Virus record (IMG/VR): IMGVR_UViG_3300028384_001071 | Location: 37,565-101,564 of that record | DNA from: a virus | Strand: one strand, 5' to 3' | Length of the DNA stretch: 64,000 nt | In this document: in pieces, positions 1 to 64,000 of the stretch | Layout of the letters: each line of letters starts with the position of its first letter | Numbering within the stretch: position 1 is the first letter of the stretch | Notes under the pieces: model-generated | The model's input: only the letters and a program-made list of their open reading frames with translations | Told to the model about the DNA's origin: nothing | The model's database searches: none | Program-made: the position numbers and the translations under genes

Positions 1-1146
1 AGCACGAACATTCCTGTCAAACTGGATCAGCACGTTCACACGTCCTTCCTGATCCGTGACGGTGAAGAGTCGAAGTCCTTCAAGAGCCTGATCGAAGAGT
101 ACCTCGGCCCTGCGATGATCGCACAGGCTCGATTCGTCGATCAAGTCGTTCTCGGCCAGTTCCCGCAGTTCTTCGCGAACAGCTACGGTGGTCTCGGAAC
201 AATCAGCGAAGATAATGCCAAGGATCGCATCTTGGGTATTCGCAACGTCATGAACCAGACCAAGGCCCACACCAGTGGTCGCAACTTGATCTGGTCGCCA
301 GACGGCGAAACGGCAGCTTTGGGTGCGGAACTGTTCATCAGTGCTGAGAAGCGTGGTGACGAAGGTACTGCACTCCGAGAAGCCAGTCTCGGCCGCCTGT
401 TAGGTATGGACCACTGGATGGCTCAGAACATGTCAGCGTACGCTGACGGTGACGTCGCTGCTTCCGGTGCGGTCAACAGCGCTAATGGCTATGCCAAAGG
501 CACTACGAGCTTCGCAATCGACGGTTTCTCAACCGCAATCGGTGCGAACTCTTGGATCAAGGTTGAAGGCGATGACACCCCTCTGCGAGTTGTCACCACA
601 GTCGGCGGTTCAACGCCAACAAGCGTGACAGTCGCTTCTCCGGGCCTCGGCAAAGCTGTGAGCGATGACGCTGTCGTCACTCACTACGGCTCTGGTGCTG
701 TGAACCTCGCTGGCGGTTACTCTGTTGGTTACGACAAGTACATTGCTTTCGATGGCTTCACCGTGACCCCTCAGGTTGGCCAGTTTGTCACATTCGGCAC
801 TTCTGCGTCGTCTGCGGTCTACACGATCGTCGATGTCGAAGGTGCAACTCTCCTGCTGGACCGTCCGCTCGAAGCGGGTCTTGCTGACGACGATGTCGTC
901 AACTTGGGTCCGGGTGGAAATTACAACTTCGCGTTCCATCGCAATGCAGTTGCTCTGGTCACTCGACCACTTGCTCAGCCTCGAACCGGTGCTGGTGCGT
1001 TGTCTGCCGTTGTGAACTACAACGGTCTGTCAATGCGTGCCGTCATCACGTACGACGGTAACAAGCAGGGTCACTTGGTGACGCTCGACATGTTGTGCGG
1101 TGTGAAGGTACTGGATACCGACTTGGGTGCAGTTCTTTACGGCTAA
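1..1146 (+). CDS. Major capsid protein, P22 coat-like (5' truncated by window edge)
   Basis: Frame is open from base 1 (STNIPVKLDQHVHTSF...EEYLGPAM). Motifs GRLLGMD, NFAFHRNAVALVTRPL and LDMLCGVKVLD resemble P22 gp5-type coat proteins. Followed by a terminator. Confidence 0.8.
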   Translation, partial: STNIPVKLDQHVHTSFLIRDGEESKSFKSLIEEYLGPAMIAQARFVDQVVLGQFPQFFANSYGGLGTISEDNAKDRILGIRNVMNQTKAHTSGRNLIWSPDGETAALGAELFISAEKRGDEGTALREASLGRLLGMDHWMAQNMSAYADGDVAASGAVNSANGYAKGTTSFAIDGFSTAIGANSWIKVEGDDTPLRVVTTVGGSTPTSVTVASPGLGKAVSDDAVVTHYGSGAVNLAGGYSVGYDKYIAFDGFTVTPQVGQFVTFGTSASSAVYTIVDVEGATLLLDRPLEAGLADDDVVNLGPGGNYNFAFHRNAVALVTRPLAQPRTGAGALSAVVNYNGLSMRAVITYDGNKQGHLVTLDMLCGVKVLDTDLGAVLYG

Positions 1147-1159
1147 GATTCGCGGCTGG

Positions 1160-1190
1160 GTGAGGCCCATTTCGGTGGGCCTCACTTTAA
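1160..1190 (+). terminator. Intrinsic terminator after capsid gene
   Basis: GTGAGGCCCAT-TTCG-GTGGGCCTCAC stem-loop followed by TTTAA. Confidence 0.75.
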
Positions 1191-1209
1191 CCCTTAGTCG
1201 GAGGACACA

Positions 1210-1479
1210 ATGGGAGATAACCATCCAAACCCCGTCACTCGGGTCATGACTCACAGTACTCCTATTACAACAGCACTGGCGATTGCTATCGCCGCCTTAT
1301 GCTTCTGGATCGGACAAGAATCTGCCACATTGAAAGCCGGTGTGTCTCAGAATTCAGTTTCGATAGAGTCAGAGACGCGTGAGTCACGTGAGTGGCGTAA
1401 GGAAGTCCAACTTATCATATCCAAGCTGACATCGTTGTCAGAAGATAACAAACGTCGATTGGATCTGTTGGAAGAGTAA
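1210..1479 (+). CDS. Small membrane protein (TM helix plus coiled coil), possibly holin-like
   Basis: GGAGGA RBS, hydrophobic segment ITTALAIAIAALCFWIG, C-terminal heptads. Confidence 0.45.
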   Translation: MGDNHPNPVTRVMTHSTPITTALAIAIAALCFWIGQESATLKAGVSQNSVSIESETRESREWRKEVQLIISKLTSLSEDNKRRLDLLEE

Positions 1480-1483
1480 CCCG

Positions 1484-1963
1484 ATGCCATCCAACCAGCT
1501 TCAGTTTATAAGACGGACGCTATACCGGCTGAAGCATCGGTATGGTGCCGAGGCGGAATTCTACGTTGAAGGTGAGCTAGTCGTCGATGAGGAAGCAGGG
1601 ACTGCTACCAAGGCGAGGGCGAAATACAAGATACGTAAAGTCATTCGATTACCTGAAGATCAAGAGAGATTTGATCCAAGGTACTTGCAATTCACGAGTC
1701 CGAACGGAACCACCTTTGATGGTTCCGTTCGGTCATTCATAGTTGACGGTAGAGATCTCTCCGGCTTTGAGCCGAACACCGCAACGTATCTGATATGCAA
1801 TGGACAGCGGTACAACATCAAGGCTGTGGAAGAGTTGGACTTCAATGCAGGGTACATGTTCGTCGGTAAGTATACCGAAGGAGCCCCACTTGAACGTATA
1901 TTGGAAGAGTCTCTCTCAAATCAGGTTAGTCTGACGCAGGGGGTGACTAATGAGTTCGATTAA
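1484..1963 (+). CDS. Putative head-tail joining/closure protein
   Basis: Position after the capsid gene; beta-rich C-terminus NGQRYNIKAVEELD is typical of head-closure proteins. Confidence 0.5.
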   Translation: MPSNQLQFIRRTLYRLKHRYGAEAEFYVEGELVVDEEAGTATKARAKYKIRKVIRLPEDQERFDPRYLQFTSPNGTTFDGSVRSFIVDGRDLSGFEPNTATYLICNGQRYNIKAVEELDFNAGYMFVGKYTEGAPLERILEESLSNQVSLTQGVTNEFD

Positions 1964-2420
1964 CGAGAATTGGGTCAGATGGTGTCACCACTCTATAGTG
2001 AAGCACTTCTACGACATTCTCAAAGATGAAGGTGAATGGTATGTTGAAGGCCGGATGCGTCCGGAGAATGAAACATACCCTCGCTATGAACTCCGTATTG
2101 ATGGACCTCACTTCAATGAAATATCAAATGCGTATTGGTACATAGACGTTGAAATCAACATCGCCATTTTGACGGTGCGTGATGACAAGGATATGTACCA
2201 ACATCAGAGATTAGTTGGTAAAGCCACTACGTGCTTTACTGATGACATACTCGTATACCAATTCGGTGAGACAGATAATCCTCTCCTTGGATGTTTCCGG
2301 GAGATGACAACGAGCAAGTTCGGTGAGAAGATTGTAGTGACAAACTATGGCGTCATCGGTGCCACAAGAATCACAGCTTCAACAGCCGAGGGTCACTACC
2401 GCATGTGTCTAAAAGGGTGA
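1950..2420 (+). CDS. Putative tail terminator/completion protein
   Basis: Size and position immediately before the tail tube gene. Confidence 0.45.
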   Translation: MSSINENWVRWCHHSIVKHFYDILKDEGEWYVEGRMRPENETYPRYELRIDGPHFNEISNAYWYIDVEINIAILTVRDDKDMYQHQRLVGKATTCFTDDILVYQFGETDNPLLGCFREMTTSKFGEKIVVTNYGVIGATRITASTAEGHYRMCLKG

Positions 2421-2426
2421 TCGACA

Positions 2427-2912
2427 ATGGCACAAATTGATTTCAAGAAAGCTACCGTCAAAATCAAAGACGGTACTACTCCGACGCCGAATGAACTTAC
2501 AGTAGTCATTGGTGAAGGAAACCTGACTTACACTGAGCGAGTCAATCGTGAATACACTCTCGACCGAGGTGTCATCTACGGTGTCCGTGACGGTGATGAA
2601 GAGCCGATGGATGTCTCTCTCGAATTCCTCTGGGAATTCCTGACTGCTTCCACGGGTGAAACTCCAACGATTGAAGACGCCTTTAAGAATCGAGGCGAAG
2701 CAAGCGCTTGGGTGACGAGCGGGGACGACCCGTGTGAGCCGTTCGCCGTGGACATTGAAGTGGTTTACACTCCAGACTGTCCCGGCGTCGAGAATGAGAC
2801 AATTGTCTTGCCGGAATTCCGATACGAAGAGTTGGAGCATGACTTCGATGCCGGTTCGGTCTCTGTCTCCGGTAAGTGTAACGCCAAAGAAGCAACTGTC
2901 AGCCGGGCGTAA
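2427..2912 (+). CDS. Major tail tube protein
   Basis: Acidic beta-rich 161 aa ORF upstream of chaperone and tape measure genes. Confidence 0.6.
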   Translation: MAQIDFKKATVKIKDGTTPTPNELTVVIGEGNLTYTERVNREYTLDRGVIYGVRDGDEEPMDVSLEFLWEFLTASTGETPTIEDAFKNRGEASAWVTSGDDPCEPFAVDIEVVYTPDCPGVENETIVLPEFRYEELEHDFDAGSVSVSGKCNAKEATVSRA

Positions 2913-2918
2913 TTCGCG

Positions 2919-3409
2919 ATGGCAGCAATCTCTTCAGTTAATGTTGTCGCACGCCTCACGGCTACCACAACGAAACCTGTCGCAGACGGATCATCTGTAG
3001 TACTGGGATACACGCAGGGCATCTACAAAGGTGCCCTGACGATGCTGATCTCTTCTACAATGATCGTCTGACAATTACGAACGGTGGTGCAACCGACCTC
3101 GACCTCTCAGGCACGCTTGAGAATCAGCTTGGCGAAGTTCAAACCTTCGTCACATTGTTCGGGATCTATGTGTACAATCGATCGACAACTGCGCCTGACG
3201 TTCTTCACGTCGGCGGAGACGCCAATGCTGTACCCCTGTTCGGTGCGGTGGCAGACTACCAGATCGTCGGGCCGGGTGGAGTTCTTCTCCTCGTGAACCC
3301 AACGGATGGCTGGGCTGTCACTGCCACAACAGGCGACATCATTGAAATCGCGAATCCAGGCGGAAATGACATCGACTGTGATGTCGCCCTGCTGGGCCGC
3401 TCAACGTAA
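2919..3409 (+). pseudogene. Virion structural gene split by a -1 frameshift (real lesion or assembly error)
   Basis: The ATG-2919 frame (MAAISSVNVVARLTA...) stops near 3070. A protein-like continuation (DADLFYNDRLTITNGGATDLDLSG...LLGRST) is in the -1 frame with no start codon for its 5' part. Confidence 0.6.
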
Positions 3410-3416
3410 TCTGAAC

Positions 3417-3450
3417 GCACGGCACCTCACTTGAGGTGTCGTGCATATTT
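3417..3450 (+). terminator. Hairpin, possible terminator
   Basis: GCACGGCACCTC-ACTT-GAGGTGTCGTGC followed by ATATTT. Confidence 0.5.
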
Positions 3451-3467
3451 CCCATCGGAGACTTATC

Positions 3468-3944
3468 ATGAAATTCGGCGGACGCGAAGTCAAACCCAAT
3501 ATCGTACTCGTTCCTATTCCACGCGACAACGACGACGATTTCATCTTCCAGTTGAAAGCAGTTCCTGACCTTGAGAAGTTCATCGAACTGTGCCCTGAAC
3601 CAAAGCCACCGAAGAAGACCTTCCCAGGTGGCCGGACGGCAGTGGATCGTGAAGATCCAGAGTTCACCAAGAAGCTCGAAGAACACGCAGAATACCGATT
3701 CCATTACATGGCCATCGAATCCCTCAAGGCAACAGAAGCCTTGGAGTGGGATACTGTCGACCATCTGAATCCTGAAACATGGTCCAATTGGATCGATGAG
3801 ATGAAGGAAGCTGGCTTCACTGAGGTGGAAGTCAACAGAGTGGTCAATGGAGTGATGGATGTAAACTGCCTAAATGAAGAGCGAGTCGAGGAGGCAAGGG
3901 CTCGTTTTTTAGCTGGACAACAGGCAGACCCAGAAAGCGAATAA
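3468..3944 (+). CDS. Tail assembly chaperone (gpG-like)
   Basis: GGAG RBS with ATG 3468; lies between tail tube and tape measure; in-frame slippery heptamer near its end. Confidence 0.75.
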   Translation: MKFGGREVKPNIVLVPIPRDNDDDFIFQLKAVPDLEKFIELCPEPKPPKKTFPGGRTAVDREDPEFTKKLEEHAEYRFHYMAIESLKATEALEWDTVDHLNPETWSNWIDEMKEAGFTEVEVNRVVNGVMDVNCLNEERVEEARARFLAGQQADPESE

Positions 3945-4150
3945 CTCCGAAAGGCCGGACACAGCTCTACACTCTTTGGCGAGCCTGTGAACGACTGAAC
4001 ATCCGACCGCCCGGTGTTAAGCCCAATCTCGATGATTGTAGCTTCGAGACTTTGACAAATATCATAGCCTTTCATCAAATCCGTGAATTGGAAGAAGCGG
4101 ATGAGTTTGAGGCTATGGTCAAAGCATCAGCCGGAGGTAAGTTGAAATGA
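3905..4150 (+). CDS. -1 frameshift extension of the tail chaperone (gpGT-like)
   Basis: T TTT TTA at 3905-3911 is in frame. The -1 frame stays open to TGA 4148-4150, which overlaps the next ATG (ATGA). Confidence 0.8.
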   Translation, partial: FFSWTTGRPRKRITPKGRTQLYTLWRACERLNIRPPGVKPNLDDCSFETLTNIIAFHQIRELEEADEFEAMVKASAGGKLK

Positions 4151-4845
4151 GTTTCGTCAGTATGCAAGCTGACCTGTTGAAGATTAAGGAAGACGTGGCC
4201 ATCAAGTTGATAAGAGCAGCGGTGCGGCAGCAAATGCGTGTTGCCGCCCGTGCTTTTATCAGAGCAGCATTTCCTAGAGTGCCGGTTGATACCGGTATGT
4301 CTCGGGGTGCTTTCCTTGGGGTAGCTAAAGCCTTGAGAGTCAAGGTGCCGATCGCCCCGAGAAGATTCCGAACAGTAACGATTGACGGTAAGAACTACAA
4401 GCTCGATAATACCAAGCAACGGTATAAGAACGGGCAAATCAAGTCTCCCGATTTAGGTACGAGACTAACTGATGTGAACAGTGTTCCGAGTAAGGGAATA
4501 TCACAAGGCGGTGTGATACTTACACGTGGTAGCAAGTTCACCTTTAGATTGAATGTGAACATCTTGCAATATGACATACATGATGCTGGTACTTGGAGGG
4601 CATTAGAAGCAGGCCGTGCCGCCTTCACTCAGCATATGTTGACAGTTGCATCGACCCGACTTCCTACAATTGACAAGTACCTTGTCAAGAGTACGTTGAA
4701 AGTGAACGGTCAAACTATTACAAAATCGAAGGAACAATTCCTACGACGACGCATACCTAACTTGAGAGACAGAGAACGCTCTGCTTTCGAGTTGGGACTG
4801 ACAAGCGGTGAAGGTCTCGGTGATCTTCCAGTTGATCAAATCTGA
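4147..4845 (+). CDS. HK97 gp10-like neck/tail-completion protein
   Basis: Basic protein with RVPVDTG motif. Confidence 0.55.
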   Translation: MSFVSMQADLLKIKEDVAIKLIRAAVRQQMRVAARAFIRAAFPRVPVDTGMSRGAFLGVAKALRVKVPIAPRRFRTVTIDGKNYKLDNTKQRYKNGQIKSPDLGTRLTDVNSVPSKGISQGGVILTRGSKFTFRLNVNILQYDIHDAGTWRALEAGRAAFTQHMLTVASTRLPTIDKYLVKSTLKVNGQTITKSKEQFLRRRIPNLRDRERSAFELGLTSGEGLGDLPVDQI

Positions 4846-4853
4846 GGTGACCC

Positions 4854-7800
4854 ATGACACAGAATGTGCAATTTGGAGGTAACACCGCAGGCTTGGAATC
4901 CGCATTGAAGCGGGTGAATAAGTTCTTCGATGCGACTAACAACAAGATCAAATCTGTTAGTCGAGCATCGGTATCACTTAACAAGCGTGGCGGCGAACTC
5001 CGAACAACAATCAGTGGATTGACAGTCGATGGTCAACGATTCACTGCGACACTTGACCGTGTCAAGACCAAAACCGGGAAGCTGACGAAGGATTGGAAGG
5101 TGATGAGAGTCGCCACCGACTCCGCCGCTGAAGGTCAGAAGCGTCTTCAAAAGGAATTGAAACGAACATCGGCTGAGGCAGCTAAAGTCAGTGCCCAGCA
5201 AGCAAAGATCAATAACAGGAAGGAAGCATCAAGATTCCTGAGAAGTAACATCACAGGTAACAGGCAATTGTTCCCTGATGGTTTTGGCTCAGGTACTACC
5301 GATGCTCAAAGGGCTAATGTCCAAGCTGCGATTGCAGCCACTGGTCGACTTATCGAACGTGGCGAGTTCACTCGGCAGCAGTTCGCACGGGTCGGCAACG
5401 ACATCCGGAATAACTTGAACGCAGCGTTCACAGGTCCGGAGGCTAAGGCGGCAGCAGCCTTCCGTCGAATTGACGCAGCGATGCGGAACACTGGGACCAC
5501 GGCTCAAGAGGCCGCGAAGAAGGTGATCTTGACATGGACTGGTGTAATTAGGCTGTTTGCAGTTCAAGCCTTGCACTTGGTTATCGGACGGATAATAAGC
5601 AGCTTCCGGGAAATGGTCACAACAACCGTTGACCTTTCGAAACGGATTGCGGAGATAGGGACGATCTCGCGTAACGCAAACGCAGGATTCGGGGAATGGT
5701 CAAGTGTGTTGAAGGAAGTATCCAATAACTTTGGATTGGATCTTCTAGATGTGGCCGAGGGTGCATATCAAGCACTGTCAAACCAAGTAGCGAATGCCGC
5801 AACTGTTCAAGGCTTCTTAAACGAAGCCGCGTCATTCGGTCGAATTACAAACTCTAGTTTGACAGACTCTGTAAACCTTCTGTCGTCAGCAGTCAATGCT
5901 TATTCGTCACAAGGATTGTCAGCCGCCCGAGCATCAGAAGTCTTCTTCAAGACTATTGAACTTGGCCGTGTTCGTGCATCTGAACTAGCCAACACGTTAG
6001 GTACATTACTGCCGCTTACTTCACAGTTAGGTGTGTCGGTTGAAGAAGCCGCAGCAAGTGTTGCGACTCTGACCATTCAAGGTATCAGATCTGACACAGC
6101 GTTGACACTCATGCGTAATGTCATGCTTGGCCTTATTAAGCCAACCGACAGCATGAAGCAGTTGATGGAAGAATGGGGTGTTAGCACTGGTGAAGCGGCG
6201 ATCGCTACATTCGGATTGTCCGGAGTTCTTGAGCGATTGAACCAAGAAGCCCTTAGCGGTGGGATTACTCGTATCGGTGAACTAGCGGGCCGTCTGCGAA
6301 ACATTCAAGGTGTCATCGGTACTACCGGTAACGCCTTTGGTAAATTCAACGACAACCTTCGTGAAATTCAAGAAAATGCAGCCTCGTCATTCGACATTGC
6401 AGATCGCATAGCATCGAACTCACTGGGCAATCGACTGTCGGTACAGTTCCGGGAATTCCAGAACTTCTTCCGGACAGAACTAGGCCCTGCACTTTCGAGA
6501 AGTATCGCAGACCTTGTTGATAGGTTCGGAGGTGTTGATACAATCTTGAAGAATCTGATCGGACCATTCCAATCATTCTTCAATATCATGTCATCATTCA
6601 CCGAAGTGATCACAGCAGTCATAACTCCCATCGCGGATATGGCAAGTAGTTTAGGATTAGTCTCAGCCGGTGGAAGCCTACTCGGACCAATCTTAGCGGC
6701 ACTGACTGTTCGATGGGTTACAATGCGTGCCCAAGTCGTGGCATCGTCTGCTGCGACATTGTTAGCAGCGGCAGCTAAAGGTAAGCTCGGAGTATCTGCC
6801 CGTAGACTCGGTGCAATAATCCGATTGAATCGAATCCGGTTCAAGAATCTAACAGCATCTATAAGAGCCAACGCTCAAGCGGCAACTCTTCTGAATGCTG
6901 GTAGTAGAGCTTTGAGTGTCACAACTAGACTACTCGGATCTGCCTATCAGAGGGTGACAGCCTTCTTAATCCAGAACCGGATAGCTCAAGGCGTCTCGAA
7001 TTTCACTACTAAGATTGCAACCACAACTCAGAGTTTGTTCAGAACTGCCCTTCTTGCGACGACATTTCAATTAGGCATTTTCCGAGCAGCGTTACTTCAA
7101 ACAAACATCGGCACGAAGCTGGTAAACGTATCCTTGAACATCGCAGCAATTGGTACGAGGTTGTTTGGTTCGAGTTCAGCGATCGCAGCCGGTGGGGTGT
7201 TAGCTCTGACAGTTGCTACACGAGCGTTGGCTATCGCAGTCAATTCGGCATTCTTCTTCCTACCATTACTGATTGGATTCTTCATTGAAGCCGGTCAAGC
7301 GGCGGAAATGGAGTTTGCTAATAAGCTCGATGTCGCAGTCGAAGAGTCTCGAAGGTTAGGTCAGGAATCCTTAAAGGAACTGAACAAGAGTCTCGATGAG
7401 AACAAAGTAGCCTTCACGGATGTGGCAGATGCAATATCTGGTAAGTATCTGAAGGCCATCGCTGAGGTCCGTCGAGAAGCATTGAAGCTGTCAGGTGAAG
7501 AACTTAACGGAGCCTTTGATGGTTCTCTGGGTTCTATCAATCCTGATGATCTTGCTCAAGAACTAGGATTCGACAACAAGACAGCCAAGGATGCGGCTAA
7601 GGAAGCTGTTAAGTCGATCGAAGATAGCCGCTCGAAAGTCGAGAAGCTATTGTCGTCTATCACCGAGCTGCAAGAAGGAATTGCAGATCGTGCGTTGACG
7701 ACGACCGCTGATAGTATCAAAGCAGCATCTGGTAATCTTGAAGAAGTCGCCTTCTTGCAAGGCGAGCTTGAGAAGCTACTGACTCGTTCAGATACCTTCT

Positions 7801-9431
7801 TCGCATCAGGCGACCTTGACTCTGCAGAGCGAACCCTTGACAGGGCTGCTCGTTTGGCAGATCGAATCGATAAGGTCGATGCGACGATCGGGACTGAAGG
7901 TCTTGAAAGCGACCTCAAGAGTCTGAATGAAGCCATCAAGGTCACTGCTAAGCTGATTGAAGATGCTGACAAGCTCCTCAATGTTGAGCAGAAGTTCACG
8001 ATCCCTGAGCTATCAGTTAAGATTCGTGGTACTGATGATCTGAAGGAAGCAATCAATCTGTTCGGGAAGTTCACCGATCAGGTCGAGAAAGCAATGAAGA
8101 CTGTTGACGATCTCATTAAGAGTACACGTCAGCAAGTCATCGAGTTCGATCGACTAGGTGATGCGGAAGACCCGTTTAAGCTTGAGCAGGATGCTATCGA
8201 GCTATTCAATCTTGGTAACATCGATCAAGCCAAGACACTGTTTCAACAAGTTGACAAGCTCATCAATGGTATCGTTAAGAATGAACGTAAGGTCATCCGT
8301 TCAGCGGAAGCCCTTGGTGTCCGATTCCGTTCAGGTATCCTGAATAGATTCCGTAACGTATTCTCAGATCGACTTAACACTCTGAATCAGGGTCAAGGTC
8401 GTCTACAGGGTATACGGGGTCAGACAACAGGTGCCTTCCGAGGCTTGGTTGATCGTAACCGATCTAACCTAGAATCGAATCGAACGCGAGCCACTGACCT
8501 AGCCCGTCAGATTGCAGCGAACCCGAATGCGGCATCATCAGATGCAAGGGATCGTGTCGATCAAGCTCGTATCCGTTTACTACAGTCGGAAGTCGATAAT
8601 CAGAAGAAACAGCAAGAACGTCAAGCTGAACTGTCTCGATCATTCCAAGCAATTGCGAATAGTCAAGACGAGATTGTACGTAAGACTAAGGAAGCCAACG
8701 AAGCGCAGGCGGCTTACAACAAGAGAATCCAACAGACTGCCGAGAATTACGAACTAGCTCGAACCAACCTTAACAAGTTGGTAACCGACGGTGGTCGTCT
8801 TCAATTCGGTAAGGGATTCTTCGGCTTCGGATCGACAGACCTGACAGGTATTGAAGCTGCATCTCAACAAGCCGCAAGTGCGGCAGGTGCATTGTTTAGT
8901 GATCAAAGCGTTCCTGCTTTGAACCGCTACACTCAGTCTCTTAACAGGCTTGTGTCAGAGATTGAGAAGTCTCTTCTGATTGAGGAAGGTCTTAACCCTG
9001 ATGGTAATCGGGCGGAACTGCTAAAGCAGATCCCATCGATTAGCGTTGGAGGGCAACCTCAATCAGCGTCGTTGTTCATTAAGGACTTCCGAGATTCGAT
9101 TCGAGAGTTCGACAAGAACTTCCGAGCGAACTTCTCAAGTAGCCGAGGCGGTGTGCGTCCCGATGGGCCTGCTGCGTTGGAACGTGCAGTTCGAGATGAA
9201 CTGAAGAAGGCAAACCAGTCATTGGATGTCATTCGAAATCGTGGAACTTTCACACCTCAGATCCGATCAGGTTCTAGTGGTATTGGGCCTCAAAGTAATG
9301 CCGGTGCAATCACTGTCGGTGATATTGTTCTGAACATTGACGGGGCTGACGCTAGTGAAGGTGAAATGTACGAACGAATTACCCGTAGATTACGACGCGA
9401 TGTTCTTCGCGGAAATGTGAGGTTAGGATGA
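4854..9431 (+). CDS. Tape measure protein (TP901-type core)
   Basis: 1525 aa, Ala-rich and helical; DVAEGAYQALS and EAAASVATLTIQG core motifs; central hydrophobic segments; follows the chaperone gene. Confidence 0.9.
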   Translation: MTQNVQFGGNTAGLESALKRVNKFFDATNNKIKSVSRASVSLNKRGGELRTTISGLTVDGQRFTATLDRVKTKTGKLTKDWKVMRVATDSAAEGQKRLQKELKRTSAEAAKVSAQQAKINNRKEASRFLRSNITGNRQLFPDGFGSGTTDAQRANVQAAIAATGRLIERGEFTRQQFARVGNDIRNNLNAAFTGPEAKAAAAFRRIDAAMRNTGTTAQEAAKKVILTWTGVIRLFAVQALHLVIGRIISSFREMVTTTVDLSKRIAEIGTISRNANAGFGEWSSVLKEVSNNFGLDLLDVAEGAYQALSNQVANAATVQGFLNEAASFGRITNSSLTDSVNLLSSAVNAYSSQGLSAARASEVFFKTIELGRVRASELANTLGTLLPLTSQLGVSVEEAAASVATLTIQGIRSDTALTLMRNVMLGLIKPTDSMKQLMEEWGVSTGEAAIATFGLSGVLERLNQEALSGGITRIGELAGRLRNIQGVIGTTGNAFGKFNDNLREIQENAASSFDIADRIASNSLGNRLSVQFREFQNFFRTELGPALSRSIADLVDRFGGVDTILKNLIGPFQSFFNIMSSFTEVITAVITPIADMASSLGLVSAGGSLLGPILAALTVRWVTMRAQVVASSAATLLAAAAKGKLGVSARRLGAIIRLNRIRFKNLTASIRANAQAATLLNAGSRALSVTTRLLGSAYQRVTAFLIQNRIAQGVSNFTTKIATTTQSLFRTALLATTFQLGIFRAALLQTNIGTKLVNVSLNIAAIGTRLFGSSSAIAAGGVLALTVATRALAIAVNSAFFFLPLLIGFFIEAGQAAEMEFANKLDVAVEESRRLGQESLKELNKSLDENKVAFTDVADAISGKYLKAIAEVRREALKLSGEELNGAFDGSLGSINPDDLAQELGFDNKTAKDAAKEAVKSIEDSRSKVEKLLSSITELQEGIADRALTTTADSIKAASGNLEEVAFLQGELEKLLTRSDTFFASGDLDSAERTLDRAARLADRIDKVDATIGTEGLESDLKSLNEAIKVTAKLIEDADKLLNVEQKFTIPELSVKIRGTDDLKEAINLFGKFTDQVEKAMKTVDDLIKSTRQQVIEFDRLGDAEDPFKLEQDAIELFNLGNIDQAKTLFQQVDKLINGIVKNERKVIRSAEALGVRFRSGILNRFRNVFSDRLNTLNQGQGRLQGIRGQTTGAFRGLVDRNRSNLESNRTRATDLARQIAANPNAASSDARDRVDQARIRLLQSEVDNQKKQQERQAELSRSFQAIANSQDEIVRKTKEANEAQAAYNKRIQQTAENYELARTNLNKLVTDGGRLQFGKGFFGFGSTDLTGIEAASQQAASAAGALFSDQSVPALNRYTQSLNRLVSEIEKSLLIEEGLNPDGNRAELLKQIPSISVGGQPQSASLFIKDFRDSIREFDKNFRANFSSSRGGVRPDGPAALERAVRDELKKANQSLDVIRNRGTFTPQIRSGSSGIGPQSNAGAITVGDIVLNIDGADASEGEMYERITRRLRRDVLRGNVRLG

Positions 9432-9973
9432 ACGAACTGAATGTTCAACAGAAAGTAGGCGTCCAAGTCCTACGGCGTCGGCCGTTGGTGGATGTCTTTC
9501 AACCGAAAGGTCTATTCAGCGTAGATCACATGCGTGCGGGCGAATTGCTTGCTCGATATGAATTCCCAAACGGTGTAACAACTGTCGGGAAGAATCATGC
9601 TCTCGATGTCGTATTCGGTGGAACCACTCAGGTTTCTGAATGGTACATTGGAATGATCAATGGCTCAGGGTTCACCTCAGTGTCTGCGACAGATACGATG
9701 TCGAGTCATGCGGGCTGGACCGAGTTCACGTCTTACAGTAACGCGACAAGGCTAGCATGGACTGATTCCCCTACTTCCAGTGGATCAAAGACAAGTGCAT
9801 CAACAGCAGACTTCACGTACAATGCCACAGGTACTCTGAAGGGTATCTTCATCGCAAGTGATAACACTAAGGGTGGCACAACTGGCACCCTGTGGGCGAC
9901 AGCATTGTTCTCAAGCGATATTGGAGTTGTCAACACTGACATCTTGAAGATCACCTACACGGTGGCTGCTTGA
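9428..9973 (+). CDS. Minor tail/virion protein
   Basis: NGVTTVGKNHALDVVF...WYIGMIN...DTMSSHAGWTE; paralog of the next gene. Confidence 0.6.
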   Translation: MNELNVQQKVGVQVLRRRPLVDVFQPKGLFSVDHMRAGELLARYEFPNGVTTVGKNHALDVVFGGTTQVSEWYIGMINGSGFTSVSATDTMSSHAGWTEFTSYSNATRLAWTDSPTSSGSKTSASTADFTYNATGTLKGIFIASDNTKGGTTGTLWATALFSSDIGVVNTDILKITYTVAA

Positions 9974-10449
9974 TGCTTGATTTAATTGGTCAGTTTGAGA
10001 TCCAGCTTATCCGTAAGGATGAGCTGGTTTTCTCACGTACAATCAATAACGGCATTGCTACTGCCGGTAAGGACTATCTGCTGAACGCATGTTTTGGGCT
10101 AGTTACCCCAGCATCAACCTGGTACATTGGCTTGATCAACAATGCGGGATTCTCAACCTTAGCTCCATCTGACACGATGAGTAGTCATGCCGGTTGGTCT
10201 GAGTTGATTGATTATAACGAAGGTAGTCGCCAATTATGGACCCCGGTTTTTGCATTAGCGGGAACTATCACAGGTATCAGTACTGTTAGCTTTGACATAA
10301 ATGCCACAGTGGATGTTCGTGGTATGTTTCTTGCGAGTGACAGCTCGAAAAACGGTACTGCCGGTAGGTTATGGTCAACTGCTTCCTTTCCAGCCGAATC
10401 CTTGACCGCTACTGATGAGTTCCGTGTCAATTACACTCTGAATGCTTAA
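9970..10449 (+). CDS. Minor tail/virion protein (paralog of 9428-9973)
   Basis: NGIATAGKDYLLNACF...WYIGLIN...DTMSSHAGWSE. Confidence 0.6.
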   Translation: MMLDLIGQFEIQLIRKDELVFSRTINNGIATAGKDYLLNACFGLVTPASTWYIGLINNAGFSTLAPSDTMSSHAGWSELIDYNEGSRQLWTPVFALAGTITGISTVSFDINATVDVRGMFLASDSSKNGTAGRLWSTASFPAESLTATDEFRVNYTLNA

Positions 10450-10862
10450 TGGCTACTGTTACTGTTGACGTTTCCCAAGAACTCTCGTTGAGTCAATTAG
10501 GTGAAGGGTTTGGTTCTGGAACACTCATTTCACAATTAGACTTCCAACAAACTGCGGAAGTCAACAGAATCTCCAACATTAGTGTTTTGTCACAGCTTGT
10601 AATCATCGACTCTGGCTTGGTCCCAAGGCTTGTTCATGTCAACCAGCAGTTAGGTTTATCTGATAATGTTGTTCAACACGTGATAGATGTAAATCAATCA
10701 CTAAGCCTGGACGACTCTGTCTATATCGAAAGACGCATAGCACCTTCCAGCACACTCACCTTCACGTCCGGAATAGGACTCAACATTAATCAGAATCTCT
10801 CAGTCACATCGATGATCGACTTCCAACAGGTCGCGATTGGCTACTCAGAATACACTTGTTGA
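10449..10862 (+). CDS. Virion structural protein
   Basis: Repetitive S/Q-L-x-F/L-x-Q pattern; within the tail module. Confidence 0.45.
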   Translation: MATVTVDVSQELSLSQLGEGFGSGTLISQLDFQQTAEVNRISNISVLSQLVIIDSGLVPRLVHVNQQLGLSDNVVQHVIDVNQSLSLDDSVYIERRIAPSSTLTFTSGIGLNINQNLSVTSMIDFQQVAIGYSEYTC

Positions 10863-10871
10863 GGTGCAATC

Positions 10872-11933
10872 ATGGCATTAAGATGGATAGAGGGTTTCGA
10901 ACTGTTCGGAACCTCAACTGACATTGACACTACTCTGGGTTATAAGTACCCTTCCTTTATTAGCACAATTACCGACTATGACATATCGTCAGTCGTAAGA
11001 TATGCATCAGGGTCGGGCCAGTCACTTCTGGTCGAATCGATATCTGATTTCTACCTTGAGACCCCCACACTAAGTGCCCAGTCTCACTGGTTTATTGGAT
11101 TTGCATTCAATGTGTCCGACACTGAAAGTAGCTTTAAACCGGTGTTCAAGTTAGTAGACGAGAATGGTGATGTCCAAGTCCGTATCAATTGTGGTACTGG
11201 ATTAACCCCAGCATTCAACGTCTACAGAGGTGACAATACCTCATTACTCGGTACGACTCAAGTCTTCGCGCTCAGTGAATGGCATTATGCTGAATTTGAG
11301 ATTGTCATTGACAATTCAACGGGTATTGTCCGTAGTTGGTTGAATGGGGTTCAAGATCTCAATCTGACGGGCCTAGATACTCAACAGTCAGCAATCGCAA
11401 CGGCCGACAAGGGTCAAATGTGGTTAGGCTGGGGTGATACTAATTCTGATCTTTACCTTGACGATTGGTACATGTGTGACAACACAGGATCAACTAACAA
11501 CAGTCGTTTGGGTAACGTCCGAATTGAAGGACTCCTACCTGCCGGTGCTGGTAATTCAGCCCAATGGACTCCGGACTCAGGTAGCAATTACGACCGTGTG
11601 AATGAAGCCACTGCCGATGCAGATACTTCATATGTTGAGTCTCAGACTGTGTCCGAGAAAGACACATACACATTTGACAACCTCACTGATATTAATTCGA
11701 ACATCTTGGGAGTGCAAGTTTCAGCAATAGCTCGCTTGTCGGATACTGATGTAGCACCGGACTTCCGGACCGTCGCTCGAAGCAACGGCATTGAATCAAC
11801 AGGCAACACTCATACTCTGAACAGTACAACTTACTCTTGCAAGGCGGACGTATTTGAAACAGATCCGGATACCGGGTCCGCTTGGACAGACACTGCCGTG
11901 AATGCGGCTGAATTTGGTGTTGAAACCGTTTAG
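10872..11933 (+). CDS. Tail protein with lectin/LamG-like beta-sandwich
   Basis: MALRWIEGFE N-terminus; WHYAEFEIVI...VRSWLNG and YLDDWY motifs. Confidence 0.55.
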   Translation: MALRWIEGFELFGTSTDIDTTLGYKYPSFISTITDYDISSVVRYASGSGQSLLVESISDFYLETPTLSAQSHWFIGFAFNVSDTESSFKPVFKLVDENGDVQVRINCGTGLTPAFNVYRGDNTSLLGTTQVFALSEWHYAEFEIVIDNSTGIVRSWLNGVQDLNLTGLDTQQSAIATADKGQMWLGWGDTNSDLYLDDWYMCDNTGSTNNSRLGNVRIEGLLPAGAGNSAQWTPDSGSNYDRVNEATADADTSYVESQTVSEKDTYTFDNLTDINSNILGVQVSAIARLSDTDVAPDFRTVARSNGIESTGNTHTLNSTTYSCKADVFETDPDTGSAWTDTAVNAAEFGVETV

Positions 11934-11942
11934 GGGTGAATC

Positions 11943-14900
11943 ATGGCTAGAGTAACACAACTTGGTGCGGAAGTTCTAGCCACCGCTACTGCGGGTGCTG
12001 CCCGCGTCACGCAACTCGGTGCAGAAGTCCTTGCAAATCAACCAGCGACGGCTGCCCGCGTCACGCAACTCGGTGCAGAAGTCCTTGCAAATCAACCAGC
12101 GACGGCTGCCCGAATCACGCAACTCGGTGTTGAAGTTCTGGCATCAAGTACTTCGGTCGAAGTGTCGGGAGACATTGCAGCTACGACGCCCTCTGTTGTT
12201 CAAGCTTTGACTGGCAGCGTCGAAGTCCAAGGTGATATCACCCAGACAACACCATCAGCAACTCAGAAGGCATCGGGTTCAGAAGGAGCAATTGGGAACA
12301 TTGCTCAGACAACCCCATCAATAACACAATCAGCTACCAACGTCCCGAACGCACCAGTTCATGAAGATACTCAAAGCACGGATTATGCAACAGGTACTAG
12401 CCATACGGTAACGAAACCTACTGGAACTGTTGAGGGTGATCTACTTATCCTCACATTCCACGTGACAAACAACAGTTCCTCAACTAACACCGTACCTACT
12501 GGCTTTGTCCCGCTGTTCAACGGTCATGGTACTGCGAACTACAGATCTTCAGGTATCTATTGGAAGCTTGCTACCGATTCTGAACCTACTGATTACACCG
12601 TCACAACCAGCACTAGTGCTGCTGCGTTTGTGTCAATCTCTCGATTCTCTAACGTCGATCAAATCTGCCCTATCGGGCCTGTGAGAGCGTCATCCGCACA
12701 GACTACCGACTGGAATACGCCCGCACTGGATATCGATGGTGAGTGTATCGTTTACCGAGCCATACTGGTTAACGATAACACGACGATTACCGAAGATGCA
12801 GAAGTCACTGAACTAGCGACAGGTGTCACTTCTCTCGGGAGTGATGGTACGATTGGCGTAGGTATTGATAACGATACCTACTTTGATGGTGATACGACTC
12901 CGAGTCACGGTTGGACTTCATTTGGAAATGAAAATGGCAATGGCAATGGATTCTTAGTCAGTGCTGCAATCTACGGCACCGGTGAATCCGGAGCAGTCAC
13001 ACCTGTCCCGGTCATTGAATCGCAATCTGATCTTAATCAAGTAGTAACCACCACAGTTCAGGTCACTCCTCCGACGGGGATAGAACAGAATGATCTCATC
13101 CTATTCCTTCTGACGATCGCGGATGATGTCGACTTCAGCATTACCGGATTCACGACTCTTGCAGAAAGTTCCTTCGGTACTAGTACTGATCGCTACCAGA
13201 TCATGTACAAAATAGCAACCGATAGTGAGCCTGCAACTTACACACTGACTAATGTTCCCGGTTCTCAGTCTGAGTATGTAGGAACTATGCTCAGGATCTC
13301 AGGAGTCGACATCGTCTCTCCAATTGAAGATCACGTGTTAGACCCTGCTGTATCTGCCGTAGAGGATACGTACCCTTCAGTCACTTCGTCATCTGGTAGC
13401 TTGATCATTCGTGGTGAGTTTCACGATAATGACACCAGTGCATTGGCGACTTATATCAGACCTCAATCATCAACAACTGTGCATTTCGATGATGATAACT
13501 TTGGGGATGATTATGGAATCGTCGTCACTCAAGGTCCGGGTGTTGACTCTGGTACCGAGCCTGAGCGTTACTTATACACCAGCGACGGCGGTGTTCAAGA
13601 AGTACTCCCGTTCACGCTCTCACTCCGTCCATTAGCACCGGTAGTAGCTGGTGATATAATTCAAACCACTCCGAGTGTCACTCAGGAGGTGTTTGAAACA
13701 TCTCGTGAATCCGATGCTTCTCAAACTACCCCGAGTGTAACATCAGCAGCATCAGGGCAAGTCGGTTACTTCCCAGTATTCGAATCAGCAACAACATCAG
13801 GGCCAACATCAGGCACATCTTACGTAATTACAAAACCATCAGGTACTGTTGAAGGTGATCTACTCATCTTGACATTTACTGATAACGATCTCCTACAGAA
13901 CCTTTCTAGTGATGTCACAATACCATCTGGCTTCAATGTTGCAATTGATGACAGGTACGATTCTGAAAGGAACCGGTTTACTGCGTGGAAGTTAGCAACA
14001 GCTTCTGAGCCCACTGATTATACCATAACTGGGACAGTTTCTAAAGTAGGGATGGTAAGTCTGAGTCGATTTTCGAATGTCGATCAAAACGCACCTATTG
14101 GAGAAGTTCGAAGGTATACTGATGTTACTGCTAACAACACATCGGACCTCGATACGCCAGCATTGACTGCTGATGGTGATTGTCTAATCTTCCGTAGAGG
14201 ATTGATCGAAGCCTTTGATGATTCTATAGTGGCAGACTCAGGCGTCACAGAGATTGCCAACCTCAATACATCAGGAATCAGTGTATCTATGATCGCTGGT
14301 TACGATGATGTTGCTTATGTTTCAGGGACAGCAGTCCCGGCTCAAGGCTGGACTGCTAGTATTGCGGATGGTACTGACACTGCTACGTTAGCAATATATG
14401 GGCCAAATCAGTCGCGTGTCACAGTTCCTGTCCCTGTTGTCGAATCTCAGACGGATTTCGAGGAATTAGCAGCATCAAGCTTCACTGTCGATAAACCTAC
14501 GGGTACAGTCGAGAATGATCTGCTACTGATCGCAGGTATTGATGTTGATTCAGAGACGGCGTTGTCTGTTTCAGGATTCACAACAATCGGATCAGGTGAT
14601 GTTGATGGTTTCAGTTATTACCTCGCGTACAAGGTTGCTGGGGCTTCAGAGCCTGCAAGCTACACTGTTACTGCTAATAGTGTAGGTAGTTTCAGTGTAG
14701 GATCATTGTTCAGGATATCAGGGATTAATACGACAGATCCTATCGATGCGTCTGTGTTCAACCCAACGGTATTGACTCGAACTGACATTCCTTCACCAGC
14801 AATCACTACAACAGGTCGTGCCCTCATAATGAGAGGTTTGCTGGTTGATGACCTAGGCCCTGATGGAGTGGGTAATGTCAATGATTCAGGTGTCCAACTG

Positions 14901-16136
14901 TTTCGAGATAAGACTAACTCAGGGAATGGTAATGTAGGTAATATGTTCTTGTACGCTGCACCAGGGCCGGATACTGGTATTGCTAGTGAGAGAACATTTA
15001 CACCTTTTAGCTCAGGTTCGACAGGCGAATTCAACTACAAAGCGTTCACAATAGCTATCGCCGGTGGGGTAGTTGAACCTACTGGTGATATTTCCCAAAC
15101 AACACCATCGACAGTTCAAACCTTAACAGGTGAAGTAATTGTCGAAGGTGATATATCTCAGACAACTCCGCCAGCAACTCAGCAAGCAAATGCTGGTGCT
15201 AATGTTATTGATATCATCACCCCATCAGTAGTCCAATCTTTGACTGGAGGCTCTGATAGGTTAGGTGATATTGTCCAAACAACACCACCTATTACACAAG
15301 CCTTAATTAGTGAAGATGATGTAGTTGGTGACATTGGCCAGACCACATCGGGTGGATATACTCAATCTCTTATAGGGGCATCATACTCTCAAGCCGTAGT
15401 CACTCAGACTACGCCAATGGTTAGTCAATCTTTAACAGCAGGGATTGATGCCTTAGCAGTCGCGGGTAATGAGTTCGAGTTCACGCAGAATGCTCAGTTT
15501 GAACATGGGCGAGGATTTGTCAGTGATCTTGAGTTCACACAACTTGTGGAATTCAGCACTGAGACTAGCGATGCTCTAACCTCGACAGTGGTGTTTGAAC
15601 AGTCAGTACAAGCCACACGTCCGGTTCCGGATGGTGCTTGTCCGACCAAGTATTACTCACCAATTTCAACGACTCTGTCAGATGCAACTCTGAAAGGTTC
15701 TCGATTCCGTGTCACTAGCTCAGGCATTGCGTGTCCGGATGTTGTACCTATTCAGAACACTGTGTTCGGATATCCTTACGGAAGCCCAACCACAACTCTG
15801 ACTCTGTCGAATCCTGAATTCGGTAACGCTACGGTTCTTGAAGAATCAACGTCAATAGTCCGTCTACGAAACGGGAAGGTGACAGTATTCCGTGATCCGC
15901 AGTGGCCGTCGTACTTCAAACACTCGTATCAATTCAATCTTGGATGTCGTGATCCTTCGATTCAATCGATCCTAGACTTCCTTAAAGAAAGTCTTGGTCA
16001 AGAAATCCAGATCACAGATTACGAAGGTCGTCTATGGAAGAGTGTTATCACAAATCCGAATACTCCAGTCTCTCAACAACACACTAATCTGGTGGTGTTT
16101 GGGCTGGATGTTGAGGGAGAACTCATTGCATGGTGA
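11943..16136 (+). CDS. Large tail fibre/adhesin-like protein with internal repeats
   Basis: Thr/Ser-rich; N-terminal ARVTQLGAEVLA repeats; four PxGxxExDLxx modules; GDIxQTTP repeats. Confidence 0.7.
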   Translation: MARVTQLGAEVLATATAGAARVTQLGAEVLANQPATAARVTQLGAEVLANQPATAARITQLGVEVLASSTSVEVSGDIAATTPSVVQALTGSVEVQGDITQTTPSATQKASGSEGAIGNIAQTTPSITQSATNVPNAPVHEDTQSTDYATGTSHTVTKPTGTVEGDLLILTFHVTNNSSSTNTVPTGFVPLFNGHGTANYRSSGIYWKLATDSEPTDYTVTTSTSAAAFVSISRFSNVDQICPIGPVRASSAQTTDWNTPALDIDGECIVYRAILVNDNTTITEDAEVTELATGVTSLGSDGTIGVGIDNDTYFDGDTTPSHGWTSFGNENGNGNGFLVSAAIYGTGESGAVTPVPVIESQSDLNQVVTTTVQVTPPTGIEQNDLILFLLTIADDVDFSITGFTTLAESSFGTSTDRYQIMYKIATDSEPATYTLTNVPGSQSEYVGTMLRISGVDIVSPIEDHVLDPAVSAVEDTYPSVTSSSGSLIIRGEFHDNDTSALATYIRPQSSTTVHFDDDNFGDDYGIVVTQGPGVDSGTEPERYLYTSDGGVQEVLPFTLSLRPLAPVVAGDIIQTTPSVTQEVFETSRESDASQTTPSVTSAASGQVGYFPVFESATTSGPTSGTSYVITKPSGTVEGDLLILTFTDNDLLQNLSSDVTIPSGFNVAIDDRYDSERNRFTAWKLATASEPTDYTITGTVSKVGMVSLSRFSNVDQNAPIGEVRRYTDVTANNTSDLDTPALTADGDCLIFRRGLIEAFDDSIVADSGVTEIANLNTSGISVSMIAGYDDVAYVSGTAVPAQGWTASIADGTDTATLAIYGPNQSRVTVPVPVVESQTDFEELAASSFTVDKPTGTVENDLLLIAGIDVDSETALSVSGFTTIGSGDVDGFSYYLAYKVAGASEPASYTVTANSVGSFSVGSLFRISGINTTDPIDASVFNPTVLTRTDIPSPAITTTGRALIMRGLLVDDLGPDGVGNVNDSGVQLFRDKTNSGNGNVGNMFLYAAPGPDTGIASERTFTPFSSGSTGEFNYKAFTIAIAGGVVEPTGDISQTTPSTVQTLTGEVIVEGDISQTTPPATQQANAGANVIDIITPSVVQSLTGGSDRLGDIVQTTPPITQALISEDDVVGDIGQTTSGGYTQSLIGASYSQAVVTQTTPMVSQSLTAGIDALAVAGNEFEFTQNAQFEHGRGFVSDLEFTQLVEFSTETSDALTSTVVFEQSVQATRPVPDGACPTKYYSPISTTLSDATLKGSRFRVTSSGIACPDVVPIQNTVFGYPYGSPTTTLTLSNPEFGNATVLEESTSIVRLRNGKVTVFRDPQWPSYFKHSYQFNLGCRDPSIQSILDFLKESLGQEIQITDYEGRLWKSVITNPNTPVSQQHTNLVVFGLDVEGELIAW
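11997..12137 (+). repeat. 54-bp in-frame tandem repeat (2 identical copies plus degenerate flanks)
   Basis: 11997-12050 is identical to 12051-12104; a partial third copy follows. Confidence 0.9.
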
Positions 16137-16495
16137 TATTGCAAGCACCTGCCAGACTACCAGAAACCACGACGTTCCTAAAGAACCCAGAGTTCGGGGA
16201 CGCTCGTGGTTTGTCTGCATCTGTCAGCTTGAAGCGTGCTATGAACGGCACGGTCTACACTACTGTTAAGACAACAGGTGATGAGCGGTTAGAGTTGTCA
16301 TTCGAGAATGTCACAAGACAGAAGGCACTGGAAATCGAAGACTTCTACCGACTATACGCTGCCGAGGAAATTAGGCTGACGACTCACAACGGTGACGTCT
16401 ATGTCGGTAAGTTCATTGAAGGTATTGAGATCACGCCTGTCGGGCGTGGTGAGCATTGTCAGTTTCAGATCGTATTCGAAGGGACCAAGCAATGA
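16130..16495 (+). CDS. Distal tail-like protein
   Basis: LKNPEFGD...KRAMNGTVYT resembles the C-terminus of the preceding gene (LSNPEFGN...RLRNGKVTV). Confidence 0.5.
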   Translation: MVILQAPARLPETTTFLKNPEFGDARGLSASVSLKRAMNGTVYTTVKTTGDERLELSFENVTRQKALEIEDFYRLYAAEEIRLTTHNGDVYVGKFIEGIEITPVGRGEHCQFQIVFEGTKQ

Positions 16496-19400
16496 GAGAA
16501 TTGAACAGCACAGCACAGGCTGAGATTCTCAAGAAGCTCGGCACGGAACCAGTCAGTGTGATCGAAGTAGTCTGGAATGACACATCGACATTCTACGCTG
16601 ATAAGGATCTTGACTGGGCCGACGGTCGAATCAAGACCATCAGTTCATTGGACGAAGTCATCCGTTTGGAAACAGGAGGTACATCTAGTCAGATCGCTGT
16701 TGAGATCGTCGATACTGATGGTAGCTTCTTGGAACTCTTCAACAGTATCGACCTGCACAAGCGACCTTGCCGCGTCTATCAAGCGTACGAGGGATTAGCT
16801 AAGGAAGACATGTTCCTATTGTTGGAAGGTGAAGTCCTTACACCTATCCGATGGAACGAGGCAGACCGAACCTTCGGTTTTGAAATCGCGAACCAGTTGA
16901 TCAGTAACGAAGTCGGGTTCTCTCCAGAGTCAGGTCAATTGCCTGATACCGTAGACCCATTTGCAATTGGTAAGCCGTGGCCTTTGTGCTTTGGCAAGCC
17001 AGTACACGTGCCGGGTACTAAGATCGAGGAAGTGGCAGTCGGTTCGAATGCCACTTACTTCATGATCCCCGATCCTGCACTTTCAGTGAAGCAGATCGTC
17101 ATCCTGGGCAGGCTCAACGACATCGCCAACAACTGGGTATATATTCTAAGTCTGATACAATCTGAAGACCTGTTTGGGATTCAACCTCAAGAAGTCATCG
17201 CCAATTACACTTCAGTTATTGTCAATGAAGATACATTGAAACAGCAGCGTGAAGACTTACTGACCGAGATCAGGGACATTGAATCCGTAATCGATGACCT
17301 CAAGCAACTTCAACAAGAAGCGTTGACTCAGGAAGTCTCGGACGCTATTGGAGATCAGATCGCATCTGAGGAAAATCGACGTGATGCTCTGAAAGCACAA
17401 CTAGCAGCTATCCTTGAAAGCCTTACTGATGTTATTATCAGTAAGGCTTTCATTGAAGTTGATGTGGATGTTGCAGAATACGAGTATAACCTTGTAGGTC
17501 GGATGCGTCAATACCTTGAACGGTTGATAGGTGAATATCGTACCCTGATTGAAGAATACAACATCATAACCACCATCATCGATTCTGCGAATTCATCTAC
17601 TGTGGGCAGTTTCACAATGGTCAATTCTGAAAGATTCGAACAAGGCACTCTTGATTTGATTGTCAATGGTGTGCGGATGTCAGGTGTGTTATCTGGTAAT
17701 GAGTTCACAGTCTCTAAGATCCTACCAAACTACACAAACGTCGAGATCGCTGACCGCCCGAATCGTGACTCTTTCATAATCTCTGACACAACCATCAATC
17801 TGGAAGGTATGTATTGCCTGACAGATGATAGTCGAATCTTTCAAGTACGTGAGCAGATTGGTCAGACGTGCTACGTCGACCCTGTGTCATTGAAACGAAT
17901 TGATAATCGTCGCTCTAACAGTAATCTCCCGGACTTGAATAGGTTGAAAGATCTCGACCCGTTTACTTGGGGATTGCTTAACGATGCAAGTGAGAAGACT
18001 TCAGGAGAACGTCAGCAAATCCTTGAATCTTCAGTATTGCAAGGTGATGATGGGGAAGGCATCCGTGAACTTAAGAAGAAGATCGAGGGATTGTCAGAAC
18101 TAGCAGAGCAATCTGAAGACGAAGAAGTATTCAGAACTCTTCGAGATGCTATCTTCCGAAATATGCGACACTACAACTCACTTGTGAGTAATAGCCGCAT
18201 CCCAGAGAATGTACTTCAAGAAGCTAACGCTTTGATTTCACAGCAGGAGTTTGAGACACTCTTACGATTGGTGAATCTAGATGCAGTAGAAACGGAACGC
18301 CGTGGTACTCCTCTGGAAGCCGAGATCGATCTTGAACTCTACTACTTGACCGCTGATCAAATTGAGAATATCGTAGAAGTAGCTCCGATCATTCTTCCTG
18401 ATTGGATGACAGCATACACTGGTTATGCTGCGAACCCGTACTTCGGTTACGACGGCTCAACTGGTGGATTCTACAATCCGATCTACTACTTACCAAACAC
18501 CGGACATTGGATCGCTCAACCGGGATCATCGATTAAGGACAATTCCAACTTCCAAGAGAAGTTCGTCGCTAACATCCTTGAGTCAGAAGTCAAGACCGTA
18601 TACGCCTACCGAGGCGTTGAAGGTGTCAGACAACTGTTCCCTGTACCTTCAAGTTACTACGATGTAACATCACCTGAGAGCTTCGGTGAAATACTACTGG
18701 CTGATGAAACTACTACCCCTCTCAATGCCACTACCATCTCATTTAAGCGTCCTCTATCTGAGTACGTCGATGAAGGTTGGGAGGGCGATGACATATTCGT
18801 TACACTATCATCTAGTGTTGGTCAGAACGTTGTCGATGTTATTCGACACCTATTAACGACCTACAGCGATGTCACCATTGACGAAACATCCTTCGATACT
18901 GTTCACGGTCAAGTGGCAGCCTTCCCTGTCAACTTCGCAGTATTGGATCGTCCGGATGTACTGGACCTCGTAAGATCCATAGCCTTTCAGGCTCGCTGCG
19001 AAGTCCGGATAGTCAACAAGGTAGCAACGATGGTATATCTGCCGAAGCTACCGGTTCCAATTCGGACTTTCAATGAGACAGACATCGAGTTCCAAACGCT
19101 CGTCGTCGAGACAGTGGAAACCGAGGATATTGTCACGAAGTTCATAGCTCAGTGGAAACCACACTATGAGCAGCAAGTAGACAATCAAGAGATCGTCCGC
19201 TTCAACATTCGGAAGTACGGCGTTCAGGAAGAGTCGTATCCTTTCAACATCTACAATAATCAGGACTTAGTACAGCACGCCGCAACCTTCTGGTCCATGA
19301 GAAAGGCTAATGTGTGGAAGCGTCTGACATTCAAGACATTCCTCACTAACCTTGACCTTCAAACCGGCGATGCCATCACAATAAACCTGACAAGTGACTA

Positions 19401-20235
19401 CTTCGCTACTGAACCTGTCATTGCACTCGTTGACAAGATCACGTACGATTCCTCTGACCAGTCCATTACTCTTCGCGTTGACTTGCCCGTTCGTTTAGGT
19501 GAGACAACGACGTTCGAGCATTACTGGCCAGCCGACATCGAAACCATCTATCCGATCATCAATGATCAGGCGGCAGGATATGCGGGAGATCCGTTCCACT
19601 TCTACATCCGACAAGACTCACAGTTCAACATTACTCCAGGGCTGCCTATTGAGCCTTTTACGGATAGCAATCGTCCTCGTGATTATGGTGCTGTACGGAT
19701 CGACGATTCTGCGAACCTTGATACAGGTTCGATCTTTGATTCGGCATTGGCTCTCCCAACTAATGTGACCTTCCAAGGTTTGACAACGTCGAACACGGGC
19801 GGTAACGATATCTTCCGGGAGGTGGAGACTACGGAGCCTGCTGAATACCTAGGTTCACCTCCTAAACCCCAAGGCCGAGGTTCAACAACCCCTAGGGAGA
19901 CTCCTGAGAAATATCCTTCCTTCATCGGGACTGTTGAAGGTCACGCACAAACTGAAGGTGCGGACGAAGTCAAGTCCCGATTACAAGGTAATATCTCTGG
20001 GGATAAAGACGCCGACAACAATGTCAGCGATGGGGTGTCTTCGGTAGATTCTGTGATTGACGCGAAAGTGGCTGATCCCAAATACTACCGCGTAAGGCGG
20101 GAAGATGGTACTTCAGTGTTAGTCCGTCAGATGCAGATTCGCCAAGATTGTATCATTCCAAACGGAACTAAAGTGAACGTCAATTACAACACAAGCACGG
20201 GTGATTATGAAATGCAGGTGCCAGTATGGCTTTAA
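16492..20235 (+). CDS. Tail tip/baseplate hub protein
   Basis: About 1250 aa; GKPWPLCFGKPVHVPG motif; C-terminal LDLQTGDAITI...VDKITYD typical of phage tail hub proteins; ATG 16492 overlaps the upstream stop. Confidence 0.7.
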   Translation: MRELNSTAQAEILKKLGTEPVSVIEVVWNDTSTFYADKDLDWADGRIKTISSLDEVIRLETGGTSSQIAVEIVDTDGSFLELFNSIDLHKRPCRVYQAYEGLAKEDMFLLLEGEVLTPIRWNEADRTFGFEIANQLISNEVGFSPESGQLPDTVDPFAIGKPWPLCFGKPVHVPGTKIEEVAVGSNATYFMIPDPALSVKQIVILGRLNDIANNWVYILSLIQSEDLFGIQPQEVIANYTSVIVNEDTLKQQREDLLTEIRDIESVIDDLKQLQQEALTQEVSDAIGDQIASEENRRDALKAQLAAILESLTDVIISKAFIEVDVDVAEYEYNLVGRMRQYLERLIGEYRTLIEEYNIITTIIDSANSSTVGSFTMVNSERFEQGTLDLIVNGVRMSGVLSGNEFTVSKILPNYTNVEIADRPNRDSFIISDTTINLEGMYCLTDDSRIFQVREQIGQTCYVDPVSLKRIDNRRSNSNLPDLNRLKDLDPFTWGLLNDASEKTSGERQQILESSVLQGDDGEGIRELKKKIEGLSELAEQSEDEEVFRTLRDAIFRNMRHYNSLVSNSRIPENVLQEANALISQQEFETLLRLVNLDAVETERRGTPLEAEIDLELYYLTADQIENIVEVAPIILPDWMTAYTGYAANPYFGYDGSTGGFYNPIYYLPNTGHWIAQPGSSIKDNSNFQEKFVANILESEVKTVYAYRGVEGVRQLFPVPSSYYDVTSPESFGEILLADETTTPLNATTISFKRPLSEYVDEGWEGDDIFVTLSSSVGQNVVDVIRHLLTTYSDVTIDETSFDTVHGQVAAFPVNFAVLDRPDVLDLVRSIAFQARCEVRIVNKVATMVYLPKLPVPIRTFNETDIEFQTLVVETVETEDIVTKFIAQWKPHYEQQVDNQEIVRFNIRKYGVQEESYPFNIYNNQDLVQHAATFWSMRKANVWKRLTFKTFLTNLDLQTGDAITINLTSDYFATEPVIALVDKITYDSSDQSITLRVDLPVRLGETTTFEHYWPADIETIYPIINDQAAGYAGDPFHFYIRQDSQFNITPGLPIEPFTDSNRPRDYGAVRIDDSANLDTGSIFDSALALPTNVTFQGLTTSNTGGNDIFREVETTEPAEYLGSPPKPQGRGSTTPRETPEKYPSFIGTVEGHAQTEGADEVKSRLQGNISGDKDADNNVSDGVSSVDSVIDAKVADPKYYRVRREDGTSVLVRQMQIRQDCIIPNGTKVNVNYNTSTGDYEMQVPVWL

Positions 20236-21731
20236 GTTTACCGACATTGGTTGAAGGGCCGCACAAGAAGTATGCCTTCAACAGGCCACTGTTCCATGAA
20301 GAGGTATATGGATTACCTCCTAAGAATCTGTCAGACGATCCGGCTAATGATCCGGCAAAGACTGTCACAATCTTAGGTGAAGTGTCTAGAGGGACGTATA
20401 GTCGAGCCGATTTGTATGGGAACATACTATCATTTCGAACGAATCACGATGTTAAACGCACCATTCATTTCAACGTCTCAAACTCCTACGTAGGTGTAAA
20501 TATCGACGTATTGAATTCAGGCTTGCTTATAGGGGATGCGTGGACTCCAACCATAGATGTTAGCTATGCCCCATCAACCCCGATGTCCACTGTTGTCGAT
20601 GCCATAAACAATCACTTTATCTTAGGTGAATGGTTGACAGTGGAATTACTGGATTCTAATTCATGGCATGTCGATAGGCTTTCACCTGTAACGGAAAGTG
20701 AACTCATTGGCATCGAAGGTACTCGTTATAGAATAACACTGTCGACCATATCTTACTTGGACAGGTGTTACGCTTTCAATCCGATGAATGAACAGCCAAG
20801 AGTCTTGTTCATATTGTCTGCTCTAGATCAGGTTGAGAACGGTCCTGTGTTCTCTAAATACTTCAGGAACGTCGGTCTAGGCTACGACTACTATCACAGT
20901 GGAATTGTGACTGATGACCCTCAAGTAGGCGGGCCTTACAACCAACGAGCCCTTAATGAGAGTGAAGAAGATCGATGGGAGAGATATCTTGATTATGTCG
21001 ATGTCGCTAGTGATCTTGAAGATCAAATAGGCTCACAAGCAATTGTTAACCTGTACTATGCGGAGTTTCCTAGCTATCTAATGTTCGGAGGGATTGACTA
21101 CGCCTTTAGTGGGAGTTACGGTCCTCTAGAATATGACTCAGGATCATTCGAGATTATCGCAGATTCGATGACTACCGGTGATTACGATACATCGATAGCG
21201 TCAACAATGCCGGTTACAATCGTGTGGGTTCGCACAGGGTTGTTCACACTAATCCCAAATCATCCTGATCGTGACGCTGAGATGATTGCTTATGAGGCTC
21301 TCATACTTTCAATCATCAATGAGATGTCAAAGTACTCCGATCTTCGGATCTTCATGTATCTAGACGTTGGTCCGCCTAAGCTAGGTGAGCGAACATACTC
21401 AGCCTATCTAGGTTTCGACACAGACCCTAAAGGATTTGCCGGTCAGGTTGGAGGTCTGTCTATTCCAGATACATTTCCTACTGTGTACTCGAATTCAGAT
21501 GCGCTTGATCTGAAATACTGGGAACATCATGGTAGCCAACTACTAATAGGCTCACTGGAAACTGTCAGGCCTGTTAACGTCTTCTCAACCGATCTGGCAG
21601 CAGTTCGGGCTTCATGTGAACGATTGGCTGCAGCCAGTAAGAATATCTTGTATAAAGGGGAAATATCCTCTGCAAGTTCACTCGATGTAAGTGACTTGGC
21701 ATCAGATCTCAAGACGAGGTACAATGTATGA
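20226..21731 (+). CDS. Hypothetical protein (end of tail module)
   Basis: 501 aa ORF overlapping both neighbours; no recognised motif. Confidence 0.5.
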   Translation: MALSLPTLVEGPHKKYAFNRPLFHEEVYGLPPKNLSDDPANDPAKTVTILGEVSRGTYSRADLYGNILSFRTNHDVKRTIHFNVSNSYVGVNIDVLNSGLLIGDAWTPTIDVSYAPSTPMSTVVDAINNHFILGEWLTVELLDSNSWHVDRLSPVTESELIGIEGTRYRITLSTISYLDRCYAFNPMNEQPRVLFILSALDQVENGPVFSKYFRNVGLGYDYYHSGIVTDDPQVGGPYNQRALNESEEDRWERYLDYVDVASDLEDQIGSQAIVNLYYAEFPSYLMFGGIDYAFSGSYGPLEYDSGSFEIIADSMTTGDYDTSIASTMPVTIVWVRTGLFTLIPNHPDRDAEMIAYEALILSIINEMSKYSDLRIFMYLDVGPPKLGERTYSAYLGFDTDPKGFAGQVGGLSIPDTFPTVYSNSDALDLKYWEHHGSQLLIGSLETVRPVNVFSTDLAAVRASCERLAAASKNILYKGEISSASSLDVSDLASDLKTRYNV

Positions 21732-22318
21732 GGTATGAAGACGTAAGGCTACAAATACAGACAGGGGACATCCTCTCTTGTCAAGGGACAGCCATCTACT
21801 CCAACATCATACGGAAGTGGGGAGGTTTGAAGAACTGGTTCTGGCGTGGGGATTGGAAGGAGGATCAATTCACGCACACAGGAATCGCAATCTGGATTCA
21901 ACTAAATGGGGATGATCGACTCTGCATCCTTGAAGCTCACATCTTCAAGGGCATCCGGCTTAACCCGCTCAGCGAAGTGCTGAAGGAATACTGGAAGCCG
22001 GGCGGTAGGGTGTACTGGCAGGCTGTGCACGGGATCGACGGTACAGTCGTCGCTCAAGAAGCGTTGAAGAACTGGACCAAGGCTTACCCGAGCCTATTCC
22101 AATTCCTAATCGCCGGGTCGAGTGTGGCCCGTTGGATTCGTAAGAGGGTGTTCCGGAAAGGAGCCGACACCAATGGTGACAAGTACCACTGCTCGGAACT
22201 AGCGAGCCGTTCACTCATCCATGCAGGATTCAAGTGGAACATGCCCCCTGCTGCGACGACTCCGCAGATGGTTTCTGAATTCAGTTGCCTGACCTCCCCG
22301 GTCGAACTCGAAGCATAA
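21728..22318 (+). CDS. Permuted papain-like NlpC/P60 enzyme (YaeF/YiiX, C92-like)
   Basis: IQTGDIL, FTHTGI (His) and YHCSELA (Cys) in permuted order. Confidence 0.75.
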   Translation: MRYEDVRLQIQTGDILSCQGTAIYSNIIRKWGGLKNWFWRGDWKEDQFTHTGIAIWIQLNGDDRLCILEAHIFKGIRLNPLSEVLKEYWKPGGRVYWQAVHGIDGTVVAQEALKNWTKAYPSLFQFLIAGSSVARWIRKRVFRKGADTNGDKYHCSELASRSLIHAGFKWNMPPAATTPQMVSEFSCLTSPVELEA

Positions 22319-22358
22319 AGAAAGCCCCGTACTGGCACTTGCCGGTACGGGGCATTTG
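22319..22358. terminator. Bidirectional terminator between convergent modules
   Basis: AAA-GCCCCGTACTGGCA-CT-TGCCGGTACGGGGC-ATTT. Confidence 0.8.
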
Positions 22359-23624
22359 TCATTTACGGGCATCGGCATTGAACGTGCCGACATACCCTCT
22401 GTCAAAGTTCCACAGCCATGCTTCCGCACAGCGATTACCTTTCACGTAGCCTTTCTTGTAGTGCCACGCATCTGTACCACTCAACGATGGTAGGATCTGC
22501 ACCCTGACCCCGTTGAAGGTATCACCGGCGTTGTGCCGAGTCTCCTTCTTCTTGTGGAAGTGCCCGAGATGCCAGTACAACGATGACGCCTTAGCGAACT
22601 GCTCAGGTCTCTCGCGAGCCATGATCAGTGGCAAGTCGGCATGCTTCTCTTCGTTGCCGTGTGTGAACCCGATCAGCGATGCTCCGTATGCGACATACTT
22701 ACGCATCATCGGTGTGGAGTTGACACGGACAGCATTCACATTTCGATACCAAGCATCTACGATCTTCGCCATGTAGTATGACGTCTCAGGGTCGTGGTTA
22801 CCCGGAACCCAGAGGACGTTGACAGGTGCCACAGCAATGCACGCTTCGATCGCTCGAATCACAGCTTGACAACCTGCATCGAATATCTTCGCCATACGAC
22901 TGTCCACATCCTGCGGAGTGTCGTTGACCGTCGTGTTCTTCCAACTGTTCACGTGGAAGAAGTCGTTGCCGATTGGGAATAGTATCTGTTCGATACTGTA
23001 TCCTGATGTCAGATCCAACAGATCGCGTATGGCGTTGGCATACAACAAGGACGCGAGTTCCATGTCATAGTCAGTGCCGGTCTCCGGACCCCATGCCAAC
23101 TTACCGAAGTGGGCATCAAACAGTGACACCTCTAACAAGTGACGTTCACTTGTGATTGGCATGAATGTCGGTTCAGGTATGGGTGTCCAAGTTCCGATGC
23201 GATCGAATAATGACTCGACTGCGTGCTCGACGTGATCAACTTCACGCTTCTTGAGCCAGATCTTGACTTGCCATAGATCCTGAACCTCTGCCGACTCTGC
23301 ACCTTTAGGGACATAACCCATGTCCCATTTGTTGATGATGTAGCGTTCGACTTCCCACACTTCCAGATCGACTTCAGCGATCTTGAGTGCGACTTCAAGA
23401 GTCTTGACTCGTGAGTTGACAGTGAGAGTCTTCTCGTCCTCACCGCTGCCTTCCTCCTTGACAAGACCCTCTTCAGGACTTACGTCAAAGTCAGATGCAC
23501 GTTGAACTCGACCTCTTACGGTACTAGCGGATAAGCCTAATGCTTGTCCTGCTTTTGCGTAAGACCCGTACTGCTCGTAGGCATCTACTGCTTCTTGAAC
23601 TTGCTCAGGTGTGAGCTTAGCCAT
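22359..23624 (-). CDS. Calcineurin-like metallophosphoesterase with N-terminal HTH
   Basis: DAHFG, GNDFFH, PGNHD, THG and GHFH motifs; HTH YAKAGQALGLSASTVRGRV. Confidence 0.85.
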   Translation of the reverse strand: MAKLTPEQVQEAVDAYEQYGSYAKAGQALGLSASTVRGRVQRASDFDVSPEEGLVKEEGSGEDEKTLTVNSRVKTLEVALKIAEVDLEVWEVERYIINKWDMGYVPKGAESAEVQDLWQVKIWLKKREVDHVEHAVESLFDRIGTWTPIPEPTFMPITSERHLLEVSLFDAHFGKLAWGPETGTDYDMELASLLYANAIRDLLDLTSGYSIEQILFPIGNDFFHVNSWKNTTVNDTPQDVDSRMAKIFDAGCQAVIRAIEACIAVAPVNVLWVPGNHDPETSYYMAKIVDAWYRNVNAVRVNSTPMMRKYVAYGASLIGFTHGNEEKHADLPLIMARERPEQFAKASSLYWHLGHFHKKKETRHNAGDTFNGVRVQILPSLSGTDAWHYKKGYVKGNRCAEAWLWNFDRGYVGTFNADARK

Positions 23625-23633
23625 CTAATCACC

Positions 23634-24293
23634 TTAAATTGGAGTATCGCGTATTCGGGAACGCTTGATCAACCTCCTGTAGACTTCTGCTGTTGCCACG
23701 ACATCATCCAACGCCGTGTGAGCCCTTGTACGTTCAATCCCAAGTGTGGTGCATAGGTATTGCAGGTTACACTTCGGGTACTCGAAAGGTTCGGATCGCC
23801 AATCTGCCACATCATTCTCATACAGTGCCATCGACATTACATCGCGATACTGAGGATGGAAGTAATGGTGGAAACCTTCGGCACCGAGCCAATCAATCAT
23901 GAAGGGTCTGTCATACGCCCAATTACAAGCGACGGGCATGATCTTCTTGAACGGTGCCAGTTTGAGTTGATCAAACCAATCACTGAACAAGTCTGCCGCA
24001 CGGTCTGCATCGCAACCATTTGTCGCGATCCGAACCACACGTTTACGATCCTCGCATAGCTTCTCCCGAACTACCTTGTCCAGAGTCTTGCCTTGAATCC
24101 TCAAGGCTTCTAAATCGATGTTATCCAGCCTACGAGGTTGAAGTTCCATCGAAAATGGCATGATGTTCTGAGCCGGTTTCAAATCCGGACCCAGAATAAG
24201 CACGCATACTTCGATAACGTCATTGAAGCCAGGAGTGAAACCAGTGGTCTCAGTATCGATGACCCCAATGACATTTCCATTCAGATGTTTGAT
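23634..24293 (-). CDS. DEDDh 3'-5' exonuclease (DnaQ/oligoribonuclease-like), apparent ATC start
   Basis: ExoI IDTETTG lies upstream of the track's GTG start; ExoII NWAYDRPF; ExoIII HTALDD; GGAGGA 7 nt before ATC 24293. Confidence 0.8.
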   Translation of the reverse strand: MKHLNGNVIGVIDTETTGFTPGFNDVIEVCVLILGPDLKPAQNIMPFSMELQPRRLDNIDLEALRIQGKTLDKVVREKLCEDRKRVVRIATNGCDADRAADLFSDWFDQLKLAPFKKIMPVACNWAYDRPFMIDWLGAEGFHHYFHPQYRDVMSMALYENDVADWRSEPFEYPKCNLQYLCTTLGIERTRAHTALDDVVATAEVYRRLIKRSRIRDTPI

Positions 24294-24296
24294 AGG

Positions 24297-24905
24297 TTAA
24301 TCCTCCCAGAACTGTGAGTACTGCTCTGCCAGTTCGATATCCTCCTCTGGATAGTCCGTCGTCATCAGGAACTCACGAACCGTCAAGCCTGAAATCATCA
24401 GCTTAGGGAATCCATACTTCCAGCCGTCGGGTGGATCTATCCACATCTGAGGTTTGTACAAGACAAGTTCAACACCCGCCTCATCAAACTGGTCGGTGGC
24501 CATCTTGAATGCATCAGCCCAACGGCTCATCGCATCTTTCGAAGGCTCAGGTGCCACGCACCTCTCCACACCAGCCTGAATCATCTTGGCCGCACATCGT
24601 GAACACGACATAAACGGATGAGTGTATAGGCAGGAACCTGCCACACTCCCTTGAGCCGAGATCAGTGCATTCTCTTCGCAGTGAATGACCATCTCATACT
24701 TGATTGACCGGTCTTGATAACGCTCATCCGTGTCTTCCACTCCCGCCGCAAAGCCGTTGTATCCAACAGAGATCACTGAACGATCAGGTCGCACAAATAC
24801 AGCACCCGTTTGAGTGCTAGGGTCTTTAGACCAAGTCGAAACCAACTTAGCCATCTTTAGGAATCGTCGATCCCACTTCTCAGTTAGCAGCTTCATACCT
24901 GCCAT
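24297..24905 (-). CDS. dCMP deaminase with C-terminal extra domain
   Basis: SKDPSTQTGA, GYNG, HCEENA and SCSRCA zinc motifs; alternative start at 24896. Confidence 0.9.
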   Translation of the reverse strand: MAGMKLLTEKWDRRFLKMAKLVSTWSKDPSTQTGAVFVRPDRSVISVGYNGFAAGVEDTDERYQDRSIKYEMVIHCEENALISAQGSVAGSCLYTHPFMSCSRCAAKMIQAGVERCVAPEPSKDAMSRWADAFKMATDQFDEAGVELVLYKPQMWIDPPDGWKYGFPKLMISGLTVREFLMTTDYPEEDIELAEQYSQFWED

Positions 24906-24966
24906 GTTGCAGTGTTATCTCCTGACCGTCGAAGATCATGCAATTCCTTAGCTGGTCTCGCCGTAC

Positions 24967-25869
24967 TCACTCGTAAGCCTCCTTGATCCAAAGGAACTCT
25001 TTCCGAACACCACGCTCCATTGTACCTTGACGGTCTTCCATGTTGTTGTTCTTGTCGAACGCACGAGCCGTGACTCGATTGTCGACTTGATCATTCATGT
25101 GAACGCCATCCCAAGGGAACTGATCGTAGATAGGATTCTCGTAACCTGATAGGACTACTGCCCCTTCGGTTGAGAAGATCCTCTCACACATTTCAATGTG
25201 ATCCTTCTTGGTGAAGCCTGTCCCATACACGTCCCGCCCGTAGTAGGGTGGATCGAGATAGAACAGAACATCCGGACCGTCGAAATCTTCAACACATTGC
25301 TGCCAGTCGAGGTTCTCGATCTGAACGCCTTGCAGTCTGCGATGGACCGCAGGGAATAATGGCAGGCCGACTCGGAGCTTGTTAGGGATGTTGTTGTGAT
25401 TGTTCACAACTCGCCCGAACATTTCAGCACGGCCAGCGAATGACGCCTGCACCAAGTAGTAATACTTGAGTGCCCTCATCACTACATCATCTTCAGTTTC
25501 CCAAGTGTCCCGACACCACGCAAAGTATTCACGTGAGTGTGGTAACAGTTGGACCTTTTCGGTCAACTGCCTCAACAGTTCATCGTCTTGGATGCATTGG
25601 TACAACGCAACAGTCCCTGAGAACCGATCGTTAAATACTTCCAATTTCGATGCTGCTTTGGAAAGCAAGACCGCACCGCTACCACCGAACACTTCGACAT
25701 ACGTCTCATGCCAAGGTAGTAGTGGTAGTATCCAATCCAGTTGACCACACTTGTTACCCATGTAATTCAAAGGAGGATGGATATACTCACCAGCAGCACG
25801 GGAACCGTGATCGGAATCAAGAAATGCGAACATTGCTTCGAGATGCTGAGCATCTTCCTTCTTACTCAT
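24967..25869 (-). CDS. DNA adenine methyltransferase (Dam/D12 class)
   Basis: YMGNK, YVEVFGGSGAV, EVFND and YLDPPY motifs. Confidence 0.9.
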   Translation of the reverse strand: MSKKEDAQHLEAMFAFLDSDHGSRAAGEYIHPPLNYMGNKCGQLDWILPLLPWHETYVEVFGGSGAVLLSKAASKLEVFNDRFSGTVALYQCIQDDELLRQLTEKVQLLPHSREYFAWCRDTWETEDDVVMRALKYYYLVQASFAGRAEMFGRVVNNHNNIPNKLRVGLPLFPAVHRRLQGVQIENLDWQQCVEDFDGPDVLFYLDPPYYGRDVYGTGFTKKDHIEMCERIFSTEGAVVLSGYENPIYDQFPWDGVHMNDQVDNRVTARAFDKNNNMEDRQGTMERGVRKEFLWIKEAYE

Positions 25870-26290
25870 CGAGACCCTCCATTACTTCTGATAAGTCACA
25901 CCAGCGTTCGTAGCAGTCCTTCATGATTTCGTAGGAACCGCCAAAGTCACTGGTAAACAGATCATGCCAGTATGCTATATGAGTTCGACCTTCAGGAGTC
26001 TTCCGTCCGATCTTAACATCACTCAAACCAGTGACAATGAAGGTGTTGACGAAGGCCCCGTCATGGTACATCCCTGAACAGAGGAATTCAGCATGACTAC
26101 CGATGATCCCTGTCTCTTCCTTAAGCTCTCGAAGAGCTGTCTCTTTGAAAGTCTCACCTTCCTCCCATTTGCCGCCGGGTAGGATGATTCCTCGCCCTTT
26201 AGCACATTCGATTGAGATGAAGCCTTCCGATGAATACATGCCCGCAGGCGTGTAAGGGCATAAAGCCACGCAGCCAATCTTATGTGTCAT
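25862..26290 (-). CDS. NUDIX hydrolase
   Basis: Nudix box PGGKWEEGETFKETALRELKEETG. Confidence 0.9.
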   Translation of the reverse strand: MTHKIGCVALCPYTPAGMYSSEGFISIECAKGRGIILPGGKWEEGETFKETALRELKEETGIIGSHAEFLCSGMYHDGAFVNTFIVTGLSDVKIGRKTPEGRTHIAYWHDLFTSDFGGSYEIMKDCYERWCDLSEVMEGLDE

Positions 26291-26705
26291 AGTTCTGTAT
26301 GTTGTATCCTTGAGGCGGATGAATGCACATGGATATTAACCAGTGCAGATTATCCAGAGAATGAGACGGGAGGTTATTGACCCGATGAATAGATACCGGC
26401 TCGTCCCGCTCCTTAGTATTGTGAACGGCTTGCAAAGCAGCTTCGTTCAATATATGAGTGGTGAACACATCAACTACCCATTCAGAGTCGTGCATCTTCA
26501 CGACACGTGTCCAAGGGGATGTCAACGGTACGCCAGTCTCTTCAAACCACTCACGGTTCATTGCTGAGCCGTGAGTCTCATCGTCTTCCACCTTACCTCC
26601 GACGCCGTTCAACTTACCAGCCTGCCAATCTGGACGAGCTTTAGTAAGTAGAACGACATTCTGGAAGTTAGGCGTAAAGGCGAAGCCGAGACAGTATCTA
26701 ATCAA
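26280..26705 (-). CDS. NUDIX hydrolase
   Basis: WQAGKLNGVGGKVEDDETHGSAMNREWFEETG. Confidence 0.88.
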   Translation of the reverse strand: MIRYCLGFAFTPNFQNVVLLTKARPDWQAGKLNGVGGKVEDDETHGSAMNREWFEETGVPLTSPWTRVVKMHDSEWVVDVFTTHILNEAALQAVHNTKERDEPVSIHRVNNLPSHSLDNLHWLISMCIHPPQGYNIQNYDT

Positions 26706-26886
26706 CCTTGACTACCCTAACCCCGGTTACTTCGACGTCGATACCAACTGCTTGCTTAGGCAGATTGTCTGCCAAGTTGTGCAAGCACGCGGCCAGGTCA
26801 TCGGCTTCGACCGGGTTTGTGTTGTTAGGGATGTCCTGAGATTCACCACCTGGACCTTTGATGTTCATGAAGATGTTGTATTTCAT
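26698..26886 (-). CDS. Hypothetical protein
   Basis: Fills the gap with overlapping start and stop in the operon. Confidence 0.55.
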   Translation of the reverse strand: MKYNIFMNIKGPGGESQDIPNNTNPVEADDLAACLHNLADNLPKQAVGIDVEVTGVRVVKVD

Positions 26887-27452
26887 ATGTTGAACCGTTC
26901 AATGAGACTGGTGACATCCGCATAGAAGCCATCCATGTCGGTGTTAGTGATGACCGCATCCCACCCGTCGAAACCGACGAGAGCATTGTCTGCGACATCA
27001 TCAGTATCGGGAATTTCCGGACGTTCGATCTTGACAAGCATACCGCCAAGCTCTGTGACTCGTTGAGCCTCGTTCGGAAAACGCAGGTCTGAGATCAGTA
27101 GAAGCTCAGCACCCGCAGCCTTCATCTTGCTGAACAGGATATCGACCCAGGTGCTCTCGTAGATGTGACGTCCAACAGACGTACCCATCTCGATCCAAAC
27201 CTCTCGAACTGTCTTACCGATGGTCGGAAGCATATCCTCCCGTCGATCCTCATTGCCAGGTAGTTCGTAGAACTCCGGTTCGCGAAGGCCATCCCATCCA
27301 TAAAGCTGGTGGCAGATGAGCTTCAATTCGTAAGCAAAGGAACCCTTGTTGATCTGATACTTAGATCCCTTTGTTCTTAAAAAGCTGGTCAGAAACTTAC
27401 AGGCAGTGTCTTTGCCCGTACGTTTGCGATGCCCGAAGGCAATTACTCTCAT
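26883..27452 (-). CDS. Deoxynucleoside monophosphate kinase
   Basis: GHRKRTGKDT P-loop, SFAYELK, ISDLRFPNE. Confidence 0.85.
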   Translation of the reverse strand: MRVIAFGHRKRTGKDTACKFLTSFLRTKGSKYQINKGSFAYELKLICHQLYGWDGLREPEFYELPGNEDRREDMLPTIGKTVREVWIEMGTSVGRHIYESTWVDILFSKMKAAGAELLLISDLRFPNEAQRVTELGGMLVKIERPEIPDTDDVADNALVGFDGWDAVITNTDMDGFYADVTSLIERFNI

Positions 27453-27976
27453 GCAAGTTGTCCCAACTGAGCGATAATGTACTCGAACTTATCGCCCGAG
27501 AAGCCAGCATCAGTATTCCAAGGTTGAGGTACTAGTACGGCCTTACCTCCCGCTGAGCGGAAGTTATCAACCATCTTGTCAGTGTCATCAATCAACACTC
27601 GACCGGCTGCGGCTATCAGATGTTTCTGAGCCGTCATAATCGAACGCTTCCTGATGTCGATTTGGTGGTGATGAAGCCAAGCCACTTTACCTGCGAATGA
27701 TTCTTCGTATGTAGATGGTTTCGTTAGAATGTACCAGTCGTCGAAGTGATCGTCCACGTACTCGATAAGCTGATTTGCCCAAGGCAATAGCTCAAGATTG
27801 TACCAGAACGAAGCATCTCGGAACAACTCCTGTTCCATATCTTCCTGTGTGACACCGACAACCTCACAGATATCAGTCTCACCGGGAGTCCATTCCCCTT
27901 CGTACTCGAAATGACGCATGACAGCACCACAGAAGTCAACTAGGGTGCCATCCATATCCAGAAATGCAGCAGACAT
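27449..27976 (-). CDS. 5'(3')-deoxyribonucleotidase (HAD, NT5C-like)
   Basis: DMDGTLVDF, GKVAWL, LIDD and PQPWN motifs. Confidence 0.85.
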   Translation of the reverse strand: MSAAFLDMDGTLVDFCGAVMRHFEYEGEWTPGETDICEVVGVTQEDMEQELFRDASFWYNLELLPWANQLIEYVDDHFDDWYILTKPSTYEESFAGKVAWLHHHQIDIRKRSIMTAQKHLIAAAGRVLIDDTDKMVDNFRSAGGKAVLVPQPWNTDAGFSGDKFEYIIAQLGQLA

Positions 27977-30705
27977 TAACCCACCTTCGGGACAAGATTG
28001 TCCTCTACTTTGATAAGAGGTACAGACACGTCTGCATCCGGACTCAGTGGCTCCCAGCTAATGTTGCCGACATACCATTGAGATGAACGAGCCGCTACTC
28101 TACCTTTGGGATGTTGTTTCGGAAGCCGACGGCCTGTCTTGATCTTACCCCAATCAGTCTGATAGGCAGGATCGAGCCAAGCAGCAAACCTCTCATAGAA
28201 CTCACTCCACTTGATCATTTGACCAGTGACGTGGAAACAGTGTTCCCGGATGAAGACCTCCAAGAAGGACTCGTTGGCAATCGCCGCAGCAGTCTTGATC
28301 TCGGTCTCGATAACAGGAACATTCAATCGATCCGCAGGAGGCGGAATCTCAAGATTCAACAATTCACATAGGAAGTCAGGAGCCTCTCGTTCGAGTTGAG
28401 GCAGCATGTCTTTCTTTGGAATCATCTGTCCGGGATTGAGAGTCGGTACCTCAACCATCGTAATACGAGTGTCCTCGCTGATGATCGGGCAGAACTCAAC
28501 CTGATTGGCACATTGGATGAAGTGACACGTATTCGTGACCGTGTATGGTGTCATACCCTTCTGATGCACTTGCATCGTCGGAGATGTAACCCAGTCCTTA
28601 ATACGCTGCTGAGCCTGACGGTTAGTACGCAGGTCCGTTTCCTCGATGACACACAACACTGAGCCTTCTAGTTCACCGTTGAAGCCCTGTTGGTTGATCA
28701 GAGCAGCATCAGCCCTAGCCACACCTCGAGTCATCAACAATGACACCGCTTCGTGTAGGATCGACTTACCCGTGCCCTGCTCCTGTGAATACAGAAACAG
28801 ATAAGGCAACGGCTGCTCCGGTTCCTGTAACAAGGACGCCAGCCAGCACTTCAAGTAATCCGCACCAGTGAGAATGCCATTACTCTGACACCACTTGTGC
28901 TTGCTCACCGCCTCATCGAGCCCTGAGCCGATATGCTCAAGTATCTTCATCCATGTGGGATATTGAAGATTGGAGGAAATGTCCGAGGGTCGGAACCGCA
29001 ACTGTGCGGCATTCCGATTCCACATCCGATCCCCGATGAACTCAGGTTGAAAAGGTCGGCAGACTACTGTCCACGGCTTTGCGATGGCCGCACCTAGAAT
29101 CTGGTCAACTTCCCTACCCTTACGATCATGTGACCCTCGCAGGTACACCTTCACGTCGTCCTTCTTCTTCATACGCCAGACCGAATCGCCTTGCAGCGAC
29201 CAACCTGTCATATAGTCTTCGCCATTGGCACCTGTTACAAGGTGACGGATTTGGTCGTCGTAATTCGCGACTTCCGTTTCCACCGCCTTGGTAGACTTAA
29301 TTGTGAAGAACTTCATCCAAGTCTTCTTGTTCGGGAGCCAACCCTTCATCTCGCCGCCGTCGTCACGATCGTCTTTGTCGATTTCGACCTTCAGACGTCC
29401 ATCCTTGTGGAGTGACATCCGAGTCTTACGACCGTGATACTTAGGTTTGAGTCCGAAGTCCGCACCCAACTGCCCAGCCGCCTTGTTCGCAGTCTGGGCA
29501 TCCATGAAGTTGAATCCGCCCTTATCGTCTTCAACCCCCTCACCTGCACGAGATACAGTCTTGAGATCGGGATCGATATTGTAGAAACATCGAGTCCAGC
29601 CTTGACCATCCTGCTCCCACGTGTCCGCCTCTGCGACACCGGGTGTGAATCGACGTACGACCCACCCACCGTGTCGAGTAGGAAACGCGAAGGCATTCCA
29701 CTCTAAGCCCTTCTCACGGCCTTTCGATGCAGTCTGGTAGATTCCCTTGAAACCAAGTTCCTCGTGAGCTACTAATAGGTCGTGAGTGTGACATGTAAGC
29801 ATCTTGGAATCCTGATCCCATGCCCACATAGCCTTGCTACTCTCAAGCCAGCGTATCAACTTCTCGTGGCCAGCATCCAAACTAATGGACGATCTACGAG
29901 ATGTGATATCCTCGAATGCAGCCTCGATACTCGTGTCACCAGACAGTGCTATGAACTTTGGCTGAGGTCGGGATCTCTTCCCTTTGACAACGGTCACGTG
30001 ATCTTCCCAGTTCGTGGGAACATCCTCCAACACACCGCCTGCTTTGACGAGTTTCAATCCCTCAGGATTGTCAGCCATCTTCCGATGCCATACCCACATG
30101 TTACCACCACATACATCCACTTTGGACGTGAAGTCGAAGCCTGTGAGTCCTGCCATCTTACCCAGGATCGCACGGGCGAGAGCCGCGTGCTCTGTGTGAT
30201 TCTGCGTAGGTACATTGGGCAACATGACATACAGATGTAAGCCACGTCCGCCGGTGCTCTTACGCACAGTCACCCAGTTAAGATCGGTAACAGCCTGTTG
30301 CACTTCTCCAAGCTCGATGTCTGTGAGCTTCTTCTCGTGTTTCTCGCTGTGCCCGATGATTGCGTCGAAGTCGTACCCGACCCAACGCGATTGTCTGTTG
30401 ACCCAATCCCACCCTGTCATCCCGATTGCTAAAGCATGCATCTCAAGATCAAAGGAAATGACTCGGTCTTCATATGTCGGTTCTGAGTTTGCATTATAGG
30501 GGATTCGGAAGGACTTCCATGTTTGCATTCCATCCGTCCACGCCTGCCAGCGTCTACCTTTGAATTCACCATCCACACGCTCGCCGCCATCCTGTGCGAC
30601 ATTTACCTGACATTCCATATCATGTGAGTACATGGATGACAAGTCTGGATGTGTCTTCGCCAGTAGCAGATTCTTGACCGCCTCAGTGCGGGTCACCTTT
30701 GCCAT
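27976..30705 (-). CDS. Primase-helicase (AEP-type N-terminus plus SF3/DUF5906-like NTPase)
   Basis: YDFD and STGGRGLHLY primase motifs; QGTGKS Walker A; FNGELEG...IEE; GGAGGG RBS before ATG 30705. Confidence 0.85.
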   Translation of the reverse strand: MAKVTRTEAVKNLLLAKTHPDLSSMYSHDMECQVNVAQDGGERVDGEFKGRRWQAWTDGMQTWKSFRIPYNANSEPTYEDRVISFDLEMHALAIGMTGWDWVNRQSRWVGYDFDAIIGHSEKHEKKLTDIELGEVQQAVTDLNWVTVRKSTGGRGLHLYVMLPNVPTQNHTEHAALARAILGKMAGLTGFDFTSKVDVCGGNMWVWHRKMADNPEGLKLVKAGGVLEDVPTNWEDHVTVVKGKRSRPQPKFIALSGDTSIEAAFEDITSRRSSISLDAGHEKLIRWLESSKAMWAWDQDSKMLTCHTHDLLVAHEELGFKGIYQTASKGREKGLEWNAFAFPTRHGGWVVRRFTPGVAEADTWEQDGQGWTRCFYNIDPDLKTVSRAGEGVEDDKGGFNFMDAQTANKAAGQLGADFGLKPKYHGRKTRMSLHKDGRLKVEIDKDDRDDGGEMKGWLPNKKTWMKFFTIKSTKAVETEVANYDDQIRHLVTGANGEDYMTGWSLQGDSVWRMKKKDDVKVYLRGSHDRKGREVDQILGAAIAKPWTVVCRPFQPEFIGDRMWNRNAAQLRFRPSDISSNLQYPTWMKILEHIGSGLDEAVSKHKWCQSNGILTGADYLKCWLASLLQEPEQPLPYLFLYSQEQGTGKSILHEAVSLLMTRGVARADAALINQQGFNGELEGSVLCVIEETDLRTNRQAQQRIKDWVTSPTMQVHQKGMTPYTVTNTCHFIQCANQVEFCPIISEDTRITMVEVPTLNPGQMIPKKDMLPQLEREAPDFLCELLNLEIPPPADRLNVPVIETEIKTAAAIANESFLEVFIREHCFHVTGQMIKWSEFYERFAAWLDPAYQTDWGKIKTGRRLPKQHPKGRVAARSSQWYVGNISWEPLSPDADVSVPLIKVEDNLVPKVG

Positions 30706-30810
30706 TAGCCCTCCCATCGAGAAGTAGTAACATCGACATCCGGTTTCCCGATGTGGATGTGGTCCGACCATTTCAACGGTCGGTTTAGTGTAAACTTAGA
30801 CCTTACACTT

Positions 30811-30841
30811 TATACTAGAGCAACAACAGGAAATAATTGCA
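30811..30841 (-). promoter_or_regulatory. Leftward copy of bipartite promoter-like motif TGCAATTATT-N11-CTCTAGTATA
   Basis: Identical boxes and spacing to the rightward copy at 31086-31116; points toward the primase operon. Confidence 0.6.
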
Positions 30842-30848
30842 CTTGCTC

Positions 30849-31007
30849 TAAGTCCAATCATATCAACGACTTACAACTTACGTTTACCACTTTCACCCAA
30901 AGCCCAGAACAAAAGCAAGTACAGAGAGAATAGAAACATAGTGAGAGTATAGGGGGAAACTTGTAACGTAAATGACGTAAGCCGTTCACTGCAAACAACT
31001 TACGTCA
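30849..31007. repeat. Two TAAGYC-N13-RACTTA inverted-repeat sites (30849-30873 and 30973-31007)
   Basis: TAAGTC-caatcatatcaac-GACTTA and TGACG-TAAGCC-gttcactgcaaac-AACTTA-CGTCA. Confidence 0.55.
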
Positions 31008-31017
31008 AGTTCGGCGT

Positions 31018-31034
31018 TTGGCACGGCATTTGCT
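31018..31034 (+). promoter_or_regulatory. sigma54 (-24/-12) consensus promoter
   Basis: TTGGCACGGCATTTGCT matches YTGGCACGRNNNTTGCW; GG and GC are separated by 10 bp. Confidence 0.65.
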
Positions 31035-31085
31035 ACGCACGCACGCACGCGATCTATTTAATCCCTGACATTTTCCCGGAATTCA

Positions 31086-31116
31086 TGCAATTATTCCGCC
31101 AACTTACTCTAGTATA
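31086..31116 (+). promoter_or_regulatory. Rightward copy of bipartite promoter-like motif TGCAATTATT-N11-CTCTAGTATA
   Basis: TGCAATTATT-ccgccaactta-CTCTAGTATA-gaat. Confidence 0.6.
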
Positions 31117-31187
31117 GAATACAGGCCGGAATGTTTCCGGCGATCGTGAATCAACCCCGAAATGCCATAGTTGAGTTGCGTGAGGTA

Positions 31188-31216
31188 CATCGACATCGGG
31201 ACTCCCGATGTCGATG
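31188..31216. promoter_or_regulatory. Perfect palindrome with 14-bp arms (operator/parS-like)
   Basis: CATCGACATCGGGA-C-TCCCGATGTCGATG; the half-site recurs at 51060 and 51208. Confidence 0.6.
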
Positions 31217-31348
31217 CAACTGTTCAAAGTCGATGACACATCGGACCGAAATGAGGAGGCAACACATTAAGCATTAACATCCTACCCAAACGGATTGCAC
31301 ATCGAAAACGGACTCAACTGCAACATTCTGTTTGAGGTATTGTTCACC

Positions 31349-32452
31349 ATGAGTGACGCTGCTGCTACTACTACGAAGTCTGAACTGAAGGAAATCCCAC
31401 TGTCGATGATTCGAGAGAATCCTGTGGCCCTTCGAGACGTGAATCGTAACACTGAGAACTACATGGAGATCGTCGACTCGATCAAGACCCGTGGCGTTCT
31501 CAATCCAATCGTCGTCCGGGCGATGAAAGATCCGGAGACTGACGAAGAGTTCTACAGCCTGATTGACGGGCTGCACCGCTACACCGCATCTCAAGATGCT
31601 GGTAAGGAAACTATCCCTGCTCACATTACGAGCATGGAAGATGCTGATGTCCTTGTTGCACAGATCATTGGTAACATTCACCGCATCGAGACGCGACCTG
31701 TCGAATACTCGAAGCAGCTTCAGCGAATCCTCGCTCAAGACCCAATGCTGACGTCGGCACAACTCGCGAAACAACTCGGCAAGTCCACGACGTGGATCAC
31801 CGACCGTTTGAATTTGCGAAAGATTGACGACAACATCGCCAAGTTGGTCGATGAAGGCAAGATCAACTTGTCGAACGCATTCGCACTTTCGAAGCTGCCA
31901 TCGGAAGAGCAGGCAGACTTCGCTGACCGTGCGATCACGATGACACCTGCGGAATTCACCGCAACTGTCTCTGAGCGTAAGAAGGCGTTGGACAAAGCCC
32001 GCCGTGAGGGCAAGGCTGCGACCAAGGGCGAATTCGTTCCCCCGGTCCATATGCGAAAGTTGAAGGAAGTTCGAACAGAGTTCGAGAAGCCGGAAGTCGG
32101 ACCACACCTGCTCAAAGAGCACGGCGTCAAGACCCCGATGGATGCATTCGCACTGGGCGTCGCCTGGGTTCTGCACCAAGACCCGACATCAGTCGCCGTC
32201 GCGAAGCAGAAGGACGACGCACGGAAGCGAGAGCTTCAGGAGAAGCGGGACAAGGCGAAAGCCCAGCGAGCATCGAACAAGGCGTCACAAGCTGCGACAC
32301 GTGCAGCACGTCTTCAGGTCGAATCAGAACTGCTCGAAAAGGGAGCGGACGAAGCTACCATCAAGAAAGCACTCGACGAGTTCGATGCTGCGAACGGCAT
32401 GAAGGACGGCAAGTTCGTCAAGCCCGAGAAGACCGAAGGCGATGCTAAGTAG
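31349..32452 (+). CDS. ParB/Spo0J-family protein with C-terminal coiled coil
   Basis: SIKTRGVLNPIVVR, IDGLHRYTA and HTH AQLAKQLGKSTTWITDRL. Confidence 0.85.
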   Translation: MSDAAATTTKSELKEIPLSMIRENPVALRDVNRNTENYMEIVDSIKTRGVLNPIVVRAMKDPETDEEFYSLIDGLHRYTASQDAGKETIPAHITSMEDADVLVAQIIGNIHRIETRPVEYSKQLQRILAQDPMLTSAQLAKQLGKSTTWITDRLNLRKIDDNIAKLVDEGKINLSNAFALSKLPSEEQADFADRAITMTPAEFTATVSERKKALDKARREGKAATKGEFVPPVHMRKLKEVRTEFEKPEVGPHLLKEHGVKTPMDAFALGVAWVLHQDPTSVAVAKQKDDARKRELQEKRDKAKAQRASNKASQAATRAARLQVESELLEKGADEATIKKALDEFDAANGMKDGKFVKPEKTEGDAK

Positions 32453-32499
32453 CCCGGTCCACCCGACCACATTCACATCTCAGAGAATCGAGTAACAAC

Positions 32500-33219
32500 A
32501 TGAAGACTATTCCAGCAGCTCCGTTCGCATCCGTATTCGGTGACGATGGCGGCTCCCTGATCTCACTTGCTGACTTGCAGGTGGGCGGTGAATTGACCAC
32601 TTCCGATGAGGACTTCGACAGTCTGATTACCTCGTCTTCCTTCCTACCTCGCGTCCAACTGTTTGGTGCAAACAGCAATGCTGTCACCGAAGAGAAGATC
32701 GGCCTCGGTCGATTCGGACTCGTGAAGTCGAAGGACGACATCGAAGACCTTGGTAAGACACTCGAATGTCTGCCAATTGCTTGGCGTTTCAAGGCGATGC
32801 AGATCGCCGATGGTGAAGTAGTCAGTAACTACGATCACGAATCCGACGAGTTCAAGCGTATCCAAGCGGAGTCTGAGGAAACCGATTCGGGAGCCATGTA
32901 TGGCATCGAGTTCCTCCTGTGGATTCCGGACATCAGTGGCTACGCCACTTACTTCCTGTCATCGAAGTCAAGTCGCCGTGAGGCGAAGCCGCTTCGAGCA
33001 CTGCTTGGAAAGGCAGCCTCCATCGAGGCTAACTTGGTCAAGACGAAGAAGTATGCGTGGCACGCTCCAAAGGTATCGTCAAGTGCGACACCATTCACGA
33101 ACATCCCTGATGGGGAAAGCGTTCGTGCTGAACTGGAGAAGTTCAAGAATCCTTCGTCATCGAAGACTGAAGGCACGACGGATGAGGAAGAGAAAGCGGT
33201 CGACGGAAGTCGCCGCTAG
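32500..33219 (+). CDS. Putative phage single-stranded DNA-binding protein
   Basis: FLPRVQL motif, beta-rich core and acidic C-terminal tail. Confidence 0.55.
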   Translation: MKTIPAAPFASVFGDDGGSLISLADLQVGGELTTSDEDFDSLITSSSFLPRVQLFGANSNAVTEEKIGLGRFGLVKSKDDIEDLGKTLECLPIAWRFKAMQIADGEVVSNYDHESDEFKRIQAESEETDSGAMYGIEFLLWIPDISGYATYFLSSKSSRREAKPLRALLGKAASIEANLVKTKKYAWHAPKVSSSATPFTNIPDGESVRAELEKFKNPSSSKTEGTTDEEEKAVDGSRR

Positions 33220-33226
33220 CGTATAC

Positions 33227-33284
33227 AGGGCCGGAGTCGATGGGTTATCGATGCTACTGAATCCCACCGACAACAACATGCCCT
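33227..33284 (+). ncRNA. Minimal Y-RNA-like hairpin A (normal orientation)
   Basis: AGGGC-CGGA-GTCGATGG-GTTATC...CCCACCGAC-AACAACAT-GCCCT. Confidence 0.7.
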
Positions 33285-33290
33285 AACTTT

Positions 33291-33420
33291 GAAGAGGTAG
33301 GCAACACGGTTAGCCGCGAGTAGTGTAGACCATGACATCAACATTCCCGCCATGCGGGACGGCGTCTATGGATTATCAATAAGGAACTCGTGTATGTTGG
33401 TTCGAATCCAACTCTCTTCA
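33291..33420 (+). ncRNA. tRNA-like RNA B with permuted Y-like helix in the anticodon loop
   Basis: Acceptor GAAGAGG/TCTCTTC-A; D-arm; stem CGAGT/ACTCG; T-arm GTTGG-TTCGAAT-CCAAC; insert TGTAGAC...CAACAT-TCCCGC-CAT-GCGGGA-CGGC-GTCTATG-GATTATC. Confidence 0.7.
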
Positions 33421-33422
33421 CT

Positions 33423-33486
33423 TGCGGGTCGATGTATGACGGTTATCTTTTGGGAAGCTAGTCCCGTCAACACAACTATATCCGCA
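33423..33486 (+). ncRNA. Minimal Y-RNA-like hairpin C (normal orientation)
   Basis: TGCGGGT-CGA-TGTATGACG-GTTATC...CCGTCAACA-CAACTAT-ATCCGCA. Confidence 0.7.
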
Positions 33487-33490
33487 TCCT

Positions 33491-33611
33491 GTCAACGTAG
33501 TGTAATGGAAGCACGCTAAATCATGGTCTCCGACATATGCCTTCTGGGCCGGATGGAAGATCGTTATCGAATTAAAATCGAGTAGTCTAGGTTCGAATCC
33601 TAGCGTTGGCA
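33491..33611 (+). ncRNA. tRNA-like RNA D (UAA anticodon loop) interrupted by a 50-nt permuted Y-like module
   Basis: Acceptor GTCAACG/CGTTGGC-A; D-arm GTGT/GCAC; T-arm CTAGG-TTCGAAT-CCTAG; removing 33518-33567 gives CTCGA-ATTAAAA-TCGAG. Confidence 0.75.
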
Positions 33612-33633
33612 TCCCGAGGTCTCGGGTCTTGAA

Positions 33634-33709
33634 GGCGGGTTGGAGTAGTCTGGCTTATCTCGTCAGGTTTTGATTCTGAAGATCGTAGGTTCGAATCCTA
33701 CACCCGCTT
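33634..33709 (+). tRNA. tRNA-Gln(UUG)
   Basis: Cloverleaf with anticodon arm TCAGG-TTTTGAT-TCTGA; no encoded CCA. Confidence 0.8.
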
Positions 33710-33715
33710 CTATAT

Positions 33716-33790
33716 CGCAGGTTGGAGAAGTCGGGTCATCTCACTTGGCTCATAACCAAGAGATCGTGGGTTCGAATCCCACACCTGCTA
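33716..33790 (+). tRNA. tRNA-Met(CAU), initiator-like
   Basis: C1:U72 mismatch; CTTGG-CTCATAA-CCAAG; T-arm GTGGG-TTCGAAT-CCCAC. Confidence 0.88.
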
Positions 33791-33794
33791 TTAA

Positions 33795-33868
33795 GGGCGA
33801 GTAGCTCAACTGGGAGAGCATCCGGTTTGCAACCGGAAGGTTGCGGGTTCAAGTCCCGCCTCGGTCCA
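33795..33868 (+). tRNA. tRNA-Ala(UGC)
   Basis: TCCGG-TTTGCAA-CCGGA; G3.U70 present; one bulged G in the acceptor stem. Confidence 0.85.
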
Positions 33869-33870
33869 TT

Positions 33871-33934
33871 CGATCCCATTCAGTGCGTAACTGTTATGCT
33901 CGTAAATTCATCGAGCCGGAGGCGATCGGTTATC
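33871..33934 (+). ncRNA. Circularly permuted Y-like module E
   Basis: CGATCCC...TAT-GCTCG-loop-CGAGC-CGGA-GGCGATCG-GTTATC. Confidence 0.6.
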
Positions 33935-34006
33935 TACGAAATTCAAACTGAGGTAAGTAGATTGAAGAATGACTATGGTTAAACGTGGTGTGGGCAACCA
34001 CCAATT

Positions 34007-34055
34007 CGATTGTCGATGACATACCCGCCTGTCGGGTCGGACGATAATCGTTACC
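34007..34055 (+). ncRNA. Circularly permuted Y-like module E2
   Basis: CGATTGTCG-ATGACAT-ACCCG-CCTGT-CGGGT-CGGA-CGATAATCG-TTACC. Confidence 0.65.
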
Positions 34056-34089
34056 CTACGAAAAGCCCACGGGTCGCAAGGCCCAACAC

Positions 34090-34161
34090 TGTACGATAGC
34101 TTAATGGTAAAGCGTCCGGCTGTTAACCGGGTGACTGTAGGTTCGAGTCCTACTCGTACAG
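34090..34161 (+). tRNA. tRNA-Asn(GUU)
   Basis: Acceptor TGTACGA/TCGTACA-G; TCCGG-CTGTTAA-CCGGG. Confidence 0.9.
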
Positions 34162-34169
34162 CTACTTCT

Positions 34170-34264
34170 GGAACCGTTGCCTGTTGGTAGGCACCTGATT
34201 CTCATAACATGCCAAATAGGCCGGAGAGCATTAGTTATCGTTGGTTCGATTCCAATCGGTTCCA
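34170..34264 (+). ncRNA. tRNA-like RNA F whose anticodon arm is a permuted Y-like helix
   Basis: Acceptor GGAACCG/CGGTTCC-A; D-arm GCCT/AGGC; CTGATTCTC-ATAACAT-GCC-AAATA-GGC-CGGA-GAGCATTAG; TTATC as variable loop; T-arm GTTGG-TTCGATT-CCAAT. Confidence 0.8.
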
Positions 34265-34334
34265 CTGACGGCTTCTGTCTGACTTATGACTCACCATACC
34301 TGAGCAAATAGTCCACAGAAGCCGTCCAATACAA

Positions 34335-34430
34335 TTCGATGGTGGTAACTCGCTGGGAGCGGGCAGCGTACGATCTGGATGATCATTCGTGGAGCAAAGA
34401 AGCAGGTTCGATTCCTGCACCAACATCGAA
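34335..34430 (+). ncRNA. Degenerate tRNA-like element
   Basis: Long closing stem TTCGATG-G-TGGT/ACCA-A-CATCGAA with T-arm GCAGG-TTCGATT-CCTGC; no canonical anticodon arm. Confidence 0.5.
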
Positions 34431-34495
34431 GTAGGTAGTCGTGCCATTTCCGAAGCATGGCCACGCAATCTGAAACATAGTGCGACTACCGCCAC

Positions 34496-34566
34496 GGTCC
34501 TAAGGTGTTATGGTAGCATGACTGGTTGTCTACCAGTTGGCCGGGGTTCGACTCCCCGTAGGATCG
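34496..34566 (+). tRNA. tRNA-Asp(GUC)
   Basis: Acceptor GGTCCTA/TAGGATC-G; ACTGG-TTGTCTA-CCAGT. Confidence 0.85.
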
Positions 34567-34644
34567 CTTGGCCTTTGCTAAGGTTAGCAATATCTGCGAA
34601 ACCCTTTGAAAGCATCGGTCCCCATTTCCAAAAGGAACCATGAG

Positions 34645-34785
34645 ATGCAGTGTATTACTGTTGAAGCCATCATCGCAGAACTTCGAGAGATCAAGGATAC
34701 TGTCGATGGTGAACCGGGTCAGGCGAAAGCCAAGATCGAAACACTGATGAACATCCTTGAACGCTCCGAGCGGTCATGTGCGTAA
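34645..34785 (+). CDS. Small hypothetical protein (46 aa) inside the RNA array
   Basis: AAGGA RBS; MQCITVEAIIAELREIKD...ERSCA, an amphipathic helical hairpin. Confidence 0.45.
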   Translation: MQCITVEAIIAELREIKDTVDGEPGQAKAKIETLMNILERSERSCA

Positions 34786-34865
34786 GGCGACCGTGATTTC
34801 ACACATCTCGGAAAGCCTGTCACCGTAAACCTGAATGTGTGCAGGGAATGAAGGTGACACTTTGT

Positions 34866-34971
34866 AGGGCCGGATGATTGATGGTTATCGCTGCCAAACC
34901 TTAGCGACGGTGGAGAGGCCACGTAATGGGTTCGATTCCCACGTTAATCCCGTCATTCTCTAACATGCCTT
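34866..34971 (+). ncRNA. Y-RNA-like RNA G (normal orientation, internal T-loop hairpin; YrlA-like)
   Basis: AGGGC-CGGA-TGATTGATG-GTTATC...TGGG-TTCGATT-CCCA...CCGTCATTC-TCTAACAT-GCCTT. Confidence 0.75.
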
Positions 34972-35103
34972 ACTTTCTATGAATGAAATCCCAGATGAGT
35001 TCAGCGGTACGCTGAGCAACAGATGAAGAAGATCAGGAGGCAGCACTGCTCGCAGTGGCAGCCCCTGATCTATATTGCATCGAATATCTCTTGAGAGTCT
35101 TCA

Positions 35104-35283
35104 ATGATTCGATTCATAGCCGTCAACCCTAACGGGCAACTGATTGACAGCACTTTAAGATGTCAAGAGCAATCTTCAAGAACCGCACTGCTAGCATATC
35201 TCGCAGTTCGAGATGAGAGGTGGGATGACCTAGTCGCGGAAGGCTGGTCCATCAAAGAAGTCACTATCACTCTGGCCGAATAA
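35104..35283 (+). CDS. Small hypothetical protein (59 aa)
   Basis: MIRFIAVNPNG...EGWSIKEVTITLAE; its stop abuts the Ro60 RBS. Confidence 0.5.
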   Translation: MIRFIAVNPNGQLIDSTLRCQEQSSRTALLAYLAVRDERWDDLVAEGWSIKEVTITLAE

Positions 35284-35294
35284 GGAGAATATCC

Positions 35295-36881
35295 ATGCCA
35301 GCAGGAAACCTCGCGAAGCACGTATCAACCCGCCGAACACCTCAAACCCAACGGTCACAACCTGATGAGGTTGTGAACAACGCAGGTGGATTCGTCTTCC
35401 AACTCGACAAGTGGAAGCGTCTGGAACGCTTCCTGATCCTCGGCTCAGACGGCGGGACTTATTACGCCAATGAGCGAGATCTAACCATCGACAATGCACA
35501 AGTCATCAACGACTGTGCTTCCGAAGATGGACGTAAGACAGTTGATGTCATCTGCGAGATTTCGCAGGCCGGACGAGCACCGAAGAACGACCCAGCCATC
35601 TTCGCGATGGCAATGCTCGCAGGTTATGCCGATGACAATACTCGCAAGTATGCACTTGCGAATCTGAACCGAGTGTGTCGTATCGGTACACACCTCTTCC
35701 AGTTCGTCGATGCTGTCGAGAACTTCCGAGGATGGGGACGTGGACTGCGTAGAGCAGTCGGAGCGTGGTACACGGACAAGGATGCCAATCGACTGGCATA
35801 CCAAGTTACGAAGTACCAACAACGAGGTGGCTGGTCACACCGGGATGTACTCCGGTTGGCACACCCAGTCACTGAGAACGCCGAACTAACCGATGTCATC
35901 AAGTATGCAGCCGGGAAGTCCCATGATGGGACTAACCGCCTGATTGAAGGCGTCGAAGAAGTAAAGCGAGCGGGTAGTGCCAGCGAAGTGGTTCGGCTCA
36001 TTACCGAATATGGCCTCGTCCGAGAGCATGTACCAACCGAATGGTTGGGTGACGTGCAGGTGTGGGAAGCTCTCGTCGAGAAGATGCCAATCACTGCGAT
36101 GATCCGGAACTTGGGTAAGATGACCAGCAATGGTCTCCTCACTCCGATGAGCAACGCAGCGATGAAGGTCATCGCCAATCTTCGCGACGTCGAGAAACTG
36201 CGGCAGGGACGGGTACACCCGCTCGCTGTTCTTACCGCAATGAAGGTTTACTCTCAAGGTAAGGGAATCCGTGGCAGCCTGTCTTGGACACCTGTCAGTC
36301 AGATTTCCGATGCCTTGGACGACGCCTTCTATGCTTCGTTCGGAGTGATCGAGCCAGCCAATAAGCGGACGCTGATTGGTCTCGATGTGTCTGGATCAAT
36401 GTACGGAGGTTGGGGTGGTGATATCCAAGGAAGCCCACTCTGTGCAGCAGAAGCCTCAGCCGCAATGGCAATGGTTTCTGCAAGAACCGAGCCGTTCTTC
36501 CAGTTGATGGCTTTCTCCGATACGTTCCGTGACGTTACGTTCGGGGCCAAGTCAAGACTGGATGATGTACTTTCACGAACACGAAATATGACCTTCGGTT
36601 GTACTGACTGTTCACTTCCAATGATCTATGCGTCGGAGAACAACATTGATGTTGACACGTTCATGGTGCTCACCGACAGTGAGACGTATGCCGGAAGTAT
36701 CAAACCTCACCAAGCAATCCAACAATATCGTCAGAAGACGGGCATCCCTGCGAAGCTCGTTGTCGTCGGTATGACAGCGACCGGATTCAGCATTGCTGAT
36801 CCGAACGATGCCGGAATGCTTGATGTAGTGGGGTTTGACACGGCCGCTCCAAACATCATTTCCGACTTCTCGCGAAGCTAA
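35295..36881 (+). CDS. rsr: Ro60/TROVE-domain RNA-binding protein
   Basis: NNAGGFVF, RFLILGSDGGTYY, TKYQQRGGWSHRDVLRLAHP, MPITAMIRNLGKMT; vWA MIDAS DVSGSM, TDCSLPM, TDSET; GMLDVVGFD. Confidence 0.95.
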   Translation: MPAGNLAKHVSTRRTPQTQRSQPDEVVNNAGGFVFQLDKWKRLERFLILGSDGGTYYANERDLTIDNAQVINDCASEDGRKTVDVICEISQAGRAPKNDPAIFAMAMLAGYADDNTRKYALANLNRVCRIGTHLFQFVDAVENFRGWGRGLRRAVGAWYTDKDANRLAYQVTKYQQRGGWSHRDVLRLAHPVTENAELTDVIKYAAGKSHDGTNRLIEGVEEVKRAGSASEVVRLITEYGLVREHVPTEWLGDVQVWEALVEKMPITAMIRNLGKMTSNGLLTPMSNAAMKVIANLRDVEKLRQGRVHPLAVLTAMKVYSQGKGIRGSLSWTPVSQISDALDDAFYASFGVIEPANKRTLIGLDVSGSMYGGWGGDIQGSPLCAAEASAAMAMVSARTEPFFQLMAFSDTFRDVTFGAKSRLDDVLSRTRNMTFGCTDCSLPMIYASENNIDVDTFMVLTDSETYAGSIKPHQAIQQYRQKTGIPAKLVVVGMTATGFSIADPNDAGMLDVVGFDTAAPNIISDFSRS

Positions 36882-36886
36882 TTCAT

Positions 36887-36920
36887 AGGCCGCTGCCCTG
36901 TAATGGGGCAGCGGCCTTTC
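36887..36920 (+). terminator. Intrinsic terminator after Ro60
   Basis: AGGCCGCTGCCC-loop-GGGCAGCGGCCT-TTC. Confidence 0.75.
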
Positions 36921-36927
36921 TGCATCT

Positions 36928-37209
36928 ATGGTTGAATTCAAAACACCCAAAGCCAATAGCCCGATCAATCGGGAAAGACTCGCACTATTCCTATCCCCGA
37001 TGATCGAAGGATCATTCACCACGAACTTCCGCCCTTATACGATCAACAATGATGACTGCCATTGGTCATTAGCATCATCGAATAATTGGTTCTTGACTAT
37101 CGCAGAAGACAACATGTCATTCATGATACGTCATCGATACTCCGAAGACAAAGCGGAAGCCTTCGCTATGTGGATCGATGCACGTACAGGGTACATAAGG
37201 ATGAAATGA
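36928..37209 (+). CDS. Hypothetical protein
   Basis: ORF coupled to the next gene by an ATGA overlap. Confidence 0.55.
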   Translation: MVEFKTPKANSPINRERLALFLSPMIEGSFTTNFRPYTINNDDCHWSLASSNNWFLTIAEDNMSFMIRHRYSEDKAEAFAMWIDARTGYIRMK

Positions 37210-37721
37210 CACCTCAAGCATTCCTGATCGGACGTCCTGATTTCGACGTCGATAACTACCTTGTAGCTGCAAAGCAAGCACTCGGGTACAGCTTGACATT
37301 ACCTCAAGGTCGAGGCAAGCACGAGCCATCATCGGTCTTAACGATGCTAGCTCAGCTACAGAATGGAAACGCAACGATAGCTAACACCCTTGAAGATCCG
37401 GGGCATCTACTCCGGCACCTACACTACACATTCCTCATTGCTTGCGATCCATCCACTCGTGTCGACCTAATTCAGAGAACACCACTAGCCATCGAGTACA
37501 CCTCAACCGGGCGTGGAATGGACATGGCAGTCTTATCAGGAAACCTTGAAGAGTGGCGAACCTCTGTGATCAATTGCTGCTCTGATCAATCACCGTATCA
37601 AACACGTCTAATGTTTGATGTAATCCTTGTCAAGTTCGAAGGCGAAGGCTTAGCGAAACTATGGTCGAGGTATCAGAAGAAGACAATGCCCGATCAAACA
37701 ATCAGACTCATCGAGAGGTAA
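37206..37721 (+). CDS. Degenerate ThyX-fold-like protein
   Basis: HLHYTFLI and LSGNLEEWR...CC...TRLMF echo ThyX segments, but the RHR motif is absent. Confidence 0.4.
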   Translation: MTPQAFLIGRPDFDVDNYLVAAKQALGYSLTLPQGRGKHEPSSVLTMLAQLQNGNATIANTLEDPGHLLRHLHYTFLIACDPSTRVDLIQRTPLAIEYTSTGRGMDMAVLSGNLEEWRTSVINCCSDQSPYQTRLMFDVILVKFEGEGLAKLWSRYQKKTMPDQTIRLIER

Positions 37722-37722
37722 C

Positions 37723-39807
37723 ATGAAACCGTGGCAGCTCGCTTCTTGGCAGGAAGGCCAAGAACTTGCCTTCAAATGGATTGTAGGCAAATTCAAGAAA
37801 CCGATAACAATCACACGTAAAGGTCAACGCCTGTGGTTGAAGTTCCCATTCTCCCGCCCAATCATGGCGGAAATCAAGACTTCATTCGTCGGTTACAAGT
37901 GGCACGGTTATGAGACACCGGCCATCAAGCAGTGGAGTGTGAAGCACTGCCCACACAATTGGTTCCAAATCTTGTACCTCGCAGGGTTCAATCCATACGC
38001 CCCGTACGATGAGCCTCTGATCCCTTGGGAAGCATTCGGTGAAGCTGATGATGGCGGTCGATACCGATACAAGATCGGTGACCACCAAACACGACACCTG
38101 TATCGGCACCAAGCCGAGACAGTCAGTCACATCCTGACCCGGAAATACTGCCTACTGGCGGAAGAGATGGGGACAGGTAAGACGCTCGCAGCTATCGAAG
38201 CGATGGAAGCGTCAGGCAAACGTGACTGGTTGTTCGTCGGTCCGAGATCAGCGTTGACGAGTGTTGAGATGGAGTTCCGGAAATGGGACTCACCCATCAT
38301 GCCAACATTCTGCACGTACTCATCACTTCAGAAACACAATGAAGAATGGGATGGTCGCCCAGTCTACGAAGGCATCGTCTTTGACGAGTCTTCACGAGTA
38401 AAGAACCCCGTCACAAAGCGAAGTATCGCCGCCCAGTATCTTGCGGATGCAGTCCGTGAAGAACACGGTGACGACGGGTATGTCATTGAGATGTCTGGCT
38501 CGCCTGCTCCGAAGGCCCCTACAGACTGGTATAGCCAGTGTGAAATTGCGATGCCAGGCTTCCTCAAGGAAGGTCACGTTTCCAAGCTGAAGGATCGACT
38601 CGCAGTCATTCACCAACGAGAGTCGGTGACAGGCGGAGCATATCCTCACTTGGTCACGTGGCTGGATGACGCCAATAAATGCACCGTCTGTGGTGAATAC
38701 GAGGATCATGAATATCATGATGCAGTATATGCGATGGAACGTGATCAGGAAGGATCACCGTACCACGTATACAAGCCAGCAGGCATCAATGAAGTCGAGA
38801 ACATGTACAAGAGGATGAAGGGACTCGTCATCGTCAAGTTCAAGAAAGATTGCTTGGACCTGCCTGCGAAGCAGTACCGAATCATCCATTGCAAACCTCG
38901 CAAGAAGACAATGGCGGCGGCAAAGATCATCAGTCGTACGGCACCAAGTACAATCAAAGCACTCACGATGCTACGCCAGTTGTCCGATGGGTTCCAATAC
39001 TCAGAAGAGGAAGTCGGACGGGAAACATGCGGCGTGTGTCATGGGAAGCGTACAATCAATCAGCCCAACTATGTTGGTCCTGAGAAAACTGTCAAGTTCC
39101 TAAGGGAAATTAACTCACTACCAAGCTGGTACGACGGTCACGAGATGACGGACGAGGCAGTCCTGCAAGAAGTGATCATTGACCCGTCAGACCATCCAGA
39201 CTACTTCCAGTGGTTGGATGTCGCCTGCCCTAACTGTAAAGGTACTGGTGAGCAGGTCGTGTATCAGAGATCAACCGACACTGTGAGATGTCCGAAGATC
39301 GATGCCCTCGAAGAACTACTCGATGAGCATGACGATGTCGGACGTATCGTACTGTTCGGAGGATTCACGGGATCAGTCGACATCTGCGTCGATACCGTGA
39401 CCAAGGTCGGTTGGGATTGGATTCGTGTTGACGGTCGAGGATGGGCCAGTAGTATTGAAGGTCTTGATCGTGTCGGAATGCTGGAAGCATTCCAGAACGA
39501 GAAGATCAAGCACAAGCGAATAGCATTCATTGGTCAGCCGGGTGCGGCAGGTATGGGTCTAACCCTGACAGCAGCACCGACCATTGTCTACTACTCGAAC
39601 GACTTCAATGCGGAATCCCGAATCCAGTCTGAGGATCGTATCCACCGTCCCGGTATGGACTTGAACCTTGGAGCGACGATCATCGACTTGATCCACTTGC
39701 CATCTGACGAGTATGTGCTGAACAACCTGCAAGCGAAGCGGGAACTTCAGAGCATGTCGATGGGTGATCTGAAGGATGCCTTCGAGGAATATCCTGATGA
39801 GGATTAG
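37723..39807 (+). CDS. SNF2-family (SF2) helicase with Zn-binding inserts
   Basis: EEMGTGKT, FDES, MSGSP, AGMGLTLT and QSEDRIHRPG motifs. Confidence 0.9.
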   Translation: MKPWQLASWQEGQELAFKWIVGKFKKPITITRKGQRLWLKFPFSRPIMAEIKTSFVGYKWHGYETPAIKQWSVKHCPHNWFQILYLAGFNPYAPYDEPLIPWEAFGEADDGGRYRYKIGDHQTRHLYRHQAETVSHILTRKYCLLAEEMGTGKTLAAIEAMEASGKRDWLFVGPRSALTSVEMEFRKWDSPIMPTFCTYSSLQKHNEEWDGRPVYEGIVFDESSRVKNPVTKRSIAAQYLADAVREEHGDDGYVIEMSGSPAPKAPTDWYSQCEIAMPGFLKEGHVSKLKDRLAVIHQRESVTGGAYPHLVTWLDDANKCTVCGEYEDHEYHDAVYAMERDQEGSPYHVYKPAGINEVENMYKRMKGLVIVKFKKDCLDLPAKQYRIIHCKPRKKTMAAAKIISRTAPSTIKALTMLRQLSDGFQYSEEEVGRETCGVCHGKRTINQPNYVGPEKTVKFLREINSLPSWYDGHEMTDEAVLQEVIIDPSDHPDYFQWLDVACPNCKGTGEQVVYQRSTDTVRCPKIDALEELLDEHDDVGRIVLFGGFTGSVDICVDTVTKVGWDWIRVDGRGWASSIEGLDRVGMLEAFQNEKIKHKRIAFIGQPGAAGMGLTLTAAPTIVYYSNDFNAESRIQSEDRIHRPGMDLNLGATIIDLIHLPSDEYVLNNLQAKRELQSMSMGDLKDAFEEYPDED

Positions 39808-40165
39808 TTCGAGTGATGTCATCACCGATGAAGACCCTGAAAGAAGACAAGCTCTGTTGGATCTGATGTCAGGAACTACTATGGGTACTGGCGGTATGAC
39901 CGATGAAGAAACCGAACAACTCCGACGTGAGAACGCCCGACTGAAAGGGATGATATCAGAAGACTCCTTCTCGATATTCAAGACTGCTCTCAGTAAAGAT
40001 GATAGTTGGGCGTGGTCTTGGCATTGTAATCTTACGATGCTGATTCACGACTCAGGGGTTGATATCAAAACCTCTAATAGAAGAGCAGCCGAATTCATGA
40101 ATAGGACATTTGATATCGATGTCACCAAGTTTGATGAATGGAGGTTAGCTGATGTGGAAGACTAA
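39797..40165 (+). CDS. Hypothetical protein
   Basis: C-terminal AWSWHCNL...NRRAAEFMNRTFDIDVT; overlaps both neighbours. Confidence 0.55.
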   Translation: MRISSSDVITDEDPERRQALLDLMSGTTMGTGGMTDEETEQLRRENARLKGMISEDSFSIFKTALSKDDSWAWSWHCNLTMLIHDSGVDIKTSNRRAAEFMNRTFDIDVTKFDEWRLADVED

Positions 40166-40316
40166 CTTGAAACTGTGGCTAGTGCGACTGGTCCCAAGAT
40201 CGTGGTTGTACTGGTGTGTGATCCAAGCCTGGGCCTACACCACAACTGAGAAGCATACCGACCTAACACCGGGTGAAGTATCATGGGACATGGTCTGTGA
40301 CTACATGAGTTCATGA
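40152..40316 (+). CDS. Small hypothetical protein (54 aa)
   Basis: GGAGGT RBS; MWKTNLKLWLVRLVPRSWLYW... Confidence 0.5.
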   Translation: MWKTNLKLWLVRLVPRSWLYWCVIQAWAYTTTEKHTDLTPGEVSWDMVCDYMSS

Positions 40317-40343
40317 CTTGAAGAATTCGCCAAAGCATTAGGG

Positions 40344-40586
40344 ATGACTGTTGTGAGCACTCAAACAGACAAACGTTGGGCCGTATCACTGTATTGCCAG
40401 TCCGATGGTGAACTGAAGACTGAAGCCCACTACGCCGAGACTTGGCGGGAAGCATTACTGCAACACTCGAAAGTCGATTCCACTGAGAATCGAGGTTGGC
40501 AAGAAGGAATACCGAACGAGTTAGAACAAGCTAAACAATACTTCATCGATCTACATCAAGTGATTGATGTAATCCGAATCCACTGA
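40344..40586 (+). CDS. Hypothetical protein
   Basis: ORF in operon context. Confidence 0.5.
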   Translation: MTVVSTQTDKRWAVSLYCQSDGELKTEAHYAETWREALLQHSKVDSTENRGWQEGIPNELEQAKQYFIDLHQVIDVIRIH

Positions 40587-40594
40587 GGTGTGAC

Positions 40595-41281
40595 ATGAGA
40601 GCGTTACTGCTACTATTCCTGATCCCAAGTACGTTGCTTGCCCAAGACTGGAACATGATGGATGTCGTGCCAGTAGTCAAAGGTAAGTACGAGCCTTGGT
40701 TGGGGAATGAGACAAAGCGTCAAGATTACCACAATGCGATCTGCAAGGTAGAGTTGTCTGACTTAACCGGTGCAACAGGTTATGTCGTCAACAACACCTA
40801 TGTGATCACATGTTCCCATGTGGTTGCGAAACATCGAACAGCGAAGTGCCGATTCCTGACAAAGCAAGTCATCAGTGCGGTTGTCGTTCACAACGACGCC
40901 ACAGCAGATTTAGCGGTGCTAAGACTCAGGAATGTAGCACCCGCATCTTTGAAAGTCGCAAAGCGTATGCCAAGGATCGGCACCCCTCTCGAAGTCTGCG
41001 GGTATCCGTACTTCGACCCTATGAGACTGATGCACTGGAAGTCCCCGGTAATTGGTGTGACTCTGTATCGTAAGACAGATCCACTATACCTCCGAGGTGC
41101 AGTCGTATCAGGTCAAAGTGGCGGTCCGATCCTAAACGAGAACCATGAGGTTGTCGGAATGGTTCTGGGCGGTCATCTCCAAAAGTGGGTACCAATGCCC
41201 AAGACTCGTGATGGTAAGGTTCTCTTGAACTATCCCATCCGGGCTGGAAACTATACACAACTCCCAAGGTATGTCAGATGA
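40595..41281 (+). CDS. Secreted trypsin-like serine protease
   Basis: Signal peptide; catalytic triad in TCSHVV, ADLAVL and GQSGGP. Confidence 0.88.
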   Translation: MRALLLLFLIPSTLLAQDWNMMDVVPVVKGKYEPWLGNETKRQDYHNAICKVELSDLTGATGYVVNNTYVITCSHVVAKHRTAKCRFLTKQVISAVVVHNDATADLAVLRLRNVAPASLKVAKRMPRIGTPLEVCGYPYFDPMRLMHWKSPVIGVTLYRKTDPLYLRGAVVSGQSGGPILNENHEVVGMVLGGHLQKWVPMPKTRDGKVLLNYPIRAGNYTQLPRYVR

Positions 41282-42153
41282 CACATGATGTAGCCGAACA
41301 GGTGTTGAATGTACCACTCGCTGAAATCTTCAGCGACAGTGAATTCAACTGTCGTCAAGACTTGACCCCATTCGACGTGGGTGAGTTAGCGAAGAACATC
41401 AGTGAGAACGGTCTTCAACAACCAATCGTTATTCAACCTCACGATAACTGTCCGAAGCTCGGTCAGAAGTATCGTATTGTGATGGGGCACCGTCGCTTCA
41501 TGGCCCACGTCATGTTGCAAGCGAAGACCATCAAAGCAATCGTCCGTGACGGGTTGGATGATCAGACAGCATTCACATTGAACTTCGTCGAGAACATTCA
41601 GCGTAAAGACCTGAACATACTCGAAGAAGCCCAAGCCCTCCAGAGATTCCGACTATGGGGATTCACACAAGCTCAAACCTCGAAAGAGGTGGGCAAGTCG
41701 AAAGGCTGGGTGCAGACTCGATTCGCACTCCTTGACCTACCGTTGCAAATCCAACAGGAAGCAGCCGCAGGATTGCTAACGACCGAACAGGTCAAACATC
41801 TGGCGAGTCTGTCTCGTGATGACCAGTTCGAACTGGTGAAGCAAATCAAGGACGCGAAAGCGAAAGGTCAAGGCTTCAAGATCAAGAAGAAGCAGACCAA
41901 GAAACTGGACCCTCACAAGAAGCAAGTCCGATCCGCCGACTCAGTCGAACATGTCAAAAACATGATCTACGATGCACTCGGACCTTGTGAGTTCACGAGA
42001 GCATTGGCATGGGCCTGTGGTCATATCAGCAGTGTTGATTTCCTATCGGATGTCAAACAGTTCGCTGATGACAACTGCAAACCATTCGTCATTCCTGCAA
42101 CACTCATCGACCCACTGTTCTTACCTGATCGGCTCAAACAGAATGACCATTGA
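41278..42153 (+). CDS. ParB/Spo0J-family protein (second copy)
   Basis: ENGLQQPIVI, MGHRRFMA, ENIQRKDLNILEEA and an HTH. Confidence 0.9.
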   Translation: MTHDVAEQVLNVPLAEIFSDSEFNCRQDLTPFDVGELAKNISENGLQQPIVIQPHDNCPKLGQKYRIVMGHRRFMAHVMLQAKTIKAIVRDGLDDQTAFTLNFVENIQRKDLNILEEAQALQRFRLWGFTQAQTSKEVGKSKGWVQTRFALLDLPLQIQQEAAAGLLTTEQVKHLASLSRDDQFELVKQIKDAKAKGQGFKIKKKQTKKLDPHKKQVRSADSVEHVKNMIYDALGPCEFTRALAWACGHISSVDFLSDVKQFADDNCKPFVIPATLIDPLFLPDRLKQNDH

Positions 42154-42472
42154 AGAATTCGTCGAGCGAGAAATACCCGTCAACGAGATTACAGACAATC
42201 TCGAAAAGCGAGGCTTGATCGCTATCCGGGGACACCGGCCCATTGCTCCGGGGCCGTGGAATCTAGTTGCTGCTGATCTCGAAAGAGTACTCAACGTCAT
42301 TGTGACGAGTGTCAGCCACGTACAACTGAATCAGTTCAAGAAAGCGGATGCTAATGAGCAGGGCTTCGTCGATGCGAAGTCAATGCAAGCACACTACAAA
42401 CGAGTCTATGGTGACGTGCACAGAACAGACACGTTCACCGTAATCCGATGGGAACCGCCATGCGAAGAGTAA
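42143..42472 (+). CDS. ASCH-domain-like protein
   Basis: IRG...DANEQGF...MQAHYKRVY...TVIRW pattern. Confidence 0.55.
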   Translation: MTIEEFVEREIPVNEITDNLEKRGLIAIRGHRPIAPGPWNLVAADLERVLNVIVTSVSHVQLNQFKKADANEQGFVDAKSMQAHYKRVYGDVHRTDTFTVIRWEPPCEE

Positions 42473-42564
42473 TTCTGTCGATCGTATTTGTCATGACCAC
42501 AACGATGTTCACCGGTTGCGATAGTTGCACTTGTACAAACTCACAACCCTTAGCACAACACTAG
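42460..42564 (+). CDS. Possible small lipoprotein (34 aa)
   Basis: MRRVILSIVFVMTTTMFTGC resembles a lipobox. Confidence 0.3.
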   Translation: MRRVILSIVFVMTTTMFTGCDSCTCTNSQPLAQH

Positions 42565-42712
42565 CCTACTGCTGCTGCCCTGAAGAAGCTATGGATCTCG
42601 CGGATCAATACGCAATAACCCATCGACGTGTCAAGGTCATTGAAATGGCCCGCAACGCCACGATTTACGATGTGGAAATACCAATCTTGATAATACACGG
42701 TTTGAGGATACG

Positions 42713-43015
42713 ATGAACGCGTTCATGCAGAAGATGCAAACAGAGCGGGAATACCAGAAGTCTCGCAACTGGGGCGACGAACATAACACCGCAGGTATGT
42801 GGTGTATGTACATTGCCAATTACATGACACGGTTTGCAATGCCGATGTCATTCGACAAGTCAAAGTACAACTTCGGTACTTGCATGGTCAAAGCCGCGAC
42901 ACTGTGCATGGCAGCCTACGAATGGTGGGAGAGTCGAGGTGGCGACACCGATGCAGAAACAGTGCCCGCCAAAGTCTCAGCGAACGCGACACCGGAACAG
43001 GACAGCTTGTTCTAA
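42713..43015 (+). CDS. Hypothetical protein
   Basis: GAGGA RBS; EREYQ...WG...MVKAATLCMAAYE. Confidence 0.6.
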   Translation: MNAFMQKMQTEREYQKSRNWGDEHNTAGMWCMYIANYMTRFAMPMSFDKSKYNFGTCMVKAATLCMAAYEWWESRGGDTDAETVPAKVSANATPEQDSLF

Positions 43016-45343
43016 GTGCATGAAGTCATACCCTCGGACTATGATCCGAACGATCCAATCTTCTACGATACCGAGACATGCGGACTCTACGGCTTTGCCG
43101 TACTGATCCAATTCGCCGTCGGTAAAGAGGGTGAGATCATCCTCTACAATCCGTGGAAGCATACCATTCGAACAACCATCGAGTTGATCGAATGGATGAT
43201 GAGTCACCCCGGAGGTATGGTTGGTTTCAATCTGACATTCGACCACTTCCACTTATGCAAACTCTACACAGTGTGGACACTGTGTCCAGATTGGGATGAG
43301 TATCCAGAAGACATCATTGATCAATTAGCGGAACTTGAACCGCGAGGTCGAGAGGGTGTCTGCTGTAAGCCTGTCAAGGCGATGGACTTGTTCCTTCACG
43401 CTCGGCGTGGACCATACCAATCGACGATGGACCGTCATGAGATTCGTATCCGCAGGGTGCCAGTGCAGATTGCATGGCAACTTGCACGTGAACTTGAGAA
43501 ACGGGTTGAACTGAAGGACATCTACTTCGCACGTCGGAAGGACGGAACAGCAGACAAGTGGAGTGTCCTGAACATCGAAGACGAAGAGGGTAAGGTTGAC
43601 AAGGACTTCAAAGATGTAGTCTTGAAGTTCTGCCCGTCATCCGCACTCAAAGCCTTAGCGGCAGATGCTCTGGGCGAAACAGCCGACAGTATCCTACTGT
43701 TTGCTGACATCGAGATCGATCGGAAGTATTGGCCAGAGGAAGTCGGTTGGGCACCGTTTGCGAAAGCGATCGGTAGTCGTCATGCCTGGAAAGGCACATG
43801 GCCCGAAGTTATCCACCGACATATCAGTCACTGGCAGTACAATGAACTGGCGAGGAAGTATGCTGAGAAGGATGTTGACCTCACTCGTAGGTTGTACTAT
43901 CACTTTGATGCACCTGAACTTGGAGATGACGACTCGACACTAGCGTGCATGGTAGCCGCAGTGCGATGGAGAGGATTCAAGATCGATGTACCGAAGCTAC
44001 GACAGCTTCAATTCGAATCTCGTAAGTTAGCACGGTCGGCTCCGACTGCTGTGAGCTATGTGAAGAAGTACATCTTCCCTCATCTCTCTGACGAAGAGAA
44101 GCTGATCCTGAAAGGCTCAACTAAGAAGGTTGTGCTGGAAGCACTCGTTGACGAATCAGTCGATGATTGTGAAGTCTGTGACGGCTACGGTAAGAAGGGA
44201 TGCACAGGTTGCGACGGATCAGGTGAAGTGCCGACCGAAGCAGCACGCCGAGCTAAGGAAGTATTAGTCGCTCGAACAGCGATGAAGGAAATCGAGATCT
44301 ATGACAAGCTCATCCAAGCCGGTAGATTCCACGCGTCTTTCAAAGTCATTGGAACGCTATCGGGACGTATGGCCGGTTCTGACCGACTCAATCCTCAAGG
44401 CATCAAGGGAACTAAGGAAGTTCGCAGTTGCTTTCCCCTCACTTGGGATGGATATCAACTAACAGGTGGAGACTTCGAAAGCTTCGAGGTTGCCATTGCG
44501 GACTCTGTCTATGAAGATCCGAAACTGCGAGAAGCCCTTCTTGGCGGTAAGAAGATTCACGGACTTTTCGCGGAAGCTCTCTTCCCTGAGGAGAACTATG
44601 ATAGCATCCTTGCCACCAAAGGTACGGATGATGACCTGTATACCAAGGGTAAGCAAGGCGTGTTCGCTAAGATTTACGGCGGTACGTCTTACACCCTACA
44701 GACCCGTCTCGGTATCTCTGCCGATGTCGCGGAAGCAGCCGAGAAGCGTTGGGAGTTACAGTATCCCGGCATTAAGAAAGCACAACAGAAGATCCACGAC
44801 GCCTTCTGTTCAATGCGACAACCCGGCGGAATCGGAACCCGTGTAGTCTGGAAAGATCCAGCGGAGTACATCGAGTCCAAGCTGGGATTCCGAAGATACT
44901 TCTCACTTGAGAACTCAATCTGCAAAGTCCTGTTCGATCTAGCAGAAGAACCACCTGACGATTGGGAGGATGCCAATGTCAAAGTCATGCGACGAGACAG
45001 AATCCAATCAGCCCAAGGGGCTACTCGATCCGCCTTATTCGGTGCGGCATTCGCAATTCAGGGTGCCAATGTCCGAGCAGCTACGAACCACGTTATCCAA
45101 TCTACTGGGGCGGAACTCTGTAAGAATCTCCAACGTAGGCTCTGGGACGTGCAGCCAAGTGGATGTCACCAATTCATCCTGATGCCTTTGAACATTCACG
45201 ACGAGATCATGCTACCTTGCCTGCCTGAATATGTACCACAAGTCACGATGATTGTCAACGGTGCGGTTGAAGAGTACAAGGAACTTGTACCTCTTGTCGC
45301 AATCGATTGGAGCAATGACCTGAACACATGGGCTGATAAGTAG
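43016..45343 (+). CDS. DNA polymerase family A with 3'-5' exonuclease
   Basis: YDTETCG exonuclease; TLSGRM; motif A DFESFE; motif B KQGVFAKIYG; motif C IHDEI. Confidence 0.93.
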   Translation: MHEVIPSDYDPNDPIFYDTETCGLYGFAVLIQFAVGKEGEIILYNPWKHTIRTTIELIEWMMSHPGGMVGFNLTFDHFHLCKLYTVWTLCPDWDEYPEDIIDQLAELEPRGREGVCCKPVKAMDLFLHARRGPYQSTMDRHEIRIRRVPVQIAWQLARELEKRVELKDIYFARRKDGTADKWSVLNIEDEEGKVDKDFKDVVLKFCPSSALKALAADALGETADSILLFADIEIDRKYWPEEVGWAPFAKAIGSRHAWKGTWPEVIHRHISHWQYNELARKYAEKDVDLTRRLYYHFDAPELGDDDSTLACMVAAVRWRGFKIDVPKLRQLQFESRKLARSAPTAVSYVKKYIFPHLSDEEKLILKGSTKKVVLEALVDESVDDCEVCDGYGKKGCTGCDGSGEVPTEAARRAKEVLVARTAMKEIEIYDKLIQAGRFHASFKVIGTLSGRMAGSDRLNPQGIKGTKEVRSCFPLTWDGYQLTGGDFESFEVAIADSVYEDPKLREALLGGKKIHGLFAEALFPEENYDSILATKGTDDDLYTKGKQGVFAKIYGGTSYTLQTRLGISADVAEAAEKRWELQYPGIKKAQQKIHDAFCSMRQPGGIGTRVVWKDPAEYIESKLGFRRYFSLENSICKVLFDLAEEPPDDWEDANVKVMRRDRIQSAQGATRSALFGAAFAIQGANVRAATNHVIQSTGAELCKNLQRRLWDVQPSGCHQFILMPLNIHDEIMLPCLPEYVPQVTMIVNGAVEEYKELVPLVAIDWSNDLNTWADK

Positions 45344-45730
45344 GTGTTAGACAGAATCAGATCACATGCACATAACAAACTCCTCATGGCACAGCGTCTC
45401 AAGCGTTACGTCAATGGCGAAGAGTTCGAACGCGGATGTGAACTGGCAACAGAACACCAGCTTGAGAAGATCCGTGAATACGTTGACAACTTAGACTTGG
45501 CTCCCTTGAAGAAGTTCATCAAGAAGATACGTCGAGATGCGGACGAGATCGAAGTATTACCTTACAAGGAATTACGAGAGGTCGCCCGTGACTTGAACAT
45601 CCGGTATTGGCATGAGCTACCGATGGAGAGTTTGATTCTGGAGATACAAAATGCGAGAGATGCTTCTAACAACGCTAAAGGATCAACTGGATGTGATGAG
45701 GACGATAGTCCTCCGGTCCGGGATCTCTGA
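45344..45730 (+). CDS. Hypothetical protein
   Basis: Adjacent to polA; ELREVARDLNI resembles a Rho-N-like helix. Confidence 0.5.
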   Translation: MLDRIRSHAHNKLLMAQRLKRYVNGEEFERGCELATEHQLEKIREYVDNLDLAPLKKFIKKIRRDADEIEVLPYKELREVARDLNIRYWHELPMESLILEIQNARDASNNAKGSTGCDEDDSPPVRDL

Positions 45731-46091
45731 GGCGGTATACGACAGTGTCATTGGGCGTGCGAGTGCATTCAAAACCGACAACGAGCTTCAGGAATACACT
45801 GAGCAAGTTGATGACTTCAGACTGTTCCACTGGAAACCAGCATGGGAAGTCTGGAGATTAGTATCACAGTCCGACCCATCGAAAGCCGATGAGGTTTGGG
45901 AACGATACGACGCAATGGGCATCAACGCCACCCGTGAGCATGGTTTACTTGCGGAGACATTACCACCAATCAAAACCAACTTCCGAGACCTAGTGAAATG
46001 TCTACCTCGAAGAAGGTCACAATCAGCCAACTCCGCAAGGCCGTCCGGGACTCAATCCAAAATCCAAAGAACGAACTCCACCTCAAAGTGA
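45651..46091 (+). CDS. Hypothetical protein
   Basis: GGAGA RBS before ATG; overlaps both neighbours by 80-94 nt. Confidence 0.45.
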   Translation: MREMLLTTLKDQLDVMRTIVLRSGISEAVYDSVIGRASAFKTDNELQEYTEQVDDFRLFHWKPAWEVWRLVSQSDPSKADEVWERYDAMGINATREHGLLAETLPPIKTNFRDLVKCLPRRRSQSANSARPSGTQSKIQRTNSTSK

Positions 46092-46225
46092 TTGTTGAGA
46101 TGGATGATCCGAACTACTGCCGACTTCGAGCAATCGAAGAGGCAGCCCACCCTCAACCTGATCATGATCTGATCATAACCTTGTTCGCACTGGCAAAGGT
46201 ACTCTCTGATGAAGACGTCGATTAA
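45998..46225 (+). CDS. Hypothetical protein
   Basis: ORF overlapping the next start. Confidence 0.45.
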   Translation: MSTSKKVTISQLRKAVRDSIQNPKNELHLKVIVEMDDPNYCRLRAIEEAAHPQPDHDLIITLFALAKVLSDEDVD

Positions 46226-46811
46226 GCTTCCGCCGGGCTACCAAGTCCAAGTCGGATTGAACATAGCAATAGATGCTAGTACCGCTAAGTGGGACGGCAT
46301 CTTTCCCGGTTACGAAATCCAAGCCGGTGACAAGTGGGGAGAGATTCTCTTCCAAGCTGAGATGGAAACTGAACAGATTCCACCTTCATGGTGGAAGTAC
46401 ATGGGTGGTCTTAACATCATCAATTGGAACATGTTCCTCAAGACTCCGATGCCGGTACGGATCATCATCTTCATAGTCCCTGAAGTTCAGCAGAGAACAC
46501 TGTTGTTCGGAAACCCAGTGTTCAATGACGGGCCAAACGTCACAGTTCGAAATGGGACCAAGTGGGCCGATCAAGTCGAAGTAGGTGATATCGTCTCGGT
46601 AGCCAAGACCGATGACCCTGACTTTGAGATGTTCGAAGCGAAGATCCTTGAGATCCGAACAGCGACATGGGATGAGTTTCCTGAAAAGTATCTCGAATGG
46701 GAACACGATCCGAAGTGCAAGACTGTCGAAAGTCTGCGGACTGAGATGATAGAACGGTACATGACACCGTTGTCCAATGATGTCACAATCCTAATGTTTG
46801 AGCAGGTCTGA
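46209..46811 (+). CDS. Hypothetical protein with ASCH/PUA-like C-terminal half
   Basis: TVRNGTKW...VGDIV...EHDP...LRTEMIERY. Confidence 0.5.
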   Translation: MKTSIKLPPGYQVQVGLNIAIDASTAKWDGIFPGYEIQAGDKWGEILFQAEMETEQIPPSWWKYMGGLNIINWNMFLKTPMPVRIIIFIVPEVQQRTLLFGNPVFNDGPNVTVRNGTKWADQVEVGDIVSVAKTDDPDFEMFEAKILEIRTATWDEFPEKYLEWEHDPKCKTVESLRTEMIERYMTPLSNDVTILMFEQV

Positions 46812-47362
46812 TGGCAATCGTATTCCCCGGACAGTATTGTCTGTTCAATAACGCAAGAACGGCATCGATAAGTCTGACTGAGGCACTTGCCAAAGCACAT
46901 CCGATTGTCGAGAGAACGAAGAATCATTACGCGACTCAAGTTGAACAAGAGAAGCTATGCATTGGCGGTGAAGTTAAGTTCGCCGTCATTCGAAACCCAT
47001 TCGACTTGGTCGCTTCATGGTTCTGCTTCGCACCTCAAGAGTCGATGGAATATTTCCTGAAGAGATTCAGGCACCCGTGGTTTCGAGATCGTAACGGTAG
47101 ACTATTCGACTTCTTCAAAGTCGACCGTCTGATTCGTTACGAAGCCTTGGAGCAAGGCGTGTACGACCTGATGGAAGAGTTGAATCTTCCACTACCGACA
47201 CTGTCACGTCTGAATCCAACACCGGGCAAACAACACTACTCAACGTACTACACACCTGACGACGTACGTCTGATGCACAAGATGTTTCCCGAGATTGAAG
47301 AGTACGGCTACAAATTCGAACCACCCTCGGTTAAGGGTGAAGAGATCTGGGATGGTGTATGA
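46811..47362 (+). CDS. Sulfotransferase family 2-like protein
   Basis: FNNARTASISL (5'-PSB-like), FAVIRNPFDLVASW (3'-PB), IRYEAL, HYSTYY. Confidence 0.75.
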   Translation: MAIVFPGQYCLFNNARTASISLTEALAKAHPIVERTKNHYATQVEQEKLCIGGEVKFAVIRNPFDLVASWFCFAPQESMEYFLKRFRHPWFRDRNGRLFDFFKVDRLIRYEALEQGVYDLMEELNLPLPTLSRLNPTPGKQHYSTYYTPDDVRLMHKMFPEIEEYGYKFEPPSVKGEEIWDGV

Positions 47363-47547
47363 AAGCAGTGATCATCGAAGACAAGGATGCGAAAGCCCTT
47401 GTAGACAAGCTCGAACTCGTGAAACTGAGAAAGAGAGTGCAGGATTCAGAAGCTGATGTAGTCAACGACGACTTCGGTAAGCTTCACAGAATCTTTCATT
47501 ATGAAGTGGTGAGTTGGCTGCAAGCACAAGGATGTGATCTGAGCTAA
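47359..47547 (+). CDS. Hypothetical protein
   Basis: Translationally coupled to both neighbours. Confidence 0.55.
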   Translation: MKAVIIEDKDAKALVDKLELVKLRKRVQDSEADVVNDDFGKLHRIFHYEVVSWLQAQGCDLS

Positions 47548-47903
47548 TGAAGCCCGCCAAGAAGGCCCGTAAGAAGAGAGGGCCAGAACGTATAATCCAA
47601 GACAACCTAATCGTCTACCTTCGAGGTCGTGAATGGTTCGTTAAGGAAACGCACGGTAACATGTACCAGTCAGGATTCCCTGACCTGTATACTTATCACC
47701 GTAGTTACGGGCAACGATGGATCGAAGTCAAGAATGCAGAGTCCTACTCGTTTACACCGGCTCAGTTAGAGGACTTCCCTAAGTTCTCCGCAGCCGCATG
47801 CGGCATCTGGATTCTAACCGCAGCGACGCATGAGGAGTATCAGAAACTGTTCAAGCCTGCTAATTGGCATATCTACCTGAGCATCTGGAGTGGTGCACGG
47901 TGA
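47547..47903 (+). CDS. VRR-NUC domain nuclease
   Basis: GFPDL...WIEVK...TPAQ PD-(D/E)XK motif. Confidence 0.8.
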   Translation: MKPAKKARKKRGPERIIQDNLIVYLRGREWFVKETHGNMYQSGFPDLYTYHRSYGQRWIEVKNAESYSFTPAQLEDFPKFSAAACGIWILTAATHEEYQKLFKPANWHIYLSIWSGAR

Positions 47904-47982
47904 GCGATTTCTGTAGGTATTGTGGAGCCTCAGTTCCACACAGAACTGGGAACCAACGAAAGCAAGCCTCCCTGGGAGAAAG

Positions 47983-50073
47983 ATGAAACACAGATTCAAC
48001 CTGGCCGAAGCGACGGTCGACGAACTTCGAGAGATGACGCCTGAATTCGGCTACAATGGATTCGGCGAGTTCGTCTTCTATCGAACTTACTCAAGGCCCG
48101 ATGAAGAAGGCAACATGGAGACATGGCATGATGTCGTGATCCGTGTCACCGAGGGTACATTCAGCATCCGAAAGGATCACTACAAGAGAAACCAGATTCC
48201 TTGGGATGAGGACTTCTGGCAGACATACGCTCGCAACTTCGCTATCTCCATGTTCAAGATGGAATGGCTACCACCCGGTCGAGGCTTGTGGGCAATGGGG
48301 ACTGACTACGTTTACGAACGTGGCAGTATGAGCCTCAACAACTGTGCCGTTTGCGAAATCAAGAACATCGCCGACGACGCACACTGGATCATGGATGCAC
48401 TGATGAACGGCGTGGGCGTAGGATTCCTACCAACCCGCGACGACAACATTCTACTCGAAATCAAAGAACCAAAGGGTACTGAGAAGTATGTCATACCTGA
48501 CACACGTGAAGGTTGGTGTGACTCACTTCACGACCTCATTGACTGCTATTTTACGGGTGGACCCAAACCGGTATTTGAGTATCATGAGATACGCCGAGCC
48601 GGTCAGCCTATTCGTGGCTTTGGTGGTATTGCAAGTGGTCCTGATCCGCTTAAGCAACTCCACGGACGCATCGAAGAGTTCATGAAGCGTGCCGCTGACG
48701 TCACCGATGAAGACTACGACAGTGTCAGACTCAAGATGGATGTGGCGAACGCAATCGGATGTTGTGTCGTAGCTGGTAACGTAAGACGATCGGCTGAACT
48801 TGCCGCAGCCCCGCTGAGCGACGACACGTTCAAGGATCTGAAGGATTATGACAAACACCCAGAACGAGCCGCTCTCGGATGGATGTCCAATAACTCAGTT
48901 CTTCTTGAGACCGACGAGGACTTCCAGCGATTGGGAGAGATTGCAGCAAGAGTCGTCAAGAATGGTGAACCCGGATACATCAATCTTCGGAACCTTCACA
49001 AAGGAAGACTGGGACGCGACGATGGTCTCAGACGAGACAAAGCCATCGGCTTCAATCCCTGCGGCGAGCAGCCTCTTGAAGACAAGGAACTCTGTACGCT
49101 CGTCGAGACCTTACCAACCCGATGCCCGGATCATCAAACTTGGCTCAAAGCATGTGAGTACGCTACGGTCTATGCTTCGACAGTCACGCTACTGCCGACG
49201 CACCGTTCAGAGACGAACGCCGTCATGCTCCGCAATCGACGTATTGGTGTTAGCATTGTGGACATTACAGGCTGGCTCCACGAAGAAGGAGCCAGTAGCG
49301 TTATCAACTATATGCGAGAAGGTTATCAGATCGTCCGAAAGGCGAACCAATGGGTGAACTCGGAAGCAGGGATTCCTGAAGCAATCCGAGTCACGACAGT
49401 TAAGCCGGGCGGAACGATACCAAAGGTTGCAGGCAGAACATCGGGAGTCGGATATCCAACCTTCCGACACACTCTGATGAGAGTACGAGTCGCAGCCAAT
49501 AGCCCCATCCGTGGGATTCTTGAAGATGCAAACATTCCGAACGAACCGGACATCAATGATCCCGACGGAACTCTGGTCTTTGAATGGCCAGTCCTACAAG
49601 GACCATCGAAACCGGCAACGGAAGCAACATTGTTTGAGCAGGCGATGAATCTCGTCATGGTTCAACGTGAGTGGTCCGACAATGCGGTCAGCAATACGTT
49701 GTACTTCCGACCGCAGTGGCAGCTTATTGAGACTAACTTCAACGGCAAGAACTTCAAACCTGCTGACGATCATAAAGTAGAGACTGACCAATGGGGTCAG
49801 ACGAATCTCTACAGACGAGACCCAAATCACGAGGAAGACGTCGTTGAACGTGTCCTCTCGATGATAGCTCCGCTGACCAAGAGTGTCAGCCTCCTACCAC
49901 ATACACCAGCAGGCGTATACCCACAATCACCACAATCAGGCATTACCGAGGAAGAATACAACCAACGACTCAAAGACATGAAACCAATCGACTGGCAACG
50001 TCTATCTTTCAGCACTCCTGATATATCAGACGACAAGTATTGCTCGGGAGGCAATTGTACGCTCCCCGTGTAA
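47983..50073 (+). CDS. nrdJ: Class II (B12-dependent) ribonucleoside-triphosphate reductase
   Basis: YRTYSR, PPGRGLW, NNCA, GNVRRSAE, NPCGE, RNRRIG, TTVKPGGT and C-terminal CSGGNC. Confidence 0.93.
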   Translation: MKHRFNLAEATVDELREMTPEFGYNGFGEFVFYRTYSRPDEEGNMETWHDVVIRVTEGTFSIRKDHYKRNQIPWDEDFWQTYARNFAISMFKMEWLPPGRGLWAMGTDYVYERGSMSLNNCAVCEIKNIADDAHWIMDALMNGVGVGFLPTRDDNILLEIKEPKGTEKYVIPDTREGWCDSLHDLIDCYFTGGPKPVFEYHEIRRAGQPIRGFGGIASGPDPLKQLHGRIEEFMKRAADVTDEDYDSVRLKMDVANAIGCCVVAGNVRRSAELAAAPLSDDTFKDLKDYDKHPERAALGWMSNNSVLLETDEDFQRLGEIAARVVKNGEPGYINLRNLHKGRLGRDDGLRRDKAIGFNPCGEQPLEDKELCTLVETLPTRCPDHQTWLKACEYATVYASTVTLLPTHRSETNAVMLRNRRIGVSIVDITGWLHEEGASSVINYMREGYQIVRKANQWVNSEAGIPEAIRVTTVKPGGTIPKVAGRTSGVGYPTFRHTLMRVRVAANSPIRGILEDANIPNEPDINDPDGTLVFEWPVLQGPSKPATEATLFEQAMNLVMVQREWSDNAVSNTLYFRPQWQLIETNFNGKNFKPADDHKVETDQWGQTNLYRRDPNHEEDVVERVLSMIAPLTKSVSLLPHTPAGVYPQSPQSGITEEEYNQRLKDMKPIDWQRLSFSTPDISDDKYCSGGNCTLPV

Positions 50074-50118
50074 CCTCCGGCTGCTGCTCCATATTCTGCA
50101 ACCAATGAGGTTAGAACC

Positions 50119-50628
50119 ATGAGTTCCAAAACGGTTGGCGTTTTCGTAGACGTCGGTAATCTGTATCACTGCGTCAGTAAGAAGTTTGACGGAGCGAAAC
50201 TGAATTACAAGATGTATCTCGACAACGTAGTCTCCGATGGAGACATTATCTATAACGCAACGGCATACGGCGTCCAAGTCAAAGACGAGGCTGCCAAGTT
50301 CATCGCATGTCTCCGACACTTTGGATACGAACCCAAGTATCGACGACCTCGCATCTTTCAGAGCCAAGGTCGCGATCAAGTACGACGTATCCCTTGGTCG
50401 GTCGGCATTTCGATGGACATCGTCCGGATCGTAAGCAGTAACAAACTCGACACAGTTGTCTTGGGTTCATCGGAACCCGAGTTCGTAGACCTGGTTAACT
50501 GGGTCAAAGAACGAGGAGTCCGATGCATAGTCGCATCTTGCGGAATCCCTAAGACAATCCGAGAAGCCGCGAACGATCATATCGAAATCACGGAGTCTTA
50601 TCTTGAAAGCTCAAATCCAACCGAATAG
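50119..50628 (+). CDS. NYN (LabA/DUF88) PIN-fold protein
   Basis: VFVDVGNLY...ISMDI...LGSSEPEF...KERGVRC; some acidic active-site positions look altered. Confidence 0.8.
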   Translation: MSSKTVGVFVDVGNLYHCVSKKFDGAKLNYKMYLDNVVSDGDIIYNATAYGVQVKDEAAKFIACLRHFGYEPKYRRPRIFQSQGRDQVRRIPWSVGISMDIVRIVSSNKLDTVVLGSSEPEFVDLVNWVKERGVRCIVASCGIPKTIREAANDHIEITESYLESSNPTE

Positions 50629-51076
50629 ATGGTCGTGTTTGCTCACGGCTTTCGCTATCGCACTTGACGAGAATGTCGATAAGTTGGTAGAGGAGATTGG
50701 GCACGACGGGTCTGAAAGGATCTGGAGTGCCCCTCACCCTAACGACTGTCGAGGTTTTCATATTCAAGAGATTATTGAGTGCTGCCTGTTCCGAAAGGTG
50801 GCCGTGGTTCCTATTGAACCACGGCCATCTCTTACACATCCGCTAACTAAGCAGGGTGTGTACGCGGTACCGGTGAATGATCCAGCATCACGGATGACGT
50901 ACCATATGCAAGGTGCAGTGGGCGTGCTGACTGGAATTACTGAGAATAACAGCCGTCATGCCCTTACTTGGAATAGGTCTGAAATCATTGACCCGAGTGA
51001 TGGTTTAGCACGGCAGACCATACATCCAGAGTGGCAAATAGAGTGCTTCTGGAAGCTAATCCCGATGTCGATGTAA
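50603..51076 (+). CDS. Peptidase C39-like/papain-fold protein
   Basis: Q...SCLLTAFAIAL, HALTW and IIDP. Confidence 0.5.
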   Translation: MKAQIQPNRWSCLLTAFAIALDENVDKLVEEIGHDGSERIWSAPHPNDCRGFHIQEIIECCLFRKVAVVPIEPRPSLTHPLTKQGVYAVPVNDPASRMTYHMQGAVGVLTGITENNSRHALTWNRSEIIDPSDGLARQTIHPEWQIECFWKLIPMSM

Positions 51077-51222
51077 TTAACATCAGCATCGAAAGTCCGG
51101 CCTGAATAATCCGGAAATTCCGTTCAAGTTAACTTGACAAGTTTGACGATATATGAGATAAACCGGGGTTTCGGGGTTACCCTATTGTGACCGTTCCGGG
51201 TCGCGAATCCCGATGTCGATGT
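51058..51222 (+). repeat. 17-bp direct repeat AATCCCGATGTCGATGT (51058-51074, 51206-51222) flanking a TTGACA-containing region
   Basis: Exact repeats; the core equals the half-site of the 31188-31216 palindrome; TTGACA at 51134. Confidence 0.7.
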
Positions 51223-51267
51223 TGTTTTGCCGCAAATCTCGATGTTTGGGCTGGAGCCAAAATAAGC

Positions 51268-51942
51268 ATGTTTCTACTTGGTCATCGGGCCAAGGCCGCA
51301 TCAATCGATCATCCACTAGGTACTACGACTGCACTGGATGACGACGCCACGGATGCACTAAAGAATCAGATGTTGGACGGAGATCCGACAGCCGCTGATA
51401 AGATCATTACGGGTTTCACCCGAATGGCAATTAGCATTGCCGCGAAGTATGTCGGCTTCCGACCGGAGTTAGAAGCTGATTTGTGCAGTGAAGCACTGCT
51501 GGCCGTGACCGTCGCAGTTCAACGCATTCGTGACAGGGAGGTCGAATACGAAAACATCAGCCCGTACATTATCGGTTTCGTTCACAGCCGTTGTAGTTAC
51601 TTCGTCAGGAACGATCGATTGTTCGGGCCTTCATGGTCAACACGGCAAAGCAACAAAGAACGTGGAATCCATGAGCCAGTAGTGACAACCATCGACGATG
51701 AAACAGTCGAGCAAATCACTGTTGGTAACATACCACCTGAGTTTGATTTACAAGAATGCATCGACGCATGCACCGACTGTGCTCGGCAACGTGTTATCAT
51801 TCAACGAAAGTTGAATGGGTACACGGCGCGTGAGATTGCAAATGAACTCGAAATCGATCCAGCAACGGTATCCCGTTCGCTTAACCGATTTCGAGATGCA
51901 CTAGGAAACATGATACATGCAGACTTTCCTACCTTACGCTGA
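51268..51942 (+). CDS. RNA polymerase sigma70-family factor
   Basis: Region 2-like GDPTAADKII...AISIAAKY...ADLCSEALLAV; region 4 HTH GYTAREIANELEIDPATVSRSL. Confidence 0.8.
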   Translation: MFLLGHRAKAASIDHPLGTTTALDDDATDALKNQMLDGDPTAADKIITGFTRMAISIAAKYVGFRPELEADLCSEALLAVTVAVQRIRDREVEYENISPYIIGFVHSRCSYFVRNDRLFGPSWSTRQSNKERGIHEPVVTTIDDETVEQITVGNIPPEFDLQECIDACTDCARQRVIIQRKLNGYTAREIANELEIDPATVSRSLNRFRDALGNMIHADFPTLR

Positions 51943-52528
51943 CTTTGACAAGTCAGCCCAAGCCCTTGACACTCAACGACTGCTCAAGCAGATTGTTGAA
52001 GCAACGCAGATAACAAGCATTGTCGTGGCGAGCACGATGAAGTCTATGACTGTGGTTGAGAAGCACTTCCAACCAATCAACATCAATATGCCTAAATGGC
52101 TGACTGGTCGTGTGGTTGGTATTGGTCATTGGGTTGAAGAGCGAGTCGTCGTGAAAGACATAGCGTGGTCCAATCACCCGGCCACGAGGATGTGGGTCAA
52201 TCACCGATGGGGCCTGATCTGTTACACCTACACCATGATTCGTGAATACGAACGGCGTGGGTATGACGCAACAGTGCTTAGATCAAACATCGGTAAGTTT
52301 GGCTTAGAATTGACGCAAGAGCGTCTAAAGGAAATGGATGATGTTCAGAACGAACTAGCTAGATCCGCACCCAACATGTACTACGAACAAGAGTCGTTCC
52401 CACGTTGGCTGGGTCTTGAATTATTCCATTCAAAGCATCGAGCAACATTACTGTCCAAAGCCCCAGACTTCTACGGGAAGTATGGTTGGACTGAAAAACC
52501 AGAGTATGGTTACTACTGGCCAGCATGA
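51917..52528 (+). CDS. Pyrimidine-dimer DNA glycosylase / MSMEG_6728-like protein
   Basis: MQTFLPY...LDTQRLLKQIVEA, WSNHPATRMW, HSKHRATLLSK, YYWP. Confidence 0.8.
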   Translation: MQTFLPYADFDKSAQALDTQRLLKQIVEATQITSIVVASTMKSMTVVEKHFQPININMPKWLTGRVVGIGHWVEERVVVKDIAWSNHPATRMWVNHRWGLICYTYTMIREYERRGYDATVLRSNIGKFGLELTQERLKEMDDVQNELARSAPNMYYEQESFPRWLGLELFHSKHRATLLSKAPDFYGKYGWTEKPEYGYYWPA

Positions 52529-52652
52529 AGGAGTGAAAGCATGACACGGCTGTCAGAACGTACACAGATGGTGATCGGTTGCCTGATAATCGCAGCAGGG
52601 CTGCTGACCTTGAATGAATTAGGCTTGATCCCACTGTATCCGTGGGAATCTG

Positions 52653-53663
52653 ATGAGACGACCGAGGTACTTGAGTCCAACCTCAATCAACCTGTATTAC
52701 CGTGATATCGAAGAGTTCTATTGTCGGTATCTGACGGAACATCGACCGCCGCGTATGAAGCAGACACGGCCAATGTCGATCGGTTCTGCATTCGACGCGT
52801 ATGTCAAGAGTTACCTGCACGAGAAGCTGTTCGGCAAGGGTGCAGACCCGATGTACGAACGAGACACGCTCTTCGAAGAGCAGGTGGAAGAACACAATTG
52901 GGATTGGGCACGAGTACATGGTGCCCATGCGATGGAGATCTATCGCCAGTCCGGGGCGTTGGCTGACTTGCTCATTGAGTTGAACAAAGCAGTTGGCGAT
53001 CCGGTATTCGAGGTTAGCTTGGAAGGTAAGCTGAGTGTGAATCGGGCAGGTGTTGATCCGACACCTGTGAACTTCCTCGGTAAGCCTGACATCTACTTCA
53101 TCAACAAGCTCGGCAACCCAGTCATTCTCGACTGGAAAGTGAATGGTTGGTGTTCCAAACGTGGAGCATCTCCTAAGAAGGGCTATCTCAAGTTGCGTCA
53201 TGGTAGTAACGTGCGGAGTCTTGACAAGCCTCATCACCGAGACTGCCAGCCGATGATGCACCAAGGCATGATGATCAACGCCGGGATTACACTCGACATG
53301 GTCGACAAAGACTGGGCCACGCAGCTTGCGATCTACGCATGGCTTTGTGGCTGCGACATTGGTTCCGACTTCATTACGGGTCTGGATCAACTCGCGTGTA
53401 AGCCAAATGAACTAGGCGGGCAGTTTCCCGATGTCCGGATTGCTGAACACCGACTGCGAGTCGGTCGCCAGTTCCAATGGGAAACATTCCTCAAAGCACA
53501 GGAAGTGTGGGACGTTGTCCATTCGGACCACATCTTCCGAGATATGTCTGAGGACGAATCACGGCGTAAGTGTGAAACACTCGACGCTCAGTGTAAGTCC
53601 CTGACTCAGATGAGTAATTCTGATGACCCAATGGACAAGTTATTTATGGAGATGACAAAGTGA
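52653..53663 (+). CDS. PD-(D/E)XK exonuclease (RecB/Cas4-like)
   Basis: YLSPTSI, GSAFD, GKPD, ILDWK and QLAIY. Confidence 0.8.
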   Translation: MRRPRYLSPTSINLYYRDIEEFYCRYLTEHRPPRMKQTRPMSIGSAFDAYVKSYLHEKLFGKGADPMYERDTLFEEQVEEHNWDWARVHGAHAMEIYRQSGALADLLIELNKAVGDPVFEVSLEGKLSVNRAGVDPTPVNFLGKPDIYFINKLGNPVILDWKVNGWCSKRGASPKKGYLKLRHGSNVRSLDKPHHRDCQPMMHQGMMINAGITLDMVDKDWATQLAIYAWLCGCDIGSDFITGLDQLACKPNELGGQFPDVRIAEHRLRVGRQFQWETFLKAQEVWDVVHSDHIFRDMSEDESRRKCETLDAQCKSLTQMSNSDDPMDKLFMEMTK

Positions 53664-54052
53664 TGCGACGATTTCTCTTCCTTGCGATTGTAGCCTGTAC
53701 GGCTTCGACCGCAGATGCCCAATGGTGTCCAAACTGCCGACCTTACGTACCGCCACCTCAACAGTGGGTGTACCAGCCGACACAATGGCAGCGGGTTCCG
53801 ATAGGCCCGCCAGTCGAGATGCAACGCACAGTTGAACTGGTTGGTCGGCGAAGTATGCTGTTCCCGTGGTACACTCATTGGGGTTACGAGACACGAGTGC
53901 GGCCGGTCACTTACCGGCAGCCGCCGATGTTAATGCAGCCTGTTGTACAACGTCAGCCGCCTGTTGTGCGGCAACGGGAACCAGCACGTCAAAGTCCACC
54001 GCCAGAATCGACCTTCTCGCAGAAAGTGCAGTGGCGTAAACCTCGCGACTGA
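53660..54052 (+). CDS. Secreted Pro/Gln-rich protein
   Basis: Signal peptide ending ADA-Q followed by CPNC. Confidence 0.5.
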   Translation: MMRRFLFLAIVACTASTADAQWCPNCRPYVPPPQQWVYQPTQWQRVPIGPPVEMQRTVELVGRRSMLFPWYTHWGYETRVRPVTYRQPPMLMQPVVQRQPPVVRQREPARQSPPPESTFSQKVQWRKPRD

Positions 54053-54123
54053 CACAAGGCCCGTACGCCTCAAGTCTTGAGCAACGACTTACCAAAGTAC
54101 ACAAGTGGATTCACTTAGGTACA

Positions 54124-54147
54124 GCCCGCCGTACGGGGCGGGCGTTT
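54124..54147 (+). terminator. Possible terminator
   Basis: GCCCGCC-GTACGG-GGCGGGC-GTTT. Confidence 0.5.
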
Positions 54148-54187
54148 CGCCGGATGGTTAACGCAGGTTCGATTCCTGCACGGCGAA
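54146..54187 (+). ncRNA. tRNA top-half mimic (acceptor stem plus T-arm)
   Basis: TTCGCCG-GATGGTTAAC-GCAGG-TTCGATT-CCTGC-A-CGGCGAA. Confidence 0.5.
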
Positions 54188-54257
54188 TGTTGGGTGAGCC
54201 AATGGCAGGCAAACCCACTTATTTCCGATGGTCGCAAATCTAAGAAAGGACGCGACA

Positions 54258-55760
54258 ATGAGTACGATTGCCAAACTTAAAGATGGTTCCAAAGGAGCTG
54301 GTGCTGCTGAGCCGACACATCTCACAAATGTGTTGAATCTCATGACGGGAAACATCCCGCCTGATATTGCCACCCAATTGGAAGAACTGCGATTCCGTGC
54401 CTCAACTGACGGTACTGATGTCGTCGTCCAAGGTAAGAAGCTGATCTTGCCGGTAGGTATGTCGAAGACTGATGCGGTGTCCTACCTCAATCGCAAGATT
54501 GTCGAAGAAGACACCTCGTTCGACATTCAGGAAACGATCGAGGCGTTCCCGTTCGATGCCGCTCGTGCATTGAAGCTGGTCCTCGAAGATATGTACGGTG
54601 AACCTCTGTCGGAGGGCAAGGAGATCCAAACAGTGTTTGGGCCGTTCAAACTGAACTGCCAGATGATTCGACTGGAAGTGTCGAAGGGTAAATACGAGAT
54701 GATCCCGTGGGGTACGATCAACATCCCCGGCGTCGGTCGTATCACGATGGGCTTCGCAGCCTTGAACGATCGAACAGTCCTCAGTCTGGAGGCTACAGTC
54801 CTCGGTAAGCACCGCGATAATCTCACGGAACTGCTCACCAAGGTCCGGGCCAAGGCGGCTGACCTGTCCATCTTCAAGGGTCAGGCTGTCAAGTTGGAGT
54901 TCCGGAACTATGACGGTGAGCGTGTCGTGATGGGTCCAGACTGGGCTCCCGAGTTCGTCGATCTGACGACCTCACCGAAGCCCATCTTCAACGAGCGTGC
55001 TGCGAACGAGATCGAAGTGGCTCTGCTGAACCCAATTCGACACACCGATGTTCTGCGTAAGCGGGATATCCCAGTCGGTCGTCGGGTTCTCCTCGAGGGC
55101 GAATACGGTAACGGTAAGACTCTAACGGCGGCTCACCTTGCTCGGGAATGTGTGAAGAACAATTGGACGTTCTTCTACTGCACCGATGTCCGCGATATCG
55201 ACCAGACGATGAAGATCGCGGTCAACTATGGTCCGGCTGTCGTCTTCGTCGAAGATGTGGATCACGTGATTCTCCATGCGGAGAATGACAACGAAGCACA
55301 ACTCAATGTGCAGAACCTGTCAACCGCATTCGATGGTGTCGATAACAAGGATTCGGAAGTCATGCTCGTCATGACCACGAACAACGTCGATGCCATTCCG
55401 AAGATCCTGAAGCGTCCGGGTCGTATGGACGCCATTATCAACATCGGAAACCCGGACCAGGATACTGTCGTCCGACTCGTACGTCAGTACGCTGGTCAGT
55501 TCATCGATACGAAGTTCGACGACGCCAGCATCAAGAAAGCAGTCGAGCCAATCATTGGCCAGTCTGCTTCCTTCGTCCGTGAGTTGGTTGAACGTGCCAA
55601 GTTGGGATCAGTCACCAATGAGGACGGTGCAATCACTCCGGCAGACATCAGTACCGCTGCCGGTATGATGGCACACCATGCCAAAGTGTTGGATCGTGCC
55701 GATGAAGTACCGGAACTTGTGACTGCCGATGCTACTGACGATGACCTTGACATCGACTAG
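54258..55760 (+). CDS. AAA+ ATPase
   Basis: GEYGNGKT Walker A, VFVEDVD Walker B, TTN and RPGRMD second region of homology. Confidence 0.9.
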   Translation: MSTIAKLKDGSKGAGAAEPTHLTNVLNLMTGNIPPDIATQLEELRFRASTDGTDVVVQGKKLILPVGMSKTDAVSYLNRKIVEEDTSFDIQETIEAFPFDAARALKLVLEDMYGEPLSEGKEIQTVFGPFKLNCQMIRLEVSKGKYEMIPWGTINIPGVGRITMGFAALNDRTVLSLEATVLGKHRDNLTELLTKVRAKAADLSIFKGQAVKLEFRNYDGERVVMGPDWAPEFVDLTTSPKPIFNERAANEIEVALLNPIRHTDVLRKRDIPVGRRVLLEGEYGNGKTLTAAHLARECVKNNWTFFYCTDVRDIDQTMKIAVNYGPAVVFVEDVDHVILHAENDNEAQLNVQNLSTAFDGVDNKDSEVMLVMTTNNVDAIPKILKRPGRMDAIINIGNPDQDTVVRLVRQYAGQFIDTKFDDASIKKAVEPIIGQSASFVRELVERAKLGSVTNEDGAITPADISTAAGMMAHHAKVLDRADEVPELVTADATDDDLDID

Positions 55761-55895
55761 ATGAGTGTCGCGTCCGGTCAGGTTGGAACTGACGACCATC
55801 CATCCTGACCTCGGAGAGGCAGGCCCACACCTGCCTCTCCTTCTTTCATAGCTGTGGGAGGCCGACAGCACGGACATGCGACGGCAATCTCTCAT
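55761..55895 (+). ncRNA. Candidate multibranch structured RNA containing a terminator-like hairpin
   Basis: Nested closing stems TGTCGC/GCGACG and GTCCG/CGGAC enclose three hairpins. Confidence 0.5.
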
Positions 55896-55936
55896 GGATG
55901 AGACTCCCACAGCGTTTCTCCAAACTTGGTGAGGTA

Positions 55937-56296
55937 ATGTTCAGAAGCAAGTACAAATCTATGTACGAGCTTGAGTTTGAACGAAACTCGAACTTAGTGG
56001 CCGAGTTAAAGGTCGCACAGGATAAATATGAACGTCTCGCGAAACGGTACAACCGACGCATGATGCAGGAGATCACTAGGACAGTCGATGTCTTCTCCGA
56101 CATGATCGAATACCTGATCGATCACTTTGGAATCAACTGCGAATTCGATTTCGAATACGAGGGTGAGATCGAAGGTGATGAACTTTGGGAAGTTCGGAAT
56201 ACTGAGACCGGTAAGGTCCGTCAGATGCACATTTGTTGGGAGCCTACTCACAATGGTAGGCTCTCTTTCGACATCGCAATTTCAGAGGAACAATGA
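55937..56296 (+). CDS. Hypothetical coiled-coil protein
   Basis: GAGGT RBS; coupled to the next gene. Confidence 0.55.
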   Translation: MFRSKYKSMYELEFERNSNLVAELKVAQDKYERLAKRYNRRMMQEITRTVDVFSDMIEYLIDHFGINCEFDFEYEGEIEGDELWEVRNTETGKVRQMHICWEPTHNGRLSFDIAISEEQ

Positions 56297-56859
56297 TGAC
56301 TCGTCGCGTTAAGGATGGTTGGGACAAGCTGGATGACGCAGCCGACAAGGGGCCGTTTAGCTTCGGTGCTCGAATCATATTGATCGTGTTTGGATTGGCA
56401 GTGTTCGCCGGAGTGATCGCCTTCGTAGCGAACCCGTTCACACAAGCCGCAAGAATCGTCAACAAGACGATCGACGCAGACAACGTGATCTACAACTACG
56501 AATGGTTCAAACTCCGCCACGAAGGCATCTTGGCCATCGACAATAAGATCACCACAGCCACAGCTGATGTGAACTCGTTCGAAGAGTCAATGGGGCCTCG
56601 CAAAGAGTGGGGTCGTGAAGACAAGATCGAACACTCCCGACTGAAATCAATCGCAAGCGGATTGCAGATGCAACGGGACGATCTCGCAGGCAGAACTTCC
56701 GGCCCCGCCGAAGACGGCAGTTACGGGTCGAACGGGGATGCGATCTTCTTCTTCGCAACCGACGGTACATACCTGGAGTGGAACGGCAGATATCACTTGA
56801 GTGACAAGCCGTTGAAACTCACCCAGCCACCGATGGTGACAATGGAAGCCGAGAAATAA
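56293..56859 (+). CDS. Membrane-anchored protein, possibly a fusion of two genes
   Basis: TM helix, NVIYNYEWF segment, then an abrupt change to EDGSYGSNGDAIFFF...YLEWNG. Confidence 0.55.
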   Translation: MMTRRVKDGWDKLDDAADKGPFSFGARIILIVFGLAVFAGVIAFVANPFTQAARIVNKTIDADNVIYNYEWFKLRHEGILAIDNKITTATADVNSFEESMGPRKEWGREDKIEHSRLKSIASGLQMQRDDLAGRTSGPAEDGSYGSNGDAIFFFATDGTYLEWNGRYHLSDKPLKLTQPPMVTMEAEK

Positions 56860-56873
56860 CCCACTGGTACAGG

Positions 56874-56907
56874 CGGCCCTGTCGGTCAAACGGCAGGGCC
56901 GATCTTT
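56874..56907 (+). terminator. Intrinsic terminator
   Basis: CGGCCCTGTCG-loop-CGGCAGGGCCG-ATCTTT. Confidence 0.6.
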
Positions 56908-56918
56908 AGGAGTGAGCT

Positions 56919-57176
56919 ATGGACGACGTGTGCCGAACCTGCAATGATGAAGGGAGACCTCGAGGGTGTCCCCGATGCTTCAAGGTTAAGAAGAAACGTC
57001 GTCGATACTTCCCTCCTAAGTCAAAACTTACAGAAGAGCAAAAGCATCAACTGAAAGTGCAAGAGATACGACGATTATGGAGAGAAGCTAACATGGAGGA
57101 GTGGCGAGGTAATCGCCGCAAGTACATGGAGCTAATCAAAGTAATCAAGCGTAAAGAGAATCTACTTCACAGGTAG
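56919..57176 (+). CDS. Small basic protein with two CxxC motifs
   Basis: AGGAG RBS; CRTC...CPRC. Confidence 0.55.
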   Translation: MDDVCRTCNDEGRPRGCPRCFKVKKKRRRYFPPKSKLTEEQKHQLKVQEIRRLWREANMEEWRGNRRKYMELIKVIKRKENLLHR

Positions 57177-57231
57177 TCATGAACCGCGAACGCGGAAGGG
57201 ACAAACATCATCCAAATTCAAGAACGGACTC

Positions 57232-57711
57232 ATGAAAACCATCTTCACAACCGGACAAGTGGCAAAGATCTGTAAAGTCGCACCTCGAACCGTCAGCAAG
57301 TGGTTCGACTCAGGACGTCTCAAGGGTTATCGAATCCCCGGATCGCAAGACAGACGCATACCCCGCGAACATCTCATTAAGTTCCTCAACTCACATGGAA
57401 TGCCTCTCGGCGAACTCGCAGCCGAAGTGGTAATCTTCACATCTGACGCCTCACTCAAGCAGGCAGCACAACACATCAACCCTGATGTCGTAGTGACTTC
57501 GAGTTCATTCGAAGTCGGTGCACTAATCAACACAATCAAGACGCTCATCATTGACATGGACGAGGCCGACGCCTCGGACATTGTCACCCAAGTCGAAACC
57601 GAAGACATCGAACTGGTAGCGCTGGCAAGTCCAGAAACCAGTACAGGGGCCATTACGCGAATCATTCGCAAACCATTCACCGTGGAGAGTCTGACAGATT
57701 GTATAACCTAG
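57232..57711 (+). CDS. Planctomycete-type excisionase-like HTH regulator with degenerate receiver domain
   Basis: MKTIFTTGQVAKICKVAPRTVSKWFDSGRLKGYRIPGSQDRRIPRE; C-terminal LIID...IRKPF. Confidence 0.85.
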   Translation: MKTIFTTGQVAKICKVAPRTVSKWFDSGRLKGYRIPGSQDRRIPREHLIKFLNSHGMPLGELAAEVVIFTSDASLKQAAQHINPDVVVTSSSFEVGALINTIKTLIIDMDEADASDIVTQVETEDIELVALASPETSTGAITRIIRKPFTVESLTDCIT

Positions 57712-57929
57712 TCGATGAGACTATCACAATAGCTGGCAAGACGGAAGCCATCAATGATTACGTCGTATGGTGGAGTATGCCATACTTGGGCCTGTTTGAA
57801 CACAAAGCCGACGCCATCGAGGCGTGGGATGCGATGAACGAAACAGGAGAACTACCACCCGCAGCACAAGTCATCGGACCCGTCTGCGTAGCTGTAGGAG
57901 AGACTTTGTACGAGCCGGTCACCCGATGA
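57699..57929 (+). CDS. Hypothetical protein
   Basis: Coupled to phoH by an ATGA overlap. Confidence 0.45.
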   Translation: MYNLVDETITIAGKTEAINDYVVWWSMPYLGLFEHKADAIEAWDAMNETGELPPAAQVIGPVCVAVGETLYEPVTR

Positions 57930-58582
57930 GTCATACCGACAGAACAGTAACTCCTCGTAAGCATCACAAAGTGGGCCTCCGAGGTGATGGTCAAATCCAA
58001 TTCGTACGATGTGTTCGTAACACAGATGTGACCATTGCCTATGGACCTGCGGGTTCTGGTAAGACCTTCCTTGCAGTAGCGTGTGCTTTGGAAGCATTGC
58101 TCAAGCAGCAAGTAAGCAGAATAGTCCTGACTCGACCCGCAGTCGAAGCAGGTGAGAAGCTGGGATATCTCCCCGGTGACTTTGAGACAAAGGTACAACC
58201 ATACCTGCAACCTCTACTCGATGCACTTCACCACCTACATCCGGACGCTAGTGGGATGCGGGAAGCCGGAGTCATTGAAGTATCGCCACTGGCGTACATG
58301 AGGGGTAGGACATTCAACGACACCTTCATGGTGTTGGATGAAGCACAGAACACTACTCCTGTACAAATGCAGATGTACCTGACCCGTATGGGTAATGGTT
58401 CGAAGAACGTTGTCGTAGGTGACCCATCTCAAGTGGATATCGATGGCAGTAACGGCTTAACTGATGCGATCAATCGCTTCGAGGAAGCCAAGCACATTCA
58501 AACAACTCAACTCAGAATTGCTGACATCCAGCGACACCCAGCCGTCGAAGAGATAGTGAGAAGATATGCAGAAATCGATTGA
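57926..58582 (+). CDS. phoH: PhoH-family ATPase
   Basis: GPAGSGKT, TRPAVEAGEKLGYLPG, YMRGRTF, LDEAQN, GDPSQ and RHP. Confidence 0.95.
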   Translation: MSHTDRTVTPRKHHKVGLRGDGQIQFVRCVRNTDVTIAYGPAGSGKTFLAVACALEALLKQQVSRIVLTRPAVEAGEKLGYLPGDFETKVQPYLQPLLDALHHLHPDASGMREAGVIEVSPLAYMRGRTFNDTFMVLDEAQNTTPVQMQMYLTRMGNGSKNVVVGDPSQVDIDGSNGLTDAINRFEEAKHIQTTQLRIADIQRHPAVEEIVRRYAEID

Positions 58583-58985
58583 GTGTATCGACGCAGTCTT
58601 GAAGCTAGCACATCTGATCCGAAAACGAATGGGTAGGGACTACACACGTTATCAAGCGTTGAAGTTCCTACAACATTACACAGATGTGACACAACGCCGA
58701 CTGGCGGCTCATCTAGACCAAAATGAGAGTAGTGTAAGCACTCTCATAGGGCGGATGGCATCTGACGGCTTGGTTCAACGTAAAGGCGATACGAAAGATC
58801 GCCGACGTTGGCTAGTGATCATGACTACTAGAGGTACGGAAGCATTGCATGACTTGACCTCATCTTACATGAAGCACGCAGACGACATCCTTCACGGTAA
58901 GCCCGAATACTTCACATCCACATTAACCAAGATGCTGAAAGACGTCCATGCCAGTAGCACACATAATCAGAGGGATGCCGGGTAG
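58566..58985 (+). CDS. MarR-family transcriptional regulator
   Basis: TQRRLAAHL...SSVSTLIGRM...GLVQR...DRRR...MTTRG. Confidence 0.85.
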   Translation: MQKSIECIDAVLKLAHLIRKRMGRDYTRYQALKFLQHYTDVTQRRLAAHLDQNESSVSTLIGRMASDGLVQRKGDTKDRRRWLVIMTTRGTEALHDLTSSYMKHADDILHGKPEYFTSTLTKMLKDVHASSTHNQRDAG

Positions 58986-59385
58986 CGGGAAGACCGCGTT
59001 GGCCAAATCTCTTAATTGTAATGAAGTGTCAGCCGACGACTTCTTCACCGATGAAGATGGTACCTATAAATTCGATCCTAGTAAGATCGGCGAAGCACAT
59101 CAGTGGTGCTTCGGTCATTTCATAGACTATCTTAGTTTGGGATTGGACATCTCGGTTCATAACACTTTCACCGCTCTGTGGGAATTCGAGAACTACATCA
59201 AGGTCGCGAAGTTGGCAGGATACACTGTCGAAGTTCATGAGATGATCATCGACAATCCTGAACAGATACGGAAATGTACTTCTCGCAATATCCACGGCGT
59301 GCCGCTTGAGATCATGTTGAGAATGTGGCATGACTTCGTACCGTACAACGGCCCTGAGACAACAACACATCATGGGATCACATAA
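58948..59385 (+). CDS. AAA_33 / N4BP2-like P-loop kinase (polynucleotide kinase-like)
   Basis: IRGMPGSGKT, SADDFF, AHQWC, NTF and RNIHGVP. Confidence 0.85.
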   Translation: MPVAHIIRGMPGSGKTALAKSLNCNEVSADDFFTDEDGTYKFDPSKIGEAHQWCFGHFIDYLSLGLDISVHNTFTALWEFENYIKVAKLAGYTVEVHEMIIDNPEQIRKCTSRNIHGVPLEIMLRMWHDFVPYNGPETTTHHGIT

Positions 59386-60545
59386 TGCCGAAGCGTGAAT
59401 TCGTACAACTGGCACAGCCATTCAAGGAAGCCAAGCACTTGGCATCCGGAGCCTACTTCAGTGAGAAGCTGGACGGGTTCCGGGCATTCTGGGATGGCGG
59501 TGTCAGCCGAGGTCAGAACAAGAACTCAATACCGTGGGCCAACCTCGACAAGGACGCCCGATTCACGGAAGCCCAGATAGCAACCGGTCTCTGGACTCGA
59601 TACGGTAACGTGATTCACGCACCAGACTTCTGGCTCGATCGTCTGCCCAACTTCATGTTGGACGGTGAACTGTGGATGGGTCGAGGCACATTCCAGACCT
59701 TACGTAGTAAGGCATCCAAACTACCTGCCAAGCGGGTAGACAATGATTGGGAGTCAATCCAATACTGCGTCTTCGACATGCCAAACGTGGACAACGTGTT
59801 CACCCCCGGCAGAATCAATGGAACCAACTTCAAGAAGGAGATGGACACTTCAATGGCTGACTGGTGCCGTAATCAGCAGTCAGCCTTGATGGTCCCCAGA
59901 ACCAAGGTGTTTCAGAGTGTGTTAGCTTTCCTAAAGAAGCATCTCAAAGAATGCAACACACTCAAACGACACCCACACGAACAGTTACCATTTGGCACCG
60001 AGTCGGCTCTCAACATACTCTATGAACAGCTTGACAACGTGACATCTGAAGGTGGCGAAGGTCTTATGCTGCGACGTCCACAGTCAATATGGATGCCGTA
60101 TCGTACAGACAACCTCGCCAAGCTGAAGAAGCTTGATGATTCGGAAGCTACTGTTGTAGACTTCGTTACAGGCCGCCGTACTGATAAGGGTAGCAAGCTA
60201 CTCGGATTGATGGGTGCCTTGGTCGTTGACTGGAACGGTAAGAGATTCGAACTGTCAGGCTTCACTGATGAAGAGCGAGTTCTCGTCCACGATGAGGGCG
60301 AGGCGTCCGTTCATATCAGCACGTTACGTGGTGATGATCTGAAGGACATGCTTGTTGAGCCGAGAGCTTTCGAGTGGGCACAAAATCACCCTTCACCAGA
60401 AAGCGGACCGGGGCAGCGAGTGCCAGATGACATCTCTGCACGGCACTTCAAACGTGGTGATTCAGTGACGTTCCGTTATCGGGAATTGACCGACGACGGA
60501 GTTCCTAAAGAAGCCCGATACTGGAGAAGGCACGAAGCACTCTAG
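59385..60545 (+). CDS. ATP-dependent DNA ligase
   Basis: SEKLDGFRAFWDG, LDGELW, GGEGLML, KLK and the OB-fold VTFRY. Confidence 0.9.
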   Translation: MPKREFVQLAQPFKEAKHLASGAYFSEKLDGFRAFWDGGVSRGQNKNSIPWANLDKDARFTEAQIATGLWTRYGNVIHAPDFWLDRLPNFMLDGELWMGRGTFQTLRSKASKLPAKRVDNDWESIQYCVFDMPNVDNVFTPGRINGTNFKKEMDTSMADWCRNQQSALMVPRTKVFQSVLAFLKKHLKECNTLKRHPHEQLPFGTESALNILYEQLDNVTSEGGEGLMLRRPQSIWMPYRTDNLAKLKKLDDSEATVVDFVTGRRTDKGSKLLGLMGALVVDWNGKRFELSGFTDEERVLVHDEGEASVHISTLRGDDLKDMLVEPRAFEWAQNHPSPESGPGQRVPDDISARHFKRGDSVTFRYRELTDDGVPKEARYWRRHEAL

Positions 60546-60578
60546 TGGAGGGCCAAGAGACTAAAATAGGAGGTAGTC

Positions 60579-61154
60579 TTGGAGCAAGTAGATGAGAATG
60601 TCCTTGAAATCATCGGCAAACCTAATGCCGAACAATGCGTAGGTTTCGGGACGGTCAAATTCTACGCAAATGAACCGAACAAGCAGTTCGGATTTATCTC
60701 ATCGGAACATGGAGATATCTATATCCACGGTAGCCGGTGTTATAGACTGGCCGATGTGGGGAAGGATCTCCCACGACTTGGTGAGCCAGAGAGAATAGCA
60801 GAAGGATCTTTGCTCGATCCACCGAAACGTAAGAACAGTGTATTGTTCGTAGCCGAGTCCGATAACCGAGGCGGGTTACGAGCCGTACGTTGGGTGAAGT
60901 GGTCAGATGCAATTCTGCAAGCCGTCCTTGATGAGATCTGCGATCGTCCGAAATACCAACTGGTAGAACGCAAAGGCCCGGCGGGTCAATTGCAATTCGG
61001 AAGTATGTCAGTTCTCTGGGAGGGTACAGATCTGGAACAAGTACGACGTCGATTTCCGAAGCGTCGCATTGTTCTACACGACACGGATGAAGGGGCGTTG
61101 TACTTCACGACGTTCCAGGACGACGAATGGATTCCTTGTGGAGACCCACGATAA
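60579..61154 (+). CDS. Cold-shock (OB) domain protein
   Basis: GTVKFY...FGFI...DIYIH RNP motifs; GGAGG RBS. Confidence 0.7.
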   Translation: MEQVDENVLEIIGKPNAEQCVGFGTVKFYANEPNKQFGFISSEHGDIYIHGSRCYRLADVGKDLPRLGEPERIAEGSLLDPPKRKNSVLFVAESDNRGGLRAVRWVKWSDAILQAVLDEICDRPKYQLVERKGPAGQLQFGSMSVLWEGTDLEQVRRRFPKRRIVLHDTDEGALYFTTFQDDEWIPCGDPR

Positions 61155-61330
61155 TGTTTGGACTCGGACCTGCCGAGATGGCCATCATAGGCATCATCGG
61201 TGTGCTTCTGTTTGGTAACAAACTCCCTGCAATGGCTAAGAACCTCGGTTCAGCCATCCCTTCATTCAAGAAGGGTCTTCAAGGTATCGAGGACGAAGTG
61301 TCCGACATCAAGAAGCAGGTTACTGCATAG
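61154..61330 (+). CDS. tatA: Twin-arginine translocase TatA/TatE-family subunit
   Basis: MFGLGPAEMAIIGIIGVLLFGNKLPAMAKNLGSAIPSFKKGL. Confidence 0.9.
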   Translation: MFGLGPAEMAIIGIIGVLLFGNKLPAMAKNLGSAIPSFKKGLQGIEDEVSDIKKQVTA

Positions 61331-61336
61331 AACGGT

Positions 61337-61386
61337 GCCCAAGAGCAGGTCGGCTGCGTCTGACGGGTTCGACTCCCGTCTTGGGT
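61337..61386 (+). ncRNA. Mini tRNA-like structure (acceptor-like stem, hairpin and T-arm)
   Basis: GCCCAA...GCAG-GTCGG-CTGC...GACGGG-TTCGACT-CCCGTC-TTGGGT. Confidence 0.45.
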
Positions 61387-61480
61387 AATATGGAACACTG
61401 AAACCCGGAGAGATCGGTATTGAGTTGATACCGGGTAACTCTTGGTTCGACCTCAACGAATTGTATAAAGAAGGATAGCC

Positions 61481-62326
61481 ATCGACTTCAAAGTTCGAAT
61501 CTTGGCAGATTCAACCAATCGGATTAATCGCCGAGTAACCACAGTAGAACTCACGTACCCTCGTAAGGTACATGCAGAGTTCATGACCCATAGGATGTTC
61601 GCAAGAAACACGGCATCGAGCCGAGCGATCCCTATTGGTAAGATGCGTCGTCGCATTCGGGAAAGCCCTGTGATCCCCATCAAGTGGGGTAAGAATCAGA
61701 AGGGAATGCAAGGTGGCGACGAACTCGTAGGCTGGCGGCGATGGGCTGCTCAGAAGGTAGTTCAAACCGGCCTGTACTGCGGTCTGGCCCAATCATGGGC
61801 ATTGGACAAGCTCGGATGTCACAAGCAGATCGCCAACCGTTACACTGAGCCGTGGATGTGGATCACCGCAATCGCGACAGGTAACGGGACGGCATTCGAG
61901 AACTTCTTCAAGCTACGATGTCACCCTGATGCCGAGCCGCATATCGCTAAGATCGCATACATGCTGCGTGACGAGTATGATGCGAGCACTCCAAACCCAC
62001 TAGCGTGGGGCGAGTGGCATCTACCCTTAACAGGGTTTGAGGGTGACGAACTACTGACACAATCAGATCTGGTGAAGGTATGCGTAGGACGCTGTGCCCG
62101 GATCAGTTACCTGACACACGACGGTCGTCGTGATGTCAGCAAAGACATTGGCCTTCATGACCGATTGGTCAAGAGTGGTCATTGGAGTCCGTTTGAGCAT
62201 GCCGCTCAGGCGATGGAAATATCCACCACTGGAGGTTGCCTTGGTCCAACTTGGCACATGTATCGAAAGGAATTCAAACATGAAGTCTGCAAGGAAGCAC
62301 CTCGCGTGGTGGGAACAGGAAGCTAG
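61481..62326 (+). CDS. thyX: FAD-dependent thymidylate synthase, apparent ATC start
   Basis: HAEFMTHRMFARNTASSRAIP, HKQIANR, LRCHPDAEP, RCARISY, HWSPFEH; AAGGA 5 nt before ATC 61481. Confidence 0.9.
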   Translation: MDFKVRILADSTNRINRRVTTVELTYPRKVHAEFMTHRMFARNTASSRAIPIGKMRRRIRESPVIPIKWGKNQKGMQGGDELVGWRRWAAQKVVQTGLYCGLAQSWALDKLGCHKQIANRYTEPWMWITAIATGNGTAFENFFKLRCHPDAEPHIAKIAYMLRDEYDASTPNPLAWGEWHLPLTGFEGDELLTQSDLVKVCVGRCARISYLTHDGRRDVSKDIGLHDRLVKSGHWSPFEHAAQAMEISTTGGCLGPTWHMYRKEFKHEVCKEAPRVVGTGS

Positions 62327-62385
62327 GTTCGATGTAGAGCCTACACAAGAACAACTCGACCGGTTCGAATGGGGAGAGGTGGAAG

Positions 62386-62574
62386 ATGATCTTAGATCAG
62401 AGGGGCGACAAGATTCATGCGGTGAGGGGCAAGTTCTCGGTCCACATCGCAACGATCATGGACAACGGGATTCGATTGCAACAAGTCGATCCGACGATGG
62501 CAGCCGTGATTGGCCTTGAATTAGACGAGCGAGGGTTCCCGCTCGTTGAACTGACTCACCCAGAGTCGGTATGA
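62386..62574 (+). CDS. Hypothetical protein
   Basis: GAGGT RBS; short ORF in the operon. Confidence 0.45.
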   Translation: MILDQRGDKIHAVRGKFSVHIATIMDNGIRLQQVDPTMAAVIGLELDERGFPLVELTHPESV

Positions 62575-62654
62575 ATTCTGGACAGCCCGGTGTGGCTCGC
62601 AGTCTTAACCAGAACTGTGAGACATTGCCGGGCTATTTTCGATGGAAGACTTAC

Positions 62655-63191
62655 ATGATCTTCGTACAGACAGACGACGGAATGTTCTGCACCAATCCTA
62701 TCTTCCACGGTAAGAATTGGTACTTACGATGCACGGACGAAGGCTGCGAAGTTCGCATCAAGAAGTACGCGAACACATCACAGTCAGCAGCACGAACACG
62801 AGCCTCACGAGTGCTACGTGAACGTGGATTATCAGTCAAACTAGGAGACTATCTGGACGAGGATACCGTACCAATGCCTCCGAAGTTCGACTCGATGTTA
62901 GAAGTCGTTGGCTTCGAAGTAAGGATTCGCAAACCTACACCTAAACCTGACAAGTTCGACACGCAAGTCAATTCACCTGCACTTGAACATCCATTCTTAG
63001 CTTGGAAGATGGAGTTCTCGCGTGAAGCAATCGAGTCAATTCTCGATAAGTCTAAACGCATGAATCCCATGCTCGTAAAGTTCCTGACAGGAGACGAACT
63101 CGTGAGAGAATCCGACAGGAAGAGTTTGCAACGCAAGTTGCGAAAGATGATCCCGAACCCTCTAACCGAGAGGGTGACACTTGACAGTTGA
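62655..63191 (+). CDS. Hypothetical protein
   Basis: Basic ORF; start uncertain (62571 or 62655). Confidence 0.5.
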   Translation: MIFVQTDDGMFCTNPIFHGKNWYLRCTDEGCEVRIKKYANTSQSAARTRASRVLRERGLSVKLGDYLDEDTVPMPPKFDSMLEVVGFEVRIRKPTPKPDKFDTQVNSPALEHPFLAWKMEFSREAIESILDKSKRMNPMLVKFLTGDELVRESDRKSLQRKLRKMIPNPLTERVTLDS

Positions 63192-63387
63192 CAAGTCATT
63201 GATTTGGCAGATGCGGAATCTACCAAAGGTGGCAAAGGAAGCTGTCAATTATGAAGCTATCATCAAACGTTATCGTGAGGCATGTCGTAGAAAAGACGGA
63301 ACGGCAGGGCGTTTACACTCAAACATGACGGCGATAGTTGAAGAACACGGAGTAAGTAAACCACGGAAGAAGAAAGGCGACAAGTAA
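63181..63387 (+). CDS. Hypothetical basic protein
   Basis: GAGGG RBS with TTG start. Confidence 0.45.
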   Translation: MTVDKSLIWQMRNLPKVAKEAVNYEAIIKRYREACRRKDGTAGRLHSNMTAIVEEHGVSKPRKKKGDK

Positions 63388-63401
63388 CACGAGATGGTAC
63401 A

Positions 63402-63863
63402 TTGAGAGTACAACTGGCAGAAGGGGCGACCGCTCCGACACGAGCCCACGAGTCTGTGGGCTACGACTTCTACAATCTTGAAGATGTTACCCTTCCCGGC
63501 TTCAATGTCAATGAAGGGCCTGCAATCTCAATTGCAAACTTCAAGAAAGAAGACGCTGTCCCTGTGGTAGTAAGAACTGGATGCAATATCATCCTTCCGA
63601 ATGGTCACGTCGGACTACTACGAGATCGTAGTAGTTACGGAGTACGGGGCATCATTGTCACCGCCGGCGTCATTGACCCAGATTACCGAGGCGAAGTCCT
63701 TGTCTGTTTGGCAAACCTGAATTCATTCCCTGTGCAAATTCCAGCGGGAAGCAAGATTGCACAGATGCTGATAATGCCATGTCAGCGTGAGGAAGTTGTC
63801 ATAGTCAAGGAAGTCGGCACCACTGAACGTGGTAGCGGGGGCTTCGGAAGTACGGGAGGCTAA
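63402..63863 (+). CDS. dut: Trimeric dUTPase
   Basis: VGYDF, RSS, GVIDPDYRGE, KIAQ and RGSGGFGSTG. Confidence 0.95.
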   Translation: MRVQLAEGATAPTRAHESVGYDFYNLEDVTLPGFNVNEGPAISIANFKKEDAVPVVVRTGCNIILPNGHVGLLRDRSSYGVRGIIVTAGVIDPDYRGEVLVCLANLNSFPVQIPAGSKIAQMLIMPCQREEVVIVKEVGTTERGSGGFGSTGG

Positions 63864-63864
63864 G

Positions 63865-64000
63865 ATGCTGTGTTTGAGCAGGAAGCGTGATGAGAAGGTA
63901 ATGATCGGGGATCTTGGCTGGGTCCAAGTACTCGACATCAGGGGTGACAAAGTCCGACTAGGATTCGAGTTCCCATCTGAAGTACCAGTTCATAGGGAGG
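63865..64000 (+). CDS. csrA: Carbon storage regulator CsrA homolog (3' truncated)
   Basis: MLCLSRKRDEKVMIGD...VLDIRGDKVRLGFEFPSEVPVHRE; GGAGG RBS. Confidence 0.88.
   Translation, partial: MLCLSRKRDEKVMIGDLGWVQVLDIRGDKVRLGFEFPSEVPVHRE

What the first reader, a model, noticed from the sequence alone, without database searches (positions are those of the whole stretch)
33227..36920. Phage Ro60 with an array of eight Y-RNA-like modules interleaved among tRNAs
Seen: a motif of stem-C-G-R-N-(stem)-GTTATC paired with (stem)-[C/T]AT-stem recurs at 33227, 33324, 33423, about 33522, 33871, 34007, about 34195 and 34866. Stem sequences differ but stay complementary, while loop bases are conserved. The array ends just before an intact Ro60 gene and a terminator. 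Known: Ro60/Rsr binds a bulged-C helix in Y RNAs, bacterial Y RNAs are encoded next to rsr, YrlA mimics tRNA, and Y RNA tethers Rsr to PNPase in Deinococcus. Inference: one Ro60 serves a library of adaptor RNAs with different effector ends (minimal, T-loop, full tRNA body), for example decoys for anticodon nucleases or tethers to RNA enzymes. I know of no described system with this many modules in both topologies, but could not search the literature.
Basis: partly seen in the sequence, partly recalled or inferred. Interest (0 to 1): 0.93.

Follow-up and report, generated by a model that had tools for sequence, protein, structure and literature searches.

The report
Phage Ro60 with eight Y RNAs
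An uncultured phage carries, just upstream of its gene for the ring-shaped RNA-binding protein Ro60, eight small RNA genes that all share the Ro60 docking helix; several are wired into tRNA-shaped bodies in a way I found no description of, and the same design recurs in many other phages.

Summary
All eight modules are present at the stated places, on the Ro60 strand, within 1.75 kb. The chance expectation for the 5' half motif there is about 0.18. Covariance models built only from other phages find seven of the eight (E 7e-7 to 0.014) and the eighth weakly (E 0.88). They find nothing else convincing in the 101-kb genome.

These are Y RNAs, the known partners of Ro60. Across 80 other Ro60-encoding viral contigs, 151 such modules all lie on the Ro60 strand, 140 within 1 kb of the gene, with strong covariation. 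Arrays of 2 to 6 are usual; eight is the most I saw.

Three modules are linear and five are circularly permuted. Three of the permuted ones sit in tRNA-shaped RNAs with an open 7-bp acceptor stem. That is the reverse wiring of published YrlA. In one of them (33491-33611), and in 14 RNAs from 12 other contigs, the Ro60 arm is inserted between tRNA positions 28 and 29, and an anticodon-like loop is kept.

Ro60 binding, expression and function were not tested. This scan has noted similar RNA arrays beside Ro60-like genes on other DNA. Verdict: new variant of a known kind.

The parts
33224..33285 (+). RNA A = module 1. A minimal linear Y RNA: stem 1 AGGGC/GCCCU, then CGGA, stem 2, GUUAUC loop, and a linker ending ACAU.
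   Evidence: R1 30.5 bits, E 6e-5. Rfam RF01656 (nematode sbRNA, a Y RNA homologue) 36 bits against a gathering score of 38. The MFE fold reproduces the two stems.
33290..33420 (+). RNA B. tRNA-shaped (7-bp acceptor, D arm, T arm). Its anticodon loop is replaced by permuted module 2 (core 33330-33377, stem 1 closed by a CAU loop, AUUAUC variant).
   Evidence: The MFE fold is a cloverleaf with a long Y arm. The 3' half was found by the scan. R2 is weak at 11.6 bits, E 0.88.
33422..33487 (+). RNA C = module 3, a minimal linear Y RNA.
   Evidence: R1 38.7 bits, E 7e-7; fold.
33491..33611 (+). RNA D. tRNA-shaped, with permuted module 4 (33517-33568) inserted between tRNA positions 28 and 29. It keeps a 7-nt anticodon-like loop AUUAAAA (UAA) and has discriminator A.
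   Evidence: R2 33.2 bits, E 8e-7. Deleting 33518-33567 gives an ARAGORN tRNA (taa) whatever the exact cut. It is a member of the 15-sequence class alignment A6, which shows covariation.
33613..33626 (+). Small GC hairpin (CCCGAG-GU-CUCGGG) between RNA D and tRNA-Gln.
   Evidence: Read from the sequence. Function unknown.
33634..33867 (+). Three canonical tRNAs: Gln(UUG) 33634-33710, Met(CAU) 33715-33791, Ala(UGC) 33795-33867.
   Evidence: ARAGORN; Rfam tRNA 55-62 bits.
33868..33934 (+). RNA E = module 5, permuted. It starts directly after tRNA-Ala. Stem 1 is closed by a 9-nt loop, and the 3' linker carries an extra small hairpin. No tRNA body.
   Evidence: R2 18 bits, E 0.014. The MFE fold pairs 33870-33877 with the stem-2 5' strand. 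The 3' end is not defined.
33990..34071 (+). RNA F = module 6 (core 34001-34055), permuted. It is enclosed by an outer 6-bp helix, so it is a stand-alone hairpin with the Ro site inverted. It ends just before tRNA-Asn.
   Evidence: R2 30.2 bits, E 5e-6; MFE fold.
34090..34162 (+). tRNA-Asn(GUU).
   Evidence: 72.6 bits.
34170..34264 (+). RNA G. A tRNA-shaped RNA whose anticodon arm is module 7 itself (core 34189-34239). UUAUC lies in the variable-loop position. 7-bp acceptor, discriminator A.
   Evidence: Rfam tRNA 36.4 bits, above the gathering score of 29, with a 27-nt insert. R2 23.2 bits, E 5e-4. The MFE fold is a cloverleaf.
34267..34490 (+). Three further structured RNAs without a Ro site. 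H (34267-34326) is a 12-bp perfect hairpin. I (34338-34427) is a tRNA-like RNA with a T arm and an ..ACAU-CGAA 3' strand, but no C-G-R motif. J (34434-34490) is a hairpin.
   Evidence: Folds (H has z -7.5). I scores 21.9 bits on tRNA-Sec, which is weak. No R1 or R2 hit.
34496..34567 (+). tRNA-Asp(GUC).
34645..34785 (+). 46-aa ORF preceded by AAGGAA. No family match.
   Evidence: Sequence; no PHROG match.
34863..34974 (+). RNA K = module 8, linear. The Ro helix is formed by the 5' and 3' ends, in the position of an extended acceptor stem. It encloses two hairpins and a T arm (T arm last).
   Evidence: R1 25 bits, E 1.2e-3, with a 52-nt insert. The MFE fold gives the Ro helix plus three hairpins. 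The T-loop motif is at position 68 of the RNA.
35104..35283 (+). 59-aa ORF directly upstream of Ro60. No family match.
35272..35301 (+). Ro-site-like mini hairpin CUGGC-CGAA..AAGGAG..-CAU-GCCAG that encloses the Shine-Dalgarno sequence and AUG of Ro60. A possible autoregulatory operator.
   Evidence: Sequence. A related stem-1 hairpin plus CGAA directly before the SD of Ro60 occurs in L007, L035, L041, L044, L050, L051 and L062. It is not a general feature.
35295..36881 (+). Ro60 (TROVE + vWA), 528 aa, intact.
   Evidence: Pfam PF05731 6e-47 and PF25045 5e-64. phrog_850 2e-85. PDB 1yvp 1e-126, 9nen, 2nvo.
36887..36917 (+). GC-rich 12-bp hairpin followed by UUUCUG. Terminator-like.
   Evidence: Sequence. 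Not called by the consensus scan.

Best explanation
This is a phage-encoded Ro60 ribonucleoprotein system with an unusually large set of Y RNAs.

Shown from sequence and comparison:
- Eight RNAs upstream of Ro60, on its strand, each carry the Ro60 docking module. The module is stem 1, a bulged C, G-R, stem 2 with one irregularity, and GUUAUC, opposite a 3' strand ending in YAU before stem 1'.
- The window's form is the actinophage/YrlA-type variant, in which mainly the 5' strand is conserved.
- The distal parts differ. There are two bare hairpins (A, C) and two inverted stand-alone hairpins (E, F).
- There are three tRNA-shaped RNAs with an open acceptor stem and the Ro arm in or beside the anticodon arm (B, D, G).
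- One RNA has the Ro helix as an extended acceptor stem around a T-arm body (K).

Inferred:
- The stretch is transcribed as one or a few precursors together with the five tRNAs.
- Because tRNAs and tRNA-shaped units alternate with the bare modules at 0-7 nt spacing, host RNase P and 3' tRNA processing would release every RNA. The open acceptor ends could receive CCA.
- Each RNA then docks on the outer face of the Ro60 ring through the shared helix.
- The bare hairpins would mainly gate the ring. The tRNA-shaped ones would tether it to tRNA-binding partners or exoribonucleases such as PNPase.
- This would redirect RNA decay or guard the tRNA pool during infection, probably as a counter to host defence.
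For: The motif is 8-fold enriched with matching 3' halves.

Independent models from other phages recover 7 of 8 at E<=0.014, only on the + strand, and only here in the 101-kb genome.

Association with Ro60:
- In 80 other Ro60 loci (806 kb, both strands) there are 151 hits (126 R1 plus 25 short R2), all on the Ro60 strand.
- 140 of them lie within 1 kb of the gene, which is 9% of the search space. The median distance is 237 nt.

Structure:
- Covariation on 117 distinct linear modules: 81% of cells paired against 61% shuffled. There are 576 double-change cells against 236+-14, with 0 of 500 shuffles reaching this. Slid controls score <=0.195 against 0.583.
- Module 1, and a module in L011, score 36-37 bits on the nematode sbRNA (Y RNA homologue) family, whose gathering score is 38.
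- Cashline's long module scores 42 bits on Rfam YrlA.
- The tRNA-shaped class (15 RNAs including 33490-33614) has a 7-bp acceptor stem that is 100% paired, with all pairs covarying.
- The full five-arm structure of that class is 89% paired against 67% shuffled, with 125 against 38+-5 double changes.

Negative controls: 0 hits in two Ro60-less phage tRNA arrays and 0 in 48 Ro60-less viral loci. Genomes with hits but no nearby Ro60 encode TROVE elsewhere in 3 of the 3 large records checked (G001-G003); L115 was not checked.

Published precedent:
- Y RNAs are encoded next to rsr. Yrn2-tRNAAsp-Yrn1 is a polycistron. M. smegmatis YrlA is cut by RNase P and gains CCA (PMC4201824).
- Phage phiLo Ro60 binds two upstream Yrl RNAs and host PNPase (PMC12135203).
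- The Ro60-like gp130 of phage Bas63 counters a defence system (PMC11482910).
Against: - There are no expression data.
- No sigma-70-like promoter was found upstream.
- Ro60 binding cannot be computed here.
- In the window the 3' strand reads YAU, not the YUU that pairs with G-A in most other phages and in animals. The short G.U/A-U helix next to the bulged C is therefore not formed (G.U then G.A).
- Module 2 is divergent: AUUAUC, a U-A closing pair, E 0.88.
- Stems 1 of modules 4 and 7 are only 4 and 3 bp.
- Model E-values are rough because calibration was shortened.
- The phage has no RtcB, so a link to RNA repair is not indicated.
Confidence: 0.8

Rival explanations
1. The permuted modules inside tRNA-shaped RNAs are intron-like inserts. 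The precursor would be cut at the A-rich 5' linker and after GUUAU, and the exons joined. This would give a normal 71-nt tRNA (a UAA anticodon for RNA D) plus a free, possibly circular, Y RNA.
For: Deleting the module restores an ARAGORN tRNA in the window and in many other phages. The anticodon does not depend on the exact cut. The insert is always between positions 28 and 29. The 27-28:42-43 pairs across it covary. The loops keep U33 and a purine at 37.
Against: - No bacterial enzyme is known that splices at this position (own knowledge).
- There is no bulge-helix-bulge motif at the junctions (by eye).
- The phage has no RtcB.
- The classic linear YrlA of phage FuzzBuster carries the identical hairpin (CAC-CUGUUAA-GUG) as its 'V' arm, where no splicing could restore a tRNA.
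- Discriminator bases mostly do not fit the anticodon's amino acid.
- Modules 2 and 7 leave no anticodon loop behind.
Confidence: 0.08
2. The main job of the array is to act as a decoy or shield in the conflict over tRNAs. The anticodon-like loops and tRNA bodies would draw host anticodon nucleases or other tRNA-targeting defence proteins onto Ro60-bound RNAs. Tethering Ro60 to an exonuclease would not be the main role.
For: - The anticodon-like loops keep the 7-nt architecture while the triplet differs between phages: UAA, GUU, GCU, GCA, UUU, UCU, GAU, UGA, CAU, UCG.
- The arrays sit in phage tRNA clusters.
- Ro60-like gp130 of Bas63 is needed against the ppl defence system (PMC11482910).
Against: Nothing here shows an interaction with any nuclease. 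Five of the eight window modules have no anticodon-like loop. In the one phage system studied in vitro, the partner was PNPase (PMC12135203).
Confidence: 0.2
3. The repeats are processing or regulatory signals of the tRNA operon, or decayed tRNA genes, and are not Ro60 ligands.
For: They lie in a tRNA cluster. Some are tRNA-shaped. Expression and binding are untested.
Against: The modules follow Ro60, not tRNAs. There are none in Ro60-less tRNA arrays. They are present next to Ro60 in loci with no tRNA at all, such as L008, L016, L017, L042, L048 and L054. The conserved 5' strand is the published Ro60 contact motif (PMC4201824). Covariation shows selection on the fold.
Confidence: 0.04

Closest known systems
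YrlA-type bacterial and mycobacteriophage Y RNAs (Rfam RF02553; Chen et al. 2014, PMC4201824; structure preprint 10.1101/312249)
   Same: Encoded within a few kb of Ro60 on its strand. The 5' strand carries the GNCGAAN0-1G-like motif (here GNCGGAN). The Ro helix is joined to a tRNA-like body with D and T arms. The conserved UA lies in GUUAUC. The small hairpin before the T arm in RNA D corresponds to the YrlA 'V' arm; FuzzBuster YrlA and the L011 chimera share it letter for letter.
   Different: YrlA has its ends in the Ro helix, a closed acceptor stem, no CCA end and the order V-T-AS-D. Window RNAs B, D and G are the circular permutation of this: open 7-bp acceptor, tRNA order, and a Ro helix closed by a small loop. 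Rfam YrlA does not detect them.
Deinococcus radiodurans Yrn1/Yrn2 with tRNA-Asp (PMC4201824)
   Same: Several Y RNAs lie upstream of rsr and are co-transcribed with a tRNA. Yrn1 has the T arm downstream of an anticodon-like arm with the Ro helix at the RNA ends, like window RNA K. Yrn2 is a plain hairpin like RNAs A and C.
   Different: Two Y RNAs and one tRNA there, against eight modules and five tRNAs here. There are no permuted modules in Deinococcus. I could not compare sequences because none is held.
Thermus phage phiLo Ro60 with Yrl1 and Yrl2 (PMC12135203; PDB 9KOP, 9L5Y)
   Same: A phage Ro60 with Y-like RNAs directly upstream. Binding to Ro60 and to host PNPase was shown there.
   Different: Two simple RNAs and no tRNA-shaped chimeras. 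phiLo Ro60 did not appear among PDB sequence matches at E<=1e-5, so it is a distant relative.
Animal Y RNAs and nematode stem-bulge RNAs (Rfam RF00019, RF01656)
   Same: Stem, bulged C, G-A, second stem, then GUUAUC-like bases (this resemblance to human Y RNAs is from my own knowledge). Module 1 scores 36 bits on RF01656, whose gathering score is 38.
   Different: Animal Y RNAs have no tRNA-like body or permuted forms. The window's 3' strand (YAU) does not form the G.U/A-U pairs.

Membership tests
Y RNA in the broad sense (a Ro60-bound RNA with a bulged helix) | Conserved 5' strand: stem ending G-G-Y, bulged C, G, R | tested here: met
   All 8 copies fit. R1 and R2 models from other phages match 7 of 8.
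Y RNA in the broad sense (a Ro60-bound RNA with a bulged helix) | 3' strand that pairs with G-A (UU) next to the bulged C | tested here: not met
   The window has YAU in all 8, giving G.U then G.A. Most other phages have YUU. Actinophage and published YrlA RNAs also conserve only the 5' strand (PMC4201824).
Y RNA in the broad sense (a Ro60-bound RNA with a bulged helix) | Encoded beside a Ro60 gene on the same strand | tested here: met
   The modules lie 320-2070 nt upstream of Ro60. The same holds for 151 of 151 modules in 80 loci.
Y RNA in the broad sense (a Ro60-bound RNA with a bulged helix) | Bound by Ro60 in cells | not testable with these tools
   This needs RIP or EMSA.
Y RNA in the broad sense (a Ro60-bound RNA with a bulged helix) | Reaches an Rfam gathering score (RF00019 or RF01656) | tested here: not met
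   RF01656 gives 36 bits against 38 for module 1 only. There is no RF00019 hit.
YrlA (RF02553) | tRNA-like domain with D and T arms joined to the Ro helix | tested here: met
   RNAs B, D and G fold as cloverleaves. RNA G scores 36.4 bits on the tRNA model. The class alignment covaries.
YrlA (RF02553) | Ends in the Ro helix, closed acceptor stem, order V-T-AS-D | tested here: not met
   B, D and G have an open acceptor stem and a closed Ro helix. K has its T arm last.
YrlA (RF02553) | Rfam gathering score of 69 bits | tested here: not met
   The only match is a spurious 23-bit hit across two tRNAs.
tRNA (RF00005) | Cloverleaf with a 7-bp acceptor stem, D and T arms, and a 7-nt anticodon loop | tested here: inconclusive
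   RNA D has all of these, but with a 50-nt arm at 28|29. RNA G passes the Rfam cut-off but has no anticodon loop. Charging and decoding are untested.
Ro60 / TROVE protein | TROVE HEAT-repeat ring plus C-terminal vWA domain, full length | tested here: met
   PF05731 and PF25045. 1yvp aligned over residues 16-526.

The most novel reading that the evidence does not exclude
The tRNA-order chimeras form a distinct, widespread class of 'Y-arm tRNAs'. They are tRNA genes that carry a Ro60-binding arm between positions 28 and 29, and they keep an open, CCA-competent acceptor end and a true anticodon-loop architecture. On this reading they are processed like tRNAs and present an anticodon loop and a Ro60 ring on one molecule. 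That would couple Ro60 to translation factors or to anticodon-targeting defence nucleases. They would also be the missing monomer from which published YrlA arose, by joining the halves of two tandem copies.
Probability: 0.25. Interest if true: 0.85.

Novelty: new variant of a known kind. Interest (0 to 1): 0.66.

Why it matters
Ro60 and its Y RNAs are conserved from bacteria to humans, and Ro60 is a major lupus autoantigen. What the variable ends of Y RNAs recruit is still largely open. This work bears on that in four ways:

- **A natural test set.** One protein has eight RNAs that share one docking helix but carry different ends, and dozens of related arrays exist in other phages.
- **Reverse wiring.** The tRNA-order chimeras are wired the opposite way to published YrlA. 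They are invisible to ARAGORN and Rfam. Some keep an anticodon-like loop.
- **Origin of Y RNAs.** The idea that Y RNAs arose from tRNAs becomes directly testable.
- **Function.** The arrays point to a role for phage Ro60 particles in the conflict over tRNAs.

They also show that many phage 'intergenic' stretches next to Ro60 are dense with unannotated RNA genes.

Tried and rejected
- **Contig look-up.** The contigs of the two closest Ro60 relatives (67% and 64% identity) could not be read, so close-relative conservation of this exact array is untested.
- **First viral scan.** A single-protein scan of viral contigs found nothing. An alignment-based scan worked.
- **First 3'-half scanner.** It required AT before stem 1' and was not specific: 58 of 400 decoys passed. 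A looser version was worse, with 167 of 400. I dropped both as statistics and used them only to collect seeds for covariance models.
- **Collection pattern.** My pattern GGGCCGAAG-N7-9-GGTTATC had the spacer one base too long. Most of its 62 matches are at the level expected by chance. I reused them as a negative control.
- **Rfam.** The YrlA and Y_RNA models do not detect the window's RNAs.
- **Promoter and terminator scan.** Uninformative.
- **RtcB.** Absent from the phage.
- **Recent tRNA copies.** The tRNA-shaped RNAs are not recent copies of the phage's own tRNAs; identity is 55-72%.
- **Hairpin over the Ro60 start.** A general search for a Ro-site hairpin over the Ro60 start codon gave mostly noise. 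Only a subset of loci show it.
- **Pure chance or tRNA pseudogenes.** Rejected on the strand, distance and covariation data.

Full report
**What is there**

The window is part of a 101,564-bp IMG/VR virus record. The ORF at 35295-36881 is a full-length Ro60:
- TROVE 6e-47 and the Ro60 vWA domain 5e-64.
- phrog_850 2e-85.
- Frog Ro60 1yvp E 1e-126, human RO60 and Deinococcus Rsr.

It lies among replication genes: primase, a ParB-like gene and an SNF2-type helicase. Upstream, 33224-34974 holds almost no protein-coding sequence. ARAGORN and Rfam see five tRNAs there: Gln, Met, Ala, Asn and Asp.

**The observation**

The 5' half motif is [stem 1]-C-G-R-N-N-[7-8 nt]-RTTAYC. It occurs eight times on the + strand between 33232 and 34871. 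It occurs 13 times in the remaining ~126 kb of both strands. About 0.18 matches would therefore be expected in this stretch.

Every copy has the complementary 3' half, which is stem 2', a linker ending YAU, then stem 1'.
- In modules 1, 3 and 8 it lies downstream (linear).
- In modules 2, 4, 5, 6 and 7 it lies just upstream, and stem 1 is closed by a 3-9 nt loop (circularly permuted).

Two corrections apply. There are two small ORFs (34645-34785 and 35104-35283) inside or after the array. The hairpin after Ro60 (36887-36917) has only a weak U tract.

**Independent test with other phages**

The closest Ro60 proteins are 67% and 64% identical. An alignment-based scan gave 80 viral loci with Ro60 at 47-55% identity, out of 369 found.

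The motif clusters next to Ro60 on its strand in most of them. From those loci only, I built two covariance models:
- R1 from 52 linear modules.
- R2 from 13 permuted modules.

In the window, R1 finds modules 3, 1 and 8 (E 7e-7, 6e-5, 1e-3). R2 finds modules 4, 6, 7 and 5 (E 8e-7, 5e-6, 5e-4, 0.014) and module 2 only weakly (E 0.88). Nothing else credible is found in the whole virus genome.

Over the 80 loci (806 kb, both strands):
- All 126 R1 hits and all R2 hits lie on the Ro60 strand.
- R2 hits longer than 60 nt are junctions of neighbouring linear modules. Leaving those out gives 151 modules.
- 140 of these lie within 1 kb of Ro60, which is 9% of the search space. The median distance is 237 nt.

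On 117 distinct linear modules the structure covaries strongly:
- 81% of cells paired against 61% in shuffles.
- 576 double changes against 236+-14.
- Slid controls at most 0.195 against 0.583.

**Specificity**

- Two phage tRNA arrays without Ro60 (29 tRNAs) give no hit at E<=1. Four cultured Ro60 phages all give hits.
- A mis-spaced collection pattern yielded 62 mostly random viral loci.
- In that set, R1 hit the 8 loci that hold Ro60 and 6 others, and none of the remaining 48.
- I searched five of those 6 records for TROVE. The three large ones encode it elsewhere. The other two are 11-33% fragments with no TROVE match. L115 was not tested.
- So the modules follow Ro60, not tRNA arrays.

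**What kind of Y RNA**

In most other phages the module reads GGGC-C-GA-AG..GGUUAUC opposite CA..CUU-GCCC. That gives a bulged C followed by G.U and A-U, as in animal Y RNAs. Module 1 and an L011 module nearly reach the gathering score of the nematode stem-bulge (Y RNA homologue) family.

The window's eight copies all read CGG or CGA opposite YAU, so those two pairs are lost. The same CAACAU/CAACAC 3' linker is used by Streptomyces, Gordonia and Microbacterium phage modules. This fits the published remark that only the 5' strand is recognisable in YrlA-type RNAs (PMC4201824). Cashline's long module scores 42 bits on Rfam YrlA.

**Architectures in the window** (folds)

- A and C are bare hairpins.
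- E and F are permuted stand-alone hairpins.
- K has the Ro helix at its ends around two hairpins and a T arm, with the T arm last. That orientation is described for Deinococcus Yrn1.
- B, D and G are tRNA-shaped, with an open 7-bp acceptor stem, D and T arms, and the Ro module closed by a loop in or beside the anticodon arm. G passes the Rfam tRNA cut-off with a 27-nt insert.

Published YrlA is the opposite. Its ends are in the Ro helix, its acceptor stem is closed, it has no CCA end and no anticodon loop, and it is described as 'circularly permuted tRNA' (10.1101/312249; PMC4201824).

**The tRNA-order class**

Deleting the R2 match from RNA D restores an ARAGORN tRNA (UAA) whatever the exact cut. 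The same holds for modules in L003, L010, L011, L016, L028, L031, L048, L056, L072 and others, with different triplets.

Features of the class:
- The insert always lies between tRNA positions 28 and 29. It begins with an A-rich linker and ends with GUUAU.
- Fifteen such RNAs, from 12 other contigs plus the window, align.
- RNAalifold recovers the acceptor, D, stem 1 and T helices. The acceptor is 100% paired, with compensatory changes at all seven pairs.
- My full five-arm structure is 89% paired against 67% shuffled, with 125 against 38+-5 double changes.
- The two pairs that bridge the insert (27-28 with 42-43) both covary.
- U33 is invariant in the alignment.

The small hairpin is the same element as the 'V' arm of classic YrlA. 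FuzzBuster's YrlA and the L011 chimera share it exactly. The simplest reading is therefore a circular permutation of YrlA, not an intron. The discriminator bases mostly do not fit the triplets. The bodies are not recent copies of the phage's own tRNAs. About 14 of the 80 loci hold at least one such RNA.

**How common are arrays**

By the two models at strict thresholds, loci hold 1 module (21 loci), 2 (19), 3 (15), 4 (4), 5 (6, including the window) or 6 (1). With the weaker hits, the window's eight is the most I saw.

Cultured phages carry unannotated modules too:
- Beuffert has at least four, interleaved with its tRNAs.
- FuzzBuster has three.
- Ava3 has two.
- Cashline has one.

**Likely mechanism**

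- **Shown:** the shared docking module, its tie to Ro60, the folds, and the tight alternation of tRNA or tRNA-shaped units with bare modules (0-7 nt spacers).
[quoted passage not shown] Also inferred: docking of each RNA on Ro60, with gating by the bare RNAs and tethering by the tRNA-shaped ones.
- **From other systems:** phage phiLo Ro60 binds its two RNAs and host PNPase in vitro (PMC12135203). Ro60-like gp130 of Bas63 is needed against the ppl defence system and sits next to tRNA genes (PMC11482910). A Listeria phage makes three abundant RNAs upstream of an Rsr-like gene (PMC12282133).
- **Not tested here:** expression, binding and function.

**Comparison with the literature**

In the papers I could search, I found no description of arrays this large. 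I also found none of tRNA-order Y RNAs with open acceptor stems, or of the 28|29 insertion class. The 2018 and 2020 reviews by Sim and Wolin are not held, so prior mention there cannot be excluded.

Earlier notes of this scan report similar handle-sharing RNA arrays next to Ro60-like genes in other phages. Notes on this same window had already pointed out RNA D, RNA G and the hairpin over the Ro60 start.

**Verdict**

This is a real Ro60-linked Y RNA array, large for its kind. It is a new variant of a known kind, and its most interesting part is the tRNA-order chimeras.

Noticed in passing
window 35272-35301: A mini Ro-site-like hairpin (CUGGC-CGAA..AAGGAG..CAU-GCCAG) encloses the Shine-Dalgarno sequence and start codon of Ro60. 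Several other loci (L007, L035, L041, L044, L050, L051, L062) have a stem-1 hairpin plus CGAA directly before the Ro60 SD. This suggests autoregulation of Ro60 translation in some lineages.
   Followed up: partly
window 34267-34326: A perfect 12-bp stem hairpin (z-score -7.5) lies between RNA G and the next tRNA-like RNA. It has no Ro motif and no U tract. It could be a processing site or a further small RNA.
   Followed up: no
window 34338-34427: A tRNA-like RNA with a T arm. Its end helix keeps the ..ACAU-stem 3' strand and G-UAAC after stem 2, but it lacks the C-G-R bases that Ro60 contacts. It looks like a ninth module that has lost the docking site.
   Followed up: partly
window 33715-33791: tRNA-Met(CAU) has a C1.U72 mismatch at the top of the acceptor stem, but it does not have the three G-C pairs of an initiator anticodon stem.
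   Followed up: no
L094 (Streptomyces phage Beuffert, MT952852.1) 1133-1206, 1286-1420, about 1425-1575, 2285-2348: This cultured phage has at least four unannotated Y RNA modules between its annotated tRNA genes, 1.3-2.5 kb upstream of its Ro-like gene. That makes it a tractable model.
   Followed up: partly
L011 4369-4493 and L048 269-391: Two phages carry chimeras with the same acceptor 3' strand. Their anticodon-like loops differ by one base (CUGUUAA against CUGAUAA). The triplet changes while the loop architecture is kept.
   Followed up: partly
L097 (Microbacterium phage FuzzBuster) 2701-2828: The classic-order YrlA here has a 'V' hairpin with a canonical 7-nt anticodon-like loop (CUGUUAA). 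This suggests that the V arm of YrlA is a former anticodon arm.
   Followed up: partly
window 34645-34785 and 35104-35283: Two small ORFs (46 and 59 aa) with no family match are embedded in or after the RNA array. The second ends inside the hairpin over the Ro60 start.
   Followed up: partly

What the first reader, a model, noticed from the sequence alone, without database searches (positions are those of the whole stretch)
33491..33611. Removing a 50-nt Y-like module from RNA D restores a 71-nt cloverleaf with a UAA anticodon
Seen: deleting 33518-33567 joins CT and CGA into the stem CTCGA/TCGAG around the loop ATTAAAA, with a short 4-nt variable loop that is atypical for Leu. Even unspliced, TCGA-ATTAAAA-TCGA can form. 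The insert is far too short for a group I or II intron. Inference: either a Ro-bindable handle grafted onto a tRNA that still displays an anticodon loop, or a new type of protein-dependent intron.
Basis: partly seen in the sequence, partly recalled or inferred. Interest (0 to 1): 0.8.

Follow-up and report, generated by a model that had tools for sequence, protein, structure and literature searches.

The report
tRNA-shaped Y RNA keeping anticodon arm
This phage gene encodes a tRNA-shaped RNA in which a likely docking helix for the phage's own Ro60 protein branches out of the anticodon stem while the anticodon-like loop stays intact; it is probably a Ro60 partner RNA and not a tRNA with a new kind of intron, and dozens of Ro60 loci in other phages and bacteria carry the same apparently undescribed design.

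Summary
Deleting 33518-33567 from 33491-33611 gives a 71-nt sequence that ARAGORN calls tRNA-Leu(UAA). The uncut RNA is called neither by default ARAGORN nor by Rfam.

It is more than chance. Only 0.7% of shuffles of the middle stretch give such a split stem and loop. In 48 related RNAs beside Ro60 genes of other viral and metagenome contigs, the two pairs that bridge the insert are kept in 99% of cells, with compensatory changes. About half of these RNAs keep a 7-nt loop with U33 and a purine at 37. Bacterial genomes have them too.

The insert carries the YrlA hallmarks: a GCCGGA motif, a bulged helix and UUAU. Circularly permuted, D aligns end to end with phage YrlA RNAs. D is therefore a YrlA-type Y RNA in native tRNA order, with open acceptor ends and a closed Ro helix, 1.7 kb upstream of phage Ro60.

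The intron reading is not supported. There is no bulge-helix-bulge motif, and the phage record encodes no splicing endonuclease or RtcB. The same junction occurs in YrlA, where the "insert" forms the RNA's ends. Decoding is unlikely, because UAA sits in a class-I, tRNA-Arg/Trp-like body.

An earlier follow-up in this scan reported the related open-acceptor layout for the neighbouring RNA at 34170-34264.

The parts
33491..33497 (+). acceptor stem, 5' strand (GUCAACG)
   Evidence: Pairs 7/7 with 33604-33610. This helix is 99% paired with changes on both sides at every position in the 48 relatives.
33500..33514 (+). D arm (GUGU-AAUGGAA-GCAC)
   Evidence: The same D-arm type occurs in L025:1727-1852, L009:3532-3660 and in phage tRNA-Arg and tRNA-Trp.
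33516..33517 (+). positions 27-28 (CU): the 5' strand of the two anticodon-stem pairs that bridge the insert, pairing with AG at 33581-33582
   Evidence: 27:43 and 28:42 are 99% paired in 48 relatives, with 16 and 27 sequences changed on both sides. In an anchor-based test not fitted to the pairs, 15 of 18 had both pairs, p<=5e-5. The energy model gives these pairs a low probability in D itself.
33518..33567 (+). 50-nt Y module: linker AAAUC, a closed Ro-type helix, and UUAU
   Evidence: After circular permutation it aligns collinearly with phage YrlA RNAs.
33523..33564 (+). Y helix hairpin: upper stem, asymmetric internal loop, short lower stem GCC(U)/(G)GGC closed by a small loop (UCU in the fold)
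   Evidence: Minimum-energy fold. In relatives the lower stem is 96-98% paired and the upper stem about 83%.
33548..33553 (+). GCCGGA, the counterpart of the GNCGAA motif that Chen et al. 2014 tie to Ro60/Rsr binding
   Evidence: Read directly from the sequence. Cashline YrlA has the same GCCGGA. The motif is defined in PMC4201824.
33564..33567 (+). UUAU, the conserved YUAY of YrlA RNAs
   Evidence: G73, U74, U75 and A76 are invariant in alignment A4. YUAY is described in PMC4201824.
33568..33582 (+). anticodon-like hairpin and 3' strand: CGA, loop AUUAAAA (33571-33577; 'anticodon' UAA at 33573-33575), UCGAG
   Evidence: The 7-nt loop has U33 in 22 of 24 and R37 in 24 of 24 relatives from viral and metagenome contigs, and both in 19 of 19 bacterial relatives.
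33583..33586 (+). 4-nt variable loop (UAGU)
   Evidence: The same GUAGU context occurs in phage tRNA-Arg and tRNA-Trp.
33587..33603 (+). T arm (CUAGG-UUCGAAU-CCUAG)
33604..33611 (+). acceptor stem 3' strand (CGUUGGC) and discriminator A; no encoded CCA
35295..36881 (+). phage Ro60 gene (528 aa; TROVE plus Ro60 vWA domains), the presumed protein partner
   Evidence: Pfam TROVE 6e-47 and vWA_Ro60 5e-64. phrog_850, RNA-binding protein, 2e-85.

Best explanation
RNA D is a Y RNA of the YrlA kind built in native tRNA order. It has open acceptor ends, a D arm, a T arm and a 5-bp anticodon-like stem with a 7-nt loop. A closed Ro60-binding helix branches from the 5' strand of that stem between positions 28 and 29, forming a three-way junction. 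Shown here: the anatomy, its homology to YrlA module by module, its conservation with covariation, and its linkage to Ro60 genes. Inferred: it is transcribed with the neighbouring Y RNAs and tRNAs, cut out by the host's tRNA end-processing enzymes and given CCA, stays about 121-124 nt long, and docks phage Ro60 through the GCCGGA bulged helix. In this picture the tRNA body and anticodon-like loop are presented to a tRNA-binding factor. The loop is kept for its shape and not for reading UUA codons.
For: An intact Ro60 gene lies 1.7 kb downstream on the same strand. Seven other Y-type modules lie in the same array. One of them matches the nematode sbRNA family ceN72-3_ceN74-2 (nematode Y-RNA homologues, from my own knowledge) at 36 bits, E 2.8e-5.

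D carries the GCCGGA and UUAU hallmarks defined for YrlA. Circularly permuted, D aligns end to end with the FuzzBuster, Ava3 and Cashline YrlA RNAs at 49-54% identity, including the GCUAAA linker after the D arm.

A covariance model built on D-like RNAs finds 48 hits of 68 bits or more, all on the Ro60 strand, among the 164 viral and metagenome Ro60 loci (80 IMG/VR viral contigs, 4 GenBank phages, 80 metagenome contigs) searched together with this window. It finds 59 more hits (>=62 bits; 56 on the Ro60 strand) in 80 bacterial Ro60 loci. In the phage's own 101-kb record it hits only this array.

On the 48-sequence alignment, 93.9% of cells pair against 66.6% after shuffling and at most 49% when partners are slid. 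The two bridging pairs are 99% paired with many double changes. A test anchored only on the inner hairpin gave both bridging pairs in 15 of 18 open-acceptor RNAs and in 19 of 21 canonical YrlA RNAs, each with p<=5e-5.

Against decoding: the D arm, variable loop and T arm are 82% identical to phage tRNA-Arg(UCU) and tRNA-Trp, which are class-I bodies, while the tRNA-Leu of the same phage is 87 nt. Relatives carry Ser anticodons with 4-5-nt variable loops, and the discriminator is C in 14 of 24. UUA is the rarest Leu codon in the window, 6.5 per 1000.
Against: No binding, expression or end-mapping data exist for D.

D's lower Y stem is only 3-4 bp, against 5-6 bp in most relatives.

The fold of the uncut RNA is not unusually stable (z = -1.09).

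In D itself the energy model gives the two bridging pairs under 1% probability, because U77 can replace U27.

The covariation counts come from an alignment fitted to the model.

The strict conservation of U33 and R37 is what a working anticodon loop would also show, so a tRNA-like activity of the loop is not excluded.

No close ortholog of D was found. The nearest, L025:1727-1852, differs in every stem.
Confidence: 0.7

Rival explanations
1. Working tRNA with a Ro60 handle. In this reading the uncut RNA is matured, aminoacylated and takes part in decoding, or at least binds an aminoacyl-tRNA synthetase, EF-Tu or the ribosome, while carrying Ro60.
For: The acceptor stem is open and fully paired, and the discriminator A73 is the Leu identity base in E. 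coli (my own knowledge). The 7-nt loop keeps U33 and a purine at 37 across the family. The element sits inside a phage tRNA array.
Against: UAA sits in a class-I body that resembles tRNA-Arg and tRNA-Trp, whereas bacterial and phage tRNA-Leu are class II; the one checked here is 87 nt. A35 replaces C35, which ArgRS needs (my own knowledge). Relatives pair Ser, Cys, Asn and other anticodons with bodies lacking the matching identity elements, and most have discriminator C. Sister RNAs in the same array have no usable anticodon loop (B at 33291-33420, G at 34170-34264). A bulky helix on the anticodon stem would probably clash with the ribosome (inference).
Confidence: 0.12
2. Intron-bearing tRNA gene. 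In this reading the 50-nt module is removed by a protein-dependent cut-and-join reaction to give a 71-nt tRNA-Leu(UAA).
For: In-silico removal gives a perfect cloverleaf. The joined sequence aligns without a gap across the junction to real phage tRNAs. Wang et al. [quoted passage not shown]
Against: The insert lies at 28/29 in the stem. No bulge-helix-bulge can be drawn, because the 3' exon start CGAA has no complement at the 5' end of the insert (read). The phage record has no match to tRNA_int_endo or RtcB, and splicing endonucleases are not reported in bacteria. At 50 nt it is too short for a group I or II intron. The insert keeps Ro-site features under covariation, which an intron would not need. 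The same junction exists in canonical YrlA, where excision cannot give a tRNA. The product would have mismatched identity.
Confidence: 0.04
3. Decaying tRNA gene disrupted by insertion of a mobile Y-like hairpin, now without function beyond perhaps serving as an RNase P/Z punctuation mark that releases the flanking Y RNA C and tRNA-Gln.
For: Free-standing closed Y hairpins exist in the same array at 33883-33934 and 34008-34055. The Y helix is found on at least three different tRNA body types. D's lower Y stem is short.
Against: All five helices of D are intact. The design is conserved with compensatory changes in viral contigs and in bacterial genomes assigned to several phyla, which argues for selection.
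Confidence: 0.08

Closest known systems
YrlA Y RNAs (Rfam RF02553; Chen et al. 2014, PMC4201824; Wang et al. 2018, 10.1101/312249)
   Same: Both have a GNCGAA-type motif on the 5' strand of a bulged helix, followed by YUAY. Both have tRNA-like D and T arms and a hairpin between YUAY and the T arm. Both have a GCUAAA linker between the D arm and the 3' strand of the Y helix, and both are encoded within 4 kb of Ro60 on the same strand. Permuted D aligns over its whole length with phage YrlA RNAs.
   Different: The strand order is circularly permuted. D runs acceptor-D-(Y helix)-anticodon hairpin-T-acceptor, with free acceptor ends and a loop-closed Y helix. YrlA has the T arm 5' of the D arm, a loop-closed acceptor stem, and a Y helix made by its own ends. 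RF02553 does not score D. The literature calls the hairpin a variable arm and says S. Typhimurium YrlA lacks an anticodon loop. Here the hairpin behaves as the anticodon arm, in D and in many canonical YrlA RNAs alike.
Neighbouring RNA at 34170-34264 of this window
   Same: It is also an open-acceptor tRNA body carrying a closed Ro-type helix, in the same array next to the same Ro60 gene.
   Different: There the Ro helix replaces the whole anticodon arm and UUAUC serves as the variable loop. D keeps a 5-bp anticodon-like stem and a 7-nt loop, and the helix is a side branch.
tRNA genes with introns (group I introns in bacterial anticodon loops; archaeal and eukaryal bulge-helix-bulge introns, some at non-canonical positions)
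   Same: Deleting an internal segment restores a cloverleaf.
   Different: The insert is only 50 nt, there is no bulge-helix-bulge motif, no endonuclease or ligase gene was found in the phage record, and the insert is itself a conserved protein-binding module.
Circularly permuted tRNA genes of red algae and an archaeon (as discussed in Wang et al. 2018)
   Same: They show that tRNA-shaped RNAs exist in both strand orders, related by permutation.
   Different: Those are precursors that are processed into ordinary tRNAs. Here the two orders are both Y RNAs, with no evidence of interconversion.
[quoted passage not shown]
   Same: It is a predicted tRNA-like RNA said to resemble an authentic tRNA closely, linked to RNA-repair genes and occasionally found next to Rsr.
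   Different: The source paper was not held, so I could not check whether b7a-tRNA carries a Ro helix. Nothing in the description available to me mentions one.

Membership tests
YrlA (RF02553) | GNCGAA(N0-1)G-type motif near the start of the 5' strand of the Ro-binding helix | tested here: met
   GCCGGA at 33548-33553 has one change from GNCGAA. The same variant occurs in Gordonia phage Cashline YrlA.
YrlA (RF02553) | conserved YUAY after the helix | tested here: met
   UUAU at 33564-33567. The preceding G and UUA are invariant in alignment A4.
YrlA (RF02553) | tRNA-like D and T arms with the elbow nucleotides | tested here: met
   GG in the D loop and UUCGAAU in the T loop. The D stem is GUGU/GCAC and not the usual GCUC/GAGC.
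YrlA (RF02553) | T arm 5' of D arm, acceptor-like stem closed by a loop, Ro helix formed by the RNA's 5' and 3' ends | tested here: not met
   D has the opposite arrangement: D arm 5' of T arm, acceptor open, Ro helix closed by a small loop.
YrlA (RF02553) | score at or above the Rfam gathering cut-off (69 bits) | tested here: not met
   There was no RF02553 match over D even at E<=10. This is expected, because a covariance model cannot align a circular permutation.
YrlA (RF02553) | encoded within about 4 kb of Ro60 on the same strand | tested here: met
   D ends at 33611 and Ro60 starts at 35295, both on the + strand.
YrlA (RF02553) | bound by Ro60/Rsr | not testable with these tools
   Needs co-immunoprecipitation or a gel-shift assay.
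tRNA (RF00005) / tRNA-Leu | contiguous cloverleaf scoring above the family cut-off | tested here: not met
   The uncut RNA gets an Rfam partial hit of 21.7 bits against a 29-bit cut-off and no default ARAGORN call. Only the in-silico deletion is called.
tRNA (RF00005) / tRNA-Leu | long variable arm (class II), as in bacterial and phage tRNA-Leu | tested here: not met
   D has a 4-nt variable loop. For comparison, the tRNA-Leu of phage Melville is 87 nt.
tRNA (RF00005) / tRNA-Leu | aminoacylation and decoding | not testable with these tools
   Needs charging assays.
bulge-helix-bulge intron | two 3-nt bulges separated by a 4-bp helix formed between the 5' end of the intron and the start of the 3' exon | tested here: not met
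   The 3' exon starts CGAA and the insert starts AAAUCAUG, so no 4-bp complement exists. The unpaired stretches sit at a three-way junction.
bulge-helix-bulge intron | splicing endonuclease and RtcB-type ligase available | tested here: not met
   PF01974 and PF01139 have no match in the 86%-complete phage record. The host is unknown.
group I / group II intron | catalytic core of a few hundred nucleotides or more | tested here: not met
   The insert is 50 nt, and there is no Rfam intron match.

The most novel reading that the evidence does not exclude
RNA D and its many relatives may be CCA-ended, Ro60-tethered tRNA look-alikes whose preserved anticodon stem-loop is the working part. The loop could act as bait or as a competitive inhibitor for enzymes that attack or inspect tRNA anticodon loops, such as host anticodon nucleases used against phages. 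Ro60, and through it an exonuclease or ligase, would be held on the same molecule. Hughes et al. 2020 proposed that YrlA might inhibit an anticodon nuclease. An anticodon loop on the Y RNA would make that idea concrete. A corollary is that the YrlA 'variable arm' is really the anticodon arm, and that YrlA arose from tandem copies of D-type RNAs read from one Ro helix to the next.
Probability: 0.15. Interest if true: 0.85.

Novelty: new variant of a known kind. Interest (0 to 1): 0.62.

Why it matters
Y RNAs are thought to tether Ro60 to other factors, but what the tRNA-like half of bacterial Y RNAs recognises is unknown.

First, this RNA and its relatives show that the tRNA half can be a nearly complete tRNA. 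It has free acceptor ends and an anticodon-like loop under selection (U33 and R37 kept while the three 'anticodon' bases vary). That narrows the candidate partners to factors that read the anticodon arm or the acceptor end, and it can be tested with simple mutants.

Second, the hairpin published as the YrlA 'variable arm' behaves as an interrupted anticodon arm.

Third, the native-order form supplies a missing intermediate for the origin of YrlA from tRNA. The steps would be insertion of a Ro helix into one tRNA, then tandem duplication.

For phage biology, it adds a class of tRNA-array genes that annotation pipelines miss or mislabel as intron-bearing tRNAs.

Tried and rejected
- **The look-up of encoding contigs was closed.** The contigs of the two closest Ro60 homologues, P0002 (67%) and P0003 (64%), could not be fetched. 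No true ortholog of D was examined.
- **A single-protein scan of viral contigs with the phage Ro60 found nothing.** The scan with an alignment worked.
- **Uninterrupted or close relatives of D.** blastn of the locus against GenBank phages found only ordinary tRNAs, none over D. blastn-short of full, joined and insert sequences against all fetched loci gave no hit at E<=0.01. The joined 71-mer matched only generic phage tRNA-Arg, Gln and Trp at 77-82%.
- **RNAalifold on the MAFFT alignment** recovered only the acceptor, D and T stems and part of the lower Y stem. I wrote the structure for the model by hand.
- **The reading 'Y helix = anticodon stem, hairpin = class-II variable arm'** is the published YrlA labelling, and I set it aside. 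The hairpin plus the two bridging pairs make exactly 5 bp around a 7-nt U33/R37 loop. The bridging pairs covary. The joined sequence aligns across the junction to real tRNAs.
- **Promoter and terminator scans** were at shuffle level and gave no information.
- **Papers not held.** The reviews by Sim and Wolin (2018) and Sim et al. (2020), and Burroughs and Aravind (2016), were not available. I cannot exclude that they mention this layout.

Full report
**What is there.** The window is part of a 101.5-kb IMG/VR virus record. Between a ParB gene (31295-32452) and an intact Ro60 gene (35295-36881; TROVE 6e-47, Ro60 vWA 5e-64) lies a 1.7-kb RNA array. ARAGORN and Rfam find five ordinary tRNAs in it: Gln, Met, Ala, Asn and Asp. 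A permissive Rfam search adds two items. The first is a Y RNA at 33222-33288, matching the nematode family ceN72-3_ceN74-2 at 36 bits, E 2.8e-5. The second is a tRNA with a 27-nt insert at 34170-34264, at 36.4 bits. A motif scan finds eight modules of the type CGRN...UUAYC.

**The observation.** RNA D (33491-33611) is as described. It has a 7-bp acceptor stem, D arm GUGU-AAUGGAA-GCAC, T arm CUAGG-UUCGAAU-CCUAG and discriminator A. Removing 33518-33567 gives a 71-mer that ARAGORN calls tRNA-Leu(taa). The uncut RNA is not called by default settings, and Rfam tRNA reaches only 21.7 bits on its 3' part. The uncut RNA folds into a 42-nt hairpin (33523-33564) followed by UCGA-AUUAAAA-UCGA. Only 0.7% of dinucleotide shuffles of the 71-nt middle stretch give any split 5-bp stem plus a 7-nt loop with U33 and R37 in frame.

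**What the insert is.** Its 5' strand reads GGGCCGGA...GUUAU and its 3' strand reads ...CCGACAUAUGCC. The order is reversed and the helix is closed by a small loop. These are the GNCGAA-like motif and the YUAY that Chen et al. 2014 defined for YrlA. Canonical YrlA RNAs upstream of Ro60 in Gordonia phage Cashline, Microbacterium phage FuzzBuster and Mycobacterium phage Ava3 have the same elements. If D is cut in the loop of its Y helix and joined at its acceptor ends, it aligns collinearly with those three YrlA RNAs at 49-54% identity. The shared order is Ro motif, UUAY, hairpin, variable loop, T arm, acceptor, UA, D arm, GCUAAA linker and 3' strand. D is thus a circular permutation of YrlA. 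Put the other way round, YrlA is a permutation of a tRNA like D.

**Relatives.** An alignment of Ro60 homologues retrieved three sets of 80 loci:
- 80 viral loci;
- 80 metagenome loci;
- 80 bacterial genome loci.

ARAGORN with introns allowed, plus my own scan for open-acceptor tRNA shapes containing UUAY, found many D-like RNAs. I built a covariance model from 13 of them using a hand-written structure. Searching the window together with the 4 GenBank phage loci and the 160 viral and metagenome loci, it finds 48 hits of 68 bits or more, all on the Ro60 strand. It finds 59 hits of 62 bits or more in the bacterial loci; 56 of these lie on the Ro60 strand and three, all in L189, on the opposite strand. 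The top 36 that I parsed include genomes labelled Polyangiaceae, Armatimonadota, Chloroflexota, Cyanobacteria, Brocadia, Janthinobacterium and others. In the phage's own record the model hits only this array.

**The split stem is real.** On the 48-sequence alignment, 93.9% of cells pair, against 66.6% after shuffling and at most 49% with slid partners. The two pairs that bridge the insert (27:43 and 28:42) are 99% paired, with 16 and 27 sequences changed on both sides. That alignment is fitted to the model, so I ran a second test anchored only on the T arm, the D arm and the inner 3-bp hairpin. Both bridging pairs form in 15 of 18 distinct open-acceptor RNAs, against a permutation mean of 6.6 and a maximum of 13 in 20000 permutations. 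The three failures are mis-parses. Both pairs also form in 19 of 21 canonical YrlA RNAs.

Many relatives need position 28 for the pairing, for example CG|CCA...UGG|CG. Others are split after three nucleotides, for example ACG|GC...GC|CGU. Of the 48 RNAs, 24 are D-type. Thirteen carry the Y helix further along, with four or five stem nucleotides lying 5' of it, as in RNA B of this window. Eleven are other variants. In D-type RNAs the 7-nt loop has U33 in 22 of 24 and R37 in 24 of 24. In 19 bacterial examples it has both in all 19. The three middle bases vary freely.

**A consequence for YrlA.** The hairpin that the literature labels the YrlA 'V arm' behaves as an anticodon arm interrupted by the Ro helix. 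This holds in both strand orders. Wang et al. 2018 state that S. Typhimurium YrlA lacks an anticodon loop and place the T arm 5' of the D arm. In the library I could search, I found no description of the native-order form or of this reading.

**Not an intron.**
- The insert lies in the stem at 28/29.
- No bulge-helix-bulge can be drawn.
- The phage record has no tRNA splicing endonuclease, RtcB or CCA-adding enzyme.
- The insert is itself under covariation.
- In canonical YrlA the same 'insert' is formed by the RNA's ends.

**Probably not a decoder.**
- The joined sequence is 82% identical to phage tRNA-Arg(UCU) and tRNA-Trp, which are class-I bodies.
- The nearest relative, L025:1727-1852, carries UCU.
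- Real tRNA-Leu is class II.
- Relatives combine Ser, Cys, Asn and other anticodons with 4-5-nt variable loops and mostly discriminator C.
- UUA is the rarest Leu codon in the window.

**Uncertainties.**
- Ro60 binding, expression and the RNA's ends are all inferred.
- In D itself U77 can take the place of U27. The energy model prefers that fold without the bridging pairs, -31.1 against -26.2 kcal/mol.
- Which two helices stack at the junction is unknown.
- The function of the preserved loop is open. Hughes et al. 2020 suggested that YrlA might inhibit an anticodon nuclease. A Y RNA that actually displays an anticodon loop would suit such a role, but this is speculation.

**Verdict.** The handle-on-a-tRNA reading is supported, and the new-intron reading is not. 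D is a new variant of a known kind: a native-order, anticodon-arm-bearing YrlA-type Y RNA, widespread beside Ro60 genes. An earlier follow-up in this scan had reported the open-acceptor layout for the neighbouring RNA at 34170-34264. The retained and interrupted anticodon arm, and its presence in canonical YrlA, are what this report adds.

Noticed in passing
window 33222-33288: A minimal Y RNA directly after the stop codon of the upstream ORF matches the nematode sbRNA family ceN72-3_ceN74-2 at 36 bits (cut-off 38, E 2.8e-5). It is closer to that nematode model than to the bacterial YrlA model.
   Followed up: partly
window 33291-33420: RNA B is an open-acceptor tRNA body with an intact 5-bp stem CGAGU/ACUCG. 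Its loop holds a closed Y helix followed by AAUAAGGA. Thirteen of the 48 relatives have this layout.
   Followed up: partly
window 34866-34972: This Y RNA is in the canonical strand order (GGGCCGGA...GGUUAUC, hairpin, a T arm GUGGG-UUCGAUU-CCCAC, then the 3' strand ...CUAACAUGCC). No clear D arm or acceptor stem is visible. It lies 320 nt upstream of Ro60.
   Followed up: no
window 34338-34427: A possible further tRNA-like element has a T arm GCAGG-UUCGAUU-CCUGC and a roughly 10-bp terminal stem (CGAUGGUGGU/ACCAACAUCG). Rfam tRNA-Sec scores it at only 21.9 bits (E 0.21), and ARAGORN does not call it.
   Followed up: no
window 33613-33626: A small hairpin CCCGA-GGUC-UCGGG fills most of the 22-nt spacer between D and tRNA-Gln. 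It has no clear U tract.
   Followed up: no
L184:5882-7526 (Polyangiaceae MAG); also L083:6295-6875 and L163:207-673: These loci hold tandem arrays of three to six native-order tRNA/Y chimeras downstream of Ro60. Reading from one Y helix to the next across two copies gives the YrlA strand order, which suggests how the permuted form could arise.
   Followed up: partly
L131:683-813, L135:127-267, L147:78-209: In these relatives the D-arm position is occupied by a second T-arm-like hairpin (GCAGG-UUCGACU-CCUGC).
   Followed up: no
L025:1727-1852, L009:3532-3660, L023:5787-5907, L016:3741-3837 compared with most other relatives: The Ro helix sits on at least three or four different tRNA body types: D arms GUGUAAUGG.AGCAC, GUCUAAAGGCAGGAC and GCCU..GGUUAGGC, as well as the common GCUCAGU.GGUAGAGC. 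This hints at repeated grafting or at recombination with tRNA genes.
   Followed up: partly
window 32500-33219 and 37086-37721: The ORFs flanking the RNA array and Ro60 (239 aa and 211 aa) have no Pfam or PHROG match.
   Followed up: partly

What the first reader, a model, noticed from the sequence alone, without database searches (positions are those of the whole stretch)
34170..34264. Natural tRNA-Y RNA chimera: open acceptor end, Ro helix as anticodon arm, GTTATC at the variable loop
Seen: a clean 7-bp acceptor with discriminator A, plus D- and T-arms. The anticodon stem extends into the bulged helix, and the conserved TTATC sits exactly at the 5-nt variable-loop position. The 5' strand contains CTCATAA, identical to a Met anticodon loop. 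Known: in YrlA the ends are at the Ro stem and the acceptor-like stem is loop-closed, so this is the opposite permutation. Inference: a potentially chargeable Y RNA and a plausible intermediate between tRNA and Y RNA.
Basis: partly seen in the sequence, partly recalled or inferred. Interest (0 to 1): 0.85.

Follow-up and report, generated by a model that had tools for sequence, protein, structure and literature searches.

The report
tRNA-shaped Y RNA beside phage Ro60
A phage gene encodes a small RNA that is built like a tRNA but carries a Ro60-protein docking helix where the anticodon arm should be; the same unreported layout sits next to Ro60 genes in many bacteria, which bears on how Y RNAs arose from tRNAs.

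Summary
Window 34170-34264 (+) folds as a cloverleaf: a perfect 7-bp acceptor stem, discriminator A, D arm and canonical T arm. The anticodon loop is replaced by a loop-closed bulged helix. Rfam's tRNA model scores it 36.4 bits (cut-off 29) with a 27-nt insert.

The helix carries GCCGGA-N8-GUUAUC. This motif occurs five times in the window against 0.03 expected, always in a tRNA/Y-RNA array about 1 kb upstream of an intact Ro60 gene on the same strand. It matches the YrlA Ro-site motif (GNCGAA…YUAY). The gene order is tRNA order, the reverse permutation of published YrlA.

The layout is not a one-off. A covariance model of it finds over 100 full-length elements next to Ro60 genes in phage, metagenome and bacterial contigs. 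All seven acceptor pairs covary, and CCA is often encoded. In one phylum sample, 8 of 8 Ro60-positive genomes have one beside Ro60, against 1 of 113 Ro60-negative genomes.

The Met-like CUCAUAA is part of the conserved Ro-helix strand and is probably coincidental. Charging is untested and looks unlikely by known identity rules. No expression data could be obtained. Verdict: a new variant of a known kind, of high interest.

The parts
34170..34176 (+). Acceptor stem, 5' strand (GGAACCG)
   Evidence: 7/7 Watson-Crick pairs with 34257-34263. Aligned to the acceptor helix by Rfam tRNA and by models R1 and R2.
34179..34192 (+). D arm (GCCU / GUUGGU / AGGC), containing GG
   Evidence: The loop is only 6 nt, and G stands where A14 is usual.
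34195..34203 (+). Upper stem of the Ro helix, tRNA-5' side (CUGAUUCUC)
   Evidence: Best ungapped partner of 34226-34234 within +/-140-260 nt, 8 of 9 pairs. Aligned to the covarying helix 3 of R2.
34204..34210 (+). Internal-loop strand AUAACAU; overlaps the 'Met-like' CUCAUAA at 34201-34207
   Evidence: (U)AACAUGCC recurs at 33275-33282 and 34961-34969 in other modules.
34211..34221 (+). Distal stem GCC/GGC closed by the loop AAAUA; it closes the Ro helix where YrlA has its free ends
34219..34239 (+). Ro-site strand GGC-CGGA-GAGCAUUAG-UUAUC: a variant of YrlA GNCGAAN0-1G, followed by YUAY at the variable loop
   Evidence: One of 5 copies of GCCGGA-N8-9-GTTATC in the window, against 0.03 expected. 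The motif definition is from PMC4201824.
34240..34256 (+). T arm (GUUGG / UUCGAUU / CCAAU)
34257..34264 (+). Acceptor stem, 3' strand (CGGUUCC) plus discriminator A; no CCA is encoded
   Evidence: None of the five phage tRNAs encodes CCA either. No alternative closing hairpin exists on either side (at most 4 of 7 pairs).
35295..36881 (+). Phage Ro60/Rsr gene (528 aa), presumed protein partner, 1031 nt downstream on the same strand
   Evidence: Pfam TROVE 6e-47 and vWA_Ro60 5e-64. Full-length homologues at 46-67% identity.
33227..34973 (+). The array that contains the element: 5 tRNAs (Gln, Met, Ala, Asn, Asp) interleaved with at least 7 Ro-site modules, in three topologies

Best explanation
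34170-34264 encodes a phage Y RNA laid out in tRNA order. It has an open 7-bp acceptor stem plus D and T arms, and its anticodon arm is replaced by a loop-closed, bulged Ro60-binding helix.

Proposed mechanism:
1. (Inferred) It is transcribed with the neighbouring tRNAs as one precursor.
2. (Inferred, from its tRNA determinants and from M. smegmatis YrlA) It is released by RNase P at G34170 and by host 3' processing with CCA addition after A34264.
3. (Inferred from motif homology) The GGC-CGGA / AACAU-GCC internal-loop helix docks the phage Ro60 encoded 1 kb downstream.
4. (Speculative) The tRNA-like body seals both ends against exonucleases and offers a tRNA-shaped surface to an effector. That effector could be host PNPase, as for other Ro60-Y RNA particles, or a tRNA-binding enzyme.

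It is a minimal member of a previously undescribed, widespread tRNA-order class of Ro60-linked RNAs. It lacks the linker and the extra hairpin that most members have. Canonical YrlA is the circular permutation of this class.
For: Structure of the element:
- Rfam tRNA 36.4 bits, above the cut-off of 29; cloverleaf minimum-free-energy fold.

Ro module:
- GCCGGA-N8-9-GTTATC occurs 5 times against 0.03 expected, all on the + strand within 33230-34889.
- The paralogues share only the motif and their stems differ, as expected under structural selection.
- The same motif heads canonical-order YrlA-like RNAs in 26 viral loci.

Context:
- An intact Ro60 gene lies 1 kb downstream on the same strand.

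The class:
- Model R1, built from a single element beside a Ro60 gene, found 14 or more full-length tRNA-order elements at 55-72 bits.
- In 14 such elements 97% of cells pair, against 35-49% when slid. All 7 acceptor pairs and all 9 upper-stem pairs covary.
- An independent set of 77 from bacterial genomes gives 93.7% pairing, with the acceptor helix at 96.4%.
- Of 134 distinct long hits, 101 have 7/7 acceptor stems, in 55 loci. Of these, 97 lie on the Ro60 strand and 29 loci hold a single copy. CCA directly follows the discriminator in 20, against about 1.6 expected.
- In three whole genomes the only hits lie beside Ro60.
- In 121 genomes of one phylum, 8 of 8 TROVE-positive genomes have a hit within about 2 kb of the gene, against 1 of 113 TROVE-negative genomes.

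The element against the class models:
- All five helices align to the family model R2, at 41.7 bits.
- Two more tRNA-order modules in the same array score 65.2 and 52.0 bits.

Precedent:
- M. smegmatis YrlA is cut by RNase P and receives CCA in vivo (PMC4201824).
- A phage Ro60 binds phage Y-like RNAs and host PNPase (PMC12135203).
Against: - There is no expression, end-mapping or binding evidence of any kind.
- No orthologue of this particular element was found, so its own conservation is unshown.
- Under R2 it scores no better than the ordinary tRNAs of the array (Asn and Ala, 44 bits). The model score alone does not separate it from a tRNA.
- Its tertiary core is non-canonical: a 6-nt D loop, G where A14 is usual, and U15/C48 instead of a purine-pyrimidine Levitt pair. 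There is also a C.U mismatch in the upper stem.
- The Ro motif reads GCCGGAG, not the published GNCGAA.
- Both covariation alignments were fitted to the model's structure, which inflates pair counts somewhat.
Confidence: 0.75

Rival explanations
1. It is a decaying, non-functional paralogue. A module of the array kept a foldable shape by chance or recent origin but is no longer used.
For: - Non-canonical tRNA core: 6-nt D loop, no A14, no Levitt pair, and a C.U mismatch.
- The R2 score (41.7) is the lowest of the three tRNA-order modules of the array.
- No orthologue was found to show purifying selection on it.
Against: - All five helices are intact, with a perfect acceptor stem.
- It shares only motif-level similarity with its paralogues. 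The copies are therefore old, yet stems and motifs persist.
- Forms with no extra hairpin, where UUAUC runs straight into the T arm, also occur in other phages.
Confidence: 0.12
2. It is not an independent RNA. The whole array acts in cis as a structured leader or sponge of the Ro60 operon, for example by titrating Ro60 for autoregulation, and this unit is never excised.
For: - The array is dense, and no promoter-like or terminator-like sites separate it from Ro60.
Against: - The interleaved tRNAs must be excised by RNase P and 3' nucleases, and the element carries the same determinants.
- It sits 7 nt after tRNA-Asn, with tRNA-like spacing.
- Class members in bacteria often encode CCA.
Confidence: 0.08
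3. It is a decoding tRNA (tRNA-Met) interrupted by an intron that is spliced out.
For: - Rfam's tRNA model matches it with an insert in the anticodon loop.
- CUCAUAA is identical to the loop of the array's tRNA-Met.
Against: - No deletion regenerates a 5-bp stem with a 7-nt loop and a variable loop of 4 nt or more. This was checked by hand on the sequence: using CUCAUAA as the loop leaves a 2-nt variable region.
- The insert (27-30 nt) is far too short for a group I or II intron, going by established knowledge.
- The insert is the Ro module shared by four other copies.
- The 'Met loop' aligns with CUCUAAC in the paralogue at 34950-34969.
Confidence: 0.03

Closest known systems
YrlA Y RNA (Rfam RF02553; Chen et al. 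2014, PMC4201824; Wang et al. 2018, 10.1101/312249)
   Same: A Ro-site motif on the strand that leads into YUAY at the variable loop, followed by the T arm. A tRNA-like D/T/acceptor body. A gene within a few kb of Ro60 on the same strand, often among tRNAs and in phages.
   Different: YrlA has its 5' and 3' ends in the Ro helix and a loop-closed acceptor-like stem; it is described as a circularly permuted tRNA. Here the ends are in the acceptor stem and the Ro helix is loop-closed. The YrlA model does not match the element. The motif reads GCCGGA rather than GNCGAA.
Mycobacterium smegmatis YrlA after processing (PMC4201824)
   Same: A 7-bp acceptor stem opened by RNase P with CCA added in vivo. 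It is a Ro60-bound RNA with a free tRNA-like acceptor end.
   Different: That product is two RNA pieces held together by base pairing, still with free ends in the Ro helix. Here a single covalent chain in native tRNA order would give the same shape.
Deinococcus radiodurans Yrn1
   Same: A Y RNA in which the order of the T and D arms relative to the 5' end differs from YrlA, and which has an anticodon-arm-like stem-loop (PMC4201824).
   Different: In Yrn1 the ends still form the Ro helix. It has no full D arm and no open acceptor stem.
Thermus phage phiLo Yrl1/Yrl2 with phage Ro60 (PMC12135203)
   Same: Phage-encoded Ro60 with phage Y-like RNAs encoded just upstream. They have a CGAA-type bulge, and binding and a complex with host PNPase were shown in vitro.
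   Different: Those RNAs are described as a 5'-3' stem flanking a bulge, that is, canonical order. No tRNA-order form is reported.
b7a-tRNA (Burroughs and Aravind 2016, as cited in 10.1101/312249)
   Same: [quoted passage not shown]
   Different: It is defined by linkage to Band-7 and RtcB, which were not found near the elements checked here. Whether it carries a Ro-site arm could not be checked, because the paper is not held.
Circularly permuted tRNA genes and two-piece tmRNA
   Same: Natural circular permutation of a tRNA-shaped RNA. Permuted tRNA genes are discussed in 10.1101/312249; two-piece tmRNA is from my own knowledge.
   Different: Those cases are permuted forms of RNAs whose standard order was known first. 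Here the standard-order form is the unreported one.

Membership tests
tRNA (RF00005), as a decoding tRNA | Rfam covariance-model score at or above the gathering score (29 bits) | tested here: met
   36.4 bits, E 1.5e-5, with permissive filters only. Missed with default filters and by ARAGORN.
tRNA (RF00005), as a decoding tRNA | 5-bp anticodon stem with a 7-nt loop (U33, anticodon, purine 37) | tested here: not met
   The loop is replaced by about 30 nt forming a bulged helix. No excision restores a canonical arm.
tRNA (RF00005), as a decoding tRNA | 7-bp acceptor stem, discriminator base, and T loop UUCRANY with G53-C61 | tested here: met
tRNA (RF00005), as a decoding tRNA | Canonical tertiary core (U8-A14, R15-Y48, G18G19, A21) | tested here: inconclusive
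   G18G19 and U8 are present. Position 14 is G, positions 15/48 are U/C, and the D loop has 6 nt.
YrlA (RF02553) | GNCGAAN0-1G Ro motif upstream of YUAY and the T arm | tested here: inconclusive
   The element reads GCCGGAG, 6 of 7 positions, then N8 and UUAUC. The same variant heads canonical-order YrlA-like RNAs that Rfam scores 31-42 bits in other phages.
YrlA (RF02553) | 5' and 3' ends pair to form the Ro helix; the acceptor-like stem is closed by a loop | tested here: not met
   The partner strand lies 16 nt upstream across the AAAUA loop. The acceptor strands are 80 nt apart, and no closing hairpin is possible.
YrlA (RF02553) | Rfam model score at or above the gathering score (69 bits) | tested here: not met
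   No YrlA match on the element even at E up to 10. The only match in the genome is a 23-bit artefact spanning the junction of two tRNAs.
YrlA (RF02553) | Encoded within about 4 kb of Ro60 on the same strand | tested here: met
   1031 nt upstream, + strand.
YrlA (RF02553) | Bound by Rsr/Ro60 | not testable with these tools
   Needs an immunoprecipitation or a gel-shift assay.
tRNA-order Ro60-linked RNA (class defined here by model R2) | All five helices in tRNA order, with the Ro motif in the 3' strand of the extended arm | tested here: met
   Full-length R2 alignment at 41.7 bits. However, ordinary tRNAs reach 44 bits by skipping the arm.
tRNA-order Ro60-linked RNA (class defined here by model R2) | Conserved D arm GUAGCUCAnnGGuAGAGC, the YUAAAAC linker, and a hairpin between UUAYC and the T arm | tested here: not met
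   The element has a divergent D arm, a 2-nt linker and no extra hairpin. It is a minimal variant.
Metazoan Y RNA (RF00019) | Match to the Rfam model; terminal stem with a bulged C | tested here: not met
   No RF00019 match in 33300-35000 at E up to 10.

The most novel reading that the evidence does not exclude
tRNA-order Y RNAs are the ancestral form. A tRNA acquired a Ro60-binding hairpin, and canonical YrlA arose from tandem copies by permutation through duplication.

These RNAs are matured like tRNAs, and many encode CCA. Some still carry a hairpin with an anticodon-loop signature (CU-NNN-AA). Some may therefore be aminoacylated or enter tRNA pathways while tethered to Ro60. That would link Ro60 directly to tRNA surveillance or repair, or to translation, in bacteria and phages.
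Probability: 0.2. Interest if true: 0.9.

Novelty: new variant of a known kind. Interest (0 to 1): 0.78.

Why it matters
Bacterial Y RNAs are described as circularly permuted tRNA mimics with a closed acceptor stem. Their origin is modelled from dimeric tRNA transcripts (10.1101/312249). A natural, non-permuted form has three consequences.

- It gives that model a concrete precursor: open acceptor stem, frequent encoded CCA, and the Ro site in the anticodon arm.
- It may explain why YrlA searches found few candidates in delta-proteobacteria (PMC4201824). In the phylum sampled here, whose name the tool did not give, every Ro60-positive genome had a tRNA-order element beside the gene.
- It makes long-standing questions directly testable. 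Are Y RNAs matured, CCA-tailed or even charged like tRNAs? What does the tRNA-like module recruit?

For phages, it shows Y RNAs embedded as processing-compatible units inside tRNA arrays. It also flags a class that annotation pipelines either miss or would call odd tRNAs.

Tried and rejected
Searches that found nothing or were unavailable:
- Close relatives of the phage: megablast of the array against phage records found nothing. The Ro60 peptide scan of viral contigs found nothing, and neither did an exact 30-mer of the element. A primase search found only remote phages.
- Literature: Burroughs and Aravind 2016, Sim et al. 2020 and Sim and Wolin 2018 are not held. No supplements are held for Chen 2014. 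Prior description of tRNA-order Y RNAs therefore cannot be fully excluded, although full-text searches found none.

Analyses that were uninformative:
- MAFFT alignments of the tRNA-order elements mis-aligned the Ro helix. I used a single-seed model and model-based alignment instead.
- My first descriptor scan was noisy when it allowed 6 of 7 acceptor pairs. A stricter version followed.
- The promoter and terminator scan told nothing.
- No RtcB or CCA-adding enzyme was found in the phage record.
- Genes next to class members are heterogeneous, with no RtcB or Band-7.

Rejected readings:
- The tRNA-Met-with-intron reading.
- The Rfam YrlA 23-bit hit at 33764-33819, which is only the junction of tRNA-Met and tRNA-Ala.
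- The reading of the element as two halves of adjacent canonical YrlA units; no closing acceptor hairpin exists on either side.

Full report
**Setting.** The window is bases 37565-101564 of a 101.5-kb IMG/VR virus record, about 86% complete. No close cultured relative was found. Positions 33634-34567 hold five tRNA genes on the + strand: Gln, Met, Ala, Asn and Asp. An intact Ro60/Rsr gene follows at 35295-36881 (+), with TROVE 6e-47 and Ro60-vWA 5e-64. It is 46-50% identical to the Ro-like proteins of Gordonia, Microbacterium and Mycobacterium phages.

**The observation.** Reading 34170-34264 base by base confirms each element:
- a 7/7 acceptor stem (GGAACCG/CGGUUCC) with discriminator A;
- a D arm (GCCU-GUUGGU-AGGC);
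- a T arm (GUUGG-UUCGAUU-CCAAU);
- between D and T, a 40-nt arm: a 9-position upper stem with 8 pairs and one C.U mismatch (CUGAUUCUC/GAGCAUUAG), an asymmetric internal loop (AUAACAU opposite CGGA), and a 3-bp GCC/GGC stem closed by AAAUA;
- UUAUC in the five-base variable-loop position.

RNAfold returns this cloverleaf as the minimum-free-energy structure, at z = -2.05. With permissive filters, Rfam's tRNA model matches the whole element at 36.4 bits (cut-off 29) and skips 27 nt in the anticodon loop. ARAGORN and the default filters miss it. No CCA is encoded, but none of the phage's five tRNAs encodes CCA either.

**Why the arm is a Ro-site module.** Chen et al. 2014 define YrlA by four features: a GNCGAAN0-1G motif near the 5' end, a YUAY that begins the variable loop, then the T arm, a closed acceptor-like stem and the D arm.
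- The element reads GGCCGGAG-N-GUUAUC and then runs directly into the T arm.
- GCCGGA-N8-9-GTTATC occurs five times in the 64-kb window against 0.03 expected. All five copies are on the + strand between 33230 and 34889.
- The opposite strand of the helix ends in (U)AACAUGCC in several copies.
- Beyond these motifs the copies share no sequence, and each upper stem pairs with its own partner. That is the pattern expected of paralogous structured RNAs.
- The same motif, followed by GGTTCGA, hits 26 loci in IMG/VR. Most of these are canonical-order YrlA-like units, in arrays with tRNAs and beside Ro60, which the Rfam YrlA model scores 31-42 bits.

**Topology.** In the element, the partner of the Ro-site strand lies upstream across a five-base loop. 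The acceptor strands lie at the two ends. Neither acceptor strand can form a closing hairpin with its flank (at most 4 of 7 pairs). The unit therefore cannot be read as parts of two adjacent canonical YrlA units.

The array holds other topologies as well:
- canonical-order hairpins without a tRNA body at 33227-33284 and 33423-33486;
- a canonical-order unit with a T arm at 34864-34973;
- two further tRNA-order units at 33291-33420 and 33491-33611.

**Is tRNA order a real class?** A descriptor search picked out a single clean element 78 nt downstream of a Ro60 stop codon in a metagenome contig, L064:6641-6766. I built a covariance model from it alone (R1).
- Over 777 kb of Ro60-linked loci, R1 gave 14 or more full-length matches at 55-72 bits.
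- In their alignment, 97.2% of cells pair, against 35-49% when partners are slid. All seven acceptor pairs and all nine upper-stem pairs show compensatory changes.
- A family model (R2) was run on 80 independent loci from bacterial genome assemblies. It found 77 matches at E up to 1e-8. These pair at 93.7% overall and 96.4% in the acceptor helix.
- Pooled, there are 134 distinct long hits. Of these, 101 have 7/7 acceptor stems, in 55 loci. Among the 101, 97 lie on the Ro60 strand and 29 loci hold a single copy. CCA follows the discriminator in 20, against about 1.6 expected.
- Rfam's tRNA model scores these elements 37-53 bits with a large insert. Its YrlA model does not match them.
- In three whole genomes of 5-9.5 Mb, the only hits lie beside Ro60.
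- In 121 genomes sampled from one phylum, 8 carry TROVE. All 8 have a hit on the same contig within about 2 kb. Only 1 of the 113 others has a hit, and it is a weaker one.

Caveats: the alignments were fitted to the model's structure. In tandem arrays both topologies can sometimes be drawn; L017 is an example.

**The element against these models.** With filters off, R1 gives 32.8 bits and R2 gives 41.7 bits, and all five helices align. It lacks three features typical of the class: the conserved D-arm sequence, the YUAAAAC linker, and the hairpin between UUAYC and the T arm. Ordinary tRNAs of the array reach 44 bits under R2 by skipping the arm. Membership therefore rests on the Ro motif and the architecture, not on the score. 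Forms with no extra hairpin, where UUAUC runs straight into the T arm, exist in canonical order in other phages.

- CUCAUAA at 34201-34207 is indeed identical to the tRNA-Met loop. It lies in the conserved internal-loop strand, where the paralogue at 34950-34969 reads CUCUAACAUGCC. No deletion restores a Met anticodon arm. I regard the identity as coincidental.
- Chargeability is untested. Known anticodon-independent identity sets need G3:U70 (Ala) or a long variable arm (Ser). The element has A3-U70 and a five-base variable loop. G3:U70 is not conserved in the class either (2 of 14).
- The tertiary core is also atypical: G at position 14, U15/C48, and a six-base D loop.

**Literature.**
- Wang et al. 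[quoted passage not shown] They discuss an origin from dimeric tRNA transcripts.
- Chen et al. 2014 show that M. smegmatis YrlA is opened by RNase P and given CCA in vivo. They note that few YrlAs were found in delta-proteobacteria.
- A 2025 study shows a phage Ro60 binding phage Y-like RNAs and host PNPase.
- I found no description of a native tRNA-order Y RNA. Three relevant papers could not be read, including the one that defines b7a-tRNA.

**Conclusion.** The element is best explained as a Y RNA in tRNA order, a minimal phage member of a widespread and apparently undescribed class. The architecture, the Ro-motif homology, the linkage to Ro60 and the class-level covariation are shown. Processing at the acceptor ends, Ro60 binding and any effector role are inferred. 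Expression data could not be obtained.

Noticed in passing
window 33491-33611 (+): A second tRNA-order module (R2 65.2 bits). It also keeps a hairpin with an anticodon-arm look: stem AUCGA/UCGAG, 7-nt loop AUUAAAA, ending 4 nt before the T stem. It could be read as a tRNA(UAA) with a Ro module inserted between the D arm and the anticodon arm.
   Followed up: partly
loci L004, L054, L058, L081, L105, L023, L017, L067, L002 and others (alignment A6): In about 15 class members, the hairpin between UUAYC and the T arm has a 5-position stem and a 7-nt loop of the form CU-NNN-AA. It ends 4-5 nt before the T stem, which is anticodon-arm geometry. Among the 29 scorable cases, U33 is present in 21 and A37 in 20. 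The 'V arm' of YrlA-type RNAs may be a vestigial anticodon arm.
   Followed up: partly
window 33291-33420 (+): A third tRNA-order module (R2 52.0 bits; ARAGORN calls it a tRNA with a 57-nt intron). An intact 5-bp anticodon stem (CGAGU/ACUCG) encloses a Ro hairpin with the variant motif GACGGC…AUUAUC.
   Followed up: partly
window 33227-33284 and 33423-33486 (+): Two minimal Y-RNA-like hairpins in canonical order, with no tRNA body: lower stem, CGGA or GUCGAU bulge, upper stem, and UUAUC at the start of the apical loop.
   Followed up: partly
window 34864-34973 (+): A canonical-order module with a 7-bp terminal stem (GUAGGGC/GCCUUAC) and an apical domain containing a T arm. Its 3' strand (CCGUCAUUCUCUAACAUGCC) is the closest paralogue of the element's 5' strand.
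   Followed up: partly
window 33905-34075 (+): A module in which the stem next to CGGA is a local hairpin on the 5' side (GCUCG…CGAGC). The upper-stem partner lies about 80 nt downstream at 34006-34014 (9 of 9 pairs, counting G-U). This would be a third topology.
   Followed up: no
window 34267-34326 (+): A perfect 12-bp stem (GACGGCUUCUGU/ACAGAAGCCGUC) with a structured 36-nt top, starting 2 nt after the element's discriminator. It has no Ro motif, and its function is unknown.
   Followed up: no
window 34338-34427 (+): A tRNA-like sequence with a canonical T arm and a long extra arm. It matches the tRNA-Sec model only weakly (21.9 bits against a cut-off of 47), and no anticodon could be assigned.
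   Followed up: no
window 35272-35301 (+): GGCCGAA…CAUGCC brackets the Shine-Dalgarno sequence and the ATG of Ro60, in the same GGC-CGAA / CAU-GCC arrangement as the modules. The stem is only 3 bp.
   Followed up: no
window 54146-54187 (+): An intergenic mini tRNA-like element just after a GC-rich hairpin. It has a 7-bp acceptor-like stem (UUCGCCG/CGGCGAA), a 10-nt linker and a canonical T arm (GCAGG-UUCGAUU-CCUGC). It has no D arm or anticodon arm.
   Followed up: no
L052 (metagenome contig FSTQ01000409.1): Here the Ro60 gene is embedded in an array of more than 30 tRNA genes, with a tRNA-order Y RNA 141 nt downstream of Ro60.
   Followed up: no
window 33230-34889, the five motif copies: The spacing GGCCGGA-N8-9-GUUAUC recalls the 5' strand of human Y1 and Y4 RNA (GGUCCGA-N9-GUUAUC). 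That comparison is from memory and was not checked. Rfam's Y_RNA model gives no match here.
   Followed up: no
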